A DNA stretch of 64,000 nt from a virus (taxonomy: Duplodnaviria; Heunggongvirae; Uroviricota; Caudoviricetes): IMG/VR virus record IMGVR_UViG_3300045597_000172; one strand, written 5' to 3'. The notes below the pieces were generated by a model. That model was not told the DNA's origin. It did not search any database and was given only the letters and a program-made list of their open reading frames with translations. Every line of letters begins with the position of its first letter. Within the stretch, counting starts at the first letter, position 1. This document shows, in pieces, positions 1 to 64,000 of this stretch. The translations under genes were made by a program, and so were the position numbers.

Positions 1-40
1 ATCGCATCGAGTAATCCCAATGCGACCTTGTCATAAACTA

Positions 41-562
41 TTAAACAAGCTTAAAGGATTCATCCTGAATCCGTTGTGGAAGATGTTTAAATACAAAATG
101 TTCAAAAGTTTCGTTATTGTGACGATCATAAAACGGAAGTGGCTGATTATCCAACGAAATCGCTATAAACTGTAATACCGCAAAACCGCCAGAAATCGAA
201 ACGTCATAATAAACACGTAAATTAAAAGATTTATAATTCAATTCAACCAAAGAATCATGTACCGCCTTATTAAGATCATTAACAACCCGTGTTTTATCAG
301 TGACACCATGACCATAATTGAAAAAACGAAGATCAAGTTTCAAAATATTACCCTTAAACTGAGAAATAAGTGAATGCGATTTTAGTAATGACTCAATAAT
401 CGCATTTGTCAAAAATAACGACGATCTATCAAACACCTCGCCATTCGACAATTCAATAACCGAGACTTTTAAATTCGTCAAAGCATCAACAACATCAAAC
501 GAACTTCGAGGACCATCATATCCTAGATTAACAGCATCGTTACGTGCATGTAATTCCAACAT
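41..562 (-). CDS. Hypothetical protein, possibly related to the ORFs at 20061 and 20798
   Basis: Last gene of the minus-strand operon. ATG 562 follows GAAAGG (track start 574). YYDVSISGGFAVLQFI resembles YQVSVTHNGFSIF. Confidence 0.7.
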   Translation of the reverse strand: MLELHARNDAVNLGYDGPRSSFDVVDALTNLKVSVIELSNGEVFDRSSLFLTNAIIESLLKSHSLISQFKGNILKLDLRFFNYGHGVTDKTRVVNDLNKAVHDSLVELNYKSFNLRVYYDVSISGGFAVLQFIAISLDNQPLPFYDRHNNETFEHFVFKHLPQRIQDESFKLV

Positions 563-598
563 GAAAAACCACAACCTTTCTTTTGAGCATCATGCCGT

Positions 599-1144
599 TT
601 AATGTTTGAATTCAACGATCCGGCCGTACTTGCAATCATTATAGCCGGACGTCCGTGCGATTTCGTTACGCAATTTCTCAAAGAATTTTTGTTCTAACGG
701 CGTTGCGTCCTCGTTTAACACCCGTGTGTAAACAATCACTTTTGGTTTATAGACACCACCCAATTCAACTTCGTGAGCATACAGGTTGCGAGGAGATAAA
801 CTCCTAATGTTGTCACCATCCAACACGGAAATCTGATGATCACCTACGGCAATATCATCATAACTAACCCCTTCGTCAAAATGCGAAACCTTGTCTAGTA
901 ATTCGCGTTGGCGTGGAATCAACATTACCGTGATATACATCAAAAAGAATACCACTACCACAAAAAACAAAATCCACATCAAACTTACAATAATTAACGA
1001 AGCCGAACGAAAGTTCAACACTCGTGACAATCCCACTGACAAAAAGATACATAACAAAGCCAATAAACATTCAGTCATAGCAATCGCGGAACTGTGAACA
1101 TATATCCACATTCTAAATTTAGGAAACTTCATTTTAAAAACCAC
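599..1144 (-). CDS. Membrane protein with two N-terminal TM helices
   Basis: 181 aa, hydrophobic N-terminal half, SD-like AAAGG upstream. Confidence 0.7.
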   Translation of the reverse strand: MVFKMKFPKFRMWIYVHSSAIAMTECLLALLCIFLSVGLSRVLNFRSASLIIVSLMWILFFVVVVFFLMYITVMLIPRQRELLDKVSHFDEGVSYDDIAVGDHQISVLDGDNIRSLSPRNLYAHEVELGGVYKPKVIVYTRVLNEDATPLEQKFFEKLRNEIARTSGYNDCKYGRIVEFKH

Positions 1145-1147
1145 CTT

Positions 1148-1585
1148 TTAGTATTTTTTATCGTCGAACAATAACGACAACCCCATCAAACCCAATTCAA
1201 AATTATAAGTCAGAAATAATCCAACAATGCCAAGCCAAACATAATAAACCATTGACGATAATGCACTTGGATAATGAATCAAGATCTGCATCATAACAGT
1301 CAAGATAGACGTTAATCCGGCACTCACGAAAACTTGTAGAATCACGTACAAGAAATTCTTAGCGTTACTAACTGCATCTCGTTTGAATAAATACAATTTG
1401 CCAATCAGAAAAACAAAGAGTAACGAACCACCTGAAAGCCAAACAAACGACTTCAACACATAATCAAGACCTGCTAGATTAAAGTACGTTAAGCCTACAA
1501 ACAAATTCAAATATGCAGCAATTAAAACCAAACCTGAACAAACTAACCAAGGTGAAATTTTCCAAAAAACGTTATATCGAATCAT
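1148..1585 (-). CDS. Four-TM membrane protein
   Basis: 145 aa hydrophobic ORF, tightly packed in the operon. Confidence 0.7.
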   Translation of the reverse strand: MIRYNVFWKISPWLVCSGLVLIAAYLNLFVGLTYFNLAGLDYVLKSFVWLSGGSLLFVFLIGKLYLFKRDAVSNAKNFLYVILQVFVSAGLTSILTVMMQILIHYPSALSSMVYYVWLGIVGLFLTYNFELGLMGLSLLFDDKKY

Positions 1586-1614
1586 CTAAAAATCCTTTCG
1601 CTTGTGATAATTTT

Positions 1615-2994
1615 TTACCAGCCGCCAGAACCACCGCCACCATCGAATCCGCCGCCTCCGCCACCGAAGTCGGAACTGCTGTACGAATCTGAACTATCGT
1701 AACTGCTCGATGAATCATAATCATCATGTTCTGAAAAATTATCCGCCAGCATACTGAAGACCATCATGTTAAACAACATGTTATTCGTTGAATAATCGTC
1801 ATAATCTTGATAACTGGCATGACGTAAAAAGTTACTGTCACGCATTTCAGCTAGTTGCTCCGTAACTTCTCGTTTAGAAACATCCAGACCCTTTTCTTTA
1901 TTAAGTCGTTTTGTCACTTCATCAGGATCAAGACTGTCGACATACGTCTTAAACTCACGGTTAGCAACTTCTTGGCGTTCTTTCCAAAAATTCAGATCAT
2001 CTGTATACTTTTCCAAAACAAATTTCGGTGAATTTAATACTGAATTACCAATTGGATGTTCGTTTTTCGGATCTTCATGTGACAACGTACGCGAAACCTC
2101 AAACAATTGTGAAATTTCATTTTCAGCATCTTCAAACGACTGATCGGTCGAATCTGCATACGAATACGTATTTACGGTTCGATAATAATTTGACGGTTCA
2201 GTACAATCATCAAAATCAGTGTACGACCATAATTCATTCAACCGTTTTTCAACCGTCGCACGATTAGTATGCCATTGGATATACAACTCAGGAAGATGCT
2301 TTTCTTTAAATGCATCAAATCGACTTTTTGCTAACCGGAATTTTCGATAAGAAATAAACGTAAGCATCAAACCTGTCACCACCATGATGCCGATCACAAT
2401 TCCTAAAAAGCCCATAAATGATTTGAACAGATTATGTTGTTCAGTTTTAAAGGCCGCTAATTGATCAGCCGATGCCTGTTTCACAGACGAAGCATACGCC
2501 GAATCATACAATAACCGTAACTGTTTCGTAGCATTTTGTGCCATCAATAAAATACCGGCATTATAATCATTATCTTGCATATCTTCTTTAACATCATCAG
2601 TTAAGATTTTGTCAATATCACCGTTTGGCATTTTATCATCAAGTCCACTCCCAGTTGCAACCCGGACTTTATGATCGTTGATTGCTACGTATATCAACAC
2701 GCCGTTATTGTACTGCGAATTTCCAAAGTGATACTTTTCAAATTGTGCATTTGCCGCTTGCTCAACTGACTTACCGTGTAATGACTTTACCGTCATCACA
2801 ACTAATTGCGGATTCTGTTTTAACTTTTGTAACTGCGTAGTGTTTAAATCCGAAATCTTTTGCTGAGTCTGCGACGATAAAACGTTAGCATCGTCTTTGA
2901 CATAGCCATTATCCGCATGCACCGTCACTGGAATGACTAACATCATCAACAATGCTAAAACCGGAACGCAGCACAATTTAAAATACTTTTTCAA
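1615..2994 (-). CDS. TPM (DUF477/YgcG-like) domain membrane protein
   Basis: Signal peptide, YVKDDANVLS...NGVLIYVAINDHKVRVATGSGL motif, TM helix, Gly-rich tail GGGGGGFDGGGGSGGW. Confidence 0.85.
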   Translation of the reverse strand: MKKYFKLCCVPVLALLMMLVIPVTVHADNGYVKDDANVLSSQTQQKISDLNTTQLQKLKQNPQLVVMTVKSLHGKSVEQAANAQFEKYHFGNSQYNNGVLIYVAINDHKVRVATGSGLDDKMPNGDIDKILTDDVKEDMQDNDYNAGILLMAQNATKQLRLLYDSAYASSVKQASADQLAAFKTEQHNLFKSFMGFLGIVIGIMVVTGLMLTFISYRKFRLAKSRFDAFKEKHLPELYIQWHTNRATVEKRLNELWSYTDFDDCTEPSNYYRTVNTYSYADSTDQSFEDAENEISQLFEVSRTLSHEDPKNEHPIGNSVLNSPKFVLEKYTDDLNFWKERQEVANREFKTYVDSLDPDEVTKRLNKEKGLDVSKREVTEQLAEMRDSNFLRHASYQDYDDYSTNNMLFNMMVFSMLADNFSEHDDYDSSSSYDSSDSYSSSDFGGGGGGFDGGGGSGGW

Positions 2995-3033
2995 AATCGA
3001 TAAAACATCTTCTTTCTCATCTTTATCAATAAC

Positions 3034-3444
3034 TTAGAAAAAACCCCGCCACGTCGGTAACACGATATAAACAACTAATAATAACGAAAATAAAAATGCC
3101 CCGATAAATATCGAAACAAAAGTATTGAATAACAAGGCAATTGCTGTAATCAGACAAGCAACACCTAAAATCCCGGCCATGATTAAAATCATCAACGGAG
3201 AATTTTCCGGTAAATATGACTTGCATGCACGATTAGGTTTACGATCAAAAATTTTGATAATCACCATCGAAACAAAAAACATCAATAATAACACCATCGA
3301 GAAAAATAAAATGAAATCACGGTAAGAATCATCCTGTTTGACAATCTGCATTACCATCATCATGATAATTTCAAATCCCAACCAAAAGCCAAGTCCTTTT
3401 AAACGCTTAACAACCCCTTTACGCTTAAAATCCCATGTGATCAT
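3034..3444 (-). CDS. Four-TM membrane protein
   Basis: 136 aa hydrophobic ORF with AAAGGGGA SD. Confidence 0.7.
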   Translation of the reverse strand: MITWDFKRKGVVKRLKGLGFWLGFEIIMMMVMQIVKQDDSYRDFILFFSMVLLLMFFVSMVIIKIFDRKPNRACKSYLPENSPLMILIMAGILGVACLITAIALLFNTFVSIFIGAFLFSLLLVVYIVLPTWRGFF

Positions 3445-3462
3445 CTAACGCATCCCCCTTTT

Positions 3463-3837
3463 TTAATCATCATCTGAACACAATGCCTTAAACTCAAACG
3501 GAACCTTTTTTTGAATAACTAACTGTTCGGCCGCCAAGACAAAATACAAACTAACCGTTAGACCCATTGTCGGCAAAATTTCAGTCAACTTGTCTTTAAC
3601 GTCCGCCGGAATACGAAATGAAGTCATGACTTTCTTTTCTTTTGACGACTGACGTAATTTTTTGACAGGCTTAAATTCAAACGGTACGCGTTTTTGTGCA
3701 ATTAACTGTTTTGCCGCCATTGAAAAATACGAACCCAACCCAAGTCCCATTGTTGGTAAAAGATCTACCAACTGCTGCTTAATTGAAATCGGAATCCGAA
3801 TCGTCACCATAATTTTTGAATCATTAGTATTACTCAT
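3463..3837 (-). CDS. Tandem ribbon-helix-helix (RelB/DinJ-like) DNA-binding protein
   Basis: Two internal copies of (V/F)RIP..(I/V)K..L..(L/I)LPTMGL...YF..AA.QL..QK.VPFEFK. Confidence 0.7.
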   Translation of the reverse strand: MSNTNDSKIMVTIRIPISIKQQLVDLLPTMGLGLGSYFSMAAKQLIAQKRVPFEFKPVKKLRQSSKEKKVMTSFRIPADVKDKLTEILPTMGLTVSLYFVLAAEQLVIQKKVPFEFKALCSDDD

Positions 3838-3910
3838 TGAAAATCACCAAAACCTTTCTCAGATTTATCATAATTATAATCAAAGCAAATCGATTAATAT
3901 CCATATATAA

Positions 3911-3941
3911 AGTATATCACTTGTATTTCATTTTGCAATAC
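3911..3941 (-). promoter_or_regulatory. Shared promoter/operator, copy 1
   Basis: Minus strand TTGCAA-16-TATACT with TGn extension and GTATT/AATAC inverted repeat. Confidence 0.8.
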
Positions 3942-3973
3942 AAAATAAAAAAGCCATGCATCGCATGACTTGC

Positions 3974-4507
3974 CTATTTAAAATCTTTGAAATCAACAAC
4001 CTCGACAATTTGCTGTGCGGAACTAATTTCCAATCCAACCCCGATATACTGTGCCAATTCAGACTCGCTAATATTAACGTTGTGGTTTTGATTAATCCAG
4101 TTATGAACCCGTTCAAAAACCTGCTTAGCAGAATCAGCATTAACAATCGTGACAACCGAATAACCAATCAAGATCAATTTAAGTACGTCAAACGCTTCAC
4201 GACCTTTCAACTGATCCAAAACTACATATTTCGGATTATAGCGTGTCGCCATTTTTAACAACACCTCGACACTGACATCCGATGAATGATGTAACGTTAT
4301 AATATCGTGATCAGTATAAATCTTTTGCAAATCCTCATCTGGATTTTCCGTAATCGATACAATTCGGGAATCCGTTGGTAACTCTGAAATCAATTGATCA
4401 CGTAGTACAAAACAATCACTTGGATTTTTACTGAACATTATTAAACTCGGATACGTTTTAAAAACTTCAACCAAATTCTTATTATTAAATACCAACACTT
4501 TTATCAC
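3974..4507 (-). CDS. Degenerate VirB11/CpaF-like secretion ATPase domain
   Basis: LPTDSRIVSITEN and YNPKYVVLDQLKGREA...TIVNADSA follow the VirB11/CpaF pattern, but there is no Walker A GxGKT. Confidence 0.55.
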   Translation of the reverse strand: MIKVLVFNNKNLVEVFKTYPSLIMFSKNPSDCFVLRDQLISELPTDSRIVSITENPDEDLQKIYTDHDIITLHHSSDVSVEVLLKMATRYNPKYVVLDQLKGREAFDVLKLILIGYSVVTIVNADSAKQVFERVHNWINQNHNVNISESELAQYIGVGLEISSAQQIVEVVDFKDFK

Positions 4508-4530
4508 TCCTTAGTTAATCTTCGTGACTA

Positions 4531-4561
4531 AGTATATCATTTGTATTTCGTTTTGCAATAC
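4531..4561 (-). promoter_or_regulatory. Shared promoter/operator, copy 2
   Basis: AGTATATCATTTGTATTTCGTTTTGCAATAC, near-identical to copy 1. Confidence 0.8.
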
Positions 4562-4666
4562 AAAAAATACTTAAAAATAAAGAAATAGTAAAATTAGAAA
4601 ATGCTGGTATACTAAAGAAGTCATTTAAACATGACGAACAAAATAAAAAAACGGGGAGTCTTCAAT

Positions 4667-5308
4667 ATGGAGAATATTAAGGAACGATCACCACTTGGGC
4701 GTTTCAAAAAAGCATTTGTCTATGCAACACTCGCAACTGGCTTACTAGCTGGCTTATCTGCACCGTTACTAGCTCATGCTGATACAACAAGCGCAACGAC
4801 AAACGCAACGGTTACAATTAATCCGGGGCCAATCAGTCTTAGCGCAAATCAAAGCAGTACCGCAATTAGTGCCGCAAAAAATCTTGATGGTAGCGGGAAT
4901 ACCGGTTACGCAAACTCTGCTGATGCCGGAACATTAAACCTAACGGATGCTCGTGGTAGTGGTGCTGGTTATACGGTTACTGCTAAAGCAAGTCCGTTAA
5001 CTCAAGGCAAACATGCTCTGAGCGGCAGCAACTTGAACTTGAACAACCTATCGATTGAAAAAGTTGATAGCACATCAGGGGATGTACCAACCAGTACCGT
5101 TAACGGTACAACTGCCATTGATAACAACGCCAGCAACACCCTTGTTAATCAAAAAGCAGATACTGAAAATGGTTCCGGAATGGGATCATACAAAGTAAAT
5201 CTCAACAAGTTAAACTTTGCCGGCAGCATTCCAGCCAACGCTTATACTGGTACTTACAGTACAACTGTTACGTATACCGTTGGTAACGGACCCGAAAACG
5301 CTCAATAA
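4667..5308 (+). CDS. WxL domain surface protein (CscB-like)
   Basis: Signal peptide, LNLTDARGSGAGYTVTA and IPANAYTGTYSTTVTYTV motifs. ATG 4667 follows GGGGAG. Confidence 0.85.
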   Translation: MENIKERSPLGRFKKAFVYATLATGLLAGLSAPLLAHADTTSATTNATVTINPGPISLSANQSSTAISAAKNLDGSGNTGYANSADAGTLNLTDARGSGAGYTVTAKASPLTQGKHALSGSNLNLNNLSIEKVDSTSGDVPTSTVNGTTAIDNNASNTLVNQKADTENGSGMGSYKVNLNKLNFAGSIPANAYTGTYSTTVTYTVGNGPENAQ

Positions 5309-5328
5309 AAAATGAGAGGACAAATCGC

Positions 5329-6408
5329 ATGAAGATAAAATTTATGCGGAATTTGAAATTACTCAAAAAAACACTCGGCGTAATCGCAATTGTTGGTGGA
5401 ATATTAACATCAGGTCTAATGCAAACAGCCCATGCCGATAACAACGACATGGGTTTTTCTGTTCAACCAACTTCAGAAAATTACTCGAAAATTGGTTATT
5501 TCAAATTTACCGCAAAACCAAATCAAACTGAAACACTAAACGTCACGATCACTAATACGACTAATGCCAATCAAAATATTAATGTTGGCATTCAAAATGC
5601 ACTTTCGTCACCCGCAGGCAACACCCAGTACACGACCAAAACAAAAATCAAAAATGCGGCATTAACTAACCAAAATTATGCCATGAAAAAATACGTTACC
5701 GGTCCAACTGAGATTCAATTAAAGCCTCAAGAACAAAAACAGGTTTCATATACCGTCAAATTACCAGATCAATCCAAAGTTTCAACGGGTTCATTACTAG
5801 GTGGTTTGTCATTTGAAAACGCAGCAACTCCTAAAACAGCAACCAAGAAAAGTCCAGTTACCGTTTATACTAAAGTTGCCCGTCTAATCAGTATCGAAGC
5901 TGATTATGATCAAACAAAAAGCAATCTTAAAATTGATCAGCCGTCGATCAGTACAAACCCATCGACGCCCCTGATATTATTACCGATTCAAAATAAAAGT
6001 GTTGCGATTGCCCGTAAAATGCAACTTAATTATACGGTCAAAGACGCCAACCAAAAAACAGTCTTTACTCATACAACTAACCAAAATCAAAGCACCATCA
6101 TGGCACCAGCTACAAAAATCAATTATATGATTCCATGGCAAAATAAAACATTTAAACCCGGAAAATACACAATTGATGTTAATCTCAAAACTAAAGATCA
6201 GAATATTCAAAAGTCCTACACGTTTATTGTTAAAAACAAAAACGTTAAAGACTACGCTAAAGAATCCAAAACGAAACCAATCGTTAAAAACCATACGAAC
6301 ATCTGGTTGATTATTAGTCTTGTTGGTATCATTGTTATCTTGCTAGTTTTACTATTCCGTAAAAAGAAACATGAAAAAAACGATGACAAACCAAAACCTC
6401 ATAAATAA
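5329..6408 (+). CDS. WxL-interacting protein (DUF916/DUF3324, CscA-like)
   Basis: Signal peptide, FSVQP...GYFKF, IQLKPQEQKQVSYTVKLP, C-terminal TM plus basic tail, adjacent to the WxL gene. Confidence 0.85.
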   Translation: MKIKFMRNLKLLKKTLGVIAIVGGILTSGLMQTAHADNNDMGFSVQPTSENYSKIGYFKFTAKPNQTETLNVTITNTTNANQNINVGIQNALSSPAGNTQYTTKTKIKNAALTNQNYAMKKYVTGPTEIQLKPQEQKQVSYTVKLPDQSKVSTGSLLGGLSFENAATPKTATKKSPVTVYTKVARLISIEADYDQTKSNLKIDQPSISTNPSTPLILLPIQNKSVAIARKMQLNYTVKDANQKTVFTHTTNQNQSTIMAPATKINYMIPWQNKTFKPGKYTIDVNLKTKDQNIQKSYTFIVKNKNVKDYAKESKTKPIVKNHTNIWLIISLVGIIVILLVLLFRKKKHEKNDDKPKPHK

Positions 6409-6417
6409 AACAAAAAT

Positions 6418-6442
6418 GACTCGCTTAACGTGAGTCTTTTTT
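6418..6442 (+). terminator. Intrinsic terminator
   Basis: GACTC...GAGTC hairpin plus T6. Confidence 0.7.
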
Positions 6443-6447
6443 AATAC

Positions 6448-6588
6448 AAAAAAATCCTCACTGTAAACAGTGAGGACTCTCAGAGATCGTGATTTAAGTT
6501 GCTTGCGACGTACCATCTTGGCTAATCGGTTCAACACCGGTGTACACAAGCCCAACATCACAACCCACATCACCGACTAATGATCCCT
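6448..6588 (-). ncRNA. Candidate ~140-nt rod-shaped sRNA
   Basis: TTGTAG-17-TAATAT promoter (6624-6596), long irregular hairpin, terminator 6448-6476. Confidence 0.5.
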
Positions 6589-6672
6589 GAACAAAATATT
6601 ACACTAAGATCTGCAAAACTACAAGTCTTTATTTAACTATTTCAATCCACGCAACCCGTAAAGGTTATGACT

Positions 6673-9150
6673 TTATTTAACCGACCATTTAATTTGGGTT
6701 GTATACGTTCCAGCATACGCATTTGCCGGCACTTTAACTTGATACGTTGAACCATCGTTTAATTGCAACTTAGACGTTGCACTTGAGTTCGTATCATCAT
6801 CCGAAACAATTACATTATCATCGTTAACTGGTGTCGGTGCAGAAGCCAACCATAAAACGGTATGATTATTTGTATTACTAGAATCCGTCAAATACTTATA
6901 GTGATCCGCTCCAATAACGCCATTTGATTGTGCCGATAACGTATAAGTTTTGCCCTGTTCAAGATGTGCCGTTACTTGACTGTAATACGTATAGTTATCA
7001 ACTGAATTAGGATCATTTTTATTAAGTGAAGAACTGTCCGGTGTAAAAGGACCATCACTGTTTTGCAATAAATTCGTAGTCGAACCTTGCTCCGTCAAAC
7101 GAACATTACTTACTGAATATCGTTGATCTTTCACGTAAGAATTAACACGCAGATACCAAGTTCCGGTATTATGCGTCCACGTAAACGTCGTTGGCTTGTT
7201 TTGATAGACTGATACGGCACTCGCATCGTCGCTCAGAGGCTGATAATCGTTGCCTAACAAATTATGGAGATTGCCACCGGAATATGCAGGTGCTTTCATC
7301 GAAAGTGCGTTAGACAGCTTGTGAGTGCCATTTGATAAAGCCGGTGCCGAAACCGACAAAAGCCAACCTGAACCAGAACTATTACCAACTAACCAATCAG
7401 AACTAGCTGCATTAATCGCCTGTTGGGTACCATTTAACGCAACCGAGTCCGAAAACGAAGCTGTTTGTGACTGTGCTTGATCGGCAACTTGGGTCTTATC
7501 GGCATTCTGAACAAACGTTTCCGGATAAATATTAGCAACCGTGATTGATTTTGTTGCCGTATTTCCAGCTTTATCCTTCGCATTAAACGCATACGTACCG
7601 TTTTTATCAACTTGATACGTAACACTATTGCCACTATGCCACGTACCGTCAGGTGTTTGAATCGAATCAATTCCACTATCAGCATCCGTTGCCGTAACCG
7701 TTAATTTCTCAGAACTATGCGTTACGGTCTGCAAATCATCACTATTATTTAACACCGGTGATGTGCCGTCGATAAAATAACTTGAACTTCCGGATACGTT
7801 ATTATTGCCATCAATTGCAGCAACATGTAAATAATAGTTTTGATTACTCTGCGGTAACGTTAATGCCTGACCATTCGAAACTTCTGGATCAGAGGCAGGA
7901 TTAACCGTTCCGTTTTTGTTATTATCAAACCGATAAACATACTTTTTAACCCCAGTCTTACATTCAATCGAAAAGACGTTCGATTTAACGACACTGTTGT
8001 CATTCAAGTTCGTACCAAGCACCTGATATGAGTATTTATTACCGTGATCCTCACTTGTCAAATTACTAAGTGTCACGGTATGTTTTCCAGCATCATACGA
8101 AGTATTCATCGTTGGTGTATCCGGAGCCGAAACATCTTGACTTGTATGTGTCGTAAAGTTGGTTGCACTTGTAACCTGACCTAAATAAAATAAGGTATTT
8201 GCAATCAGTTTTTGTTCATCAGATGTCGCTTGTCCATTTGAATGACCAGTCTGAATCATCGCAATATTGTTAAGAGCACTGAGATACCACTCATTAGTTG
8301 TTGTTGAAGTTTCTTGACCACCCGACGGTTCATGCGCTCCGGGTACCCATGTATTGCTATTAAATTTCATCCACACATTATTAATATTACTAATTTGTCC
8401 ATAGGAATGAGTCATCGGAATATTTAAAATTGTACCAACTGGACCCAAATTCCATGGATAATTAGTTAAAAATCCATTTTTACTAATGACAATTTTATTA
8501 TCACCATACGTTGGAGTTTTTCCTGATATTTGTAATTTCAAATAATCTTGTCCCAACGCTGCAAAATTTGGATGCTGAAAATATAACGATGCCGTATCAT
8601 GTCCAAGTAAAACCCCACGACCTGTTCCTAAATAAGATTTGACAGATGATAATGCAGCAGCACTAATATCACCGTTCGAACTCCATGTACCATTTGCATC
8701 AGCAAACCCGAAAGCTATGACATCATATTTATATTTTCCATTATCTTTTAGATACGAATCAGGATCAGAATTAAACTGTCCCAATGTTGTCACATCAACA
8801 CTGATTTTACCTTTACCATATCCAGTTGATTCAATCCAAGTTTTCAATGATGAATATTGCGTTGCACTTGTAGACCATGGTGAAATGTTTAAGACTTTGA
8901 TCGAATCTTTTGTTCCAATAGTTGATATTTTATTGGTATTCAAATCCGTTTGCTGTAATTGATACGAATAGTCAGCATTATTAGTATTATTGCTCAATGA
9001 CCATGATAAGTTAGCCGACAAGTCTGCATTTTGTGAGCCTGACAAAGTAATATCCGTCGCGTGCGCCATAGCTGGAAACGAAAATAACAAAAGCAAACTC
9101 CAAAAAAATCCAATCACCCAATACCGCCACTTAAAATAACTATGTTTCAC
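6673..9150 (-). CDS. Large secreted surface protein with Ig-like repeat and C-terminal WxL-like domain (CscC-like)
   Basis: Signal peptide, DUF5057-like segment (DVIAFGFAD, GVLLGHD, MIQTGHS), C-terminal VKVPANAYAGTYTTQIKWSV. Confidence 0.75.
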   Translation of the reverse strand: MKHSYFKWRYWVIGFFWSLLLLFSFPAMAHATDITLSGSQNADLSANLSWSLSNNTNNADYSYQLQQTDLNTNKISTIGTKDSIKVLNISPWSTSATQYSSLKTWIESTGYGKGKISVDVTTLGQFNSDPDSYLKDNGKYKYDVIAFGFADANGTWSSNGDISAAALSSVKSYLGTGRGVLLGHDTASLYFQHPNFAALGQDYLKLQISGKTPTYGDNKIVISKNGFLTNYPWNLGPVGTILNIPMTHSYGQISNINNVWMKFNSNTWVPGAHEPSGGQETSTTTNEWYLSALNNIAMIQTGHSNGQATSDEQKLIANTLFYLGQVTSATNFTTHTSQDVSAPDTPTMNTSYDAGKHTVTLSNLTSEDHGNKYSYQVLGTNLNDNSVVKSNVFSIECKTGVKKYVYRFDNNKNGTVNPASDPEVSNGQALTLPQSNQNYYLHVAAIDGNNNVSGSSSYFIDGTSPVLNNSDDLQTVTHSSEKLTVTATDADSGIDSIQTPDGTWHSGNSVTYQVDKNGTYAFNAKDKAGNTATKSITVANIYPETFVQNADKTQVADQAQSQTASFSDSVALNGTQQAINAASSDWLVGNSSGSGWLLSVSAPALSNGTHKLSNALSMKAPAYSGGNLHNLLGNDYQPLSDDASAVSVYQNKPTTFTWTHNTGTWYLRVNSYVKDQRYSVSNVRLTEQGSTTNLLQNSDGPFTPDSSSLNKNDPNSVDNYTYYSQVTAHLEQGKTYTLSAQSNGVIGADHYKYLTDSSNTNNHTVLWLASAPTPVNDDNVIVSDDDTNSSATSKLQLNDGSTYQVKVPANAYAGTYTTQIKWSVK

Positions 9151-9293
9151 GCACGATTCCCCCTTTTTTATATCTCAAATCACTCCAATATTACACAGTT
9201 TAGTCAGTTACATTGAAATTATACCACCCTTTAGCTAAATCTTAGCTATAAAATAAAACACCACGATTACCGTGATGTTTTAAAATCGCTATT

Positions 9294-12170
9294 CTAATGC
9301 TGTAACTTCCACGTGATTTGTGTTTTATACGTTCCAGTGTACGCATTTGCCGGTACATTCATTAAAAATTTAGAATTATCTAAATTGAGCAAATACTCAC
9401 CAGAATTCCCAGCAGGAGCCTGCAAAACCGGAACATCTTGATTCGAATCGATTGCACTTAACTGCGTTAATAAGTTATTCAATTTCTGATCCGGACCAGA
9501 ATACGCAATCGAACCCAACTGCAAACTACCAGCACGTAACTGATGCATTCCGTTGCTAAACGGCGAAGACGATACTAACAACTTCCATCCCGAACCTTTG
9601 GTGTCACCAAATTTTAACGAATCCGCAGACAAGTCCTGTTTCTTAGCTGTTCCAGACAAAACAACTGTTCCAAATGATTTTGAATTATTCTGAATTAAGG
9701 ATCCATTATCGTCATGCGAAACATAATCAGAACTACCAATTTGGCTAACACTCACGGTTTTGCTTGTTTGATTACCAGCATTATCCTCGACTACAAACTT
9801 ATAATTTCCGTTTGTCGCGGCTGTATAACTAGCAGTTGAACCTGAATGCCACGTACCGTCGGGTGTCTGAACCCGTTTAACACCCGCATGATCGTCTGTA
9901 CTTGAAACACTTAACGAAACTGGCTTATGTGTAATTGAATCGGGATTACCACTAACTGACAAACTCGGAGCCGTCTTATCAATATCAACCGTAACCGAAT
10001 TTGTTGACGTATTGCCGGCATTATCTTTGACACCAAACGTATACGTATGTTTGCCTTCTTGATTAGCCGTATAGTCTAAACTGCTGCCATTGACCCATTC
10101 ACCTTGTGGTGATTGCATTTGACTAACGCCGGATCCGCCAGTATCATTTCCGGCTGCATGTAATTTTACGTCTTGGTTAGTAACAGCCGTTGGATTGCCT
10201 GAAATAGTAGTCGTCGGATTTTCCTTATCAATTTTGACCGTAACAGTTTTAGTAGTGGTTTGTCCACGTGAATCTAACACTTTATAAGTATACGTTCCGT
10301 TATCGTTTAATGTATCCGTATAAGAACTCGAATTTATAACTTTTCCACTTGGCAACGTAATTGATTTAACCCCAAAGTCATCGTTATCAACGACATTCAA
10401 ATTAAAATTTGAAAATGAATACGGATAAAGTTTTTGATCATACTCAATATTCATATGCATATTAGCACTCATACTACTGTTATAATCAGCCGGTACATCA
10501 AACGTGGCTTCTTTTGTAACGGTTTTACCGTTTGCAATATCTTTATAATCGGTACTTGACCAAGGCTTTCCACTCGAATCAGCAGTAATCCAACGGTTAA
10601 CAAGGTTGTACTGACCATCTTTAGAAACCATTGCTTTATACGCTAACATTACTTGAACCGGCGGTGGAGAACTTCCCGTTGGCACCCCGCCAGTTAACGT
10701 ATATTTGACATGTAATTTCTTACCAGAATACGTCGTATAATTAGGAAAACTATATAACCACTTATCACGATCACTGTACATACTGCTCGAATAATTTGTC
10801 TGTCCAACATTGTTGTTGGCCAAAACATCAACCGTCACGGGTTTGTTCGACCATCCAGTCGTTGATGGCGTTATTAAGACGGAACTCGGTGGATTAATAT
10901 TAGAAACTGGCACTAATAACTTACGCGTATTCCCAGCTTTGTCAACCGCCGTTACAACATACTGACTAGTATTATTCCATGACGAATTATCATTAAACGT
11001 ATAATCAAACGAAGATGCTGTCGTTTTTTGTCCATTAGGCAAAATCACGTAATCTAAAGCTGATCCGTACGTTTTAACATCAAAATGCAACGAATACGGT
11101 GAATTCTGACGTGACGATAACTTGTCCTCGTTACTAATTGTGATTAACGGTACCGTGGTGTTATTACTACCATCATTTGCCGTTACCGGATAATTCGTAA
11201 CATCCACGTCTGGTTTATCATAATTCACATATTTAGATGTTTTATACGAATAATCGCCTGAATTATCATACTGTTTAAAATCAATGACGTGTTTAGTCAT
11301 CAACATAGCATAACCATTGACTTTGTTAATGACCGTCCACTCAATCGGTGCATCTAAATACTTACCAAACGTTACCGTATCATCAATTTTTAAGTTGGCA
11401 GCCGTTGTATTATTAATTTTCGTATCCGGTTTAATAAAAATGATTGGCGCAACACCCTGATTAGACTTAGCCTGAGCTGAAATCTGCACATTGTTTGGAT
11501 CTGAAGTTATCAAATGATTAGACTCAGAACTTGCCATACCATTATCTGGCATATTCAGCCAATAACTCGACGGATCATTATTAATTTGATTTTTAGCTTT
11601 AGCCTGTGGCGTTAACGTTTTTTGAATCGGTTGATTACGCGCTTCAACATAACGATAAACATCATAAATTGTCGGCAGATAAACCTTATCATTTACGTTT
11701 TGATAATACCAATTATTATGAGAACTAATCGTGTCAGCATATGCAAACGGTAAAACCGCACCGAAACCAGTGTTTGCACTACTTGAGTATGCATAGTTGC
11801 CACCGTCTTTAGCTTGATTGGAATCATAATTAGTCAACAACGCTTTATGTTTAGTTACCGCAATACTATCCTGTTCCGTTTTTGTAAACTGATTTAAAAA
11901 CCCATAATCGCTTTTATAATTAGGAGCCGCTGACGTATATTGCACATTATTACTAGACGCATTGCTATTTAACCACTCCCGTAAATTAGAAGTCGACCAA
12001 TACGTACTACCATAAGCTTTTCTAACCGTACCACCTTGTAAGATCGTATCATCAGCCTTAACCGATGACGTATTATCAATCATTAACGTTGCTCCCCAAC
12101 AAAGACCCGCTAACAAAAAAATAGCACTTCCAAAAATTGAACCTCTAAAATTCCTCATTTTCCGCATCAC
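9294..12170 (-). CDS. Large secreted surface protein with DUF6273-like domain, Ig-like repeats and C-terminal WxL-like domain
   Basis: Signal peptide, WSTSNLREWLNS, repeats of DKTAP..S.SGNP...VKDNAGN, C-terminal VPANAYTGTYKTQITWKL. Confidence 0.75.
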   Translation of the reverse strand: MMRKMRNFRGSIFGSAIFLLAGLCWGATLMIDNTSSVKADDTILQGGTVRKAYGSTYWSTSNLREWLNSNASSNNVQYTSAAPNYKSDYGFLNQFTKTEQDSIAVTKHKALLTNYDSNQAKDGGNYAYSSSANTGFGAVLPFAYADTISSHNNWYYQNVNDKVYLPTIYDVYRYVEARNQPIQKTLTPQAKAKNQINNDPSSYWLNMPDNGMASSESNHLITSDPNNVQISAQAKSNQGVAPIIFIKPDTKINNTTAANLKIDDTVTFGKYLDAPIEWTVINKVNGYAMLMTKHVIDFKQYDNSGDYSYKTSKYVNYDKPDVDVTNYPVTANDGSNNTTVPLITISNEDKLSSRQNSPYSLHFDVKTYGSALDYVILPNGQKTTASSFDYTFNDNSSWNNTSQYVVTAVDKAGNTRKLLVPVSNINPPSSVLITPSTTGWSNKPVTVDVLANNNVGQTNYSSSMYSDRDKWLYSFPNYTTYSGKKLHVKYTLTGGVPTGSSPPPVQVMLAYKAMVSKDGQYNLVNRWITADSSGKPWSSTDYKDIANGKTVTKEATFDVPADYNSSMSANMHMNIEYDQKLYPYSFSNFNLNVVDNDDFGVKSITLPSGKVINSSSYTDTLNDNGTYTYKVLDSRGQTTTKTVTVKIDKENPTTTISGNPTAVTNQDVKLHAAGNDTGGSGVSQMQSPQGEWVNGSSLDYTANQEGKHTYTFGVKDNAGNTSTNSVTVDIDKTAPSLSVSGNPDSITHKPVSLSVSSTDDHAGVKRVQTPDGTWHSGSTASYTAATNGNYKFVVEDNAGNQTSKTVSVSQIGSSDYVSHDDNGSLIQNNSKSFGTVVLSGTAKKQDLSADSLKFGDTKGSGWKLLVSSSPFSNGMHQLRAGSLQLGSIAYSGPDQKLNNLLTQLSAIDSNQDVPVLQAPAGNSGEYLLNLDNSKFLMNVPANAYTGTYKTQITWKLQH

Positions 12171-12324
12171 TTCGTTCCCTTCCCCATTCCAGCAAATATC
12201 CCCACATACAAAGATAGATTAAATATAAGACACGCCATTAAAAAAGACCAGTCGCAAAAAATTAACCAAACAAAAACAGCCATGTTAAACATGACTGTCA
12301 GTAATTGATTATTTAGTTAGTTAT

Positions 12325-12840
12325 TTATTTATCAGCACCGTTAAAAATCAACTGTCCGCGCGATGTATTATCACCGTTAGCAAAACTGCGAGGCGCAACT
12401 TTCTTAAAGTATTCACGTTGCAGCTTAGTTGCATTCTTATTGATTACACGATGTTTAATAATGATCTGGTTGTTTGCCAAACCATTTTTCTGAGTCTTAA
12501 TCGTATATTCATCAATGTGTGGGAATACAATCTGTTTGCCGGTTCCATCCGTAACTTTAATCGCATCGGTTTTAGCCAATTCAGCTTTTGTCGTTGGTTT
12601 ATACTGATACTGTCCAACAGTTTCTAAATGAGTAAAACTCGACATGTTTGCAGGCCAAGCCGTTACATAAATTGATCCCAGCCAGAACAAAAGTGTAATC
12701 CCAACTGCTCCCCAACGTAAACCGCCTTGATTCTCAAATCTTTTATAAACAAAAAGTGCTAAAGAACCAACTGTTAGAATCAACGCGATCATAATCAATA
12801 CAAATCGATGTAGTGCCATCCATAAAATAATACTCAACAT
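12325..12840 (-). CDS. Membrane-anchored protein with small extracellular domain
   Basis: Two N-terminal TM helices. Architecture resembles the ORFs at 15584 and 16218. Confidence 0.7.
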   Translation of the reverse strand: MLSIILWMALHRFVLIMIALILTVGSLALFVYKRFENQGGLRWGAVGITLLFWLGSIYVTAWPANMSSFTHLETVGQYQYKPTTKAELAKTDAIKVTDGTGKQIVFPHIDEYTIKTQKNGLANNQIIIKHRVINKNATKLQREYFKKVAPRSFANGDNTSRGQLIFNGADK

Positions 12841-12889
12841 AAAACATCCCTTTCGGTTTAATTTAATAATGTGATTAATTACTAAATTC

Positions 12890-12920
12890 AGTATATCACT
12901 TGTATTTCAAATTGCAATAC
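12890..12920 (-). promoter_or_regulatory. Shared promoter/operator, copy 3
   Basis: AGTATATCACTTGTATTTCAAATTGCAATAC. Confidence 0.8.
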
Positions 12921-12926
12921 TTGAAA

Positions 12927-13115
12927 TCAAAATAAACAATTACGATACGACTCCTGTATTGGTATTAATCTGCGACTTTCGGTACGACCTTGTGTTTCAT
13001 AATACGGATCATTTTTATAATAGCCGTCATACCAAAGTGCTGGCTCAAGCATGCCATTTTTTAAATCTTTATTCCATTCAACTAATAATTGATGATTACG
13101 TGCCCGTTTACGCAT
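12927..13115 (-). CDS. Small hypothetical protein
   Basis: 62 aa, AAGGAAG SD, extended -10 upstream at 13240-13248. Confidence 0.6.
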   Translation of the reverse strand: MRKRARNHQLLVEWNKDLKNGMLEPALWYDGYYKNDPYYETQGRTESRRLIPIQESYRNCLF

Positions 13116-13379
13116 GGTTTAGTTCACTTCCTTCTTGGATGCCGTTCAGAACAGCCACGAGCCGTTTCTCACGCATTTGGGATTCGTTGCAGTGCTTGTA
13201 TCAAAATATTAAACACCGACTACGCTCCGTAACATCCTGATTATAACAGGAATTTTCAAATTAAAAAACCCCCTTAACGATTTCGTTAAAAGGGACGCAT
13301 AAAACCAACAAAAAATCGTTCTGATATTCAGAACGATTACTCTTCGCCGTACCCACAGCACTTTAATATTTTACGCCTG

Positions 13380-13616
13380 TTACAGCGCCAAGTAAATAAT
13401 ATGTCCCGGATAATAAGACGAAAAATATCCAATGACGAAACCCGCCACAACTAAAACAAACGCAATTATAAATAATAACCGATCAAACCATTGTGGCCAA
13501 ACCCGCGACGCAGCATCTCTTGGATCTGTTACCGCGGCATTATTGAAATATCTTACGTGAATCCAGAACAGCAAACCACCAAACAAAATCATTAATAATC
13601 CAATCCAAAACCACAT
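13380..13616 (-). CDS. Small two-TM membrane protein
   Basis: 78 aa, AAGGGG SD. Confidence 0.7.
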   Translation of the reverse strand: MWFWIGLLMILFGGLLFWIHVRYFNNAAVTDPRDAASRVWPQWFDRLLFIIAFVLVVAGFVIGYFSSYYPGHIIYLAL

Positions 13617-13658
13617 ACCAAACGCCCCTTTTTTTTTAAAATGTCATATCTCGATTAA

Positions 13659-13835
13659 TCACTCCCACCAGCTAACAATCGTATAACACGTGTTCATTAT
13701 AAACGTGAACGTCTGCTCATGAAAAACCGTAAAAAAAACTAATAGTCCGATTGCTATAGCCAGATAGATACTTAACCATATCATCATAACTCTATACGTT
13801 TCTGATTCATCATCGTGAAATTTTTTAGATCGCAT
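13659..13835 (-). CDS. 58-aa membrane protein, short paralog of the upstream gene (not in ORF track)
   Basis: MRSKKFHDDESETYRVMM vs MQPKKFHEHDLETYSFML. AAGGGAG SD. Confidence 0.65.
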   Translation of the reverse strand: MRSKKFHDDESETYRVMMIWLSIYLAIAIGLLVFFTVFHEQTFTFIMNTCYTIVSWWE

Positions 13836-13854
13836 AACAACAACTCCCTTTTTG

Positions 13855-14388
13855 TTACGAATGCAGCAATATCAACTTATCATGATACTCCTTAAAAATT
13901 CGAATCGTTGAAAACACTTCGACTAAAACTAAACATGCCAAGACTGTCGCTAAAATGGAAATTAACGTTGTTGTATCAGTCTTCGGAAATGCAAGAGACA
14001 AGACCAATATAAAAACAAACAGGGTTGATGATAAAACATTTATCCGTAATAAACGTCGTTTGATTAGCTTAAAATATGACAAACTGCAACCATTGACCTG
14101 CTTTAATTTTTGAATTGTATTTAAGTAAGGCTTAATATCTGATGGATGATCAGGAATTGCCATGTTAAAACCTAATTCGTTAATAAAAATTGTGTTCCAA
14201 TAACTATCCATCCGACCAGAAAATTCACAATTAATAACGAGATTCAAAAACCCAAAACCAAAAATTATTAACAAAACAACAACTGACGATTGATTACTTA
14301 AAAATATTCCGGCAATTACAAACAATACCATTTGCAACATGAAGCTATATGTTTCTAAATCATGTTCGTGAAATTTTTTAGGTTGCAT
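13855..14388 (-). CDS. Four-TM membrane protein
   Basis: Hydrophobic ORF, ATG 14388 follows AAAGGAG. Confidence 0.7.
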   Translation of the reverse strand: MQPKKFHEHDLETYSFMLQMVLFVIAGIFLSNQSSVVVLLIIFGFGFLNLVINCEFSGRMDSYWNTIFINELGFNMAIPDHPSDIKPYLNTIQKLKQVNGCSLSYFKLIKRRLLRINVLSSTLFVFILVLSLAFPKTDTTTLISILATVLACLVLVEVFSTIRIFKEYHDKLILLHS

Positions 14389-14393
14389 ACAAA

Positions 14394-15053
14394 TCACTCC
14401 TTTGAATATGCGTAATATTTATCAGAAAGTTTATGTCCAATTCCAAAATACGTATCTGAAACATCTAAATCTAATAATTTATTTTTATCACTGTCTGCAT
14501 GTCCTACAACAAAAATTTCAGGACACGTGTGACCGTCACCTTTACCACCATCATGATATTCACCAATTGTGAGAACTTTACGTGGACAAAATGATGTCCA
14601 AACACCACGATATTTATGCGACGCGTCTTCGTATTTAGCATATTTCTTAAAGATCCCAACTTCAACCGGATCAAACTTATAAATACGTTTCTTTACCTGA
14701 CACAGTACCGGTAAATATCTCGGTGCACTCTTACGTAAATACCCGTCAACATACTCACGATAACCTAGGAAATAATCATCTTCATAAATCGGAACGCCGT
14801 GTACATCCCAAAGACCAGTGTTTTCGTAGTATTGATTGTTGGACAAGCGCCAGATGTGTTTACAATTAACACTTTTGCCAACAACCGTTTTAATTCCCGC
14901 AACCAAATACTTGTCGCCAAAATCATCAAAAATTGTATCACCATAAACATATTTCCCCGTGCCTGCATCGACACCATAATATTTACGATCATAAATACCG
15001 GTTAGACCTAATATCGTACGATTGAGTCTTTCATGTACTTCAGTGTTTACCAT
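14394..15053 (-). CDS. YopX-like phage protein
   Basis: TGLWDVHGVPIYEDD matches the YopX TGLxDxxGxxIYEGD pattern. Confidence 0.6.
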   Translation of the reverse strand: MVNTEVHERLNRTILGLTGIYDRKYYGVDAGTGKYVYGDTIFDDFGDKYLVAGIKTVVGKSVNCKHIWRLSNNQYYENTGLWDVHGVPIYEDDYFLGYREYVDGYLRKSAPRYLPVLCQVKKRIYKFDPVEVGIFKKYAKYEDASHKYRGVWTSFCPRKVLTIGEYHDGGKGDGHTCPEIFVVGHADSDKNKLLDLDVSDTYFGIGHKLSDKYYAYSKE

Positions 15054-15070
15054 AATAAACAGCTCCTCTT

Positions 15071-15325
15071 TTAATCATTTAAAATCTTCCACGAAACAAT
15101 ATAGTCATGCTTACTTGGCGTCAAGACCTGCTCTAAAATGTTTTGCGTAACGCATGACTGCAATAATCCAAGAATAATGCCGATTTGATTTTCGGTTATT
15201 TCAAAACCGGAATCGTCAAGAACGTGAATGATTTCAGATAATAAAAACCGTTGCTTATGCCATAACTGCCATTGATATAAAATACGATAGACGGCACTGC
15301 TCAACTCTAAATTATTCAATCTCAT
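15071..15325 (-). CDS. Hypothetical protein
   Basis: 84 aa, AGGAGA SD, packed in operon. Confidence 0.65.
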   Translation of the reverse strand: MRLNNLELSSAVYRILYQWQLWHKQRFLLSEIIHVLDDSGFEITENQIGIILGLLQSCVTQNILEQVLTPSKHDYIVSWKILND

Positions 15326-15346
15326 CGAAATTCTCCTTTGACAATG

Positions 15347-15553
15347 CTAAAACAGCCACATCAAAACCATTACAAAAATAACAAAGACCATCGTGACAAT
15401 GTTGACGTTACGATTAGACGCCTGAAAAAGTTTCTGGTCATGCTCATCATCCAGCTTTAAATGCCCAATCCAGATACTATTAACAATAATAAAGCCACAT
15501 ACTACGATTGTTGCTAATACTAAAATCAAGACGAAAAACAGTTCTTTTGTCAT
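15347..15553 (-). CDS. Small two-TM membrane protein
   Basis: 68 aa hydrophobic, GGGGG SD. Confidence 0.65.
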   Translation of the reverse strand: MTKELFFVLILVLATIVVCGFIIVNSIWIGHLKLDDEHDQKLFQASNRNVNIVTMVFVIFVMVLMWLF

Positions 15554-15583
15554 GAAAATAAGCCCCCATTTTTTATTTTATAA

Positions 15584-16186
15584 TCAATTATTGTAATGAT
15601 CATGTAAGTAAACATGGACATTGAACGTAGAAGTTTCTTTATATTGTCGGATAGCAGTTTCAACCTTGGTCAATTTGCGTTTTGGAACATAATTCGTATA
15701 GATTAGATATCGTGGGCCATCGGTATACGCAACTTTAACAAACAAAGAATTATCAGTGCTAGTGTCGTTATTAAATTTAATTAGTTTTCCAGTATCACGA
15801 TCACGGAATGACCCTTTTGAATATGGTTCATCCAACAATCCAACGTCAGAAACATACTTATAATTAAACTTAGTGTATTTATCATGACGCACCGTTAAAT
15901 ACGTTGATGCGTTTTTATATTCAGGTAAATGGTTTACTGAAAGTAAACTTAATCCCCATGGCAGAAGACCAAAATATACAACAAGGGTTAAGACTACACC
16001 CAACGTAACAGGCATCGTTTTTGATTCGTTATAACTAAATATTCTGGCATTGAAAACAACTCGTAATACCATAAATAAAATTCCAAAAATGATTCCGCAA
16101 AATACCGTACTGATTAACGCAATTATTAAAGCTACCAAAACAGTATTCGTTCCAAACAAATATTGTAACTGCATCCAACGTAACAT
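15584..16186 (-). CDS. Membrane-anchored protein (paralog of 16218)
   Basis: MLRWMQL start. HLPEYKNASTYLT.R.DKYTKF.Y shared with its neighbour. Confidence 0.75.
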   Translation of the reverse strand: MLRWMQLQYLFGTNTVLVALIIALISTVFCGIIFGILFMVLRVVFNARIFSYNESKTMPVTLGVVLTLVVYFGLLPWGLSLLSVNHLPEYKNASTYLTVRHDKYTKFNYKYVSDVGLLDEPYSKGSFRDRDTGKLIKFNNDTSTDNSLFVKVAYTDGPRYLIYTNYVPKRKLTKVETAIRQYKETSTFNVHVYLHDHYNN

Positions 16187-16217
16187 TTAACCAACCTCTT
16201 TTTATAATTTTTATGAA

Positions 16218-16895
16218 CTAACGTGTCGAAACATACGCAGAAACATAAGACTCGTTATAGTTTTTGTCATTGTAAACAGCTTTTTGAATGTTGTTTAACT
16301 TATGTTTTGCAACATAATGCTTGTAAATTAAATACTTATGTCCGTTCGTATACGAAACATCAAATAACAAACCGTCACTGTCAGAAGAATAATTTAAGAA
16401 TTTAACTTCCGGACGACGGTCATTAGTCGTAACGAATGTCTTAGATTTTCCCGTATCACGATCAACGAACGCCACGCTTGCCTGTGGATTACTGAATAAG
16501 CCATTATCGTGTGTTTTAGGCGTATAATCAAACTTCGTATACTTGTCTTTACGCCAAGTCAAATACGTAGATGCTTGCTTATATTCCTGCAAATTGTGTG
16601 TTGAAATCATATTTGTAACTGGAATATACAAAAGAGCAATCGTAACTAATACTATTAAAGCCATTACCGAAATAGCTAATCCACGCCCTTTTGTTGGCAT
16701 CTTTGTAATATCCATTTCTTCCTTGAGTTCATCACCGATATTTTTAAATTTAGTTGTTTTACTTAATAATGAAAGTACAATAACCGATAAAATTGAAAAA
16801 ATTATTGCGATGCATAAGAGTGCTAAAAACGCTACTAAAAGTAACAAAAACGGATGATCCCCCAATAATATACGTAACTGTATCCAACGTAACAT
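16218..16895 (-). CDS. Membrane-anchored protein (paralog of 15584)
   Basis: MLRWIQL start at ATG 16895. NLQEYKQASTYLTWRKDKYTKFDY. Confidence 0.75.
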   Translation of the reverse strand: MLRWIQLRILLGDHPFLLLLVAFLALLCIAIIFSILSVIVLSLLSKTTKFKNIGDELKEEMDITKMPTKGRGLAISVMALIVLVTIALLYIPVTNMISTHNLQEYKQASTYLTWRKDKYTKFDYTPKTHDNGLFSNPQASVAFVDRDTGKSKTFVTTNDRRPEVKFLNYSSDSDGLLFDVSYTNGHKYLIYKHYVAKHKLNNIQKAVYNDKNYNESYVSAYVSTR

Positions 16896-16911
16896 TCTAA
16901 CCAACGCCTTT

Positions 16912-17208
16912 CTATTTTTGATTTGGATTAATATAATACGTAGTCTTAATATCATTATGATTTTTTGCCCCAACATAAAAATATGGTGCAGAAACTTTCT
17001 TAATGTGCGATTTTTTGGACGTGATCTTATATGAATTTGGCAATTTATGATATGTCAATTCTCCATGATCACGTGTTACATAATGAGTATCCGTTACTTT
17101 AACAATTGGTGTAACCGTCGTTTTCGTACGAGTATTGGTCGAACCAGCCCAAAAAAGCACACCGAGAAATATAAAAAACAAAACGTTTGCGATTAAATTA
17201 ACCGTCAT
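16912..17208 (-). CDS. Small membrane-anchored protein
   Basis: N-terminal TM, 98 aa. Confidence 0.65.
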   Translation of the reverse strand: MTVNLIANVLFFIFLGVLFWAGSTNTRTKTTVTPIVKVTDTHYVTRDHGELTYHKLPNSYKITSKKSHIKKVSAPYFYVGAKNHNDIKTTYYINPNQK

Positions 17209-17223
17209 TATAAAAAGTCCTTT

Positions 17224-17724
17224 CTATTTTTGATCATGATAACCGCCAGTTGAACCAAGTCCGCCGCGATCTTGATTATATAAATTTGAAACTTCTTCAA
17301 AATCAAGTTCCGGCTGTTTCTTAAAAATACGAAATTGTGCTACACGATCGTTGAGATGCAAAACCACATCACGTGTTGCTCGATAAGTTGTGAACCATTC
17401 ATCGTGATCGCCATTAAAACCCTCGTCAATCACACCGCTGCTCGTAAAGATTAAACCAGTTTTAGCAAACAAACTGCCACGTGGTCGTACCAATGCTTCA
17501 CATCCCGCTGGTAACTCAAGTGCAATACCGTGACGGATAAACACATCCTCGCCTGCTTTGATTGCGAATTCTTGCATACTAGAATCATCAAGATTGACAT
17601 ACTGATCACCCAAAACAACGGCTTTTCGATTTTTCAAAACATCAGCAACCCGAATATCAATCCAATCACCAGTTGCACGTAAAGCTTTCAAATCGGAACG
17701 AAATTTCTTAAATCTAAGTTTCAT
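17224..17724 (-). CDS. dut: Trimeric dUTPase
   Basis: Motifs GIALELPAG, PRGS, GVIDEGFNG, DRVAQ, RGGLGSTG. Confidence 0.9.
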   Translation of the reverse strand: MKLRFKKFRSDLKALRATGDWIDIRVADVLKNRKAVVLGDQYVNLDDSSMQEFAIKAGEDVFIRHGIALELPAGCEALVRPRGSLFAKTGLIFTSSGVIDEGFNGDHDEWFTTYRATRDVVLHLNDRVAQFRIFKKQPELDFEEVSNLYNQDRGGLGSTGGYHDQK

Positions 17725-17743
17725 AAGTTATAACCTCTTCTTT

Positions 17744-18349
17744 TTATTTTTTAGAAAACGCGTTAACAAACATTGCAACCGTCAATAAGTATGAATTATA
17801 GTCATACGATTCAAAATTATCGGTGAATTCCGGAATGTTGCGGTCAATATAATCACTGTCAATAAAGAACCCATGCGGTAAAACTTGCGGTACGTTAATT
17901 CTGAGCGAAAAACCAAACACTGGTCTTGAATCATCCCGGATCTTCGAGAAAATCTTTGCATAATACTTATCAATTGCTAACTGCAAATTATGATTTTTCT
18001 CATACAATTCATTGCTCCGTTCAGAAATCTCAGCTAAATCTTTACCCAGTACCGAATCATTATCAATAAACCGAACGTCTTGACTATCTGCTGGTAACAA
18101 ATATTGACTTAATTCCGCTGGGAAATTCGGTACTTTAAAACCAATCTGGTCATTCATGAAAAACAACGAATCAGAATCCTTTAAATCAATGCCATGCGCT
18201 TTTATAACAAAGTGCGTTGGAACAATAACCTCGGTTAGCAATTGTTTGCACGTCTTATTATTCGACATCGTCAATTTAAACAACGGCGAACCGTCTTTTA
18301 ACCGATAAACTGGTGCACTTAAAACCGGAAAATCACCTAATTTTGACAT
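17744..18349 (-). CDS. Hypothetical protein (tandem paralog of 18364)
   Basis: LSAPVYRLK N-terminus and F.DNFE..DY..YL C-terminus shared with its neighbour. Confidence 0.75.
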   Translation of the reverse strand: MSKLGDFPVLSAPVYRLKDGSPLFKLTMSNNKTCKQLLTEVIVPTHFVIKAHGIDLKDSDSLFFMNDQIGFKVPNFPAELSQYLLPADSQDVRFIDNDSVLGKDLAEISERSNELYEKNHNLQLAIDKYYAKIFSKIRDDSRPVFGFSLRINVPQVLPHGFFIDSDYIDRNIPEFTDNFESYDYNSYLLTVAMFVNAFSKK

Positions 18350-18363
18350 GAACTAAACTCCCT

Positions 18364-18945
18364 TTACTTAATTGCTGCGGCAAACGTTTTGAGATAATCC
18401 TCATATTCAATTGGCTCGTAATTGTCTTTAAAATCTTGTGACTTTAAATTGACTACCGGACCACCAATATAATATTCATCGTTAATGAACTCTGGCCGTA
18501 ACACCTCAAACGAGAACATTGAACCACCCATCTGCCGGCGGCCGGTATAAAAACCACGATACATATTTGTCAGCATCTGATCCGAATTACGTAAATCGGT
18601 ATAACACTGATGGTTGTCATCAAAAATCTTTTTAATTGTCTTAAACAATGCACTAGTCTTTTTAAAACCACGAAAACCATGTTTCGGAACTTTTAAGTCT
18701 GAATCTAAGCCATGTGACAAATCACGTGCCATAAATCCAAAATTGGTATCATCATAAAACGTAAAATTGACCGCTTCGTCATGCGAAAGACCGGCGTCTT
18801 CTAATACTTTGTAAATTGGCTTGAAAATATCACGATTGACTTTTTGATAATTACTCTCTACTGATTGATGCAACCGCATCAATTTGGAATCCGGTTTTAA
18901 TTTAAACACTGGTGCTGCTAATGGTTGTGCTGACATATTACTCAC
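18364..18945 (-). CDS. Hypothetical protein (tandem paralog of 17744)
   Basis: LAAPVFKLK...FKDNYEPIEYEDYL. Confidence 0.75.
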   Translation of the reverse strand: MSNMSAQPLAAPVFKLKPDSKLMRLHQSVESNYQKVNRDIFKPIYKVLEDAGLSHDEAVNFTFYDDTNFGFMARDLSHGLDSDLKVPKHGFRGFKKTSALFKTIKKIFDDNHQCYTDLRNSDQMLTNMYRGFYTGRRQMGGSMFSFEVLRPEFINDEYYIGGPVVNLKSQDFKDNYEPIEYEDYLKTFAAAIK

Positions 18946-18960
18946 TCCGTTTCGTTTTAG

Positions 18961-19296
18961 TTATGCGTTTTTGATTAACTCTAACAACTTCTTAACGTTA
19001 GCTGGATCAAATGCATATCGATCCGCTACGATTTTCAAAGCATCGTCAAAATTCATTTTACGTTGATCAATTCTGGCGAACAAGTTACCGTCAAATACTT
19101 TTGCGCTCCTGACATCTTTTAACGGTTTGTCGCCATACAAACGCAACGTACCCTCTTTGATTTCAACTCGGTAGTCTTCCATTGACTCAACATGCAGATA
19201 AATATCACTATAATGCTCCAAACCATGCACGCTTGGGCGATGAAAAGCTGTGTCCAAATCGGACATCAAAATACATCTTTCTTTTTGTTCTGCCAT
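18961..19296 (-). CDS. Hypothetical protein
   Basis: ATG 19296 follows AAGGGGTG. The track start at 19347 would be leaderless. Confidence 0.7.
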   Translation of the reverse strand: MAEQKERCILMSDLDTAFHRPSVHGLEHYSDIYLHVESMEDYRVEIKEGTLRLYGDKPLKDVRSAKVFDGNLFARIDQRKMNFDDALKIVADRYAFDPANVKKLLELIKNA

Positions 19297-19354
19297 GTAA
19301 AACACCCCTTTTTGATAACAATTAATAAATTGGTTAACCCCATTCATTAGTTTT

Positions 19355-19385
19355 AGTATATCACTTGTATATCAAATTGCAATAC
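19355..19385 (-). promoter_or_regulatory. Shared promoter/operator, copy 4
   Basis: AGTATATCACTTGTATATCAAATTGCAATAC, heading the operon that contains dut. Confidence 0.8.
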
Positions 19386-19393
19386 ATAACCAC

Positions 19394-19560
19394 AAAAAAA
19401 GTCATGCTAAGCATGACTAATTTGTTAACGATTCATAATGTATAACTTTGATGCCCATTTCAATCCGCGTAACGATAATCGTTGCGACAGCTAACCATAC
19501 GTTAACTGCTTGAGTGTTAATTCTAAAGTAACTCGCTTAAACTTTAAGCAAATTAATTAC
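19394..19560 (-). ncRNA. Candidate ~165-nt sRNA
   Basis: TAGACA-16-TATAAT (TGn) promoter at 19594-19567, terminator 19394-19418, no ORF with a good SD. Confidence 0.45.
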
Positions 19561-19695
19561 ATCTTTATTATAACATGTGAGTATTTCTTGTCTATGCCTG
19601 ATAAGATCAACCAATACCATACACACAAACAATGAATGTATTTCACATTGCAATACGTAGCTTGATTTTTAAACTGCCTGTGCTATAATAAAATC

Positions 19696-19757
19696 ACTAA
19701 TTGGAGTGAGAAAAACTCATTCTGAAATCTCGGAGAGTAACTGTCCGGGATTTTTTT
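19696..19757 (+). ncRNA. Candidate ~60-nt two-hairpin sRNA
   Basis: TTGATT-16-TATAAT (TGn) at 19662-19689, hairpin 19704-19722, terminator 19726-19757. Confidence 0.5.
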
Positions 19758-20060
19758 GTGCGCAAAAAAACAGTCTTCACGAAGAAGACTGCTCTTGTCT
19801 GTTGTTTAACACCAAAAAATAAACCGTCCTAATCAGTTCATTTTAACAACTATGTTTTAAATTAAGATAATGCCATCCTAAGTGGCAAGTTTGAAAGAAA
19901 TCGTATGACAGTACGTTTCAATCAACGCAACAATTATCGTTACGAAAAAGCATTCGTATTACAGTACGAATACTATATGTGTATTATAAATGAACATTAA
20001 GCATATTTCAATCTAACATTTAAAAACATCTCACGAAATCGATCTGTGAGGGTTTCTTAT

Positions 20061-20561
20061 CTATTCTTGATACGACCACGAAATACCATAAACACGATCG
20101 ATAACCGAATTCCGAAATTTTTGTAAGAATCGGACAAATAGTTCATCAGATAACGACCTGTCTAATCCATCTTTGTTGAAAGTCGAATTTACAATCATGT
20201 GAATAACAAGCTGACCATCTACGACATCGACATGATAATCTGCACTGCAATAATAAGATGATAACCAATCATGGACTGCTTCAAAAAATGCGGTTTCAAC
20301 ACAATCATTGAAATATTTTTCATTATTAATTGATCCGTGAGCTGTGAACAGCTCATGCCGCGCAGCAACTAGTTTCATAAACAAATCAATTGGAATTAAT
20401 ACATAACACTCGTACGAAGTTTTATGATGCGTTGAATAAGATAACGAAAATTTATATGGTGGAAAAACCGTATGTGATTTGAAATTATAACCCTTTAATG
20501 GGTCATGCTTTTGAAAATACATCTGAGAATCCCGTAATCTTTGTTCTGATAAACTATGCAT
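20061..20561 (-). CDS. Hypothetical protein (paralog of 20798)
   Basis: C-terminal YHVDV...LSD...F...VYGISWSY. AAGAGG SD. Confidence 0.7.
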   Translation of the reverse strand: MHSLSEQRLRDSQMYFQKHDPLKGYNFKSHTVFPPYKFSLSYSTHHKTSYECYVLIPIDLFMKLVAARHELFTAHGSINNEKYFNDCVETAFFEAVHDWLSSYYCSADYHVDVVDGQLVIHMIVNSTFNKDGLDRSLSDELFVRFLQKFRNSVIDRVYGISWSYQE

Positions 20562-20797
20562 TTCAATTACCTCTTTTTTATATTATTTACCTAAAGTATA
20601 CTGTGCTGGAATCAAAAAAGATAGCTCTATTTTTAATCTGGTAGGTTTAAAAGCAAAAAAATAAACCGTATTAAACGGTTTATTTTAATTAGGATTATTT
20701 GGTTAAAATAATACCCTCGCAATTGACGAATTGCACAGAATAATCGTATTGCAGTACGAATATTCCTACTACATTATATAAAATAATCAGACGTGTT

Positions 20798-21409
20798 TCA
20801 ATATACGAAACTCCACTTCTCACCGTAAAGACCTTCAAGAAAATCATGCTTAAATGTTTTAACCGAATCATTTACAACATCATCTGAAAGATTGATAATC
20901 CGTTTTTCATCAGTAGGATATATGCCCGCAAAAATCGAGAAACCATTATGCGTCACACTTACTTGATACGTAGAAAATCCAACATTAGAAACAAATTTAA
21001 AAAGATTTTCAAAAAGTTTATGAATAGACCTTGATAAATCTTTGAAAAGAAACAAAAACTCATGTCCCAAATCAAAACGGTCAATTAAAAGTTTATCAAA
21101 AAGTAAATCAAAAGAATTACTATCAGTAAACATCGACCGAAAATCATCTGAATCAACATGCATTAACCGTGGATCATCAAAAATTTTCCACGGAATAGCG
21201 ATTACAAACTGGCAACCACGAAGGTCATTCATCGAAATGTTTGCAAATGAACGATTGACAGCATCTTTATCCAACACAGTATGTTCAAAAGCAGTTACGT
21301 CATCTGAAAAAGGAAACGCCCTAAAAAATTTTTTATCATGATCAAAAACATCAAGCATATGTTCAGATGAAACTTTTCTCCAAAAAACTGAAACTTCTGA
21401 ATCTTTCAT
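20798..21409 (-). CDS. Hypothetical protein (paralog of 20061)
   Basis: ATG 21409 follows AAAGGAGGTG. C-terminal YQVSV...LSD...F...LYGEKWSF. Confidence 0.75.
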   Translation of the reverse strand: MKDSEVSVFWRKVSSEHMLDVFDHDKKFFRAFPFSDDVTAFEHTVLDKDAVNRSFANISMNDLRGCQFVIAIPWKIFDDPRLMHVDSDDFRSMFTDSNSFDLLFDKLLIDRFDLGHEFLFLFKDLSRSIHKLFENLFKFVSNVGFSTYQVSVTHNGFSIFAGIYPTDEKRIINLSDDVVNDSVKTFKHDFLEGLYGEKWSFVY

Positions 21410-21478
21410 TTTTAATTCACCTCCTTTCTGTATCTTTTCTAATAATACAATAAAAAATATCAAAACGATAATATATTT

Positions 21479-21514
21479 AAAAACCCCCGCGAAATTAATC
21501 CGTGAGGGTTTTTT
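21479..21514 (-). terminator. Intrinsic terminator (possibly bidirectional)
   Basis: GC hairpin flanked by A and T runs, directly after the 21527 gene. Confidence 0.7.
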
Positions 21515-21526
21515 GATACTGTACAA

Positions 21527-22414
21527 TTAACGACTTAGTTCATCATTTTTTGACTTATCTGAAGTTGACGTTTGGTCAACTTGGTTCAAAAGTTGATCTT
21601 TGTTTTTGCTGGCTGCTTTTTCGACTTTCGAATTTACTTTGGTGTCCGATTTTTCAACTGAACCGGTTACCATTTTAGCACCCTTTGAATGCATCGATTC
21701 GATACCTTTCTTGGTACCGTTGTAGGCACTCGACGCACCCTTGCTAACGGCATCTACGGTACCCGAAACACCCTCAGAAACGTCCTTTGAAACCCCGCCG
21801 AAACCTTTTTTGAGACTGTCGAGTCCCTTGTTAAAGGTATCTCCGATGGCATGCAGTCCGCCACTAACGGTCGAACCGACCATGCTGGCTTGCTTGTTCA
21901 AAGCTTGTCCAGTTACGCTAATTCCGTGGGATGTTTGCGAGCCAACATAATCAGCCGTATTTTTAGCGGTCTTAGAAACACCTGCACCGATTGTTGCACC
22001 GGCACCTAACGCCGTTTCGCCTGCATACGTAGCACCATTCGCGACGGTCTTAGCCGTATTGGTTACACCAGCACCAATCGTATCAGCACCGTTGGAAACT
22101 GCATTAGCACCCTTATCATATTGCGAACCAACAGTCTTTGCCATCCCGTTAAAGCCCGAACCGACGGTACTTGCAGCACCTGAAACTTGATCCGCTACAT
22201 ATTTACCACCGCCAATTACACCGGAAGCAGCCGTTGCGCCAGCACCAAGAACCGTTTTGCCGGCATACTGCGCAGCATTTACCGTGGCCGAAACACCTTT
22301 GGAAGTCGTATTGATTGTCTGATCAATTCCACTACCAACCGTAGAACCAATTGTCTGATTAGACTCCGTTTCGTCATCATCGTAATCGTCATCATAACGT
22401 TTTGCTCGTGCCAT
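21527..22414 (-). CDS. Gly/Ala/Ser/Thr-rich protein with 11-residue amphipathic repeats
   Basis: Hendecad periodicity over about 200 aa, acidic N-terminus, ends KNDELSR. Confidence 0.75.
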   Translation of the reverse strand: MARAKRYDDDYDDDETESNQTIGSTVGSGIDQTINTTSKGVSATVNAAQYAGKTVLGAGATAASGVIGGGKYVADQVSGAASTVGSGFNGMAKTVGSQYDKGANAVSNGADTIGAGVTNTAKTVANGATYAGETALGAGATIGAGVSKTAKNTADYVGSQTSHGISVTGQALNKQASMVGSTVSGGLHAIGDTFNKGLDSLKKGFGGVSKDVSEGVSGTVDAVSKGASSAYNGTKKGIESMHSKGAKMVTGSVEKSDTKVNSKVEKAASKNKDQLLNQVDQTSTSDKSKNDELSR

Positions 22415-22437
22415 AAGTTAAACCTCTTTTCTATTAT

Positions 22438-24018
22438 TTATTTGCCTAAGTCAACTTGATTTGCAAGTGATGGATCAACACCACGCATCACGCTGCTATC
22501 CATGTTTGACTTGATTTTCTTTGCCATCTTATCAGCTTTACGAGCACCCATGTAACCAGCCGCCGCAACAACTGTCAAGGATGCTGCAATCACCTTAGCT
22601 GATACTTTCAACGTTGCTTTACCCAAACGAGTTGCCGTAGCCGCTACTAGTGACTTAGTTGACATCTTGTCGTACTTGGCTTGATTTTCTTTCCATTTGT
22701 TAATAAACGACGTCTTGTTGCGTTTTTCTTGTTGTTTACGTAACTGCATATTTTCAGCTTGCGCATCAGCTAACTGCGCTTCTAACTTAGCAACGCGTTC
22801 ATCAACATTTTCAGCCGTCTTACCAGCTGTTTCGTGCATCTTATCGTCTAAATCAAGTTGCTTATCCTCCATGCCGGCCTTTTCGACGTTTGCATCAATC
22901 GGCGCACCTTTGGAAGCTGTGGCCGTTCCGATTGCCGTATCGCCAATTCCCAACTGCTTATTAGAAACTGTGGTTGCTTTGGGCGTTTCAGTCTGTTTAG
23001 TAGCCTTTTCAGGTTTTGTTGTATCAGTTTCAGGCTTAGTCGTAACTGCATCTTGAATTTTTGTTTTTGGTAATAGTGGTTCAAGTACGCGCATCCGTTC
23101 CGAAATCTGATGTAATTCATGATCCGCATGATTCCGTGCCTTGCTCAACACCGTACCAGCATCACCGTTTAAAGTTGCCAATTGCTTTTTAGTCAACGTC
23201 TTAGAAGTTGTGTTTGGATATAACTCCGTGGCCGCTAACATCCGCATTTTCTTACGAATCCCTGCCACACTTTGTGGATCAGCTTTCTTCTCTTCGTTGC
23301 GTAAAGCACGTGCCTGTGAGATAAAGTTTAACTTATCGTCCTGATCTTGTTTTAACTGTTCATATTCATTGACCGGTGACATCAAGTGCTTAGCTTCGTG
23401 GGACTTAGGCAAAACATTTGTTTTTTGCTTTTTTGCATCTTGCAAAGTTTCAACAACCGGTGTCGTTTCGTCTTTCGTATCAATCACGCTGCGTTGTTCT
23501 TTGACCTCATCTTTTGGAGCTTGTGTCTTTTTGTTATGTTGACGTTTAAAAACTGAAGCTAACGCCGTTGTACCAGCAACACCTAAGCCACGTCGCAACA
23601 TCTGTGCGTTACGTTGCTTTTGACGTGCCTGTTTCATCGTATTTTGTTTATTGGTCTGCACCTTATCAGCGTACTTTGCTAACTTAGCCTGTGTAATCTG
23701 CATACTCGTATTTGCAACCTGTTCCTCAGCCTTATCAACTTGACGACTTGCTGATGGAATTTGTTCCTTTGCATTTGGTAAAATCCGTTTACTTTCGCTA
23801 CGTTGCTGTCGTACCACTCGATCTGATAATTTCTGTTCATCGACATCTTCTTGTTCTTGACGTCGCTGTTCCGAAACTCGTTGCATATCCGCAATATTCT
23901 TGTCGTTTAGAGCTTTCATTTTACGATTTTCTTCTGCAAGATCATCTTGATGATTGTTTAAAACTCGCTCGTTTTCTTCATCAGTAACATGTTTAGTATA
24001 ATCTGCTTCATTTGCCAT
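22438..24018 (-). CDS. Charged coiled-coil/low-complexity protein
   Basis: 526 aa, K/Q/E/A-rich, two short hydrophobic segments, ends NQVDLGK. Confidence 0.75.
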   Translation of the reverse strand: MANEADYTKHVTDEENERVLNNHQDDLAEENRKMKALNDKNIADMQRVSEQRRQEQEDVDEQKLSDRVVRQQRSESKRILPNAKEQIPSASRQVDKAEEQVANTSMQITQAKLAKYADKVQTNKQNTMKQARQKQRNAQMLRRGLGVAGTTALASVFKRQHNKKTQAPKDEVKEQRSVIDTKDETTPVVETLQDAKKQKTNVLPKSHEAKHLMSPVNEYEQLKQDQDDKLNFISQARALRNEEKKADPQSVAGIRKKMRMLAATELYPNTTSKTLTKKQLATLNGDAGTVLSKARNHADHELHQISERMRVLEPLLPKTKIQDAVTTKPETDTTKPEKATKQTETPKATTVSNKQLGIGDTAIGTATASKGAPIDANVEKAGMEDKQLDLDDKMHETAGKTAENVDERVAKLEAQLADAQAENMQLRKQQEKRNKTSFINKWKENQAKYDKMSTKSLVAATATRLGKATLKVSAKVIAASLTVVAAAGYMGARKADKMAKKIKSNMDSSVMRGVDPSLANQVDLGK

Positions 24019-24042
24019 TTCATAACCCTCCTGTTTTTTTAA

Positions 24043-24564
24043 TTACGACATGCTGGCTTGTTGTGCCGCACTTCCGGTATTTGCAATACCCGCACGTGCT
24101 AAATCTTTTTGGTAATTCTTAGTGGAACTGTCCTGAATCTTCTTCAAATCACTCGCAAATTTGCTTGTTGTAGCACTTGTAGAACGACCATTCTTGTTAT
24201 TACCCAACAGTTTTGCTAATCCAAGCGTGCCGGCTCCTGTTGCGGCCACAGTTGCCGTCTTTTTCAAAAGAGACGACTTATTATGTGACATTTCGGAACT
24301 AGCTGTTTTCGAAGATTCCGACGGTTTCGTATCTTTTTTGGATTTATCTTTCGATTTTTCCGTATTCTTATCAATTTCACTTTTTGCTTTATGACCTAGT
24401 TTATCAGCTACGCCACCGATTACCGCACCGCCAACTACATCCGCGGCAACAGCCGCAACCCCGGTTAAACCAACTAAGCCACCAACTGGGGTAAACGCGG
24501 CTGCCGTACCGGCAATCGTAACACCCGTTTTTAAGACGGTACTGGTTGTTTTACTCAACGCCAT
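24043..24564 (-). CDS. Glycine-zipper-like low-complexity protein
   Basis: ATG 24564 follows GGAGGTG. GGLVGLTGVAAVAADVVGGAVIGG. Confidence 0.7.
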   Translation of the reverse strand: MALSKTTSTVLKTGVTIAGTAAAFTPVGGLVGLTGVAAVAADVVGGAVIGGVADKLGHKAKSEIDKNTEKSKDKSKKDTKPSESSKTASSEMSHNKSSLLKKTATVAATGAGTLGLAKLLGNNKNGRSTSATTSKFASDLKKIQDSSTKNYQKDLARAGIANTGSAAQQASMS

Positions 24565-24823
24565 TGATCTCACCTCCAGTTGAACCCGCAAGTTGAGCTA
24601 AAACCTGCGTTTCGACTGCTTTACGCTGTTTGAACCAACGTTCTAACCGTGGGGTAGTTTCTCCAGCATGGATTGCATGCATGTCTTGCACCGTTAATTT
24701 TAACTGGTTTTGCCACGCTTCCGTGCCAACTTTCTCTAACATTGCAATCACAGCATACGAACGTGAAACACTGTTTAGTTTTAATGCTGGACGCCCAAGT
24801 TTTGGTATTTTTTCATCTGCCAT
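24551..24823 (-). CDS. Small hypothetical protein
   Basis: 90 aa, GAGGTG SD, overlaps the next start codon. Confidence 0.65.
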   Translation of the reverse strand: MADEKIPKLGRPALKLNSVSRSYAVIAMLEKVGTEAWQNQLKLTVQDMHAIHAGETTPRLERWFKQRKAVETQVLAQLAGSTGGEINGVE

Positions 24824-24834
24824 AAGTCATCACC

Positions 24835-25503
24835 TCATCGATTCAACTCATCACGTTGAGCTGTTTGCTGATTCTGTGCAGCGGGTTGATTGTTGCTGAC
24901 CACGGTCGCTAAATTCTTAGTTGCCGTCTGGGCATATTTGTCTTTTGCCAAACTGCCGGTATTAGCCAACGTACTATTATTGTTATTAGTAGTAGAAGTT
25001 CCGGAATTTGCCACGGCGCTTTGACTGGAAACCTGCTGGTTGACGGCTGATCCCGTATTCACGGTGTTGCTTGCCGTACTGCCTTTGGAAATATTCACCG
25101 CAGTATTACTTAAAGCACCCGTTGCGCCTGATACTAAGCTTGTCATCCCAGACATTGCCTTTTTATTAGTCAATAACGCTAATACTCCTAGAATTGAACC
25201 CGTCTTGAGTAAACTTGACAAACCACCAGATGTTCCTAATAAAGAAGAAACACCTTTCGCACCGCCGCTCAGTAAGCTGCCACCAACACTCGCAACACCT
25301 AATGCCGTTTTACCAGCAACCTTTCCGGTTTTTCCGGCAACTTTTAAAGCTGTCTTACCAGCGGTCTTTGCTTTATCCGACGTCGCGGCCTTACTAACAT
25401 CTTTCGCAACCGTTTTGCCTTTACCTAACATCTTTTCAACACCGGAAATGATTCCGGTACTGCCTTTTTCAACTGTTTCTGTTGCCATTGATGCGACTGA
25501 CAT
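24835..25503 (-). CDS. Lys/Gly/Ala/Ser-rich amphipathic protein
   Basis: KTAGKTALKVAGK repeats, hydrophobic LGVLALL, ends QRDELNR. Confidence 0.75.
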   Translation of the reverse strand: MSVASMATETVEKGSTGIISGVEKMLGKGKTVAKDVSKAATSDKAKTAGKTALKVAGKTGKVAGKTALGVASVGGSLLSGGAKGVSSLLGTSGGLSSLLKTGSILGVLALLTNKKAMSGMTSLVSGATGALSNTAVNISKGSTASNTVNTGSAVNQQVSSQSAVANSGTSTTNNNNSTLANTGSLAKDKYAQTATKNLATVVSNNQPAAQNQQTAQRDELNR

Positions 25504-25689
25504 CAAATCACCATCCTTTATTTATCCGTGATGCTTAACAAACCTTGAATGAAAACCGTTACATGCATCACATTAACGTAAAATCATTTACGATCTCGTA
25601 TCATTAACTCCTATTATACCTAAGCGGTGACCAAAATTCGTTTACGAAAGAATTCCGATTTAATCAATCATCCGCAAATTGAACCAATT

Positions 25690-27790
25690 TTTTTAGACCC
25701 GTGCCAAACACTAAAACCACTATTGACACGTAACTTTTAAAAAAATCCGAACATTTTTTGGTACTTTTAACAAAAACAATTATGCCACGGTTTTTTAAAA
25801 CCCCAATGTAAGCTTGCGTAGCAAGGGATTCACAAAGTAAGTCGTAAAAAGCGGGTTTCTGCCACGGTCGTAAAATCAAACCGTGGCACGAATTTGTGGC
25901 ATTTTGGCTTTTAAAAAATACCAACCAGACCAATTTATAAAAAATAATCAGGACTCACGCTTAGCGGCAGTTGGCGTAGCTCGAAATTAAAGACTGAAAA
26001 ATAAATTTTTTTTGAACTTTTTTTTGTTCACAAAGATCGGCTGTATTTTTTGGGGTCTAAAAATAGCTGTACCCGTTGATACGACTAACCGCAATGCGGT
26101 TTTTGGACGCTTTTTTCACGTCAAAAAAGGGTCACTTTGAAATTATTATTATTATATATCTCAAACCGTGGCACAGATTTTTTTGGTCAAATCGCGATAA
26201 AGCCTGTCATATCAGTACGAACATTGATTCTTGCATCATTTTACAAAATTTCACGAAAACTGCATAACGTGGCACAAAACTGCATAAAGTTATTAAATTC
26301 ACGATCTTTGTGCCACGGTTTTATTTTTATAATTATAATTTCAAAATTGACACCTTTTTACTTTATGAGAGTGTTTATTAGAATATATAGTAATATTATT
26401 AGAATAACTTAATATAATATTTTAGTTATCTATCTAATAAAAACTGCTACAAACCCTTTCGTGAGGGCAAAACACAAATTTTAAGAATTGTCAATAGTAG
26501 CTATATTTAAGCATTTTAAAATGAGGTCACATTAGAAAATAAGCTGACCCATTTTGTGACCCTTTTGACACCTAACTAATTTTAGACTTAATTTAGTCTT
26601 TTTAAGAAAACTGCTACAAACCCTTTCGTAACAGTCTTTAATCAAGTTTTGTCGAGCCTATCTAAAATCAGTATTTGATGAATTGGTCTAATTTGCCACG
26701 GTTTTTGAAAAAAGCTGAGATCAAAGTGTGGCACGACTTCTGTAACCCTCTTGTATCAAGTAGTTCACGTGATATTCTTTTTGTCAAGACCCTCAAAAAA
26801 TACCAATTTCAGACGTTAAGAACAAACCGTTCTAATAATTTTGACTACTTTCTAATAAATCGAATAAAGACTGACATTACAGCATTCGTGTGATGATCGT
26901 GACTGTTTTTTATTAATTTTAAAATTACGGTTTTTAAATTGGTCTACCACTTTTTAGAAAAAAGGGTCATTCAAAACGTAAAATGGGTCAGTCTAAATTT
27001 TTTAAGGCTTTATTTCTTAAACATTTCTTAACAATTAGGCTTTTTTGGCTCTAAATTACGAAAAGTAGATTGTGCAATCGTACACAAGGCTTGATACGTA
27101 AGGGTTTTGCGTGCCACACTTTTTTAAGAGCTGTATCCGTTGAGCGACAAGGAGTTTCAGCCTGCCACATTTTAAACCGTGGCATAAAACCATCAAAACG
27201 TGGCACGATCTACCATGAAATTTCTCATAATAGCATTCAATTGTGAAAAAAGAGGGGGTTTTCGAGAAAGTTGACCTGACCCTTTTTTGCACTTCACAAA
27301 GTGACCAAAATCCCAGTGTTGAGCCATTCTTCCATTTTTTGGGTCAAAAAAAGGGTCATCTATACCACGATGAGGGCTAAAAACCCATAATAAACCGTGG
27401 CACAAATTCAAAATGAGCCGTTAAGCCCCGTAACATCAACTTCTTTCGTGCCACGGTTTTTTCGTGGCAAAAAGTCTTCACAAACTCGAAATGCCTTTAT
27501 ACCGGGAATGAAAAAAGTATACCAATTGAAAATTCGAAAAAAATGACACCTATTGACCCATTTTAGGGTAAAAATGACCCTTTTTTTGAGTTAAAATTCA
27601 GCAATTTGAAAAATGACTGCATAAACGCTCAAATTATTCACCCATAATTGTTTTTAGAAATCGTTTTCGTTACTGGTATGTCAAGTAAAATTAGCCTTAT
27701 TTTAAAATATACATTTGCATTCAAGAATTTTAAGTAAGTGATCCTGATTTTAAAATTCGGATTTTAAATATCGTGGCAGAAATATTGGCA
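25690..27790. repeat. Non-coding array of two interleaved motifs (AAACCGTGGCAC-like and AAAAGGGTCA-like) around an AT-rich core; candidate origin or centromere
   Basis: About 17 GTGGCA/TGCCAC cores and 10 GGGTCA/TGACCC cores counted by eye, in both orientations. AT-rich 26320-26440. 23-bp direct repeat AAAACTGCTACAAACCCTTTCGT near 26440 and 26608. Confidence 0.85.
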
Positions 27791-27951
27791 AAATTGACGA
27801 ATCTGTCTATTTTTAAGTTTTACTTGCAATATCAACCACGAGAGTGTTAATATAAATTCGACGTTAAATAATAGAAATCGTTTTATTTTACGGATGATTG
27901 ATTATATTTGACGATTACTTATCATATTTATATTAATAGGAGGAATTACCC

Positions 27952-28224
27952 ATGCATAAACAAGAATTAATTGATCATTTAGTTGAATCACAGAATCTAG
28001 GCAAGAACGAAGCATCCCGCATTTTTAATGACGTGTTCGAAACAATTACTCAGACCGTTGCAGCTGGCAAAGATGTTACCATCACCGGTTTTGGTACATT
28101 CAAAGCCAGCAAACGCGCTGCTCGTGTTGGCCGCAATCCACAAACTGGTGCCGAACTCAAGATCAAAGCTCATACCGTACCTGTCTTCCATGCCGGTAAG
28201 AAATTCAAGGATGCCGTTAAATAA
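27952..28224 (+). CDS. hup: Histone-like DNA-binding protein HU
   Basis: MHKQELI...VTITGFGTFKASKRAARVGRNPQTG...VPVFHAGKKFKDAVK. Confidence 0.95.
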   Translation: MHKQELIDHLVESQNLGKNEASRIFNDVFETITQTVAAGKDVTITGFGTFKASKRAARVGRNPQTGAELKIKAHTVPVFHAGKKFKDAVK

Positions 28225-28324
28225 TTTAATACAAAGCAAAAATCGAACTGATCATTCAGTTCGATTTTTTTATTTTACATATTTTGTGTTAAACTTAGTG
28301 CAACAAGTAAAGGATGTGACTAAA

Positions 28325-29086
28325 ATGAAACTGTGGCAAAAAATATGTACTTATAGTTTAATTGGGGTTGCCAGTATCGCATTACTGAGCGGATGCCAAA
28401 CCAAATCAACCGAAAAAAATTCTAGCAATCATAAAAATAATGAAACCGAAAAAAAAGTTCCGGTCAGTTTCGTTAAATCTAGCTACCAAAAAAGCCGGAT
28501 CTGGTATGTTGTTGATGCCAGTACCTTTAATAAAAGTCAGCAAAAAACAATTCCTGATTTCGTAGCCATTGTTAAAGACGGTACGGCCAAAGCGTATCGC
28601 ACCCTTGATTATGAAACCGAATATTCATATCAATTAGATGGACAATACCGTGATCAAAAGAAATTTGTTGATATTGGTACTTATGCCAAACTAAATGACA
28701 ATCAAGTCAAAACTCAAATCGGAATTTCCGATCAGGCACAATATCAACTCAACAAACTTGCATTAAACGATACTTCTCCAGACCAAAATGTCGAATCGTA
28801 TCAAGCTCCACAATTTGTTAAGCTCAATACCAAAGTTAATCATCTTGGCGAAACCGTCACGATTCCAAATGGTATGCGACCAAAAATCATGAATACGGCA
28901 TCATCAAATGTTGCACTTGATCAAGACCAAATCGATTTGAGTTTTGACTTAGGGGAACCGCTTAAAAAAGCCATTACAATTAATCATCAGAAATTCATTG
29001 GCTATCAAAGTCAAAACGGTAACTTTATCTACTTAACAAAGCAGCTTACTGGTGATTCACTAGCCAAACATGATCAGCTTAAATAA
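28325..29086 (+). CDS. Lipoprotein
   Basis: Lipobox LLSGC after signal peptide. True start ATG 28325; the track extension overlapping HU is spurious. Confidence 0.8.
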   Translation: MKLWQKICTYSLIGVASIALLSGCQTKSTEKNSSNHKNNETEKKVPVSFVKSSYQKSRIWYVVDASTFNKSQQKTIPDFVAIVKDGTAKAYRTLDYETEYSYQLDGQYRDQKKFVDIGTYAKLNDNQVKTQIGISDQAQYQLNKLALNDTSPDQNVESYQAPQFVKLNTKVNHLGETVTIPNGMRPKIMNTASSNVALDQDQIDLSFDLGEPLKKAITINHQKFIGYQSQNGNFIYLTKQLTGDSLAKHDQLK

Positions 29087-29103
29087 CTAGCAAAACGTAA
29101 CCG

Positions 29104-29127
29104 AAACGGGTCAACGACCCGTTTTTT
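29104..29127 (+). terminator. Intrinsic terminator
   Basis: AAACGGGTC/GACCCGTTT hairpin plus T run. Confidence 0.75.
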
Positions 29128-29301
29128 ATTTTGCATTAAAAAATCAAATAGCGTCTACGCACCGTAGACGTTTTGTAAACAAATTGTGGTTTTTGTGGTA
29201 TAATAATAATGTTTAACGGGTAAATAAATAGACAGTGACATAAAGTCACTGCCTGACGACTACTCACCCGAATAAAAAATAGAAAGGATGTTCTAAAGCT
29301 C

Positions 29302-31650
29302 ATGCCAAATCCTTTAAAACGCTGGATAGAGAGTGACCGGCATAAATTAAAGAAAATTGATCAAATCGCACGACGAGTTGAAAGTTATGCGCCCGCATAC
29401 GCTAAACTTTCAGATCACGACCTGCAAGCAAAAACTCCAGAATTCCGACAAAGAGTTGCTGATGGAGCAACTCTTGATGACATTCTACCAGAAGCATTTG
29501 CCGTTTGTCGAGAGGCAGCATTTCGGGTACTTGGAATGCGCCCCTATCATGTTCAAATTATGGGCGGTATTATTTTGCACCAAGGTGACATTGCTGAAAT
29601 GCGGACTGGTGAAGGTAAAACCTTAACTGCTACGATGCCGGTTTACCTAAATGCAATCTGTCATAAAGGCGTACATGTTATTACGGTTAACGAATATTTA
29701 TCTGGACGTGATGCTGAAGAAATGAAGCCGTTGTATAACTGGTTAGGCTGTACCGTTGGCGCCAACAATAGTAAAAAGTCGGCCAGTGAAAAACGTGAAG
29801 CTTATAATTGCGACATTATGTATTCAACCCACAGTGAAATTGGCTTTGATTATCTTCGTGATAATATGGCCGACTATCCAGAAGATCAAGTTCAAAAACC
29901 CTTTAACTTCGCGCTTGTTGATGAAGTTGATTCGGTTTTAATTGATGAAGCTAAGACACCATTAATTGTTTCCGGAAATAACGAAACACCAACTGTGTTG
30001 TGTAAAGAAGTTGATCGTTTCGTAAAACTTCTCAAAAAAGATGTCCATTACAAAACGGATGCCGAAAGCAAGACCGTTATTCTAACACCCGAAGGGATGC
30101 AACAAGCTCAAAACTATTTTAACTTGGATAATCTGTACAGCGGCGACAATCCAATTTTGTCACATCATATTGATAAAGCGTTAAATGCAAATTATATGAT
30201 GGAACGCGACAAAGACTACATGGTCAAAAACGGAGAGATCCTGATTATCGACTCATTTACGGGTCGCGCAATGAGTGGACGACGTTTTTCAGACGGATTA
30301 CATCAAGCACTCGAAGCTAAAGAACATGTCGAAATTAAAAAAGAAAACAAAACGATGGCCAGTATTACGTATCAAAACTTGTTTAGAATGTATCCAGTCT
30401 TAGCTGGCATGACTGGGACTGCAAAAACCGAGAAAGAAGAATTCCGTGAGATTTACCGCATGGATGTCATTACGGTTCCGACTAATCGCCCGATTCTTAG
30501 AATTGATGAACCAGATGCAATTTATCCAACGGTTAATGCTAAATTCAAAGCAGTCGTTAACAAAATAAAAGACCTTCACGCAAAACAGCAGCCTGTCCTG
30601 ATTGGTACGATTGCCGTTGAATCTTCAGAAAAGTTATCTAATATGCTGGATAAAGCTGGTTTAGATCACGTTACGCTAAATGCTAAAAATGACAAGGCCG
30701 AAGCCGAAATCGTTAAAAAAGCTGGGCATCTCGGTGCGATTACGATTGCAACTAACATGGCATCCCGCGGAACTGACATCAAATTAAGTAAACAAGTCAA
30801 AAGTCTTGGCGGCCTAGCCGTGATTGGTACTGAACGTGCTGAATCTCGTCGCGTTGATGATCAACTGCGTGGCCGTGCTGGACGTCAAGGTGATCCCGGA
30901 TTTTCACAGTTTTATTTATCCCTCGAAGATGATCTCATGCTCAGATTTGGTGGCAAACTGATTAAATCCTATTTGGATAAAGTTGCGCCTGACCAAGAAG
31001 ATCTTGCGATTACGTCCAAGTTGATGAGTCACCAAATCGAAAATGCACAGAAACAAGTTGAAGGAAATAACTACGATTCTCGTAAGCAAACCCTAAGTTA
31101 CGACAATATTCTACGTGAGCAGCGTGAAGTTATTTATCAGCAGCGTCAGCTCGTCATTGATGAAAAAGATAACTTAGAAGACGTTCTGAAATCAATGATT
31201 AAACGCACGATTAACCGTGAAGTTGACAACTGCACGGCATCAGAACAATCTACGTGGGATTATCAAGAATTACTTGAATTCGGACAAGAAATCATTAATC
31301 ACGAAATTTCATACGGTGATTTACAACTGCTTTCAAGACAACAGCTCAAAGAATTTTTATTGCACCGTGCTAATCAAGTCTATTATCAAAAGAAAAAAGC
31401 TATTCCGACTGCTAAACAATTACTTGAATTGCAGCGGGTTACAATTTTGAAAGTTGTTGATGCTAACTGGGCTGAACACATTGATAAGATGTCACAATTT
31501 AAAGATTCCGTTCAGATGCGAAGTTATGCTCAGATCAACCCCGTGATTGCGTACCAAACCGATAGTTTCAAGATGTTCAATCAAATGATTGCTACGATTG
31601 ACTATCAAGTAACCAAGAAATTTTTAACTGCAAAAATCATTACTGAATAA
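29302..31650 (+). CDS. secA: Preprotein translocase ATPase SecA (stand-alone extra copy)
   Basis: [55 protein letters not shown]. No C-terminal Zn-binding tail. Confidence 0.95.
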
Positions 31651-31671
31651 GCTAAAAGGGAGTGCATTTTA

Positions 31672-32208
31672 TTGGACACATTAAAATTAGTTGGTAAAAA
31701 ATTCGGATACTTAACGGTCGTCAAATTTGATCATGAAGCCGTAATCCAAATTAATAAACGCAAAAAACACGAATCGTTCTGGTTATGCCAATGCGATTGT
31801 GGTCGACAAAAAATTGTCAAAGGACATAATTTAGAGCAAGGCCGGACTCGTTCATGCGGTCATTTGATTTCAGAAAACTCGAAACTGACACAAAAAAATA
31901 ATCCACAGATTGTTGAGAATTTAAAAGCGTTACGTCCCGATGGTCATATGCGTGCAGATATTGAACCCGCCTATCATCCCACTCATAAATCGAAAATTGC
32001 CAAAAATAACAAATCCGGAATTACCGGCGTAACATTTTGCTTGGTTAATAACAAACCACGTTGGGTAGCCAAACTGTATTATCAAGGACGTTACGTTTTG
32101 AATCGTCGTTTTGAAGATAAAGAAGATGCCATCAAGGCTCGTTTAGCAGCCGAAAAGAAATACTTGAAAAAATCATTTGAGTATCAAGAAAGGAAGTCAA
32201 TCAAATGA
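31672..32208 (+). CDS. CxC-CG zinc module plus AP2 DNA-binding domain protein
   Basis: LVGKKFGYLTV, WLCQCDCG...GRTRSCG, NKSGITGV...WVA...F..KEDAIKARLAAEKKY. TTG start. Confidence 0.8.
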   Translation: MDTLKLVGKKFGYLTVVKFDHEAVIQINKRKKHESFWLCQCDCGRQKIVKGHNLEQGRTRSCGHLISENSKLTQKNNPQIVENLKALRPDGHMRADIEPAYHPTHKSKIAKNNKSGITGVTFCLVNNKPRWVAKLYYQGRYVLNRRFEDKEDAIKARLAAEKKYLKKSFEYQERKSIK

Positions 32209-32633
32209 AAAGTCTGACGAAAGAACCGCCTGAATGGGATACTGTACCGTGTCCGAATTGTGGCGGTAAAGTTATATACATTTCAAATTCCGAAATCTAT
32301 CACGGAACAAGTTACGGTAACGGAAAATGTTATTATTGCACGAAATGTTCCGCCATGTGCGGCGTTCATAGTGATCGTAATGATTATAAAAAGCCTACTA
32401 GACGACCGCTTGGTTTATTAGCGACAACCAGAATGAGGCAAAAAAAGATGAAATGCCACGAAGCATTCGATATGGTCTGGCGTAGAAAACAGTTACGCAA
32501 ACGACAAGATTGTTACCGGATATTAGCTACGCAAATGGGAATTCCTAAAAAACAATGTCATTTTGGCTGGTTTAACGAATCACGTTTGAATCAAGCCTTG
32601 GTAATCTTACAAAACCCTGATTGGTACAAGTAA
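32205..32633 (+). CDS. Zinc-finger protein (DUF3268-like)
   Basis: CPNCGGKV, YYCTKCSAMCGVH, PLGLLA, CHEAFD.VW, CHFGWF. Confidence 0.75.
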   Translation: MKSLTKEPPEWDTVPCPNCGGKVIYISNSEIYHGTSYGNGKCYYCTKCSAMCGVHSDRNDYKKPTRRPLGLLATTRMRQKKMKCHEAFDMVWRRKQLRKRQDCYRILATQMGIPKKQCHFGWFNESRLNQALVILQNPDWYK

Positions 32634-32654
32634 TACGAAAGGAGGTGCTGATGA

Positions 32655-32981
32655 TTGAAAAAAATACTTGTTGTACTAATATGCGGACTATCATTATTTG
32701 TGGTATCCGCATGTTCATCAACTCACGCTGATTACACTACTGCTCAAGCTGAAAATGCGCTAAACGCCGGAAAGTCGATTGACAATAAAACCGTTGATGT
32801 AACGGTCAAAACACTAATTCCAAACAGTGCATTTGGTTATAACATTGAAGCCGGAAAACATCTAAACTTTGTTTCTTCTAAAAATCCAAATGTTAAAGCT
32901 GGAAAGACAATCCGAGTGAAAGTAGACAAAGTTCAAAGTTTTGCAGGATCGTATATTATAAATTATACAGTCGTGAAATAA
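32655..32981 (+). CDS. Small lipoprotein
   Basis: Lipobox VSAC after hydrophobic N-terminus. Confidence 0.75.
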   Translation: MKKILVVLICGLSLFVVSACSSTHADYTTAQAENALNAGKSIDNKTVDVTVKTLIPNSAFGYNIEAGKHLNFVSSKNPNVKAGKTIRVKVDKVQSFAGSYIINYTVVK

Positions 32982-32987
32982 TAAAAT

Positions 32988-33111
32988 AAAAACCACTAAC
33001 TAAACAGTTAGTGGTTTTTTTGTTGTGTGAAAAACGTGATCGACTGCGTTGGGGTTTACAGTCAGATCAATTAGCATTGGTATATTTTTTACATGGTCTG
33101 GGTATCGACCA
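32988..33111 (-). ncRNA. Candidate ~125-nt sRNA (two hairpins plus bidirectional terminator)
   Basis: TGnTATAAT at 33118-33126, stems 33094-33111 and 33038-33068, terminator 32988-33019. Confidence 0.5.
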
Positions 33112-33246
33112 GTTCACATTATAACACAATTTTAGTAACAAAAAACGCCACAGTATAACTACTGTGACGAAAAAAGAGTATCCGTGCATGCGGTATGTAG
33201 CAGCGGGTACTTTTAGTATAGCTAACAAATTTGCAAATAGCAATTC

Positions 33247-33762
33247 TTATTTTTCGATGAATTTGCTCAGATATTTTTTTTCAGCATCTAACCGTGCTTG
33301 GACGGCTTCGGCCTTTGTTTTGAAACTACGATTCAAGACATACTTACCGTGATAATACAATTTAGCAATCCAAAGTATCTGGTTTTTATCAACTTGGCAA
33401 CTGACACCTGTTACGCCGGACGTATTGGTTATCCGTTTCGTTTTACTTGCAGTTGGATGCCAGTTCTTCTCGAATTCGGGTTTGATATGCCCATTATCAT
33501 CAAGCAAATCTTGAATGTGTTTCATTCTGGAATCGTACTTTAATAAATTAGATCTCGATTCGCGGCTCAAACAGCCGCACGATCGGGTATTACCGTTACG
33601 TAAATTATCAGACGTCGCAATTGTTTGCTTACCGCAGTCGCATTGACATTTCCAGCAAGGTGTCTTACGCGGTTTTTTAATGCCCATAACTTTTGAACCG
33701 GCTCTGGCGATAACCGTTAAACGGCCATACCGTTTGCCAATTAAATCAATTGCTCTTGACAT
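33247..33762 (-). CDS. CxC-CG zinc module plus AP2 domain protein (paralog of 31672)
   Basis: MSRAIDLIGKRYGRLTV (ATG 33762), WKCQCDCG...GNTRSCGC, NTSGVTGV...AEAVQARLDAEKKY. Confidence 0.8.
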   Translation of the reverse strand: MSRAIDLIGKRYGRLTVIARAGSKVMGIKKPRKTPCWKCQCDCGKQTIATSDNLRNGNTRSCGCLSRESRSNLLKYDSRMKHIQDLLDDNGHIKPEFEKNWHPTASKTKRITNTSGVTGVSCQVDKNQILWIAKLYYHGKYVLNRSFKTKAEAVQARLDAEKKYLSKFIEK

Positions 33763-33772
33763 CTCAATCACC

Positions 33773-34276
33773 TCATTCCGTAACTTCAGAGACATAATGA
33801 ATTGTATGCTGATCAATCCGATCATGTTCCGTATGATTTTGTAATAGAACATCAAACTCATCCAAAACGTCATCACTCAATTCATCAATCCTAACCGGAG
33901 TCGTTACGATCAGCGGAACGCCCATTTGCTTAGCTAATACCTCAGATGATTTCAAAACTTCTTGAATCGTAATCGTGTTGTTTTGATAACCATCACTGAC
34001 TAACGCTATCGGAACATTGTTTAATAACGCGTCCAAAAAGTTTTTACGAGCGGTATTATCATTTACGGATAACAAAATTTTATACGGACTCTCTGCAATA
34101 TCGTGAGATAATTGCTTTAAAAGCGCATTACTGTTTTGACGTGCTTGCTCAATAGTCGGGGTTGTCAACACACGTTGTACTTGTGTTTTTGAAACGCCAA
34201 CGGCACTTGAAATTTCTCTAATCGAACGTCCATCTTTTCGTAGACTATAAATTTTTTCTAGTGAAACTCGGTTCAT
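33773..34276 (-). CDS. HTH DNA-binding protein
   Basis: N-terminal SIREISSAVGVSKTQVQRVL helix-turn-helix. Confidence 0.7.
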   Translation of the reverse strand: MNRVSLEKIYSLRKDGRSIREISSAVGVSKTQVQRVLTTPTIEQARQNSNALLKQLSHDIAESPYKILLSVNDNTARKNFLDALLNNVPIALVSDGYQNNTITIQEVLKSSEVLAKQMGVPLIVTTPVRIDELSDDVLDEFDVLLQNHTEHDRIDQHTIHYVSEVTE

Positions 34277-34620
34277 CTTACGTCACGTCCTTTATTGTTG
34301 ATGCACCAAGTGTACCACTGCTGTCCCATGTTTGTAAAGAGATTGTAAATTACAAGCTGGATCGCATAATTGTTTTATGTGACGTTATTCTTAATATAAA
34401 CCCGGTGTAACGAGTTTAAACACCGACTCGAATAATCACACTCAAACTCAACTAAAACCTCTCAGAAGCCAAAAAAAAGCGTCTGACGTTTGCCAGACAC
34501 TCATACGAAACGATTTATTTGATTAAAATTTCCAATCTGCATTTTATCTGCATAATTGTTATTAAAATCTCGACTTCTTTGGATTTGATCTGCATCTTAT
34601 CTGATTATTTACCAGTAATC

Positions 34621-35232
34621 CTAGATACCATGGAATTGATTTGATTTAATTCCTAAATAAATGTGATTATCATAAACCAAAAATTTGAAAACATGTTTCT
34701 CGTTAGGATACTTGAACCATCGCTTACGCTCTATTGCCTCGTGTTCTGAATCATAGAATTTTACCGAGTTCTTTCCCCATTGTGGATTACCACTTTTTGT
34801 GTAAGAAAAAAATGCAGGTATTCCGTTTTTCAATTTGATAATAACATAACGATTGCGATTTTTACGAAGTAAATATCTAAAATAACTAGCTTCTCGTTTA
34901 CCTCGTCCATCGTGGAATCTTGTCGCGACATACATGTTTCCAACAATCCGTAAATCATAAGAACCACGATCAGATGTTTGATCACCATAAAAATACATTG
35001 ATGATTTTGCGAAAAACGAAACAACTTTTCCAATATTATTTGATGCCGGTCTAACTGGTTTAATATTGATCTTGAACCATAAATGATCGACGATCTGTTT
35101 TCCGTTTGCATCCTGAATATTAGTCAAACAAGTCGAAATTTTATCAGGGTTATCAAGATTCCCATAATGTGAAATCGTCGCGGTAAACTGACGAATGCCA
35201 TCAAAATTTAAAATCTCACGCTTCATTTTCAT
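34621..35232 (-). CDS. Hypothetical protein
   Basis: 203 aa basic ORF adjacent to 35243. Confidence 0.65.
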   Translation of the reverse strand: MKMKREILNFDGIRQFTATISHYGNLDNPDKISTCLTNIQDANGKQIVDHLWFKINIKPVRPASNNIGKVVSFFAKSSMYFYGDQTSDRGSYDLRIVGNMYVATRFHDGRGKREASYFRYLLRKNRNRYVIIKLKNGIPAFFSYTKSGNPQWGKNSVKFYDSEHEAIERKRWFKYPNEKHVFKFLVYDNHIYLGIKSNQFHGI

Positions 35233-35242
35233 AAGCTAAATT

Positions 35243-36229
35243 CTACTTTCCGGAAACAGGTTTCCAATCTGTTTTAACTAACCATGCAAATGTTTGTGGA
35301 ACAATCGCAGACTGTCTTGCTAAATGTCCATACTGGTTATTTAACGACAACAATTCCGAATCATAATAGACGCATTGTTCTTTCGGAAAATAAATTGCGT
35401 GTCCTAACCTAAAATCTGAATATAAAAGTGGTTTGTCTAACCCACAATGTAAATGATCATTCGAATCACCATTGGTTAAGTCATCCGCAACCGGATATTT
35501 ACTTAACGTGCCATCAAAATTTGCCAATAGCAATGCCGGTAATGTCTTATCAAATGTTTTGTATTGAGAAATCAATTCCAATTTTTTATCAGATGACATT
35601 AACGCATGTCGTTCAAATCCATCAGATAATTCCCAATGACGTTGCACTTTGTGATACATTGCTTGATCTTCATTACCACTCACCGCATACCCGTCACGTA
35701 ATAACGAAACTGGATATTCACGATTGATCACAAAATCATTATCATAAATATGCCATCGTTCATGTACACGCAATACCAAAAACGGAACCATTGACAATAA
35801 ATCCGCCGGACGATTTCCATTTTTACGATCATAGCCTGTTTTACGCAAGCATTCTTCTAAATCAATATCCAATGGCCATAAAATTTCATTCAATCGTTTT
35901 TGATGATACTGTACATAACCAACCAGATAATGATTATTTGGATATGGTGTATTAACATCTAAATGTTCGAAACTGGCTTCCGCCAGACACGGCTTTGGAT
36001 TTTTAAGATGTTTTTTCTTATTTTGCGAATAATCAAGTATTAAATTAACGTCGACATTGATGTTTTGTGCAATCGATTTTTTAAGTGTTGAATATCCGAG
36101 ATTAGAAAGAAACGGATCGACTAATAATTTTGGTGTATATCCAATAATGAGTTTTGGTTCCAAAACAGTTTTGCCTGAACCATACATTGCATGTTGTGAT
36201 GCACGCAATCTCATTTGTAAATGATCCAT
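35243..36229 (-). CDS. Hypothetical protein
   Basis: 328 aa, AAGGGAGTG SD. Confidence 0.75.
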   Translation of the reverse strand: MDHLQMRLRASQHAMYGSGKTVLEPKLIIGYTPKLLVDPFLSNLGYSTLKKSIAQNINVDVNLILDYSQNKKKHLKNPKPCLAEASFEHLDVNTPYPNNHYLVGYVQYHQKRLNEILWPLDIDLEECLRKTGYDRKNGNRPADLLSMVPFLVLRVHERWHIYDNDFVINREYPVSLLRDGYAVSGNEDQAMYHKVQRHWELSDGFERHALMSSDKKLELISQYKTFDKTLPALLLANFDGTLSKYPVADDLTNGDSNDHLHCGLDKPLLYSDFRLGHAIYFPKEQCVYYDSELLSLNNQYGHLARQSAIVPQTFAWLVKTDWKPVSGK

Positions 36230-36509
36230 CTAAATCACTCCCTTTTGAATTAGTAAAACATATTACTAACAAATAATAGCATAAAAAAGTTAATACAACA
36301 ACGAACGTCTTTCACATAATGAAACAATTTGTCAATAGTTAATTTAAAAATCGTGGCAATTGTTGTTTTGAAGTTCGCTTAAATTGCAAGACGTATCGTA
36401 TTTCGCAATATAAGAAGATATGAGACGTTTTGGAGAGATTGCTCATAATTAGTCACAAACATAATTAAAATGGAACAGTGAACCTCTCAGAACGTCGAAT
36501 TTTAAGAAT

Positions 36510-36737
36510 TCACGATTTTTTATGAGACATTGTCATATGCTTAAATTTTTCTTCTAGTGGACGTAAAAATTTACGATAGATCTTTTGTTTTTCTAACCAA
36601 GCCGGAGCTAGATGATGCAAACTATAAATCGACAATATCAAAAAAGGAATGTGCGGAATAATTGGCAGTAAAATTCCAAACACGATTCCGATCACCGAAA
36701 AACTAAATAATAAACTCCAACCGATTTTACGTAACAT
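36510..36737 (-). CDS. Small membrane protein (DUF454/YbaN-like)
   Basis: IGIVFGILLPIIPHIPFLILS pattern. Confidence 0.6.
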   Translation of the reverse strand: MLRKIGWSLLFSFSVIGIVFGILLPIIPHIPFLILSIYSLHHLAPAWLEKQKIYRKFLRPLEEKFKHMTMSHKKS

Positions 36738-36873
36738 TATTCCGCATCCTTTCAGTATAATAAAAAACTGGTCATTCGGATTATCCTAAGATTTTCCGTT
36801 TGACCAGTTCTAAAGGTTTCGTACATCTCTTGTATCTAGCATACCACGTGATGGTTATTGAATCAACGGTAAA

Positions 36874-37215
36874 TTAGTCCAACCCATTCATTACACTTGA
36901 AATAATTGATGCAATGAAAAAGAAGTATAATACTAAAACAACAATTGCAATAATAAATTGAACGAATCCGGCACGATTCCAAGTCTTTTGAACAGCTTTA
37001 AATGTTTCAACATCCTGATAGTCACCGTCACGCCATGCCCACTCATTACCTTTAGCGCCGCAAACAAACATCCAAACTAAATTAAAAACTGGAATCAAAC
37101 ACAATAATGGCAAATACGTTTTGTTACCAATTCCCCACATCCAGTTATACGCAAATGCGCCCCAATTCCAACCCTTAACTTCATTTATCTTTGGATCATC
37201 CATAAATATCCCCAC
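36874..37215 (-). CDS. Conserved small membrane protein
   Basis: WNWGAF..NWMWGIGNKTY...CGAKGNEWAW plus C-terminal TM. Confidence 0.7.
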   Translation of the reverse strand: MGIFMDDPKINEVKGWNWGAFAYNWMWGIGNKTYLPLLCLIPVFNLVWMFVCGAKGNEWAWRDGDYQDVETFKAVQKTWNRAGFVQFIIAIVVLVLYFFFIASIISSVMNGLD

Positions 37216-37310
37216 CTAATTAAATTTTTAGTACCTCTACAGTATACGCAGTTTTGACACAATTTGATACTCCAAAATAAATAAGCCTCTAAAAATTAGA
37301 GGCTTACTCG

Positions 37311-39251
37311 TTATTGTTGCATATCTTGCGCTTGTTTTAACATCGATTGTACCGCACGATCAACATCTTGCGGTTGAATAATCAATAATTGATCATCCGT
37401 CAACTGACTGGTATCATTTTGAGCCAGCCGCGTATCCCGCATTTCGGTAACTTTTTGAACATAGTTTCGAATAAACCGCCCATTACCGGCCGTATTTTGA
37501 CGAGATACCACTGGTAATAACGTATCGATACCTTTATCCAATACTTTCATCGTTTCCGCATTGGCTAATCGGGCATGACTATCTTCTAACTTCAGCCGCT
37601 CAATCTTCTTCAATTCAATCGGCGTATAATCCGGAAATTCAACCCAGTTATTATTCCGCGAAGCCAACCCTTTATTACCACGACGGAAAAGGTCACTCAT
37701 ATCTTCGGTGTACCCTGCCATAATAACAACTAACCGATCGGAATAATTTTCCATATCAGCAATCAATTCGGTAACCGCCTCATCATTAAACGTGTTTCCA
37801 CCATCTTTTGGCGGTGCCAATTCATATGCTTCATCAATAAATAGTACGCCATCTAATGCGCTACGAACCACTTCTTTAGTTTTAGGCGCGGTTTCGCCGA
37901 CATGTTTACCAACCAAATCCGCTTGCCGAGCTTCCACAAATTTAGTTGATCGTAAAACACCCGCTTCATATAACGCTTGACCAACCAACCGAGCAACGAC
38001 CGTTTTACCAGTACCGGGACTACCCGCAAAAACTAAACTCAAATTTAGTTTGTCTTTATTGTTACTCAAGCCGCGTTTACGACGTTCGGCATTCATTTTA
38101 GCTTGCGCAATAATCTGCTTTAAACGCGATTTGACATTCTTCAAACCAATCATTCGATCTAATTCTTCCAAAGCACTTCGTGACTTTTTGATTTCACCAG
38201 CGACTTTAGTATTACCTGTAATGTTTAATTTTGATTGACTATCAAACAATTGCGAATGTGAATTCCGATTTGATAGTTTAACTTGTGGGTCATGCTGCCA
38301 CTGACTATCATCAGTAACATTTTCAAACGTCAAATCACCGCTGCGCGCAACATTTTTCAAACCGGTGTTACTAAGATAAGCATCATCAATTGTTAACGAT
38401 CCGCCAACCAAACCCAAACTACGATATTTAGGCAATTCAAGGTTAGTCTTAAAATCTTGTTTAGCCGGATCAATTTGACTAAGATGTGTAGCTTCGAAAC
38501 GTGTATTATCACCAACAATTAAACTTGTCGCATCTCCACCTTGATTCCCATGATCTGAACGATGATTAATCACCGGTAACTGCGTCAATGCTAAATCCGA
38601 AGCAGAAACTTGCATATTATCAAAACGAGTATTACCACCGATTGCACAACCTCTAACTCGTGCTTGGCTACTCTTATCACGGCCTGCCACTAAAATATTT
38701 TGTAATGCTGATTTCTCAAATGAACACTGTGTTGCAATGATTTTAGAATTATCAACGAACCAGTCACCAATATTTGAGTTGTTAAGCGTAATTGAATTAA
38801 CATCCGCCTGCATTAAATCAATCACACAATTATTAAGTTCAACGTTGGCTTGTCCTTCAGTATCAAGAACTAAACCGTTGTATGGTGTTGTGACGCCCTT
38901 GCGATGATATACCCGAACATCATCCAATATCAATCGCAACCGCTTTGCATTACACCTTAAACCTAACGCTGAATCTGATAATTGAATATCTAAATGCCGC
39001 AACGTGATAACTCCAGAAACATTTGCGCCAATCATAAATGCTGGTTGTCTTTCTTTTGGATCTAAGACTGGCCGTTTACGATCTGGATCACCGCTTAGCG
39101 TTACGCCATTTTTCAACATAATGGTTTGTTCAAGTTTCAAACTGTTACTATTTACGATAATCGTATCTTTATCCATCGCTTTTTTCATTGCGTTTTCGAT
39201 TGTTTTTTCACCACGCTTAAAACCTTTGCGTGACGTATAAAAAATTGCCAT
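37311..39251 (-). CDS. Right-handed beta-helix domain fused to a CbbX/SpoVK/EccA-type AAA+ ATPase
   Basis: Pectin-lyase-like N-terminus, LDRMIGLKNVK, GSPGTGKT, DLVGKHVGETAPKT, VLFIDEAY, NGRFIRN. Confidence 0.85.
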   Translation of the reverse strand: MAIFYTSRKGFKRGEKTIENAMKKAMDKDTIIVNSNSLKLEQTIMLKNGVTLSGDPDRKRPVLDPKERQPAFMIGANVSGVITLRHLDIQLSDSALGLRCNAKRLRLILDDVRVYHRKGVTTPYNGLVLDTEGQANVELNNCVIDLMQADVNSITLNNSNIGDWFVDNSKIIATQCSFEKSALQNILVAGRDKSSQARVRGCAIGGNTRFDNMQVSASDLALTQLPVINHRSDHGNQGGDATSLIVGDNTRFEATHLSQIDPAKQDFKTNLELPKYRSLGLVGGSLTIDDAYLSNTGLKNVARSGDLTFENVTDDSQWQHDPQVKLSNRNSHSQLFDSQSKLNITGNTKVAGEIKKSRSALEELDRMIGLKNVKSRLKQIIAQAKMNAERRKRGLSNNKDKLNLSLVFAGSPGTGKTVVARLVGQALYEAGVLRSTKFVEARQADLVGKHVGETAPKTKEVVRSALDGVLFIDEAYELAPPKDGGNTFNDEAVTELIADMENYSDRLVVIMAGYTEDMSDLFRRGNKGLASRNNNWVEFPDYTPIELKKIERLKLEDSHARLANAETMKVLDKGIDTLLPVVSRQNTAGNGRFIRNYVQKVTEMRDTRLAQNDTSQLTDDQLLIIQPQDVDRAVQSMLKQAQDMQQ

Positions 39252-39286
39252 TTACATTCATCATCCTTTCTACTTTCATATTTCAC

Positions 39287-39652
39287 TCAGCACATTCGTA
39301 ATGTCTCGCAAAGACACAAAACTTCTGCGGGTGTTGTATTGAACCATTCCTTACCGGGAGCATTCGTCTCACGTTTTTTCAATCTTAAAATTGCATGTAA
39401 CGCCTGTTCTAATAAATACGCATCATCCGTTTTGACAATCAATCCAATAATTGGCTTTTCCGGTAATGCTGTTTTTACTTGATGGTTAACTCGATCAATT
39501 GCTGAACCGGTACTCATTCCAATTTTACATGGCCAATAATATGTAGCATGCTCTGTTGCATACTTAGGCAGATAATAAACGTACACGGATTGATTACCCG
39601 TGCCAACAACTTTACAATCTGTCATCACCGCTGTACTAGTCATGAACTTCAA
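39287..39652 (-). CDS. GIY-YIG superfamily protein (T5orf172/Mug113-like)
   Basis: VYVYY...CKIGMS...R...LEQALH..L...GKEWF. Confidence 0.75.
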   Translation of the reverse strand: MKFMTSTAVMTDCKVVGTGNQSVYVYYLPKYATEHATYYWPCKIGMSTGSAIDRVNHQVKTALPEKPIIGLIVKTDDAYLLEQALHAILRLKKRETNAPGKEWFNTTPAEVLCLCETLRMC

Positions 39653-39671
39653 CTCTCTTTCTTAACAACAA

Positions 39672-39875
39672 TTATTTGACTTTACCTAACTGAGTCATAA
39701 AGGCACTTGCATCATGATTCAATAGTCCTTCAAATTTTACGATTTGATTTTCACTATCTCGAAAAACGCCAACGGCATCATTTCGATCTCTTAGCAAATA
39801 ACAAATTCGTGCATCTTTATCAGTCGCATTTGCAAAAACCTGTTTAGTATTTTCATCACGTTTCAATTTCAGCAT
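39672..39875 (-). CDS. Small hypothetical protein
   Basis: 67 aa, GGAGG SD. Confidence 0.65.
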   Translation of the reverse strand: MLKLKRDENTKQVFANATDKDARICYLLRDRNDAVGVFRDSENQIVKFEGLLNHDASAFMTQLGKVK

Positions 39876-39964
39876 TTTTTCATCCCTCCAATTCGTTGAT
39901 ATATCATTATTTTAACATGATTATACTAAAAAAGCACTAGGACAAATGCCTCGTGCTTATAATA

Positions 39965-41224
39965 TCACTTTCCGCGACGTTTCGCCGCTTCAGTTCGTTT
40001 TATTGTTTGATATGGCTTAATTAAATCGTTTCGTAACTGTGTCACCTTAGTACGAAGTGCTTTCGCGCGTTGTCCGGACAATAATTCTGGCCAATACTCA
40101 GTATCAATATCTTCTGACGCAAGCATTGCGGTACTTAACGCAGTTACCAACCATAATTCATTTTGCAACTGATCAAGTTTTCGTTCTGTTCTAGTTTCAT
40201 TACTAACTACATCCGCCTGTGGACGAATTGTACTTAACAACATAAACCATCGGACCCCATCCGCAACCTTTGTTTCTGGTTTATTATCCTCGATAATATC
40301 TCGAATCGAATGGTGAGCTTCAAACTTTTGTTTAGCAGACGGTGCATTGATAATTCTTGCAACAATCTTAGCCACACACCATTGTTTCCAGTAAATTTGT
40401 TTAATTTGCTGTGTGGCAGTTGCCATATACATCAGATAACTCATCGAAAGTTCACTGTATCCAATCGTATCCAGTAATTGACCAGCTAATGGATCGTGAA
40501 TCAAATGCCGTAAACTAATTTTCATTAAATCACTCGACACATCGTCAATCTTAACCGCGTGGTCATTGGTTTTTTTAAGTTTGCGGGTAACATGCAATAC
40601 ACCGACTTGTTGTGGTTCTGGTAAATCATCAAAAAATGCTTTTGCGTCAAACGTTACTTTTTCATTTTCATCTGGATTAACGTCTTCTACGACAGTCTTA
40701 TAATCAAGTTCTTCTTCGACTTCTTCGTTTTCGGGAAGATCCTCAACGTTTTGATCTTCTGGTTCAGGTTCAGGCAACGGTACATCTTCCGGTTGCGAAT
40801 TTTTAACCGCTGCACTTTCAGTCATTGCCTGTTCGTCACCAGCCAAAGGATTAGAAAAATCATTCAGATCAAGTAGTCCTTGGTCTTCTTCGAATTTATC
40901 TTCCTCATCAACATCTTCTTGCTCGGTTTCTTGCGGTAGAGGTTCGTCTTGCGAAGATTCTGCCGTATCGGTTGGCAATTCCTGTTGTAGTACATATAAA
41001 TCTAAGTAGCACTTGCGATTAACAACTTGGACTGCATGATTACCCGGAACGTGATGTTTAAACGCCCATGCTTCAAAATTATCAATTCCACCCGGTACAT
41101 CTTTAAATGAAACTGGTTCTTGTGCCGTTAAATTATACTTTTCGCATAATTCAGCAATTTTGGGATCAAGTGGTAACGGTTGACCCATTTCATCTTCATA
41201 TTCATCGTTGATATATGCTAACAT
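39965..41224 (-). CDS. Hypothetical protein with long acidic linker
   Basis: 419 aa, D/E/P-rich middle, basic C-terminus, coupled to the upstream gene. Confidence 0.75.
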   Translation of the reverse strand: MLAYINDEYEDEMGQPLPLDPKIAELCEKYNLTAQEPVSFKDVPGGIDNFEAWAFKHHVPGNHAVQVVNRKCYLDLYVLQQELPTDTAESSQDEPLPQETEQEDVDEEDKFEEDQGLLDLNDFSNPLAGDEQAMTESAAVKNSQPEDVPLPEPEPEDQNVEDLPENEEVEEELDYKTVVEDVNPDENEKVTFDAKAFFDDLPEPQQVGVLHVTRKLKKTNDHAVKIDDVSSDLMKISLRHLIHDPLAGQLLDTIGYSELSMSYLMYMATATQQIKQIYWKQWCVAKIVARIINAPSAKQKFEAHHSIRDIIEDNKPETKVADGVRWFMLLSTIRPQADVVSNETRTERKLDQLQNELWLVTALSTAMLASEDIDTEYWPELLSGQRAKALRTKVTQLRNDLIKPYQTIKRTEAAKRRGK

Positions 41225-41225
41225 T

Positions 41226-41849
41226 TTAAACTAACCTCCATACCCAGACTGCAATCGCGAAAACGCCCGCCGCAGCGAACGTTCCCGTCAAAATTATTTC
41301 AAAGTTGCTTCCGACTTCATAGCCACGTCCCCACCAATGACGAATTGGAATCTTTCTATTATCCCGTTTACGCCAGCGAACTGGCTTTCGTAACAAGACG
41401 TTATGATGATAATATGACCATCTATCAAACTTTGTAAATGGCGCTAACCATCGGATTCCGGCACGTGACCAGCTATCTTCCAGTAAGTGTAAAAAATAAC
41501 CAATACTTAAACCAAACCAAATGCAAAACGAAACATGTGTCAGTGGCTGTTTAAATGCGTCGTATCCAAAAAGATAATTACCCAACATGTACATCCCAAA
41601 CGTGAATAAACCCCAACCTAACAAACTATGCGTGATGCCGCGATGATTGAACAGTTTATAAAACGGAATCCCTAAACGTCGACTAATCACCGAATTAGGA
41701 TGATCCACATCCGGTAATAATGCACCAATCGTCGTTGCGCTTAATACGACAATACCAGTTGTTAAGTGCGCCATGCTTGCATTTTGAGACCAAACTAGAC
41801 CTGCCGCCGCAAGCGAGCAACTTGAAATTTGATGATCGGTAGAGTTCAT
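41226..41849 (-). CDS. Membrane-bound metal-dependent hydrolase (YdjM/DUF457-like)
   Basis: HQISS, LLPDVDHP, HRGITHS, HLLEDSWS. ATG 41849. Confidence 0.85.
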   Translation of the reverse strand: MNSTDHQISSCSLAAAGLVWSQNASMAHLTTGIVVLSATTIGALLPDVDHPNSVISRRLGIPFYKLFNHRGITHSLLGWGLFTFGMYMLGNYLFGYDAFKQPLTHVSFCIWFGLSIGYFLHLLEDSWSRAGIRWLAPFTKFDRWSYYHHNVLLRKPVRWRKRDNRKIPIRHWWGRGYEVGSNFEIILTGTFAAAGVFAIAVWVWRLV

Positions 41850-41854
41850 AATCT

Positions 41855-43936
41855 CTACCCCCAATCGGTTACTTTAAATCCCCAATAAGTAATCTTCTTC
41901 TTATCTTTTTTGCTAACAAATGACTGCTGTTCCAAACGGCCAGCCACCATTGATTTAATACCTTTTTTCATCACTGGGATTTTAATGGAATCGCCTTTTA
42001 ACAAAGCGTCTACTTCAGCGTCTTCGAAACGATGACCCATGAAGTTTTTCTTGAATGAAATTTCTGCACCACCTTTAAATTTACCGTGGAACTTCGCTTG
42101 CTGATTAGCAGATTTCGGTGGTAACTTACCTTTCAAATACGAATCTTTATCTAACTGTTGTGCATTCTGTTCCATTTTTTGAGAATCTTTCTTGATAATC
42201 ATGTTAACGGCTTTATAGATATTAACTAACGGGATCTTGGCATCGCCAACTTCTTTCGTCATATCTGTTAACTGCTTCGTTACTTTAGGTGTCGAAAGCA
42301 TTGTGCCTTGCAGCATTGCTCCTGCTAAGAATCCATCTGGTGATAATTTTAATTCATTTTTGGTTTCTTTCATGACCGCCTTTTTGCCTTCTGATAACTC
42401 AGCTAAAGTCGACATCCGAGTTGCACCAGTACCGACATCATGTTTTGTTAAAAACGTCAAAATGAATCTACGTGATGGTTTTTGCGGTGGTGTCGTTTGC
42501 GAAACATTTACTTCTGGTTTAGCCTGCTTACCAAACTGAGAAACGTCATCTTCATCTTTTTTAGCTTTGGTCGATAGATCCATTCCTTTTAGAATTTCTT
42601 TAAAGCCCATTTTTGCTGGAACGTTTTTAGTCGCGGTGAACTTTGGATAATCCGTTACAAATGCCGTTGTATTATCGTATTCGTAATCTGGCGCTAACGT
42701 AGCCAAATACGACTTAGCTAAGACTTGATAAATTTCAGCACCGATCTTACCAAACTGGTTTTCTAGTTCTGCTAACGAATTTGGAACTGTTAATCCGGGA
42801 CGGTTAGCACCATGAGAAAGTGGTTTATGCGATACATACGGCGCACGGGCATTTCGCTGAACTAACAATTTCTTATCAACGCCCACAACATCCGCAATTG
42901 TATCGGCTAAATTAATTAACTGATTCCATTGCTCCTCGGTCATGGCACGATCTTCAGTACGTGGGTATGAAAGATAACCCGCTTCATACATCTTTTGATA
43001 AGTCGAAACAATTGTTTTCAGTGGAACGCGTGTTTTGGCCAGTACAACACCGACTTGAGCAAAATCCAGTAACTTCGGTGCTTTAGTGCTTTTACGTTTC
43101 GTTGCTGAAACTGTAATTCCTGACGGACGTAACTGCATCATATCATTTTCTGCTAAATCCCGTGTATCGTGTTTCGGTAAATCTTTGTTAATGAATTTCG
43201 TACCGTTTTCGTCTAAAAAGATTGCTTGAAACTGATCAGAAATTACAAACGTATCACGTGCTCTGGTTTGTTCATAGATCGTTTCTACAATTGTTGACTT
43301 CAAGCGGCCGGGTCGAACCACTACGTCATAGCTCTGCTCACGAGCATACTTTGTGGCCAAACGAGATAATTGCATTGTTGCATAGTCAAATTGTTCTCGT
43401 GCTAATCCACGTTGATAAATCCCGTTTTTGTTTTCATCACTAACATCTTCTAAATTTTTGAGCGCTTTACGAATTGATGTTGGTTCTTCATCCGCAAAAC
43501 GACAACGTAGAATCTTTTTCTTCCACCCGATTGCATTTAAGACTTCATGTCCTAAGACATCACCTTCACCAGATGGATCATTATCGGTTGCAATCACGAT
43601 CGTGTCATAATTTCGTGACATTGCCTTAATTGCATCAACATCTTTTTTAGTTGTCGTCATCCGTTTCGTTCGCATATCTTTTGTTTTAAGATATGTTTTT
43701 TCCCATTTGAATCGTTCTAATTTCCATGGAATAGTCGAAGTATCAGACCAATTCTTAACACGGTCTTGGAAATTGATATCATCAATTTGTTTTTCTGGTG
43801 CAGCTAACGACAGCAAATGCCCGTGTAAACACGTCAAGGCATAATCAAAGTTGTCGAAATGACCAGTATTACCGCCTAGCGCATTACTGAACTTCTTTAA
43901 CGCACTATGCTTTTCGTTGATAATTAAATATCGCAT
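41855..43936 (-). CDS. topB: Type IA DNA topoisomerase (TopB-like, plasmid type)
   Basis: Toprim IINEK...IATDNDPSGEG, GRLKS, active site LSYPRT, VGTGATR. Confidence 0.85.
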   Translation of the reverse strand: MRYLIINEKHSALKKFSNALGGNTGHFDNFDYALTCLHGHLLSLAAPEKQIDDINFQDRVKNWSDTSTIPWKLERFKWEKTYLKTKDMRTKRMTTTKKDVDAIKAMSRNYDTIVIATDNDPSGEGDVLGHEVLNAIGWKKKILRCRFADEEPTSIRKALKNLEDVSDENKNGIYQRGLAREQFDYATMQLSRLATKYAREQSYDVVVRPGRLKSTIVETIYEQTRARDTFVISDQFQAIFLDENGTKFINKDLPKHDTRDLAENDMMQLRPSGITVSATKRKSTKAPKLLDFAQVGVVLAKTRVPLKTIVSTYQKMYEAGYLSYPRTEDRAMTEEQWNQLINLADTIADVVGVDKKLLVQRNARAPYVSHKPLSHGANRPGLTVPNSLAELENQFGKIGAEIYQVLAKSYLATLAPDYEYDNTTAFVTDYPKFTATKNVPAKMGFKEILKGMDLSTKAKKDEDDVSQFGKQAKPEVNVSQTTPPQKPSRRFILTFLTKHDVGTGATRMSTLAELSEGKKAVMKETKNELKLSPDGFLAGAMLQGTMLSTPKVTKQLTDMTKEVGDAKIPLVNIYKAVNMIIKKDSQKMEQNAQQLDKDSYLKGKLPPKSANQQAKFHGKFKGGAEISFKKNFMGHRFEDAEVDALLKGDSIKIPVMKKGIKSMVAGRLEQQSFVSKKDKKKITYWGFKVTDWG

Positions 43937-44037
43937 ATTAAACCAGCTCTCTTTTAGTCATTTACCAGTTGTTACTTTACTGGTATTCCTTGTAATAATA
44001 TCATGAATTACCGCATTTTGTCGAACATTGATTAGTT

Positions 44038-45190
44038 AATATAAAAATGAGGTAAATTACTCTTTTATTATTAAACTAAATCTGAAAATTCACTGGGAGA
44101 AATCACAGCCAAGTCACCCGCCTCGAAAGTTTCTTGAAGCTGACGTTACTGGCAATCAAAAAACGATAATTTCCCAGCTAACCAATTGATCCGACTATGC
44201 GGATCAGAAAAAGGCGCTCGTTACGATTGCTGTTCCGGTTTTTATCAGCAATTTTTCCATTCGTGATTATTTCAAATTCATGTACATTTTGATAAAGATG
44301 CTTTTTTAGTAAGTCGCTAATAGTGTGTGCCAACGTGGCACTAGCTGGTATTTTCTTCCACGGTTAACTGTCGCGTGGACGTGACGTTTTCTCCGTGGTT
44401 TGTCTTCCGCTTAACTGGCCGCTTTCAACTTGGTCGAGTTGGCTAGTTGTCGTTTCGTTACCGTGGTGTTAATCTTCAACGTTTACGCTTCGTTTTCCAT
44501 CATGGTTTTTTCGTTGGTTTCCGCCTTGAATGTCGGTTAATTAATTGTCCGCTTAGTCTTGACACAGGTTTTACCGTGGTCATTACCTCTCGCTACGTAA
44601 AACAAATCCATAAACCATATTAAATATAAAAACGAGGTAAATAACTCTATTTCTAAACTAAGCAAAATTTGCTCGTTGGTCGGACGGCTGCTGAACCGAA
44701 TCCTGCAAAAGGTCCTCATATTCTGCCAATTTAATGCTTTTCCACACTTGAAAAATGATAATTTCCCAGCTAACCAATTGATCCGACTACGGACCTCGAA
44801 TAGCCAATCGTTACGTAACCGTTTAGTATTATGTATCGTAGTTATTTGCGTAATTTAAGTATTGTCTTCGTTTAGTAACTCGTTTAGATTTTTCATCACG
44901 GATAACGTTCCGTGTTTTATCGAAGTATTTTCGAGTTGGCTGTTTCGTTTGCCATCACGGTTTCTCCGTGGTTGGTCTTCTCGTTACCGTGGTGTCACTT
45001 GTCCAGTTGGACTTTCCGTGGTTATTACGTTTACGAGTTGGTTTCGCTTCGACTTGTCACGTTGACGTGGTGGTCTAGTTACGCCGGCTGAGTAATATTT
45101 CCAACGTGTTTATCTTTCCGTGGTCGTCACGATTTCGAGTTGGTTTCGGTATTATTACTATCACGTTGACGTTTCGCCAAGTTGGATAGC
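44038..45190. repeat. Diverged ~590-bp tandem duplication built from short CCGTGGT, GAGTTGG and CACG-CGTG motifs
   Basis: Header AATATAAAAA(T/C)GAGGTAAAT at 44038 and 44623. Identical 33-mer at 44165-44197 and 44757-44789. Seven CCGTGGT on + strand. ~102-bp sub-repeat at 45016 and 45118. Confidence 0.8.
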
Positions 45191-45254
45191 ATCCCGATTA
45201 GGACTTAATACTGCAATGCCGATTCAAGATCATATTTCAATAACGTTAAGTCAA

Positions 45255-45722
45255 ACCCGTGTCGGCGCCAAATAAGGGGCGCCTTATCAGTCCTATCGGA
45301 CTGTCCAAACCCCAACCCGGCGCAATTACCATTGCGCACCGTCACGTAAACCATGCCGGTCACGTCAAGGTCAAGCCCCGAAACCCAAATGCAAGCCCGC
45401 CGTGTATTCCCCTTACGGGGCACGGCCCCGTTTTTTTGATGACGTAGTGTTGATGAACGTTACCCCACCTGCGTTCGGTGATGGACAGAGATGCTCAATG
45501 TTTTATAAAGCCTTGTGTATCGCAACTGCACAGAAATGGTCTGACTTTTCTTTGATTTTCTCCCTTTCATAATTTTTCGTGACAAAATCGGTTCGCATCC
45601 CTATGCGTAGGACCGGTTTGTCGAATTTCGTTCAGAGTGCCTTTTGGCGCGAATTGAAATGTCATGGCATACTGTATAGGAGTATACCGTGCTGAACCTC
45701 GCTACGGCGGGGTTCTTTTTTT
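45255..45722. other. GC-rich cluster of inverted repeats; candidate oriT or single-strand initiation site
   Basis: Hairpins CAGTCC/GGACTG, GCGCAAT/ATTGCGC, CCGTG/CACGG, long stem 45581-45623, terminator 45694-45722. Confidence 0.45.
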
Positions 45723-45729
45723 ATCGAGA

Positions 45730-45761
45730 AGACAAACGGAGCACAGCTCCGTTTTTTAGTT
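45730..45761 (+). repeat. Repeated hairpin element, copy 1
   Basis: AGACAAACGGAGCACAGCTCCGTTTTTTAGTT. Confidence 0.85.
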
Positions 45762-45798
45762 GGCGTTGCAAATTTAAAATAAAAGGGAGATTTTCGTT

Positions 45799-46149
45799 AT
45801 GTTAAAAATTACAGAAAAATTTGAAAAAAGACTTGAGGAACTTCGTAAAGAAACTTTACGTAAAAGGATTCAATGGGCGTTTGATACGTTATGGTACGAT
45901 TCATCGATTCCAGATTTCGGAACGGCTGCCTTACAAAAAGCCTGCGACTTAATTGCGCCTACTGATTCGGATAGCAACACCATCTTACAAGCTAAAGGTT
46001 TACTAATCGCTGGACTTGCCGGCGATATCTTCTATCGCAATTCTGACGAAAATGACATTGCAAAACTTGAAATTAATGCGTGTGTCTTTCCAGATAGCAG
46101 TCGTATAAAAATTTCTAATTTGATTAAAAAACAAAAATTGGAGGGTTAA
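45799..46149 (+). CDS. Hypothetical protein
   Basis: 116 aa, AAGGGAG SD. Confidence 0.7.
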   Translation: MLKITEKFEKRLEELRKETLRKRIQWAFDTLWYDSSIPDFGTAALQKACDLIAPTDSDSNTILQAKGLLIAGLAGDIFYRNSDENDIAKLEINACVFPDSSRIKISNLIKKQKLEG

Positions 46150-46151
46150 TT

Positions 46152-46544
46152 ATGAAAATTTCAATCCACGTTGAATTGAAAACTAAATTTGTACATGCTG
46201 ATGAATTAAACCTACGTAAACAAGGATATTCAGAAGCTATCGACTATCATAAAATTGATATTGATGTTAATCATCGTGAATCAACTCTCGTTAATGACTT
46301 AATCCATGAACTCAATGGTACATCAAGCCGGCTTTTGATAGATTGCATGCCTGTTGCCCTAGATGACGCCGGCCATGACATCATGCTAATTGATATTTAC
46401 GATACTGAAGTTCGTTCGATTGAAGCTGTCAAACAGATTTTTAACAAATACGCCAATAAGTTATGTGACGATTCACAACTACATTTTGAATCACGCACGG
46501 AAACCGAAGAGTTTCAATTATTGGTTACACAAAAAATTAATTAG
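46152..46544 (+). CDS. Hypothetical protein
   Basis: 130 aa, GGAGG SD. Confidence 0.7.
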   Translation: MKISIHVELKTKFVHADELNLRKQGYSEAIDYHKIDIDVNHRESTLVNDLIHELNGTSSRLLIDCMPVALDDAGHDIMLIDIYDTEVRSIEAVKQIFNKYANKLCDDSQLHFESRTETEEFQLLVTQKIN

Positions 46545-46555
46545 GAGGAATATTT

Positions 46556-47293
46556 ATGAATTGGGTAAAAGGATTAGTAAATCAAATTGAAAACGAACAG
46601 ATGGACGCTGTGCAACTCTGGCAGTTACTCAGACAGCAAAACCACAAAGCATTCGGACAGCATGTCGATAAACATACTGATTCAATTGCATTTGGTGATA
46701 AATACAATTGTGGCTATGCTAATTTTGAACACGAAACCGGAAAGTTGATTATTCATGAATATTCACCATACTGGAATCCCGGTGAAGACGTTGCCGAACT
46801 TTACAAATATCAAAATCCGTCTGATATTTACCGTCGAATTAACTTTTTGCCGCGTCGCTTATGGACAAAATATCAAGATATGCGTGGCGCATTACTACCA
46901 GTTTGCGATTTGTTTATCAACCACGACACCGTTGATATGGATTATGATGCTAAACCTGATTATACTCGTGCAACATATCGAATCGACCCCGATACGTATG
47001 CTATCCGCAATATCGATGCAATTTACACTGCTGAATCAATTGACGACGAAGTTTTAAATGAGGTGCTAAACATGTATAACAACATGAAAGCCGTCACTGT
47101 TAAATTGTCATTAAAACAAGCACGACAAATTATTGAAAATTGGACTGTTAATTTTGGAAATCACAAATTGATTTTGCTGTCTATTCCCAGTGGAACAGAT
47201 GACCCGAACGGTGGTGCTTTTCCATATTTGATAGAAAAAACACTAAATTATCGTTATGAAAAAATTCATGAAAATGATGAAGACGATTGCTAA
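46556..47293 (+). CDS. Hypothetical protein (N-terminus paralogous to 47306)
   Basis: QLWQLL...IAFGD...ANF...LIIHEYSP. Confidence 0.75.
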   Translation: MNWVKGLVNQIENEQMDAVQLWQLLRQQNHKAFGQHVDKHTDSIAFGDKYNCGYANFEHETGKLIIHEYSPYWNPGEDVAELYKYQNPSDIYRRINFLPRRLWTKYQDMRGALLPVCDLFINHDTVDMDYDAKPDYTRATYRIDPDTYAIRNIDAIYTAESIDDEVLNEVLNMYNNMKAVTVKLSLKQARQIIENWTVNFGNHKLILLSIPSGTDDPNGGAFPYLIEKTLNYRYEKIHENDEDDC

Positions 47294-47305
47294 TTAAATA
47301 AAGGA

Positions 47306-47605
47306 GTGTTTAATTTGGATTTAATTACGAAGTTTTATCGCAAACTGCACATGGAAAACTTAGAAGGTCAAGAACTCTGGCAGCAACTCAAAAAGAATAA
47401 TGTTCAGGCTGTTTGGAATAAAACGGCCACCGATAACGTCATCGGATTTGGAGATGATATTAATACGGCTTTTGCTGATTTCAATGAGTCAGACCAATTA
47501 ATTGTCCACGAAAGTTCACCAGAATTTTGCAAAGGTATCAACTTTAAGCAATTTTGTCGTGATAATGAATTTGGTGAAAATTGTCGTTGGCTCAATCGCA
47601 AATAA
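47306..47605 (+). CDS. Hypothetical protein (short paralog of 46556)
   Basis: ELWQQL...IGFGD...ADF...LIVHESSP. Confidence 0.7.
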   Translation: MFNLDLITKFYRKLHMENLEGQELWQQLKKNNVQAVWNKTATDNVIGFGDDINTAFADFNESDQLIVHESSPEFCKGINFKQFCRDNEFGENCRWLNRK

Positions 47606-47621
47606 TTACGTTATCTTATCT

Positions 47622-47647
47622 AAACCCTGACTTCTGTCAGGGTTTTT
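47622..47647 (+). terminator. Intrinsic terminator
   Basis: AAACCCTGAC/GTCAGGGTTT plus T run. Confidence 0.75.
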
Positions 47648-47666
47648 ATTTTAAATATTTTCACAC

Positions 47667-47698
47667 AGACAAACGGAGCACAGCTCCGTTTTTTAGTT
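47667..47698 (+). repeat. Repeated hairpin element, copy 2
   Basis: 32/32 identical to 45730-45761. Confidence 0.85.
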
Positions 47699-47736
47699 CG
47701 TGTTGTTACTTTTACGAATATGAGGAGGAAATCGCG

Positions 47737-47988
47737 ATGAATAATAAAGTTCCGGAACACGAAACGTATGTCTTGCCGGGTACGAATATCGTTATCAAAG
47801 ATGCATACGTTAAGCAAATTGTTGAGTCGTTTCATGTTAAGCATGATGGTTTGTTTGTGTGCGGTAACCATTACGTAACCGTACAGGGTCGTTTGGTTCA
47901 TGTGCATGATGCAGAGTTTTTCGTGAAGACTGCGACGGGTTTTCGGCACGTTTTCGAACCGGGGTTCGATTATTCATGGATTTTTTAG
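47737..47988 (+). CDS. Small hypothetical protein
   Basis: ATG 47737 follows GAGGAGG. Confidence 0.7.
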   Translation: MNNKVPEHETYVLPGTNIVIKDAYVKQIVESFHVKHDGLFVCGNHYVTVQGRLVHVHDAEFFVKTATGFRHVFEPGFDYSWIF

Positions 47989-48054
47989 TTGCCGAATGAG
48001 TAATCTCACGTTTTTGGAGATTTGGATTTGTTGAATATAGAAAGGATGAAGAAT

Positions 48055-48333
48055 ATGCGTAATGTTAATCAGGTTAAGAATGCAGTTGTGGGGATGTGGC
48101 GAATTTGTATTGCGCTCGTTTTGGTTGTTGTGACGAGTCCCATCTTTTGGTTGATTGATTATGATAAATTGATCCTGTTTGTAAAACGTTACGGGATTGA
48201 TGTCATGGCAGTGCTCAGTGTTTTACTGGGAAGCTGGATGTACTTAGATACTCACCCGGTACGTGGATTGCTCTTCGCAGTCTTTTGCGTCTTGATGAGC
48301 ATCTTGCAGCATCCTGATGTTTATTTCGAATGA
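48055..48333 (+). CDS. Small three-TM membrane protein
   Basis: Hydrophobic, AGAAAGG SD. Confidence 0.65.
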   Translation: MRNVNQVKNAVVGMWRICIALVLVVVTSPIFWLIDYDKLILFVKRYGIDVMAVLSVLLGSWMYLDTHPVRGLLFAVFCVLMSILQHPDVYFE

Positions 48334-48334
48334 T

Positions 48335-48361
48335 AACGGAGCAAAGCTCCGTTTTTTAGTT
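48335..48361 (+). repeat. Repeated hairpin element, copy 3
   Basis: AACGGAGCAAAGCTCCGTTTTTTAGTT. Confidence 0.8.
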
Positions 48362-48406
48362 GATGTTGCGATTTCGCAATAAATAATAACCTGCGAGGTA
48401 GAAAGG

Positions 48407-48463
48407 ATGATTGAACTTTTACAATTAATCATAATCTTTATGATTATTAAAAACCTTAAATGA
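48407..48463 (+). CDS. 18-aa hydrophobic micropeptide (not in ORF track)
   Basis: MIELLQLIIIFMIIKNLK, GAGGT SD 7 nt upstream, terminator 48472-48494 directly after. Confidence 0.5.
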   Translation: MIELLQLIIIFMIIKNLK

Positions 48464-48606
48464 TAAATGCTAACCGGTCAGAGACCGGTTTTTTATTAGG
48501 TGTTGAGAAGTCAACATTTAGTTTTTGTGTTGTTGTCGTGCTTGGTTCGGTTCGAATCCGATATGGCACATTGTTTGGGGCAAATTGCCCAGAAAAGGAG
48601 AAGATC

Positions 48607-48729
48607 ATGTCAGAAAATTCAGTTGCAGTTGCGAATAAGGTTCAAGTTGTTGATGTTCACGGGGTTGTTCATTTTTTGCGTCAAGGTCAGCCGTTAGCTG
48701 ATTTAATGCGTTCAATTCGTGAAAACTAA
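48607..48729 (+). CDS. 40-aa hypothetical protein
   Basis: ATG 48607 follows AAAAGGAG. Confidence 0.55.
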   Translation: MSENSVAVANKVQVVDVHGVVHFLRQGQPLADLMRSIREN

Positions 48730-48854
48730 AGTTCAAAAAACAAATTCAAAAGATTTGCGAATCAAAGATTCGCTTTTTAGTTAGTGTTGAAGAAAAGAAG
48801 AAAATTAGATTACCTAGTCCTGTTTAGGTGAAGGATAGAAAAGGATGGTTTATC

Positions 48855-49319
48855 ATGAAGAAAGAATTTAAGGATTTAACAGCAAAAGGACAAGAGGCAC
48901 GTTTGGCAAAATACGCAGCACAAGATGCTAAGTATGGTCTTAAAGAAGGTTTGTTCCGTGTAACTCGTATGAGTCGTCACGATGACAAGACTTTTACTAA
49001 CAAAGGTGTTAAGCAAGTTGCTGCATCATTTGGATTCAACGTTGTTCCTGTTAAGGGCGTTGATGAAAAAGATTTCGAAGCTGGAAAATTTGTTTGGGTT
49101 AACCAGTTGATTAACAAAGAATCTGGTGCTGAAGTGATTGACGCTATGGAACAACTTCAAGCTGAACTCAAGAACGTTAAGAGTGTTCCTGTTTCAATCA
49201 AGTACAAGAAGAACGCTGCTGGTTACATTAACGTAAACTCATTATATCGTCGTGACAAGAAAGCTACTGCTAAGGCTACTACTGCTGCTGCAGCAACCGA
49301 TGAGAGCTTACCATATTAA
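48855..49319 (+). CDS. Probable divergent single-stranded DNA-binding protein
   Basis: Beta-rich basic core, flexible Ala/Thr linker, C-terminal DESLPY resembling the SSB DDDLPF tip, biased codon use. Confidence 0.55.
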   Translation: MKKEFKDLTAKGQEARLAKYAAQDAKYGLKEGLFRVTRMSRHDDKTFTNKGVKQVAASFGFNVVPVKGVDEKDFEAGKFVWVNQLINKESGAEVIDAMEQLQAELKNVKSVPVSIKYKKNAAGYINVNSLYRRDKKATAKATTAAAATDESLPY

Positions 49320-49345
49320 TTTGATGAATAACTTTTAAACACATT

Positions 49346-49391
49346 AACGACCTCGGTTTGAGATAATTTCTCGGATCGGGGTCGTTTTTTT
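49346..49391 (+). terminator. Intrinsic terminator
   Basis: Long stem AACGACCTCG...CGGGGTCGTT plus T run. Confidence 0.75.
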
Positions 49392-49419
49392 CAAAAATTC
49401 GAATTGGAGGAATTAAAAA

Positions 49420-49575
49420 ATGAAAACTGTTTGGGTTGCGATGTTATACGTTTCTGATACGAGTGCCGCGATGACACCCGCACATGTTCATTTTTCAAAA
49501 CAAGCAGCATCCGATGAAGTCAAAAACAGTCGTTTCGGTGGCTGGGTTGAAGAATCAAAATTAGTACAAAAATAA
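49420..49575 (+). CDS. 51-aa hypothetical protein (not in ORF track)
   Basis: MKTVWVAMLYVSD..., GGAGG SD. Confidence 0.65.
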   Translation: MKTVWVAMLYVSDTSAAMTPAHVHFSKQAASDEVKNSRFGGWVEESKLVQK

Positions 49576-49600
49576 AATTATAAAAAAGGAGATTTTTAAG

Positions 49601-50050
49601 ATGGGAATGTATACACATGTTATGTTGAATGTACCGTTGGAAAATGATAAGAAAGACGGTGCGAAATTTATTGAGGATAACCAAGAAGCCGTTAGAAAAA
49701 ATACGGGTCATGGTGTTCACGGTCTTCCGTGGCACATTGCCCAAGCATTGCTTTATCAAGCTGATGATAATGTCTTTTTGAGTGAGTCGAAAATTAGGTA
49801 TAGTAAATACGGTAAAAATGATCCAAAAATGAACCGGATTGTTTTGCTCACGCTAGATGTCAAACTTGAAAATTATGACCAAGAAATCGAGAAGTTTTTA
49901 AAAGCATTGTCGCCTTACATCGTGGGTGATTATCGAGGTGACGAACCGCTGTTTCTCGGAACAACCCAATACGAAGAAGATTTTATGCCAAAGCTGATTT
50001 TCTTCGACAATGATAAGAAAAAAATTGTCTTCAAGACGGTTGCATATTAA
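49601..50050 (+). CDS. Phage-type hypothetical protein
   Basis: MGMYT...KLENYDQEIEKFL.ALSPY, AAAGGAG SD. Confidence 0.75.
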   Translation: MGMYTHVMLNVPLENDKKDGAKFIEDNQEAVRKNTGHGVHGLPWHIAQALLYQADDNVFLSESKIRYSKYGKNDPKMNRIVLLTLDVKLENYDQEIEKFLKALSPYIVGDYRGDEPLFLGTTQYEEDFMPKLIFFDNDKKKIVFKTVAY

Positions 50051-50074
50051 ATTTAAGAAAGAAGGCTGTTTAGC

Positions 50075-50530
50075 ATGTCGCTTAACATCAATGCCTCAAA
50101 ATCAGAGTTGACCCGTTTAGAAAAAGCTGAACTGGTTAACCAATTAGCAATCGGTCTGAAATCTCGCAGTGCGGGTTTTGACGATCTCGATGAGAAATGT
50201 CCAGTCGTTAAACTCCAAAACGGTCTCGAATTGCAATACGTGAAACATGTCGTACCGCTTTACTTGCAGAATACTGAGAACCCGCGCGGTTTTTATGACT
50301 GTTTATGCCAAGTTCGTCGATATGACAAACCGGTCAATGCGTACGGTCAGATCAGCACAAAATGCTTTCTCGGGATGGGCGTATTCTTAGATTCGGATAC
50401 CTTAGAAACCGTGGATACGTTAGCATCTTACGACTTTATTATTGAAAACTTGTCTGAAAAGCAAGTCGAAGAGTTAAAATTGTCGCGTGCCCTACGATTA
50501 GGCATGCTGGAAATGCACCCAGAGCGTTAA
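50075..50530 (+). CDS. Hypothetical protein
   Basis: 151 aa, GAAGG SD. Confidence 0.7.
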   Translation: MSLNINASKSELTRLEKAELVNQLAIGLKSRSAGFDDLDEKCPVVKLQNGLELQYVKHVVPLYLQNTENPRGFYDCLCQVRRYDKPVNAYGQISTKCFLGMGVFLDSDTLETVDTLASYDFIIENLSEKQVEELKLSRALRLGMLEMHPER

Positions 50531-50546
50531 TTAATTAAGTACCAGT

Positions 50547-50597
50547 TGTTCAGGCGGAATATTAGCCGCGTTCCCGGTGCGAACCCGGACTGAACAG
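50547..50597 (+). ncRNA. tRNA-like mini-element lacking an anticodon arm
   Basis: TGTTCAG/CTGAACA stem, GCGG/CCGC arm, CCGG-TGCGAAC-CCGG T-arm-like hairpin. Confidence 0.55.
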
Positions 50598-50647
50598 TCG
50601 TTGTGAAAATTAAGAAATCAATTTAAAATTTGAAAGGAAGTTTTACC

Positions 50648-51061
50648 ATGTTGGAATTAAAAATTCAAGATACTATTTTAGATAAGTTAGACGGTTATGA
50701 TCCAGTCAAAATCAACGGTGAATTGTTTGTGATTAAACATCTTCACCAAGTCGATTCGAACACTGCCAAATTAGAAATTATTACGACAAATCATAACGGT
50801 ATCAAGACCTTAAACGGAAAATATCAAGTTAAAAATGATTATGCCGAAGCCGAAGTTTTAAGCGCTGCTGAATTTGCTGATCTGGCGAGTTTCGGTCAGA
50901 TTGACAATTTGATTACTTTACTAGAACCCAATGATTACGATAAGTTTTTGCAGAACGTCATTGATTTCGGACGGATGTTCGATAATGCGCAATATCGGGT
51001 CATTCAAGTTGCCGCTAACAAAGTGCTCATGAAACTCGTGCGGATGGCAATTGAACCGTAA
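50648..51061 (+). CDS. Hypothetical protein
   Basis: ATG 50648 follows AAAGGAAG. Confidence 0.7.
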   Translation: MLELKIQDTILDKLDGYDPVKINGELFVIKHLHQVDSNTAKLEIITTNHNGIKTLNGKYQVKNDYAEAEVLSAAEFADLASFGQIDNLITLLEPNDYDKFLQNVIDFGRMFDNAQYRVIQVAANKVLMKLVRMAIEP

Positions 51062-51126
51062 TTCGTTTTGTTGTATTTACAAGGAAAAACCCATCTCACG
51101 ATTAAAATATAAAGGAGAGTGTCGTT

Positions 51127-51861
51127 ATGCGTTACGAAACCACCCAGAAGTATTATGTAGAATTATATCAAAAGTACCTTACTAAACACGGAATCATTTA
51201 TGTTAGACAAACATATCAAAATTATAGTGATCAACAAAATTTGATTGACTTGCGTCTTATTGCTGCTAACGGAGGTGTTTTTGCGCATCCCTATACACAA
51301 ATTGTTGACGGTGAATCGGTAAGTGGTTTGCCTTATTTCAGTATTGAAAAACGTGATGTTGACATTAACAGTTCTCACAATCGTGAAGCACTATTAGCAG
51401 ACTATCGAGAATACGAAAGTTTGAATGAATTATTGTATCAAGATGACCCATCTAAAATGTTATCATTTCACGGATATCTTAATAAACATTCTCAAATTGA
51501 TGTTGGTATCTTGACGAAACGCGTTGAAAATCAAAACACGTTAGTCACCCTGCTAAATCCTGCATATTTTCCCGCTAAATTCGGAATCTCAGTTGTTAAT
51601 GTTTTTGAAGAATTTGATTTCAAGGCTTTACAGGTTAATTTAAAAGTTGTTCTCGAAACTAAATCAAAATTAACAACAAACGAATTGCTAGAACTCAGTG
51701 AAAAAATTGATGGTCAAATGTCAGATGGCTGGGGCGAAGAATACGATATTGAAGAAGTTAACGAATTTCATGACGTGAATGGCTGGCAGTATGGTAATAA
51801 ACCAGATAATCCACTAGTGGAATCGACTCATAATCTTTACTATCCAGAAGACAAAAACTAA
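51127..51861 (+). CDS. Hypothetical protein with GQxSDGWGE motif
   Basis: IDGQMSDGWGEEY recalls a motif of Firmicutes ICE/phage accessory proteins. AAGGAG SD. Confidence 0.7.
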   Translation: MRYETTQKYYVELYQKYLTKHGIIYVRQTYQNYSDQQNLIDLRLIAANGGVFAHPYTQIVDGESVSGLPYFSIEKRDVDINSSHNREALLADYREYESLNELLYQDDPSKMLSFHGYLNKHSQIDVGILTKRVENQNTLVTLLNPAYFPAKFGISVVNVFEEFDFKALQVNLKVVLETKSKLTTNELLELSEKIDGQMSDGWGEEYDIEEVNEFHDVNGWQYGNKPDNPLVESTHNLYYPEDKN

Positions 51862-51877
51862 AAGGGAGTTGTTAAAG

Positions 51878-52135
51878 ATGAATCAAACTGTTATTTATAT
51901 CTATGACGCGAATAATTATCAAATCGGAAACCCACTATATCGTTGGCAATTTGCAACGCCCACATTTTATGATTTACAACAGGGTTTCTTGAAACGGTTT
52001 GGTAATCTCGTTTCGGATTATCCACGGATGTTTATGCGTAATCGAGTTCATAAAGCAACTGATTTACCGTCTTTTATTGACGCGTTGAATCGTTCCAAGT
52101 ATTTTCATTTCGAAGTGAATTCAGATTTAAAATAA
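51878..52135 (+). CDS. Hypothetical protein
   Basis: 85 aa, AAGGGAG SD. Confidence 0.65.
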   Translation: MNQTVIYIYDANNYQIGNPLYRWQFATPTFYDLQQGFLKRFGNLVSDYPRMFMRNRVHKATDLPSFIDALNRSKYFHFEVNSDLK

Positions 52136-52150
52136 AGGAGGTGTTTTCAA

Positions 52151-52261
52151 ATGGCAGAAAAAACTTGTCCAGATTGTCATGGTACAGGAATCGATTTCGG
52201 AGATGGCGGTCAATGCGACCGTTGTGACGGAACTGGTGAAATTTTTGAAAAAGATTATTAA
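52151..52261 (+). CDS. 36-aa DnaJ-type CxxCxGxG zinc-finger microprotein (not in ORF track)
   Basis: MAEKTCPDCHGTGIDFGDGGQCDRCDGTGEIFEKDY, AAAGGAGGTG SD. Confidence 0.75.
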   Translation: MAEKTCPDCHGTGIDFGDGGQCDRCDGTGEIFEKDY

Positions 52262-52276
52262 AGGAGGATTTTTAAG

Positions 52277-52651
52277 ATGATTGCGGTTAAAGAAATTAAT
52301 GCACGTATCGTTGCGTTTCCCAATCCAAAATATGATTTGTTACTAACTAACTTGAGCGAAATTGTAACAGCTCGCTATGTTGTTAACGAAGAAGTTCAAG
52401 CAGATCAGCAAATTAAAATTTTAGTGGATACCGCACCTCGTGGCGGTATTCGTGGCGAACGTTTTCGAGAGATGACGCTTCTTGGTGTTAGTCATCAAAT
52501 TAAAGGTTATCGTGCCATCAAGAACGAAGATGTTTCGGAAGTTTTACAAACGATTTTCGATCAAAAGTTACTAAAACTACATGAAACTAATAAAATCCAT
52601 TTATCGTTGTCTGATTGGGCATACGTTAAGTTACATGCAGAGAAAGAATAG
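52277..52651 (+). CDS. Hypothetical protein
   Basis: 124 aa, AAAGGAGG SD. Confidence 0.75.
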   Translation: MIAVKEINARIVAFPNPKYDLLLTNLSEIVTARYVVNEEVQADQQIKILVDTAPRGGIRGERFREMTLLGVSHQIKGYRAIKNEDVSEVLQTIFDQKLLKLHETNKIHLSLSDWAYVKLHAEKE

Positions 52652-52701
52652 AAAAAATATGGTTTCGATTTACGTCATGAATATTTTAAAGTGAAGTAAA
52701 T

Positions 52702-52729
52702 CAAACGGAGCATCCCTCCGTTTTTTATT
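52702..52729 (+). repeat. Repeated hairpin element, copy 4 (diverged loop)
   Basis: CAAACGGAGCATCCCTCCGTTTTTTATT. Confidence 0.75.
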
Positions 52730-52757
52730 TTGTGTCGGCATCTGTCCGGCACTTTTT

Positions 52758-52869
52758 TGTTCCATAGCTCAACGGTAGAGTAGTATGCGGCAGACGACAG
52801 TCCAATAAATCCATGAGAATTGGTCGGACACTGGAAATACCGATGTCGGTTCGAATCCGGCTGGAACAA
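52758..52869 (+). tRNA. tRNA-like gene with intact acceptor, D and T arms and a 50-nt expanded anticodon region (no assignable anticodon)
   Basis: TGTTCCA/TGGAACA, TA, GCTC-AACGGTA-GAGT, GTAT/ATAC, GTCGG-TTCGAAT-CCGGC. No encoded CCA. Confidence 0.75.
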
Positions 52870-52905
52870 TTCAAAAATACAGATATGCGAAAGGATTAGA
52901 TTGCA

Positions 52906-53505
52906 ATGGAATATTATTATGGTCAACCAGATGAAAAAGATTATTTGACAGTTTCAAAACCTTTATCAAAAGAAGAACTTACTCCATTTTTAGAAGAAAA
53001 ACAGCTATTAATCAATGGTAATCTAAATGATCCTGTTCAATTACCGCCCAAAATGAAAGCTCGAATAATCGATTCCTTATATAAAAATCCAGCGAAATTA
53101 GAAGCTGCATGTGACTCAAACAATTGGAAAAACTTGTTTGTATTGATAACAGCGTTGGGTGCAACATACCGTTGTACATCATATATAAAAGTCGAAAACA
53201 ATAATGATTTTACATTATTATTTACCGAAGGTGGAATCAACTATAGACCGTTACATGAAGTCTTTGCGTATGACCAGATAGTATGCCAAGTCAATGAACA
53301 TAAAGTAAGACGAAATAAACCTGCAAAAGTTGACTTAGTGAGTTTTGTATCCAAAGATTTAGACAAAAGTCCAGAAATACGCAATATATACATGGATCAT
53401 GAACATTGTGCTTATCCTCTTGATAAACAAAAAGTTCTTAAATATCAAAAAGCAGATGCGTATTATGCCAGAAATATTCAAATAAAGAAAACGGAGGAAT
53501 TTTAA
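52906..53505 (+). CDS. Hypothetical protein
   Basis: 199 aa, AAAGGA SD. Confidence 0.7.
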   Translation: MEYYYGQPDEKDYLTVSKPLSKEELTPFLEEKQLLINGNLNDPVQLPPKMKARIIDSLYKNPAKLEAACDSNNWKNLFVLITALGATYRCTSYIKVENNNDFTLLFTEGGINYRPLHEVFAYDQIVCQVNEHKVRRNKPAKVDLVSFVSKDLDKSPEIRNIYMDHEHCAYPLDKQKVLKYQKADAYYARNIQIKKTEEF

Positions 53506-53506
53506 A

Positions 53507-54868
53507 ATGTCATTACATGAAGGTTATTTTCCATCAATGAAAGAATTGAAGTTGGATCGTCAAGCTGCTGAGCAGTTTGCGACAGATGCTGAAAAGGAAA
53601 CAGAAAAACAACATAACAAACATGTCTTGTTTGGTCGAAACGTTATTTCACCAACCATGGGCAGTTACGGTGACAGCGATTTGGGTGCGTCGTTACGTAA
53701 TCGTTATCGTGAACTCAACTCACAACTTCAGCAACAAGCTAAATATCTTGAAGACACTTCTAATAAGTTTAAATTATTGGAATATCAATCGAAAGAAGTT
53801 AGCGAAACCGAAATGACTGAATATATGGCCAGTCGTGTTGCATTCGATAATGATCGCCAAAAATTGAGTGAACTCGACGCACTAATCGAACGTGGATTCG
53901 GTTTTGAAGACGTCAATGACGATAACTATCACCGAGCACTGTACAATCCTGATACGTTCTCGTTCTGGTTTCCAAGACTGTTATCTGCGGCTAAAACTCA
54001 GGATTTCTTTAAGATTCCCGCTACGAAATACTTAACGTTACCGCAATCGATTATGCAGTATTTACATCACGATTGGAGTGCCGAAACTAACCGCAAATCA
54101 CGGAGTGCATTGAACAAACTGTTGTTCGATACGTTTGAACTTGACGTTCACAAAGAATACTTCTTCAAAACTGGTTTGTTTTCCGGGAAGTTCGAATTCC
54201 AAAATGCACATATCGATGATCCTGCGGCAATCGGTGATTACCTGCACGTTGTCAGTAACGAAGCCCAAATGGTTGGTGCCGCAGCAAGTAACGACATGGT
54301 TGTTCGTGAATGGATTCCCGATCCAGAAAATCGCCCTACTATTTATGATGGTATGCCGTTACGTACGGAATTCAGAGCATTCATCGATGCTGATTTGCAT
54401 CACGTGATTGATGTAGTCCCGTACTGGAATAATAAAAAAGTTGAAGATACGTTAAACATGATGCACCGTACTCATATCGGAAATCAAAACATGGAACAAG
54501 ATGCAAAAGCCTATATAAAGGCTAAACCGATTCTTGACCGTGAATTTGCCGAAAACAAATCGTTGGTCATGGCAAAATTACAAGACGTTGTCGATAAGTT
54601 GGCATTGTCTGGTTGCTGGAGTCTGGACGTTATGAAATCAGGCGATGACTTTTACTTGATTGATATGGCAACCATGGCTACGAGTGCATTAACTGATACA
54701 GCTGATAAGGAGGCCCTTTTAAACGATATGCTGTTACGTAAATCCAAGAAGTTACCAGCTCAAATGCCATTTGAAACAAATTGGAAATTTGCGGATGATC
54801 CCGAAACGATTATGGACGCCTATGACAAATTACCACAACCGGCTGATCTGAAAAAATTAGAAGATTGA
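53507..54868 (+). CDS. ATP-grasp fold protein (R2K/Cdc123-like, phage/MGE type)
   Basis: FFKTGLFSGKFEF, MVVREWI, TEFRAFID, WSLDVM...FYLIDMA. Confidence 0.65.
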   Translation: MSLHEGYFPSMKELKLDRQAAEQFATDAEKETEKQHNKHVLFGRNVISPTMGSYGDSDLGASLRNRYRELNSQLQQQAKYLEDTSNKFKLLEYQSKEVSETEMTEYMASRVAFDNDRQKLSELDALIERGFGFEDVNDDNYHRALYNPDTFSFWFPRLLSAAKTQDFFKIPATKYLTLPQSIMQYLHHDWSAETNRKSRSALNKLLFDTFELDVHKEYFFKTGLFSGKFEFQNAHIDDPAAIGDYLHVVSNEAQMVGAAASNDMVVREWIPDPENRPTIYDGMPLRTEFRAFIDADLHHVIDVVPYWNNKKVEDTLNMMHRTHIGNQNMEQDAKAYIKAKPILDREFAENKSLVMAKLQDVVDKLALSGCWSLDVMKSGDDFYLIDMATMATSALTDTADKEALLNDMLLRKSKKLPAQMPFETNWKFADDPETIMDAYDKLPQPADLKKLED

Positions 54869-54887
54869 TGTTGCGAATTACGAAAGG

Positions 54888-55190
54888 ATGGTTGACATGA
54901 AAAAAGAAAAGTTAGCCTGTACAATTAACAATCTGGCACAAGACATTTACTTTACCAGTGGGATGCTGCAAAACGCAGATGGCATTTCCGAAACTGTTTT
55001 CAATAGTTTGTTAGTTGCTGATATTGGCGATAGTCGTTGCGTACTGCAAGCAAAACTACACTTACTGCATATCGCAGCGGAATCTATCTCGAATGTTGAT
55101 CCGAAAATCATGCAAAAACTTGCTGAGTTGGATCAAGCCGAATTAACGGATGCTAAATCATCCGTGTTGCCCATTGCACCAAGTTACTAA
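54888..55190 (+). CDS. Hypothetical protein
   Basis: 100 aa, AAAGGA SD. Confidence 0.65.
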   Translation: MVDMKKEKLACTINNLAQDIYFTSGMLQNADGISETVFNSLLVADIGDSRCVLQAKLHLLHIAAESISNVDPKIMQKLAELDQAELTDAKSSVLPIAPSY

Positions 55191-55225
55191 AATAAAAAAA
55201 AAACGATAAAACGGAGGAAATCAAT

Positions 55226-55849
55226 ATGAGTCATTTTTTAGCAGTTGTTATTACAAAAAAACATTTATTAGACGGCGGTCGTCAAGAATTGGAAAAAGCT
55301 TTGGCACCGTATAACGAAGCAACCGAGAATCCAAAATATTTAAAATTCGAAGAAGATGATGACTGTGACGTTGATGAAAAAACAAAACGTCGTGGTTATT
55401 GGACTAATCCCAATGCAAAATGGGACTGGTATCAAATTGGTGGACGCTGGTCTGATTTAATAAAACCTATTTCGAGTGCTGAAATCAGTAATATTGATTT
55501 TTCAGTAAATAAAGATGATTACGCAAAAGCCGCACGTTTCTGGGAAGTTGTAGTTAATCAGTCACCGTTACGAAAGGATGAAGACGAATCCAGTTTCAAT
55601 ACATTTTTCAATGCCGATTATTATCGTAATCGATACGGAACCAAAAAAGTGTTTGCCACAGAACAAGCATCGTTTAGTCCGTTTGCATTAATTGACATCG
55701 ATGGTGTCTGGCACGAAAAAGGTGAAATGGGCTGGTTTGGTATGAATTCCTCTAACAAATCTTCTGCGGCGTCATTCAGAAAACTGTTTAATAAAATCAT
55801 AAAGGAACATCAAACCGATTATCTGACAATTGTTGATTGTCATATCTAA
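55226..55849 (+). CDS. Conserved phage-type protein (NPNAKWDWY family)
   Basis: MSHF.AVVI...LAPYNE...NPNAKWDWYQIGGRWS...WHEKGEMGWFG...TIVDCHI. Confidence 0.75.
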   Translation: MSHFLAVVITKKHLLDGGRQELEKALAPYNEATENPKYLKFEEDDDCDVDEKTKRRGYWTNPNAKWDWYQIGGRWSDLIKPISSAEISNIDFSVNKDDYAKAARFWEVVVNQSPLRKDEDESSFNTFFNADYYRNRYGTKKVFATEQASFSPFALIDIDGVWHEKGEMGWFGMNSSNKSSAASFRKLFNKIIKEHQTDYLTIVDCHI

Positions 55850-55875
55850 TAATAAAAAATAAGGAGATTATCAAA

Positions 55876-56451
55876 ATGAAGAAACTTAAAGACATTACCG
55901 TTACAGTTGCGCAATTAAAAAAGCTAGTCGATGTTTTACCGACTAACTTACCAGATGACAAGACGTTTACTTCACAAGAATTAAAAAGCTTAGTACGTCG
56001 AGGTGTTTACGCACAAACCTTAGCTAACTTACTTGTTCAAACCGAAATGATACAAATTCCATACAATTCAGAAGGCATTTTCGAAAACAACTGGAAAGAT
56101 GGAAAGTTTGATTTAGTACCATATGACCAAATTCGTCGTATCAAGAAAAACGCTAATCTATCGAAGTCTGTTCGGTTAACATCCATACTTGTTAAGATGA
56201 ACGCTTTTCTTAACAGTCTTCAATGTTGGTATACGAACGATTACGTCGGAGAAGAAGACAATTCAATTGAAGAAAGTTTCAATAATTTTAACGATTTAAT
56301 GCAAGACGCTCACGATTGGGTGATTGCTCGTTTACTAAAAGCTGGAGTGTTACGAGATGGTGATCTTGTAGACGGAACACCACTTCGTCAAGAAGATGGA
56401 TATTCGTTCTTTACTGACTTTGGCATTGCAACGATTGCACCATCAAAATAA
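55876..56451 (+). CDS. Hypothetical protein (paralog of 56827)
   Basis: LVRRGVYAQTLANL...DAHDWVIARL. Confidence 0.75.
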   Translation: MKKLKDITVTVAQLKKLVDVLPTNLPDDKTFTSQELKSLVRRGVYAQTLANLLVQTEMIQIPYNSEGIFENNWKDGKFDLVPYDQIRRIKKNANLSKSVRLTSILVKMNAFLNSLQCWYTNDYVGEEDNSIEESFNNFNDLMQDAHDWVIARLLKAGVLRDGDLVDGTPLRQEDGYSFFTDFGIATIAPSK

Positions 56452-56469
56452 TTTAGAGGAGGAACCGTT

Positions 56470-56811
56470 ATGAAATTATTTAAAGTCAGTCCAGACAACT
56501 ATGATTACGATAACTATACCGGCATCGTAGTGGCTGCGCATAACGCAAAGGACGCTGTTAAATTATGTATTAACAAAGCATCCCAGCATTCGATTCATCA
56601 AATCACGGCTGATGATGAGTTCGATTACAAACCCGAAATTGACGATAAGCCAGACATTACGCGTTTCTCAATTGTTGGCAAACATCTAAATCGAACTTAT
56701 TTGACAAACTCGCGTTTTTCTGACGATCAATCACCATTTACCGTTCAGGAAATTGATTTACAAAACATTACAAAGTCACAGAAAATTCTAGCAAGCTACA
56801 ATGCTGGCTAA
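56470..56811 (+). CDS. Hypothetical protein
   Basis: 113 aa, GGAGG SD. Confidence 0.7.
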   Translation: MKLFKVSPDNYDYDNYTGIVVAAHNAKDAVKLCINKASQHSIHQITADDEFDYKPEIDDKPDITRFSIVGKHLNRTYLTNSRFSDDQSPFTVQEIDLQNITKSQKILASYNAG

Positions 56812-56826
56812 AGGGAGAGATTCAAA

Positions 56827-57360
56827 ATGAAAAATGTTAAGATCATTGATACGTCACTCTATAAGTTGGCCGCAGCGATACCTGATGTGTCGTGCTTGAT
56901 TGACAAGACGGAACTGCAAAACAATCCCGTTGCGTTATTTCGGCTTGTTCGTCTGAGCGTTTATAATCAGACGCTTTTTAATTTGGCATTTGGTTTCAAA
57001 CCGAAAATGCCAACCTGTTGTGCGGGCGCTAATGTACAATACGTTAACCGCTTTTTCGAAAATTCCCCGCGACTTGCACAAGTCAGTCCGCAACTAAAAA
57101 ACGTTTTTCTGGATGTTAATCAAAGAGTTGAGCATCTGAAAGATTTCTTAGAAGAATCAGCATATCCTGATCTGGATTACGTCGAGAGTGCAAAACGTGC
57201 TACCAAGATGTTCGCTGACGCGACGGACTGGATGAAAGCTCGGTTAGTTCGAAACGACGTCGTTTCGAACATGAATCAATTTACAAATTGTGATAATGAC
57301 TGTGCCGTGACGTTTTCGGTACGCAAGAACTTTCAGGTAGTCGAAACGATACCTGCATAA
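56827..57360 (+). CDS. Hypothetical protein (paralog of 55876)
   Basis: LVRLSVYNQTLFNL...DATDWMKARL. Confidence 0.75.
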   Translation: MKNVKIIDTSLYKLAAAIPDVSCLIDKTELQNNPVALFRLVRLSVYNQTLFNLAFGFKPKMPTCCAGANVQYVNRFFENSPRLAQVSPQLKNVFLDVNQRVEHLKDFLEESAYPDLDYVESAKRATKMFADATDWMKARLVRNDVVSNMNQFTNCDNDCAVTFSVRKNFQVVETIPA

Positions 57361-57382
57361 TAAAAAGGAGCGTGATCTAAAA

Positions 57383-57559
57383 ATGTATCATGTCGATTAC
57401 TTTGACGAACTCAAATATTTAATTGAAACCGTCAATAAGTATCACGTTACGATTGTGTCAATAACCAAATCAAAATATAGCTACGAATTAGTTTACACTG
57501 GTAAAAAACTTCCGGATAGTAATCCGGACAATCCCTATATCGAGGCTTTTGATTTGTAA
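57383..57559 (+). CDS. 58-aa hypothetical protein (not in ORF track)
   Basis: MYHVDYFDELK..., AAAAGGAG SD. Confidence 0.65.
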   Translation: MYHVDYFDELKYLIETVNKYHVTIVSITKSKYSYELVYTGKKLPDSNPDNPYIEAFDL

Positions 57560-57668
57560 TTAGATGCCGTCACGAGGTTACATTCAGGTGACGTGACGAT
57601 GACCATTCGGGGATGTTTAGATGACTAACTAGCGACCGTAGATTGTTAAAAAAGGAGAGATTCAAAAA

Positions 57669-58277
57669 ATGGAAAATGATAAACTGATTTTAACTAAAGA
57701 CGCATTAATCGAACAAGCAAAACATGCGGTGCCGCTTTTTGGATACGAACACATCCCCGGTGTCGAAATTCGTTTCGATAAACTTGCATTGAAGATTGGA
57801 TTATTCACCGAAGAACAATTCGAAGAAGATGCTTGGGATACAATGAGTAAGTCGTGGCGTAAATGGACACATGATCGTGACTATGACGCTAAGAAAAAGA
57901 TCTTTAGCGATCTTGGATTTAATGTCGTTGGACTCTTTGTTGATTCCAGTAAGTTACTCGAATTTGATTGCAATAATCATTGGGATGAAGACTTTTTGAT
58001 TCAGCAAAAAGATTTATTTATTGTGTCGATTAATAACAACGTTGGCACATATCAATCAATTGACGAAAATGTAATTTTCGTGTTGCAATATCAAACTGAA
58101 AATCGTGGCGAAATTGCTCAGGAAACTGTTGACTATGTAGCTGTTGCTAATGATCGTCAAAGTCAACGCGAACTGTCTAAAATATTCAATCATGGCGAAC
58201 GTATAACCCGTGTCGATAAATATTTAGCTGACAATCAGATTAAGCCCGCAAACGATAAACATTACGAAGCAGAATAA
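57669..58277 (+). CDS. Acidic hypothetical protein
   Basis: 202 aa, D/E-rich, AAAGGAG SD. Confidence 0.75.
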   Translation: MENDKLILTKDALIEQAKHAVPLFGYEHIPGVEIRFDKLALKIGLFTEEQFEEDAWDTMSKSWRKWTHDRDYDAKKKIFSDLGFNVVGLFVDSSKLLEFDCNNHWDEDFLIQQKDLFIVSINNNVGTYQSIDENVIFVLQYQTENRGEIAQETVDYVAVANDRQSQRELSKIFNHGERITRVDKYLADNQIKPANDKHYEAE

Positions 58278-58291
58278 TCGAGGTGTAAAAA

Positions 58292-58513
58292 ATGTTTGGA
58301 CGTCAGAAAGATTCCAAAACGGATGCAAAAAGAGAGTTGGTTAGAAATGCGTATCGTGACCTTTACGATGACGATGATTTATTACCAAACGAACGTGCAT
58401 TAAATGATTTAAGAATGACCAGCGCGATGACGCAAATTAAAAGTATTATTGATAATTCTGAAGCATCCCCTGCTCAGAAAATCATTGCGATTTCCGAGGT
58501 GATTAATGCCTGA
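58292..58513 (+). CDS. Small hypothetical protein
   Basis: 73 aa, GAGGTG SD, terminator 58523-58544 follows. Confidence 0.7.
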   Translation: MFGRQKDSKTDAKRELVRNAYRDLYDDDDLLPNERALNDLRMTSAMTQIKSIIDNSEASPAQKIIAISEVINA

Positions 58514-58607
58514 TGCTGGACGGAACCCGAAAGGGTTCTTTTTTGTTTCGTGACGTTTTGCTGTTAGAATAATTGAAAGATAACTTTTAGAAAGCTGGTT
58601 GATAATT

Positions 58608-59048
58608 ATGTATCGAGAAATCAAAGGAAATCTGTTTGCCGCGAGGTCTGGTTGGGTGTTTGCTCATTGTATTAGTCAAGACGCCGCAATGGGTGCCGGC
58701 ATCGCTTTGCAGTTTCGTCAACGTTATCCAAAAATGCCGCAGTATGTACGCGAGTCCGTGACAAATTATCCAAGCATTGTTCGTTACGTTGAAGACGGTC
58801 GCGTCATCTATAATCTCGTGACGAAAGCTCGTTACTATAACAAACCATCCCGTCGCGATTTCGCAAAGGCAGTCGAACTGTTATTTGCTGATTTGGTCAA
58901 ACATGGCGAGACGAAAATTGTGATGCCGTTAATCGGAGCTGGCTTAGATCAGTTACCGTGGGCAGTTACGAGAAATCAGCTCGAAGCACTGAGTAATAAA
59001 TATCACTTGAACGTAGTCGTTGTCTACCTGAAAAATAAACCGTGGTGA
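58608..59048 (+). CDS. Macrodomain ADP-ribose glycohydrolase (Poa1p/TARG1/DarG-like)
   Basis: IKGNLF...AHCISQDAAMGAGIALQF...YNLVTK...VMPLIGAGLDQLPW. Confidence 0.85.
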   Translation: MYREIKGNLFAARSGWVFAHCISQDAAMGAGIALQFRQRYPKMPQYVRESVTNYPSIVRYVEDGRVIYNLVTKARYYNKPSRRDFAKAVELLFADLVKHGETKIVMPLIGAGLDQLPWAVTRNQLEALSNKYHLNVVVVYLKNKPW

Positions 59049-59057
59049 TCACGCGAC

Positions 59058-59091
59058 GAATCCTGCAAGTAACTTGCGGGGTTCTTTTTTT
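59058..59091 (+). terminator. Intrinsic terminator closing the small-gene block
   Basis: GAATCCTGCAAG/CTTGCGGGGTTC plus T7. Confidence 0.8.
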
Positions 59092-59265
59092 AATCGAGGT
59101 TCGTTGACGTACCGTTTACTTGGCCGGATTAACAAAACGTGATCTCGTTACGAAGTCTGGCACGCAACTGAACTGTACTCGCGGAGAATATCGAAACGTG
59201 TTACTTGTCCGTAACGAAACGGCCGGGGTTTGCGTGGAGATACTCGATTAGTTGCTCACCCCGAA
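59091..59265. ncRNA. Candidate pseudoknotted structured element (RNA or ssDNA)
   Basis: Four 5-8 bp helices, one crossing two others, in GC-richer intergenic DNA. Confidence 0.45.
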
Positions 59266-59569
59266 ATACAGTACGACACGGAACAGAAAGAGCATAAGAG
59301 ATTACGTAAAAATACCCGTCTTAATCACGCATATTACCGTATCGATTTCAGAACGTCAATTTAATGATATATCATCGAATTGACAAAATATTTTCAAAAT
59401 AGCAAGAAACGTAATAAATATCCAAAATTAGCATATAGTCAATTTTATGAGGAATATCAAGGGTTAAACGTGGTTTTACCAAAATCGTAGAATACCTAGA
59501 TTATCAACTAAAAATAAAAAAAGTCTTCTCAATTAAGAGAAAACTTTTCATTAAACTGTTACTTAAACA

Positions 59570-59935
59570 TTACAAATTGTCATTACCAGTTGGTTTATCA
59601 AACGACGACACTTCTTTTTCCGTTTCGTGTAATTTTTGGTTACGAGCTTTCAATTTATTCGACAACGCAACCAACTCTTCTGGCGACAATTTCAACATTG
59701 CTGTTGCTAAAATTTCGTTTTGTTTCTGATCAATTACCGATGTTACTGAATGCCGAAATGCACCACGAAATTTACCAATTTTACGGTCAAGTTCTTCGAC
59801 GTTATCATAAATTTTATCAAGTTGATCAATCGAATCAACATCTGTTGGTAATTTCAATTCTCGATCATTTAGATAGTCATAAACATCATCAATCTTTTTC
59901 GTAATCTGCTTGAAATTAAAAACTTTATTAGCCAC
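59570..59935 (-). CDS. Small coiled-coil protein
   Basis: GTG start follows GAGAGGAG. Confidence 0.7.
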   Translation of the reverse strand: MANKVFNFKQITKKIDDVYDYLNDRELKLPTDVDSIDQLDKIYDNVEELDRKIGKFRGAFRHSVTSVIDQKQNEILATAMLKLSPEELVALSNKLKARNQKLHETEKEVSSFDKPTGNDNL

Positions 59936-59952
59936 TATAACCACTCCTCTTT

Positions 59953-61182
59953 TTATTTCTTTTCAATCTGCTTAAAATGCTTAGGTGAACTTACGGAAGA
60001 CTGTTTCAAAATCGAACGTTCCTGTTTACGAATCTTGTATAACTGTGTGTATTGCGTAACATAAATATCACGTTTAAGTGTCTTAATTTGTGACCACGCT
60101 GTTTGTAAATTAGTCCATTGTGTAGATGGATTTGATTGCGTTGTCCCGTTCGGATTATCAGACGAAGACGAAGAACTTGAGCTACTACTATTGTTATTTG
60201 CATCATCCGTAGTTGTACCATCAGCATTCTTTAAACTATCCGCAAACTTAACGGAATCCTGATCATTATCAGACGACGAATCAGGTTGATAAGATAACGC
60301 TGATTTACCATTAGCAGTCTTACCTGTTTCCAAATTAACAGCATCAAATGGACGCCACGAAGACTTCATCCAATTTGGTTCATTCGGAACATCATACCCT
60401 TCTGATTTAAGACGTTCTACTAATGCTGTTGCCGCATTCTTATAAGTATCAATTTGCTTATTATCTTTAGCAATTTGTTTATGAATTGTCTTAATATCAG
60501 TTGAACCGAACATCTCTTCATAAATGGTTTGAACTTGTGATGTTTGAGCATCTAATCGATCATGTTTTTTAACCTCAATCGCACCCGGATTAACTTTAAA
60601 AGCAGCAACATCATACTTACCAAATTCACTAGAAGTACCGTTATTTTCAATCGTAGAATCAGCATCTGCTTCATCGACAGTTGATACTTTTTTATTATTC
60701 AAAATAAATAATGCAAGGGGTTCATTTGTGATTTTTTTATTACTCTTTAAGACAATTACCGCACGTCCATTAGAGCCATACATAATCATTTGTCCACGAA
60801 CTTTATAAGACATTTGCTTACCAGTAGACGCACCAACATACACTTTGTAATTGTTAGCGTGAATCCCAACATTATCCGTAGAATTAAACGTGATTGGAAT
60901 AAATGCAGTCTTACCATTCGTTGATAAATGCGTCTTACCTAACGTCAAAGTCGTTGAAGAAGTCTTAGAAAATGTTGCAGTCGAGCCTGACTGATCAACC
61001 GTCATTAATGTTTCATATTGTTGATGATTATAATGCATTTGAGAATAACCAAACCCACCGATTAATAACACGACCGACGCCGCCATCCAGACAGATTGTC
61101 GTTCAATCACGTGATGCGGATCAAAGATTGACGTGACATTATTTTTAAGTTTACCAGTACTCTTTTTATCTTTCTTTACCAC
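59953..61182 (-). CDS. Membrane-anchored extracellular protein
   Basis: N-terminal TM, beta-rich domain, coiled coil, Ser-rich linker. GTG follows GGGAGG. Confidence 0.75.
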   Translation of the reverse strand: MVKKDKKSTGKLKNNVTSIFDPHHVIERQSVWMAASVVLLIGGFGYSQMHYNHQQYETLMTVDQSGSTATFSKTSSTTLTLGKTHLSTNGKTAFIPITFNSTDNVGIHANNYKVYVGASTGKQMSYKVRGQMIMYGSNGRAVIVLKSNKKITNEPLALFILNNKKVSTVDEADADSTIENNGTSSEFGKYDVAAFKVNPGAIEVKKHDRLDAQTSQVQTIYEEMFGSTDIKTIHKQIAKDNKQIDTYKNAATALVERLKSEGYDVPNEPNWMKSSWRPFDAVNLETGKTANGKSALSYQPDSSSDNDQDSVKFADSLKNADGTTTDDANNNSSSSSSSSSSDNPNGTTQSNPSTQWTNLQTAWSQIKTLKRDIYVTQYTQLYKIRKQERSILKQSSVSSPKHFKQIEKK

Positions 61183-61357
61183 GAGGTTTACCTCCCTTTA
61201 TTAAAATACTCATTTAGTATACCACCGTATCAGCCCTTTATCTACAACGTAAAGCGCCAAAGGCGCTTTTTTTATCACTTGTATAGAAAATCATCATGAT
61301 TTATCAACACCCGTATATCACACAATCGCCCTATTACGGGTGATACAAAAAAGACAT

Positions 61358-61410
61358 CTCTATGACCACTAAAACCCATTGAAGTCATAAAGAGGTCATG
61401 ATATAATGAC
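61358..61410 (+). promoter_or_regulatory. polB promoter with four GTCAT/ATGAC boxes
   Basis: TTGAAG-17-TATAAT (61379-61407, TGn). Boxes at 61362, 61384, 61395, 61406. Confidence 0.65.
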
Positions 61411-61469
61411 TTATGAGAGGTAAATTAATCACCTCAACATCACCTAAAACACAAGAAAGGATGCTTCGT

Positions 61470-64000
61470 ATGTCAATTTACAAACCCGATGATCTTGGAT
61501 TTGACTTGGAAATTCGAAAAAATATTTTTGTAGACTCTCACATATATCCCGCAAAAAAGAAAATAATCGTCTCATTTCTCGAACAATTAGATGAAACCGA
61601 TTATGTACCTAAAGACGAAACGATTAATATTGAAAAATCCGAAGATGAACCAACGACTAATCCAATTATTAACGAACAAGATACATCTCGTCTAAATATT
61701 GCTGTTGCAACTAAACAAGACGAAAAAAACGATCCAATCTGGCATCAAGGATTTTTACAACGCTATTACGATAATGGCCCGGATGATTATAAAGTAGAAT
61801 CAATATCCGAGAATCTTGAAAAAATTGCAAAGCATATCAAAAATGTCGTTTCTCACGTTCGTGATTACGATATTGAATTCGAAAATTTAGCTATCCAAAA
61901 AGACTTCTTGAAGTTCAGCAAACGATACGGTATTAACGATAATCAACATGTCAGAAACAATACCGAAGGCAAAAAATTATTTGGCAGTGCCCGTGTCGTC
62001 TACGATACTGATGACGAATTTGATCCAGAAAAACACGGCCTAAGAATCGGTTACAACACCAGCAATTATGATGAAACTATGATTGCCCACTATATTGGTG
62101 ATTTATATTTCAGTCGTGTATTCGATGGCCATAATTTCAACGAATCAAATGATCCAAACAAAGTATTTTACGAAACCGTAATTAATCAAAATAACGGAAG
62201 CGTAGAAAACATTTCCGCAGAAAGTCTTACTGACTTTAATAGCCAATTGTTTACAGCTGATCGTATGCCAAACGTGCTTGGACGACCTTGGGAAGCACCA
62301 GAAGATTCCGTGAGTGGTATTGCAACATATCAATCATGGGAACGTTCAAATCGCTACGTAGATGTCGCAAAACTCAATCCGAAATTCATTTCATTAAAAC
62401 GATGCGCAATGGCTCTCGGTTATAAAATTCAAGAATCAGATACAAACCGTGACCCAACTAGTCCATTAAAGACTTTCAAAGACTTTGCTGATCTAATCGC
62501 ATACAACGTTAACGATATTTATGTAACATTGAAAATATTTGAATCCGGTCCGTACTATAATCGTTACTTACAAAACACACAGCTTTTAAAAGAATTTCCA
62601 TACATGGTTTACGCACAAACAAAAGATGCTGCTGACGGAATAACCAAGAAAAAAATCATGTACGAAACTGGACAGGATAAAATACGTAAGCGTCGATTAA
62701 CTACTAATGACACATCAACAAAATTTGTCGAAACTGCTATTGCACCCTATCCAAATACAAAAATAAAAGATAATCCAACGTTAAACTTGAATTACCCAGA
62801 TCAAAAAATTGCAACCGAACTTGAAAAACAGCATAAGCTGCCTAAAATTTTTCATGGAAAATCAAGAAATGCCTTAGACATAATTCAAGAACTTCTTGAC
62901 ATTGAAAAAGCAAAAGTACCCGAAGACGTTGCAGTAAAAGTTCAAAAACAATATGACAAAATCAAGCAATTTTACGGATCGTTCATTGGAAAAAACTTTA
63001 ACGACGATTTAGTCGTTGGAAAAGATACCAATGTTGATTGCACTAAGCCATCCGATATGGATGTTAAAAGCGTTGTCGTCAAATATGTTACTAAAAACGG
63101 TACATATACAGACAACCATGGTAATGGTCTTGCATCATACGTAAACATTTCAATTGGCGGTACGCATGGAGTAGAAGTTCTACAACACGAATACGAAAAA
63201 GATTTAGATGCATATTACAATGAAATTTCATATTTCGAAAAAGCAATCGATTTTCTAAATGATTCCGGTGATTTTGACGAAGAAGTAACAATGGATAATC
63301 TAGCACAATGCATCACTAAATTACTACCAGACGAACCGTTTACTCATGTGAAACGACTTTCGTTACCGTTTGCACCATCAAAAACCTTTGGCGATTTACT
63401 GCTGAAATCAGCATCCCGGAAAAAGCCAAAGCTGAAAAATGTCAAGAAACCAAACCTATTTGAGACTAAAGATGGAAAAAAGAAATTAAAGGATAAATAT
63501 TCCTATACGAGTTCCGATGGTTGTGATCATGAAGATTTTGACTCTTACTACCCTGCTCTAATTTCACAGCTTGCAATCTTTAGAAATGTCGATGGTGATG
63601 ATGTATTTACAACTGATCTGTATCATCCACGCTTAAAAATTAAAAAATTAGCAAAAGATAAAACCATTGAAGCTGTAAAACGTGCAAAATACATGTTACG
63701 CCAGTTATCAATGAAACTGTTAATCAATGCGGCTTCCGGTGGTGGTGATGCAACATTTACATCAAACATCAAATGTAACAATAAAATGTTAGCTATGAGA
63801 ATTATCGGACAGCTATTCTGCTGGTATATCGGACAAACTCTTGCATTGCATGATGCTCGTATTCCATCAACCAATACCGATGGTTTATACTCAATGAATC
63901 TCGAACAAGATTTAAACGATAACCTAGTTGTTGGTTGTGCCAAAAACTTGTTACTAAAAATAGATCCCGAAGATGTTCAATTATTCGTATCAAAAGATGC
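61470..64000 (+). CDS. polB: Family B DNA polymerase with 3'-5' exonuclease, truncated by window edge (not in ORF track)
   Basis: Translated by hand, open for 843 codons. Exo motifs FDLE, GYNTSNYD, YNVND. Pol motifs SIGGTHG, DFDSYYP, KLLINAASG, STNTDG, SKD. Confidence 0.85.
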   Translation, partial: MSIYKPDDLGFDLEIRKNIFVDSHIYPAKKKIIVSFLEQLDETDYVPKDETINIEKSEDEPTTNPIINEQDTSRLNIAVATKQDEKNDPIWHQGFLQRYYDNGPDDYKVESISENLEKIAKHIKNVVSHVRDYDIEFENLAIQKDFLKFSKRYGINDNQHVRNNTEGKKLFGSARVVYDTDDEFDPEKHGLRIGYNTSNYDETMIAHYIGDLYFSRVFDGHNFNESNDPNKVFYETVINQNNGSVENISAESLTDFNSQLFTADRMPNVLGRPWEAPEDSVSGIATYQSWERSNRYVDVAKLNPKFISLKRCAMALGYKIQESDTNRDPTSPLKTFKDFADLIAYNVNDIYVTLKIFESGPYYNRYLQNTQLLKEFPYMVYAQTKDAADGITKKKIMYETGQDKIRKRRLTTNDTSTKFVETAIAPYPNTKIKDNPTLNLNYPDQKIATELEKQHKLPKIFHGKSRNALDIIQELLDIEKAKVPEDVAVKVQKQYDKIKQFYGSFIGKNFNDDLVVGKDTNVDCTKPSDMDVKSVVVKYVTKNGTYTDNHGNGLASYVNISIGGTHGVEVLQHEYEKDLDAYYNEISYFEKAIDFLNDSGDFDEEVTMDNLAQCITKLLPDEPFTHVKRLSLPFAPSKTFGDLLLKSASRKKPKLKNVKKPNLFETKDGKKKLKDKYSYTSSDGCDHEDFDSYYPALISQLAIFRNVDGDDVFTTDLYHPRLKIKKLAKDKTIEAVKRAKYMLRQLSMKLLINAASGGGDATFTSNIKCNNKMLAMRIIGQLFCWYIGQTLALHDARIPSTNTDGLYSMNLEQDLNDNLVVGCAKNLLLKIDPEDVQLFVSKD

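Follow-up and report, generated by a model that had tools for sequence, protein, structure and literature searches.

The window analysed here, a stretch of 64,000 nt from a Caudoviricetes record (IMGVR_UViG_3300045597_000172), belongs to a giant mobile element found in lactic-acid bacteria. Within a block of small genes on the plus strand it carries two tRNA-like elements, element 1 and element 2 (Table 1). Both are intergenic, lie in sense orientation and start with TGTTC, as an earlier note made from the sequence had stated. Element 1 begins 16 nt past the stop codon of a 151-aa gene. Element 2 lies directly 3′ of two tandem terminator-like hairpins, and the U-tract of the second hairpin extends into its first base. 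No promoter is evident for element 2; given its position directly after two terminators, its transcription would depend on read-through or on an unrecognised promoter.

Table 1. Features of the tRNA-like loci in the window.
Feature	Coordinates	Strand	Basis
Third mini tRNA-like minihelix, between a terminator and the next gene	48527..48569	+	Descriptor scans, conservation
Element 1, mini tRNA-like fold	50547..50597	+	Fold z −2.95; orthologs
124-aa gene, conserved upstream neighbour of element 2, weakly RnlB-antitoxin-like	52277..52651	+	
Two tandem terminator-like hairpins, directly 5′ of element 2	52703..52757	+	Terminator scan
Element 2, full tRNA-like RNA	52758..52869	+	RF00005 covariance-model match and stem alignment
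48-nt module in place of the anticodon loop	52788..52835	+	Conservation across variants and paralog

In element 1, a closing (acceptor) stem of 7 bp (50547-50553/50590-50596) with a discriminator G at 50597 encloses a stub hairpin with a 4-bp stem and an 8-nt loop (50554-50569), and a T-like arm (50573-50589; CCCGG/UGCGAAC/CCGGA) that has one C·A mismatch. This fold (z = −2.95 against shuffles) agrees with the 7-bp acceptor stem, the 4-bp arm and the T-like TGCGAAC loop described before. In the orthologs L078:8293-8342 and L032:9477-9526 a G-C pair of the stub is replaced by U-A and the C·A mismatch of the T stem by U-A. The third mini element has a T arm of (U)UCGG/UUCGAAU/CCGA(U), and its acceptor stem can be drawn in alternative registers starting at 48527 or 48534. 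Conserved counterparts exist at L078:5409-5451 and in L032; the acceptor stem shows a U·G to C-G change. When stretches of about 70 nt were compared with the tRNA family RF00005 at E ≤ 10, neither element 1 nor the third mini element gave a match, so that for these two the label tRNA-like describes their architecture; a sister mini element (L003:9459-9502) scored 22.8 bits. A scan of 80,130 nt with a descriptor that was chosen after the elements had been seen retrieved six mini elements, all of them intergenic and on the plus strand, against a mean of 0.21 and a maximum of 2 in shuffles (n = 100). Three of them are located further on, just outside the window, and three of the six lie 0-6 nt from stop codons. 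The mini elements thereby have the hallmarks of t-elements: an acceptor-like stem on a T-arm-like hairpin, sense orientation, placement at gene borders and compensatory changes.

Element 2 is a full-size tRNA body. A cmscan search (Infernal) of positions 50400-53000 aligned it on the plus strand to RF00005 with 43.5 bits (gathering score 29) and an E value of 2.5e-7, which bears out the acceptor, D and T arms claimed previously. The acceptor stem has 7 bp (52758-52764/52862-52868), the D stem 4 bp (arm 52767-52781), the anticodon stem 4 bp (GUAU/AUAC, 52783-52786/52837-52840) and the T stem 5 bp with a UUCGAAU loop (arm 52845-52861); the variable loop spans 52841-52844. The elbow and universal residues U8, A14, G18G19, G53-C61 and A15-U48 are all present. 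The discriminator is A (52869), and CCA is not encoded. Neither default ARAGORN nor Rfam scans of the whole window, at gathering and at E-value thresholds, detected the element, because its insert defeats their filters. In the cmscan alignment, 52 nt stand where the model expects 11.

The insert replaces the 9-nt anticodon segment, as had been noticed; its length, however, is 48 nt, exactly between G31 (52787) and A39 (52836), and not the 50 nt (52787-52836) given before. The proposed CCAAT/ATTGG stem inside it did not hold up either, as a pair is lost in one ortholog and an equivalent is lacking in the paralog described below. Characteristic motifs of this module are CGGCAGACGACAG at the 5′ end, UAAAUCC and GGUC in the centre and CACUGGA at the 3′ end. 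Taken by itself the module has no stable fold (z = +1.08), it has no counterpart among Rfam families at E ≤ 10, and its covariation is limited to one 6-bp helix that is derived from a single paralog comparison; an RNAalifold consensus, built from only five sequences, is unreliable. A search of the window for a pairing partner revealed no complementarity of 11 nt or more. The module was also considered as an antisense RNA, for which only complementary 10-mers, i.e. chance level, were found. A K-turn or box C/D motif, a sarcin-ricin mimic and an H-type pseudoknot were weighed by hand and discarded, each because a diagnostic residue is variable or missing from the paralog.

Over the 112 nt of element 2, the copies in three related elements differ from that of the window at two (L010), five (L034) and four (L078) positions; identity in the surrounding blocks is 73.6%, 83.8% and 74.8%, respectively. 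Similarity falls sharply on either side of the block that comprises terminators and tRNA. In the body, four of the eight substitutions affect stems and all preserve pairing; the remaining four fall on variable loop positions, and the universal tRNA positions are all spared. The module accumulated three substitutions in 48 nt among the four sequence variants, compared with 4-5 differences per 7 nt in the loops of the tandem terminator hairpins, the stems of which are kept.

A paralog (par2, L034:19110-19224) in one of these related elements has a different tRNA body, with another acceptor stem, anticodon stem and T stem, and reaches a sub-threshold 19.7 bits against RF00005. All 20 body pairs are standard in each of the five family sequences, and eight of them have changed on both sides between element 2 and the paralog; the Levitt pair, A15-U48 in element 2, reads G15-C48 in the paralog. 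Nevertheless, the module of the paralog begins with the identical 13-nt motif, ends with the identical 7-nt motif, keeps the two centre motifs and equals that of element 2 in length. Since the module is common to a second tRNA body, with identical ends and equal length, the module itself is the selected part. From these comparisons, both elements are real and under selection, and element 2 is a tRNA that gained a module, not a decayed one. The earlier proposal of selection for non-decoding tRNA mimics is supported by conservation well above the flanks, pair-preserving stem changes and intact elbow nucleotides, and with compensatory changes in both elements the refuting case of a decaying tRNA does not apply. 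The notion of two different ways of losing the anticodon has to be revised, as element 2 gained a specific module that it shares with a second tRNA body.

Among the lineages that have the 124-aa gene, element 2 is present in four of six. The family of this gene resembles the RnlB antitoxin (PF15933) with E values from 1.4e-4 to 0.07 in five members, all under the gathering score. A profile search of the protein against the PDB gave no RnlB or Dmd match, and its AlphaFold model (pLDDT 33) is unusable, so that the RnlB likeness is without support from the fold. Exact-pattern scans of IMG/VR with the tRNA halves and the module as queries returned no match. A motif-pair scan matched once in IMG/VR and 40 times in JGI metagenomes; these matches are attributable to chance and lie mostly in GC-rich, coding-looking DNA without tRNA context. 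In 401 Lactobacillaceae genomes there was a single match, likewise by chance only, and in PLSDB and INPHARED none. DNA identical to that of the element is present in the sequencing runs SRR16379729 and SRR35178714. Protein-anchored scans of IMG/VR found no relatives, and a scan of genome contigs found only distant homologs of a 453-aa gene with no adjoining tRNA-like element. In other phage contigs we observed tRNA bodies with unrelated inserts of 30-60 nt at the same place, and the principle may therefore be widespread. A canonical loop can be restored in some of these bodies, such as that of L021, but not in others, such as those of L015, L017, L019 and L023.

Element 2 and its paralog could be intron-bearing tRNA genes, the module being excised by a nuclease and the halves sealed by an RtcB-type ligase to give a working, perhaps unusual, tRNA. 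The identical position of the insert in two different tRNA bodies is what one would see with a mobile or inherited intron, and the paralog directly follows a gene for an RtcB RNA ligase and adjoins true tRNA-Asn and tRNA-Thr genes. Moreover, a tRNA-Lys(CUU)-like gene at an IMG/VR locus (L021) regains a canonical CUCUUAA loop once 31 nt are taken out, and small, highly conserved 'enigmatic' introns in phage tRNA genes are on record (PMC6784885). In element 2, however, no decoding loop of 7 nt with U33 and a purine at position 37 can be obtained, either directly or by removing one contiguous insert. Only G31 and A39 flank the module, and every exon/intron split of its conserved ends leaves G or A at position 33, never U; the known-intron explanation, named earlier as one that would restore an anticodon, consequently does not apply. 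The intron solutions that ARAGORN offers for the copies conflict with each other (Asp gtc with a 34-nt, Ala ggc with a 43-nt and Met cat with a 22-nt intron) and require mismatches and a 12-nt extra arm. A bulge-helix-bulge with two 3-nt bulges and a 4-bp helix could not be drawn by hand at the module borders; pairing of the strands beside the anticodon stem gives an internal loop of 11 x 3 and then a helix of 3 + 3 bp with a 2-nt bulge. There is no Rfam match to a group I intron or small ribozyme at E ≤ 10 for the module or the region, and 48 nt is far short of the size of a group I intron. A frameshift interrupts the RtcB gene beside the paralog in its contig, and the DNA examined for the element of the window contains no RtcB. 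All in all, we regard an intron as unlikely.

Somewhat less probable still is a role of both elements as decoys or sponges, by which host defences or toxins that target tRNA, for example anticodon nucleases or modifiers of the acceptor end, would be diverted or inhibited. The elbow and the acceptor stem, recognition parts for many tRNA-binding proteins, are intact, and the elements sit in a block of small orphan genes of the kind usual in early or anti-defence regions. A weak likeness to RnlB, the antitoxin to the RnlA RNase, is seen in the gene 5′ of element 2, and related elements have tRNA genes, RtcB and a CCA-adding enzyme. Yet no tRNA-targeting system was identified in the window, the RnlB match is sub-threshold and unsupported by profile search or fold, and a decoy for an anticodon nuclease would be expected to retain an anticodon-like loop.

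It is improbable that element 2 is a mere punctuation or processing signal with a passenger module, or that the block was conserved through recent exchange or as DNA, for instance as a recombination site: similarity to the three relatives stops exactly at its 3′ end (52870/52871), a mosaic junction beyond which gene content differs, but a passenger should have drifted as the terminator loops did and would not keep identical ends in a paralog whose tRNA body has diverged, and a DNA site has no need of the RNA pairing that the body substitutions preserve.

The explanation we prefer, though we would place it no higher than an even chance, is that both elements are functional non-decoding tRNA mimics, those of the element 1 type serving as mRNA punctuation and element 2 as a scaffolded effector. 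The folds, their conservation and compensatory changes, the presence of one module in two tRNA bodies and the lack of a restorable anticodon are observed here, whereas that the elements are transcribed, are cut by RNase P and RNase Z or act as effectors is our inference. The two elements would be transcribed together with the plus-strand small-gene block. Element 1, the third mini element and the three outside the window, all miniature acceptor/T-arm folds in gene-to-gene spacers, would recruit the host's tRNA-end enzymes, with RNase P acting on the 5′ side and RNase Z on the 3′ side. In the manner of the t-elements of plant mitochondria, this would lead to cutting of the polycistronic mRNA or to capping of its ends. 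Element 1 is most likely a mark for mRNA cutting. A role as processing tag, one of those suggested in the earlier note, fits element 1 well but leaves the conservation of the module in element 2 unexplained. Processing alone requires no module, and it was by exclusion that we arrived at the idea of a scaffold with an effector. Our best guess is that element 2 is a non-decoding, tRNA-scaffolded effector RNA that would be excised by RNase P and RNase Z, and possibly then receive CCA. Its L-shaped body would serve processing and stability, and the module would act as effector by binding to a partner, either protein or RNA, possibly in a setting of counter-defence or RNA repair.

A bolder proposal, which we put forward only tentatively and consider less probable, is that element 2 and its paralog represent either a new natural class of 'tRNA-scaffold' RNA, with a 48-nt effector that, owing to the intact tRNA body, would be excised and stabilised by tRNA enzymes of the host and would act on a factor of the host or the element, or a new bacterial tRNA splicing route that employs a nuclease and RtcB. 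Examples of targets for a tRNA-scaffold RNA would be a defence nuclease or a pathway of RNA repair or ligation.

To our knowledge, tRNA mimicry outside translation is limited to a handful of systems, namely tmRNA, Y RNAs, t-elements and viral 3′ ends. The mini elements add evidence that operons of large bacterial mobile elements may be punctuated by miniature top halves of tRNAs, and such punctuation would draw the host's tRNA-end enzymes into the gene expression of the mobile element. Element 2 combines a full tRNA body with a sequence-conserved module at the anticodon site that is common to two tRNA bodies. Should the module act as an effector, element 2 would be a natural equivalent of the engineered tRNA scaffold and an RNA of a type new to mobile elements; if it is an intron, it would point to an undescribed tRNA splicing route in bacteria or their elements.

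The closest parallel to element 1 and the other mini elements is provided by the t-elements of plant mitochondria, which shape mRNA ends (Forner et al. 2007, PMC1920247). Both are small, non-decoding tRNA-like folds at mRNA borders and agree in architecture and placement. However, t-elements are organellar and are used by RNase P and RNase Z to make transcript ends, whereas the elements described here belong to a bacterial mobile element and their cleavage is a prediction; a stub hairpin and the UGCGAAC loop set element 1 apart as well. Element 2 may be compared with YrlA, which is cut by RNase P and given CCA (Chen et al. 2014, PMC4201824). Like element 2, YrlA is non-decoding, has acceptor-, D- and T-like arms and carries a functional stem in place of the anticodon arm; its gene is often located beside rtcB, and the paralog follows an RtcB gene. 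The topology is reversed, though: YrlA ends in the Ro-binding stem and its acceptor is closed by a loop, whereas element 2 ends at the acceptor and its module is closed. We rejected an assignment as Y RNA, as element 2 has GUCGGA instead of GNCGAA(N)G, the paralog has nothing similar and there is no Rfam match; among the called genes of the loci examined, none is annotated by Pfam as Ro60/TROVE. The tRNAs of Lak megaphages, with their conserved 'enigmatic' introns (Devoto et al. 2019, PMC6784885), have in common with element 2 a short, non-group-I insert in a tRNA gene of a large mobile genome that is near-identical between variants. Removal of the Lak introns yields a classifiable anticodon, which is never the case for element 2, and here the same insert occurs in two tRNA bodies. 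tmRNA likewise combines a tRNA-like domain with another RNA in place of the anticodon arm, but it measures about 350 nt versus the 112 nt of element 2. Element 2 lacks the G3:U70 pair (the 3-70 pair is U-A in all copies), received no tmRNA call from ARAGORN, and a tmRNA-like tag frame in the module would end at different places in element 2 and the paralog. In its layout element 2 matches the engineered tRNA scaffold that Ponchon and Dardel reportedly described in 2007, in which a foreign RNA is said to be placed at the anticodon stem and to be processed and stabilised by the cell. We know of no natural bacterial counterpart of this scaffold. The arrangement is that of element 2, but there as a laboratory construct and here in the genome of a mobile element.

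Element 2, a tRNA-like RNA whose anticodon loop is replaced by a 48-nt insert (the module), represents a new form of tRNA mimicry. In a cmscan search of a 2.6-kb stretch, the region 52758-52869(+) matched the tRNA model RF00005 with 43.5 bits (E 2.5e-7; gathering score, 29 bits), which bears out the observation in the earlier note of a tRNA-like element without an anticodon at this place. In the alignment, 52 nt stand against 11 of the model, and neither default ARAGORN nor Rfam scans of the whole window picked the element up. In the sequence itself, the acceptor stem has 7 bp and the anticodon stem 4 bp (GUAU/AUAC), U8 and A9 are present, the D arm reads GCUC/AACGGUA/GAGU and the T arm GUCGG/UUCGAAU/CCGGC, and the variable loop is 4 nt long; the discriminator is A, with CCA not encoded. 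Element 2 conforms to the tRNA model and is not a decoding tRNA; the defining features of every alternative family, where tested for, were lacking.

Features in and around the small-gene block (window positions unless a locus is given)
Feature	Position	Strand	Remarks
Hairpin sequence, ~32 nt	45730-45769, 47667-47705, 48335-48383
Mini element (minihelix)	48527-48569	+	descriptor scan
Element 1	50547-50596	+	descriptor scan
124-aa gene	52277-52651	+	upstream of element 2; relatives known
Element 2	52758-52869	+	52758-52868 in descriptor scan
Module	52788-52835	+	48 nt, between G31 (52787) and A39 (52836)
199-aa orphan gene	52906-53505
453-aa gene	53507-54868		downstream of element 2; relatives known
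Mini element past window	L003:9459-9501 (window-equivalent 67882)	+	descriptor scan
Mini element past window	L003:16671-16721 (75094)	+	descriptor scan
Mini element past window	L003:20947-20994 (79370)	+	descriptor scan
Element 2 version	L010:1242-1353 (= L011)		2/112 nt differ from window; surrounding homologous block 73.6% identical
Element 2 version	L034:10470-10581 (= L035, L036)		5/112 nt differ; block 83.8% identical
Element 2 version	L078:10491-10602 (= L079)		4/112 nt differ; block 74.8% identical
Paralog	L034:19110-19224		other tRNA body, same module
CCA-adding enzyme gene	L031:847-2193		PolyA_pol + HD

Fetched relative contigs contain element 2 in three more versions, each in the corresponding position downstream of the 124-aa gene and a double terminator. 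In the loops of the adjoining terminators 4-5 of 7 nt differ. The tRNA body has eight substitutions among the versions, four in stems and four at variable loop positions. All four stem changes preserve pairing (C-G to U.G twice, G.U to G-C, G-C to G.U), none of the eight hits a universal tRNA position, and the module shows three substitutions in all versions together. Conservation above that of the flanks, pair-keeping stem changes and intact universal positions exclude a decaying pseudogene, the ordinary tRNA in decay that the earlier note had named as the case against its reading. Two lineages (L032/L033 and L080) have the 124-aa gene and lack element 2. Since similarity to L010, L034 and L078 breaks off right at the 3' terminus of element 2 (52870/52871), the element also marks a mosaic junction. 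The 199-aa orphan gene occurs in this element only; L010 and L078 directly have a 456-aa gene instead.

A second tRNA-like gene, the paralog, has the same module at the same position. Its acceptor stem (GGUUCAG/CUGAACC), anticodon stem (CCUA/UAGG) and T stem all differ from those of element 2; of the 20 body pairs, 8 are changed on both sides, and the tertiary 15-48 pair is swapped from A-U to G-C. From this swap it follows that the L-shape is selected in both tRNA bodies. The two modules are equal in length and identical in the 5' motif CGGCAGACGACAG and the 3' motif CACUGGA, and the centre otherwise differs, with UAAAUCC and GGUC common to both. In each module the triplet that follows CAG pairs with the one that precedes CACUG (UCC/GGA in element 2, CAU/UUG in the paralog); with two compensatory pairs, this is the sole module helix that has any support. 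The CCAAU/AUUGG stem proposed previously is one pair short in L078, and nothing in the paralog corresponds to it; folding of the module alone was no better than that of shuffled sequences (z +1.08). The overall interpretation put forward earlier is supported in part: the kept, non-decoding mimic stands and the stem of the insert does not. No module copies were found in IMG/VR, JGI metagenomes, 401 Lactobacillaceae genomes, PLSDB or INPHARED, and judging from these sequences the module-bearing family is apparently limited to this group of elements. The paralog is part of a cluster (L034:17489-19224) in the order tRNA-Asn, tRNA-Thr (both ordinary tRNA genes), RtcB gene, paralog, dUTPase; a terminator and a 32-nt palindrome stand in front of the paralog. 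The RtcB RNA ligase gene directly before it is frameshift-split in this contig (88 + 321 aa).

The tRNA body should make element 2 a substrate for RNase P and RNase Z. Because such processing requires no anticodon arm, the strict conservation of the module suggests that it has a function of its own. With moderate confidence we regard element 2 as a tRNA-scaffolded effector RNA, an estimate that includes a counter-defence role, which is also listed as a separate rival. That the insert is an unconventional intron is unlikely. ARAGORN in intron mode did propose introns: one of 34 nt at position 30/31 in element 2, giving a tRNA-Asp(gtc) that has G33, an A.C mismatch and an extra arm of 12 nt; one of 43 nt in the L078 ortholog, giving Ala(ggc); and one of 22 nt in the paralog, giving Met(cat). 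Since three different anticodons are impossible for copies of one element, these calls are artefacts. Direct reading places G or A, never U, at position 33 under every exon/intron split of the conserved ends, which disposes of the spliced intron restoring an anticodon, the other opposing case of the earlier note. No bulge-helix-bulge motif could be drawn for the insert, and group I intron and small-ribozyme families gave no match at E<=10. A decoy for tRNA-targeting systems is quite doubtful, and a passenger or DNA-level site is improbable. As two terminators directly precede element 2 and no recognisable promoter was found for it, expression of this candidate effector RNA needs read-through or an unrecognised promoter.

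Element 1 is a 50-nt fold with discriminator G (50597) in the spacer downstream of a 151-aa gene. A 7-bp closing stem holds a stub hairpin (GCGG/AAUAUUAG/CCGC) and an arm (CCCGG/UGCGAAC/CCGGA), the latter joined directly to the 3' strand of this stem in the way a T arm adjoins an acceptor. In L078 and L032, orthologs lie in the corresponding spacer, with the 151-aa gene on one side and the 137-aa gene on the other; their closing stem and both loops are invariant and the flanks diverged. Their changes (stub G-C to U-A, T-stem C.A mismatch to U-A, one C-G to U.G) speak for the T-arm register and against the GNRA-hairpin one seen in the minimum-energy fold. A promoter-like site after element 1 lies within a 19-nt insertion missing from the relatives, which places the element inside a short inter-cistronic spacer. 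RF00005 gave no match for element 1, whose tRNA-likeness rests on its architecture and its sister elements. Its stem (UGUUCAG/CUGAACA) matches that of the paralog in 6 of 7 pairs and that of element 2 in 5 of 7. Elements 1 and 2 both start with TGTTC. Common descent of the three is plausible.

We scanned 80,130 nt (the window and 16 kb beyond) with a descriptor: T-loop U[UG]CRA[ACU][CU], a G53-C61 pair, at least 4 of 5 T-stem pairs, 7/7 acceptor pairs and a length of at most 125 nt. All six elements found are on the + strand and intergenic. Block shuffles (n=100) averaged 0.21 elements and never exceeded 2, a contrast that is somewhat flattering because the descriptor was set after elements were seen. 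Of the three past the window, two follow a stop codon at 1 and 6 nt and one overlaps a stop codon, the genes concerned being a MoxR-like, a UvrD-like and a 795-aa gene; L003:9459-9502 scores 22.8 bits on RF00005. The minihelix (T loop UUCGAAU) is flanked by a terminator and a gene starting near 48607, and is conserved in L078 and L032; an 89-aa ORF overlapping it (48460-48729) is probably not a gene. Stub or linker loops with a terminal GG accompany UUC T-loops, and loops with a terminal AG accompany UGC T-loops (three cases), which hints at a preserved elbow contact. Considering structure, placement and selection, the best-supported reading is that the mini elements, like t-elements, would punctuate mRNA with the help of RNase P and RNase Z. 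No published description of mini tRNA-like elements in phages or plasmids was found in the literature searched.

Both elements belong to a block of co-oriented small genes (+ strand) without Pfam or PHROG assignment. A 236,971-nt contig carries proteins of the window, and two loci from other sequencing runs (L001, L002) are 100% identical to it in DNA. Relatives of the 453-aa and 124-aa genes in Logan, ENA and JGI assemblies have 69-87% identity. The 124-aa family gives consistent sub-threshold matches to the RnlB antitoxin family (PF15933); the 453-aa family matches phrog_12834 and, weakly, R2K-clade ATP-grasp domains, and has relatives in SPbeta-like Staphylococcus phages. The CCA-adding enzyme gene is located two genes upstream of a 49%-identical 453-aa relative. 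The hairpin sequence recurs, within the block as well as in L078 and L032, at 86-97% identity.

IMG/VR loci L012-L023, on unrelated phage contigs, contain tRNA bodies whose D arm is the same and whose anticodon region includes an insert of 30-60 nt. Removal of 31 nt restores a Lys(CUU) loop in L021; L012 and L014 retain a Thr(UGU)-like stem-loop downstream of the insert, and L015, L017, L019 and L023 are without a canonical loop. L017 and element 2 have a common layout ('4-bp stem, G CGG ... A, 4-bp stem, CGAU'). Lak megaphage tRNAs contain conserved 'enigmatic' introns (PMC6784885), but there the anticodon is restored, unlike in element 2. For element 1 the closest case is the t-elements, at which RNase P and RNase Z punctuate mRNA (PMC1920247). 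Those closest to element 2 are, besides the Lak introns and YrlA, tmRNA and engineered tRNA scaffolds. The tRNA mimic YrlA, which RNase P cleaves and to which CCA is added (PMC4201824), embodies a similar idea, whereas its topology is reversed and the Ro motif of such Y RNAs is not conserved in the module-bearing family.
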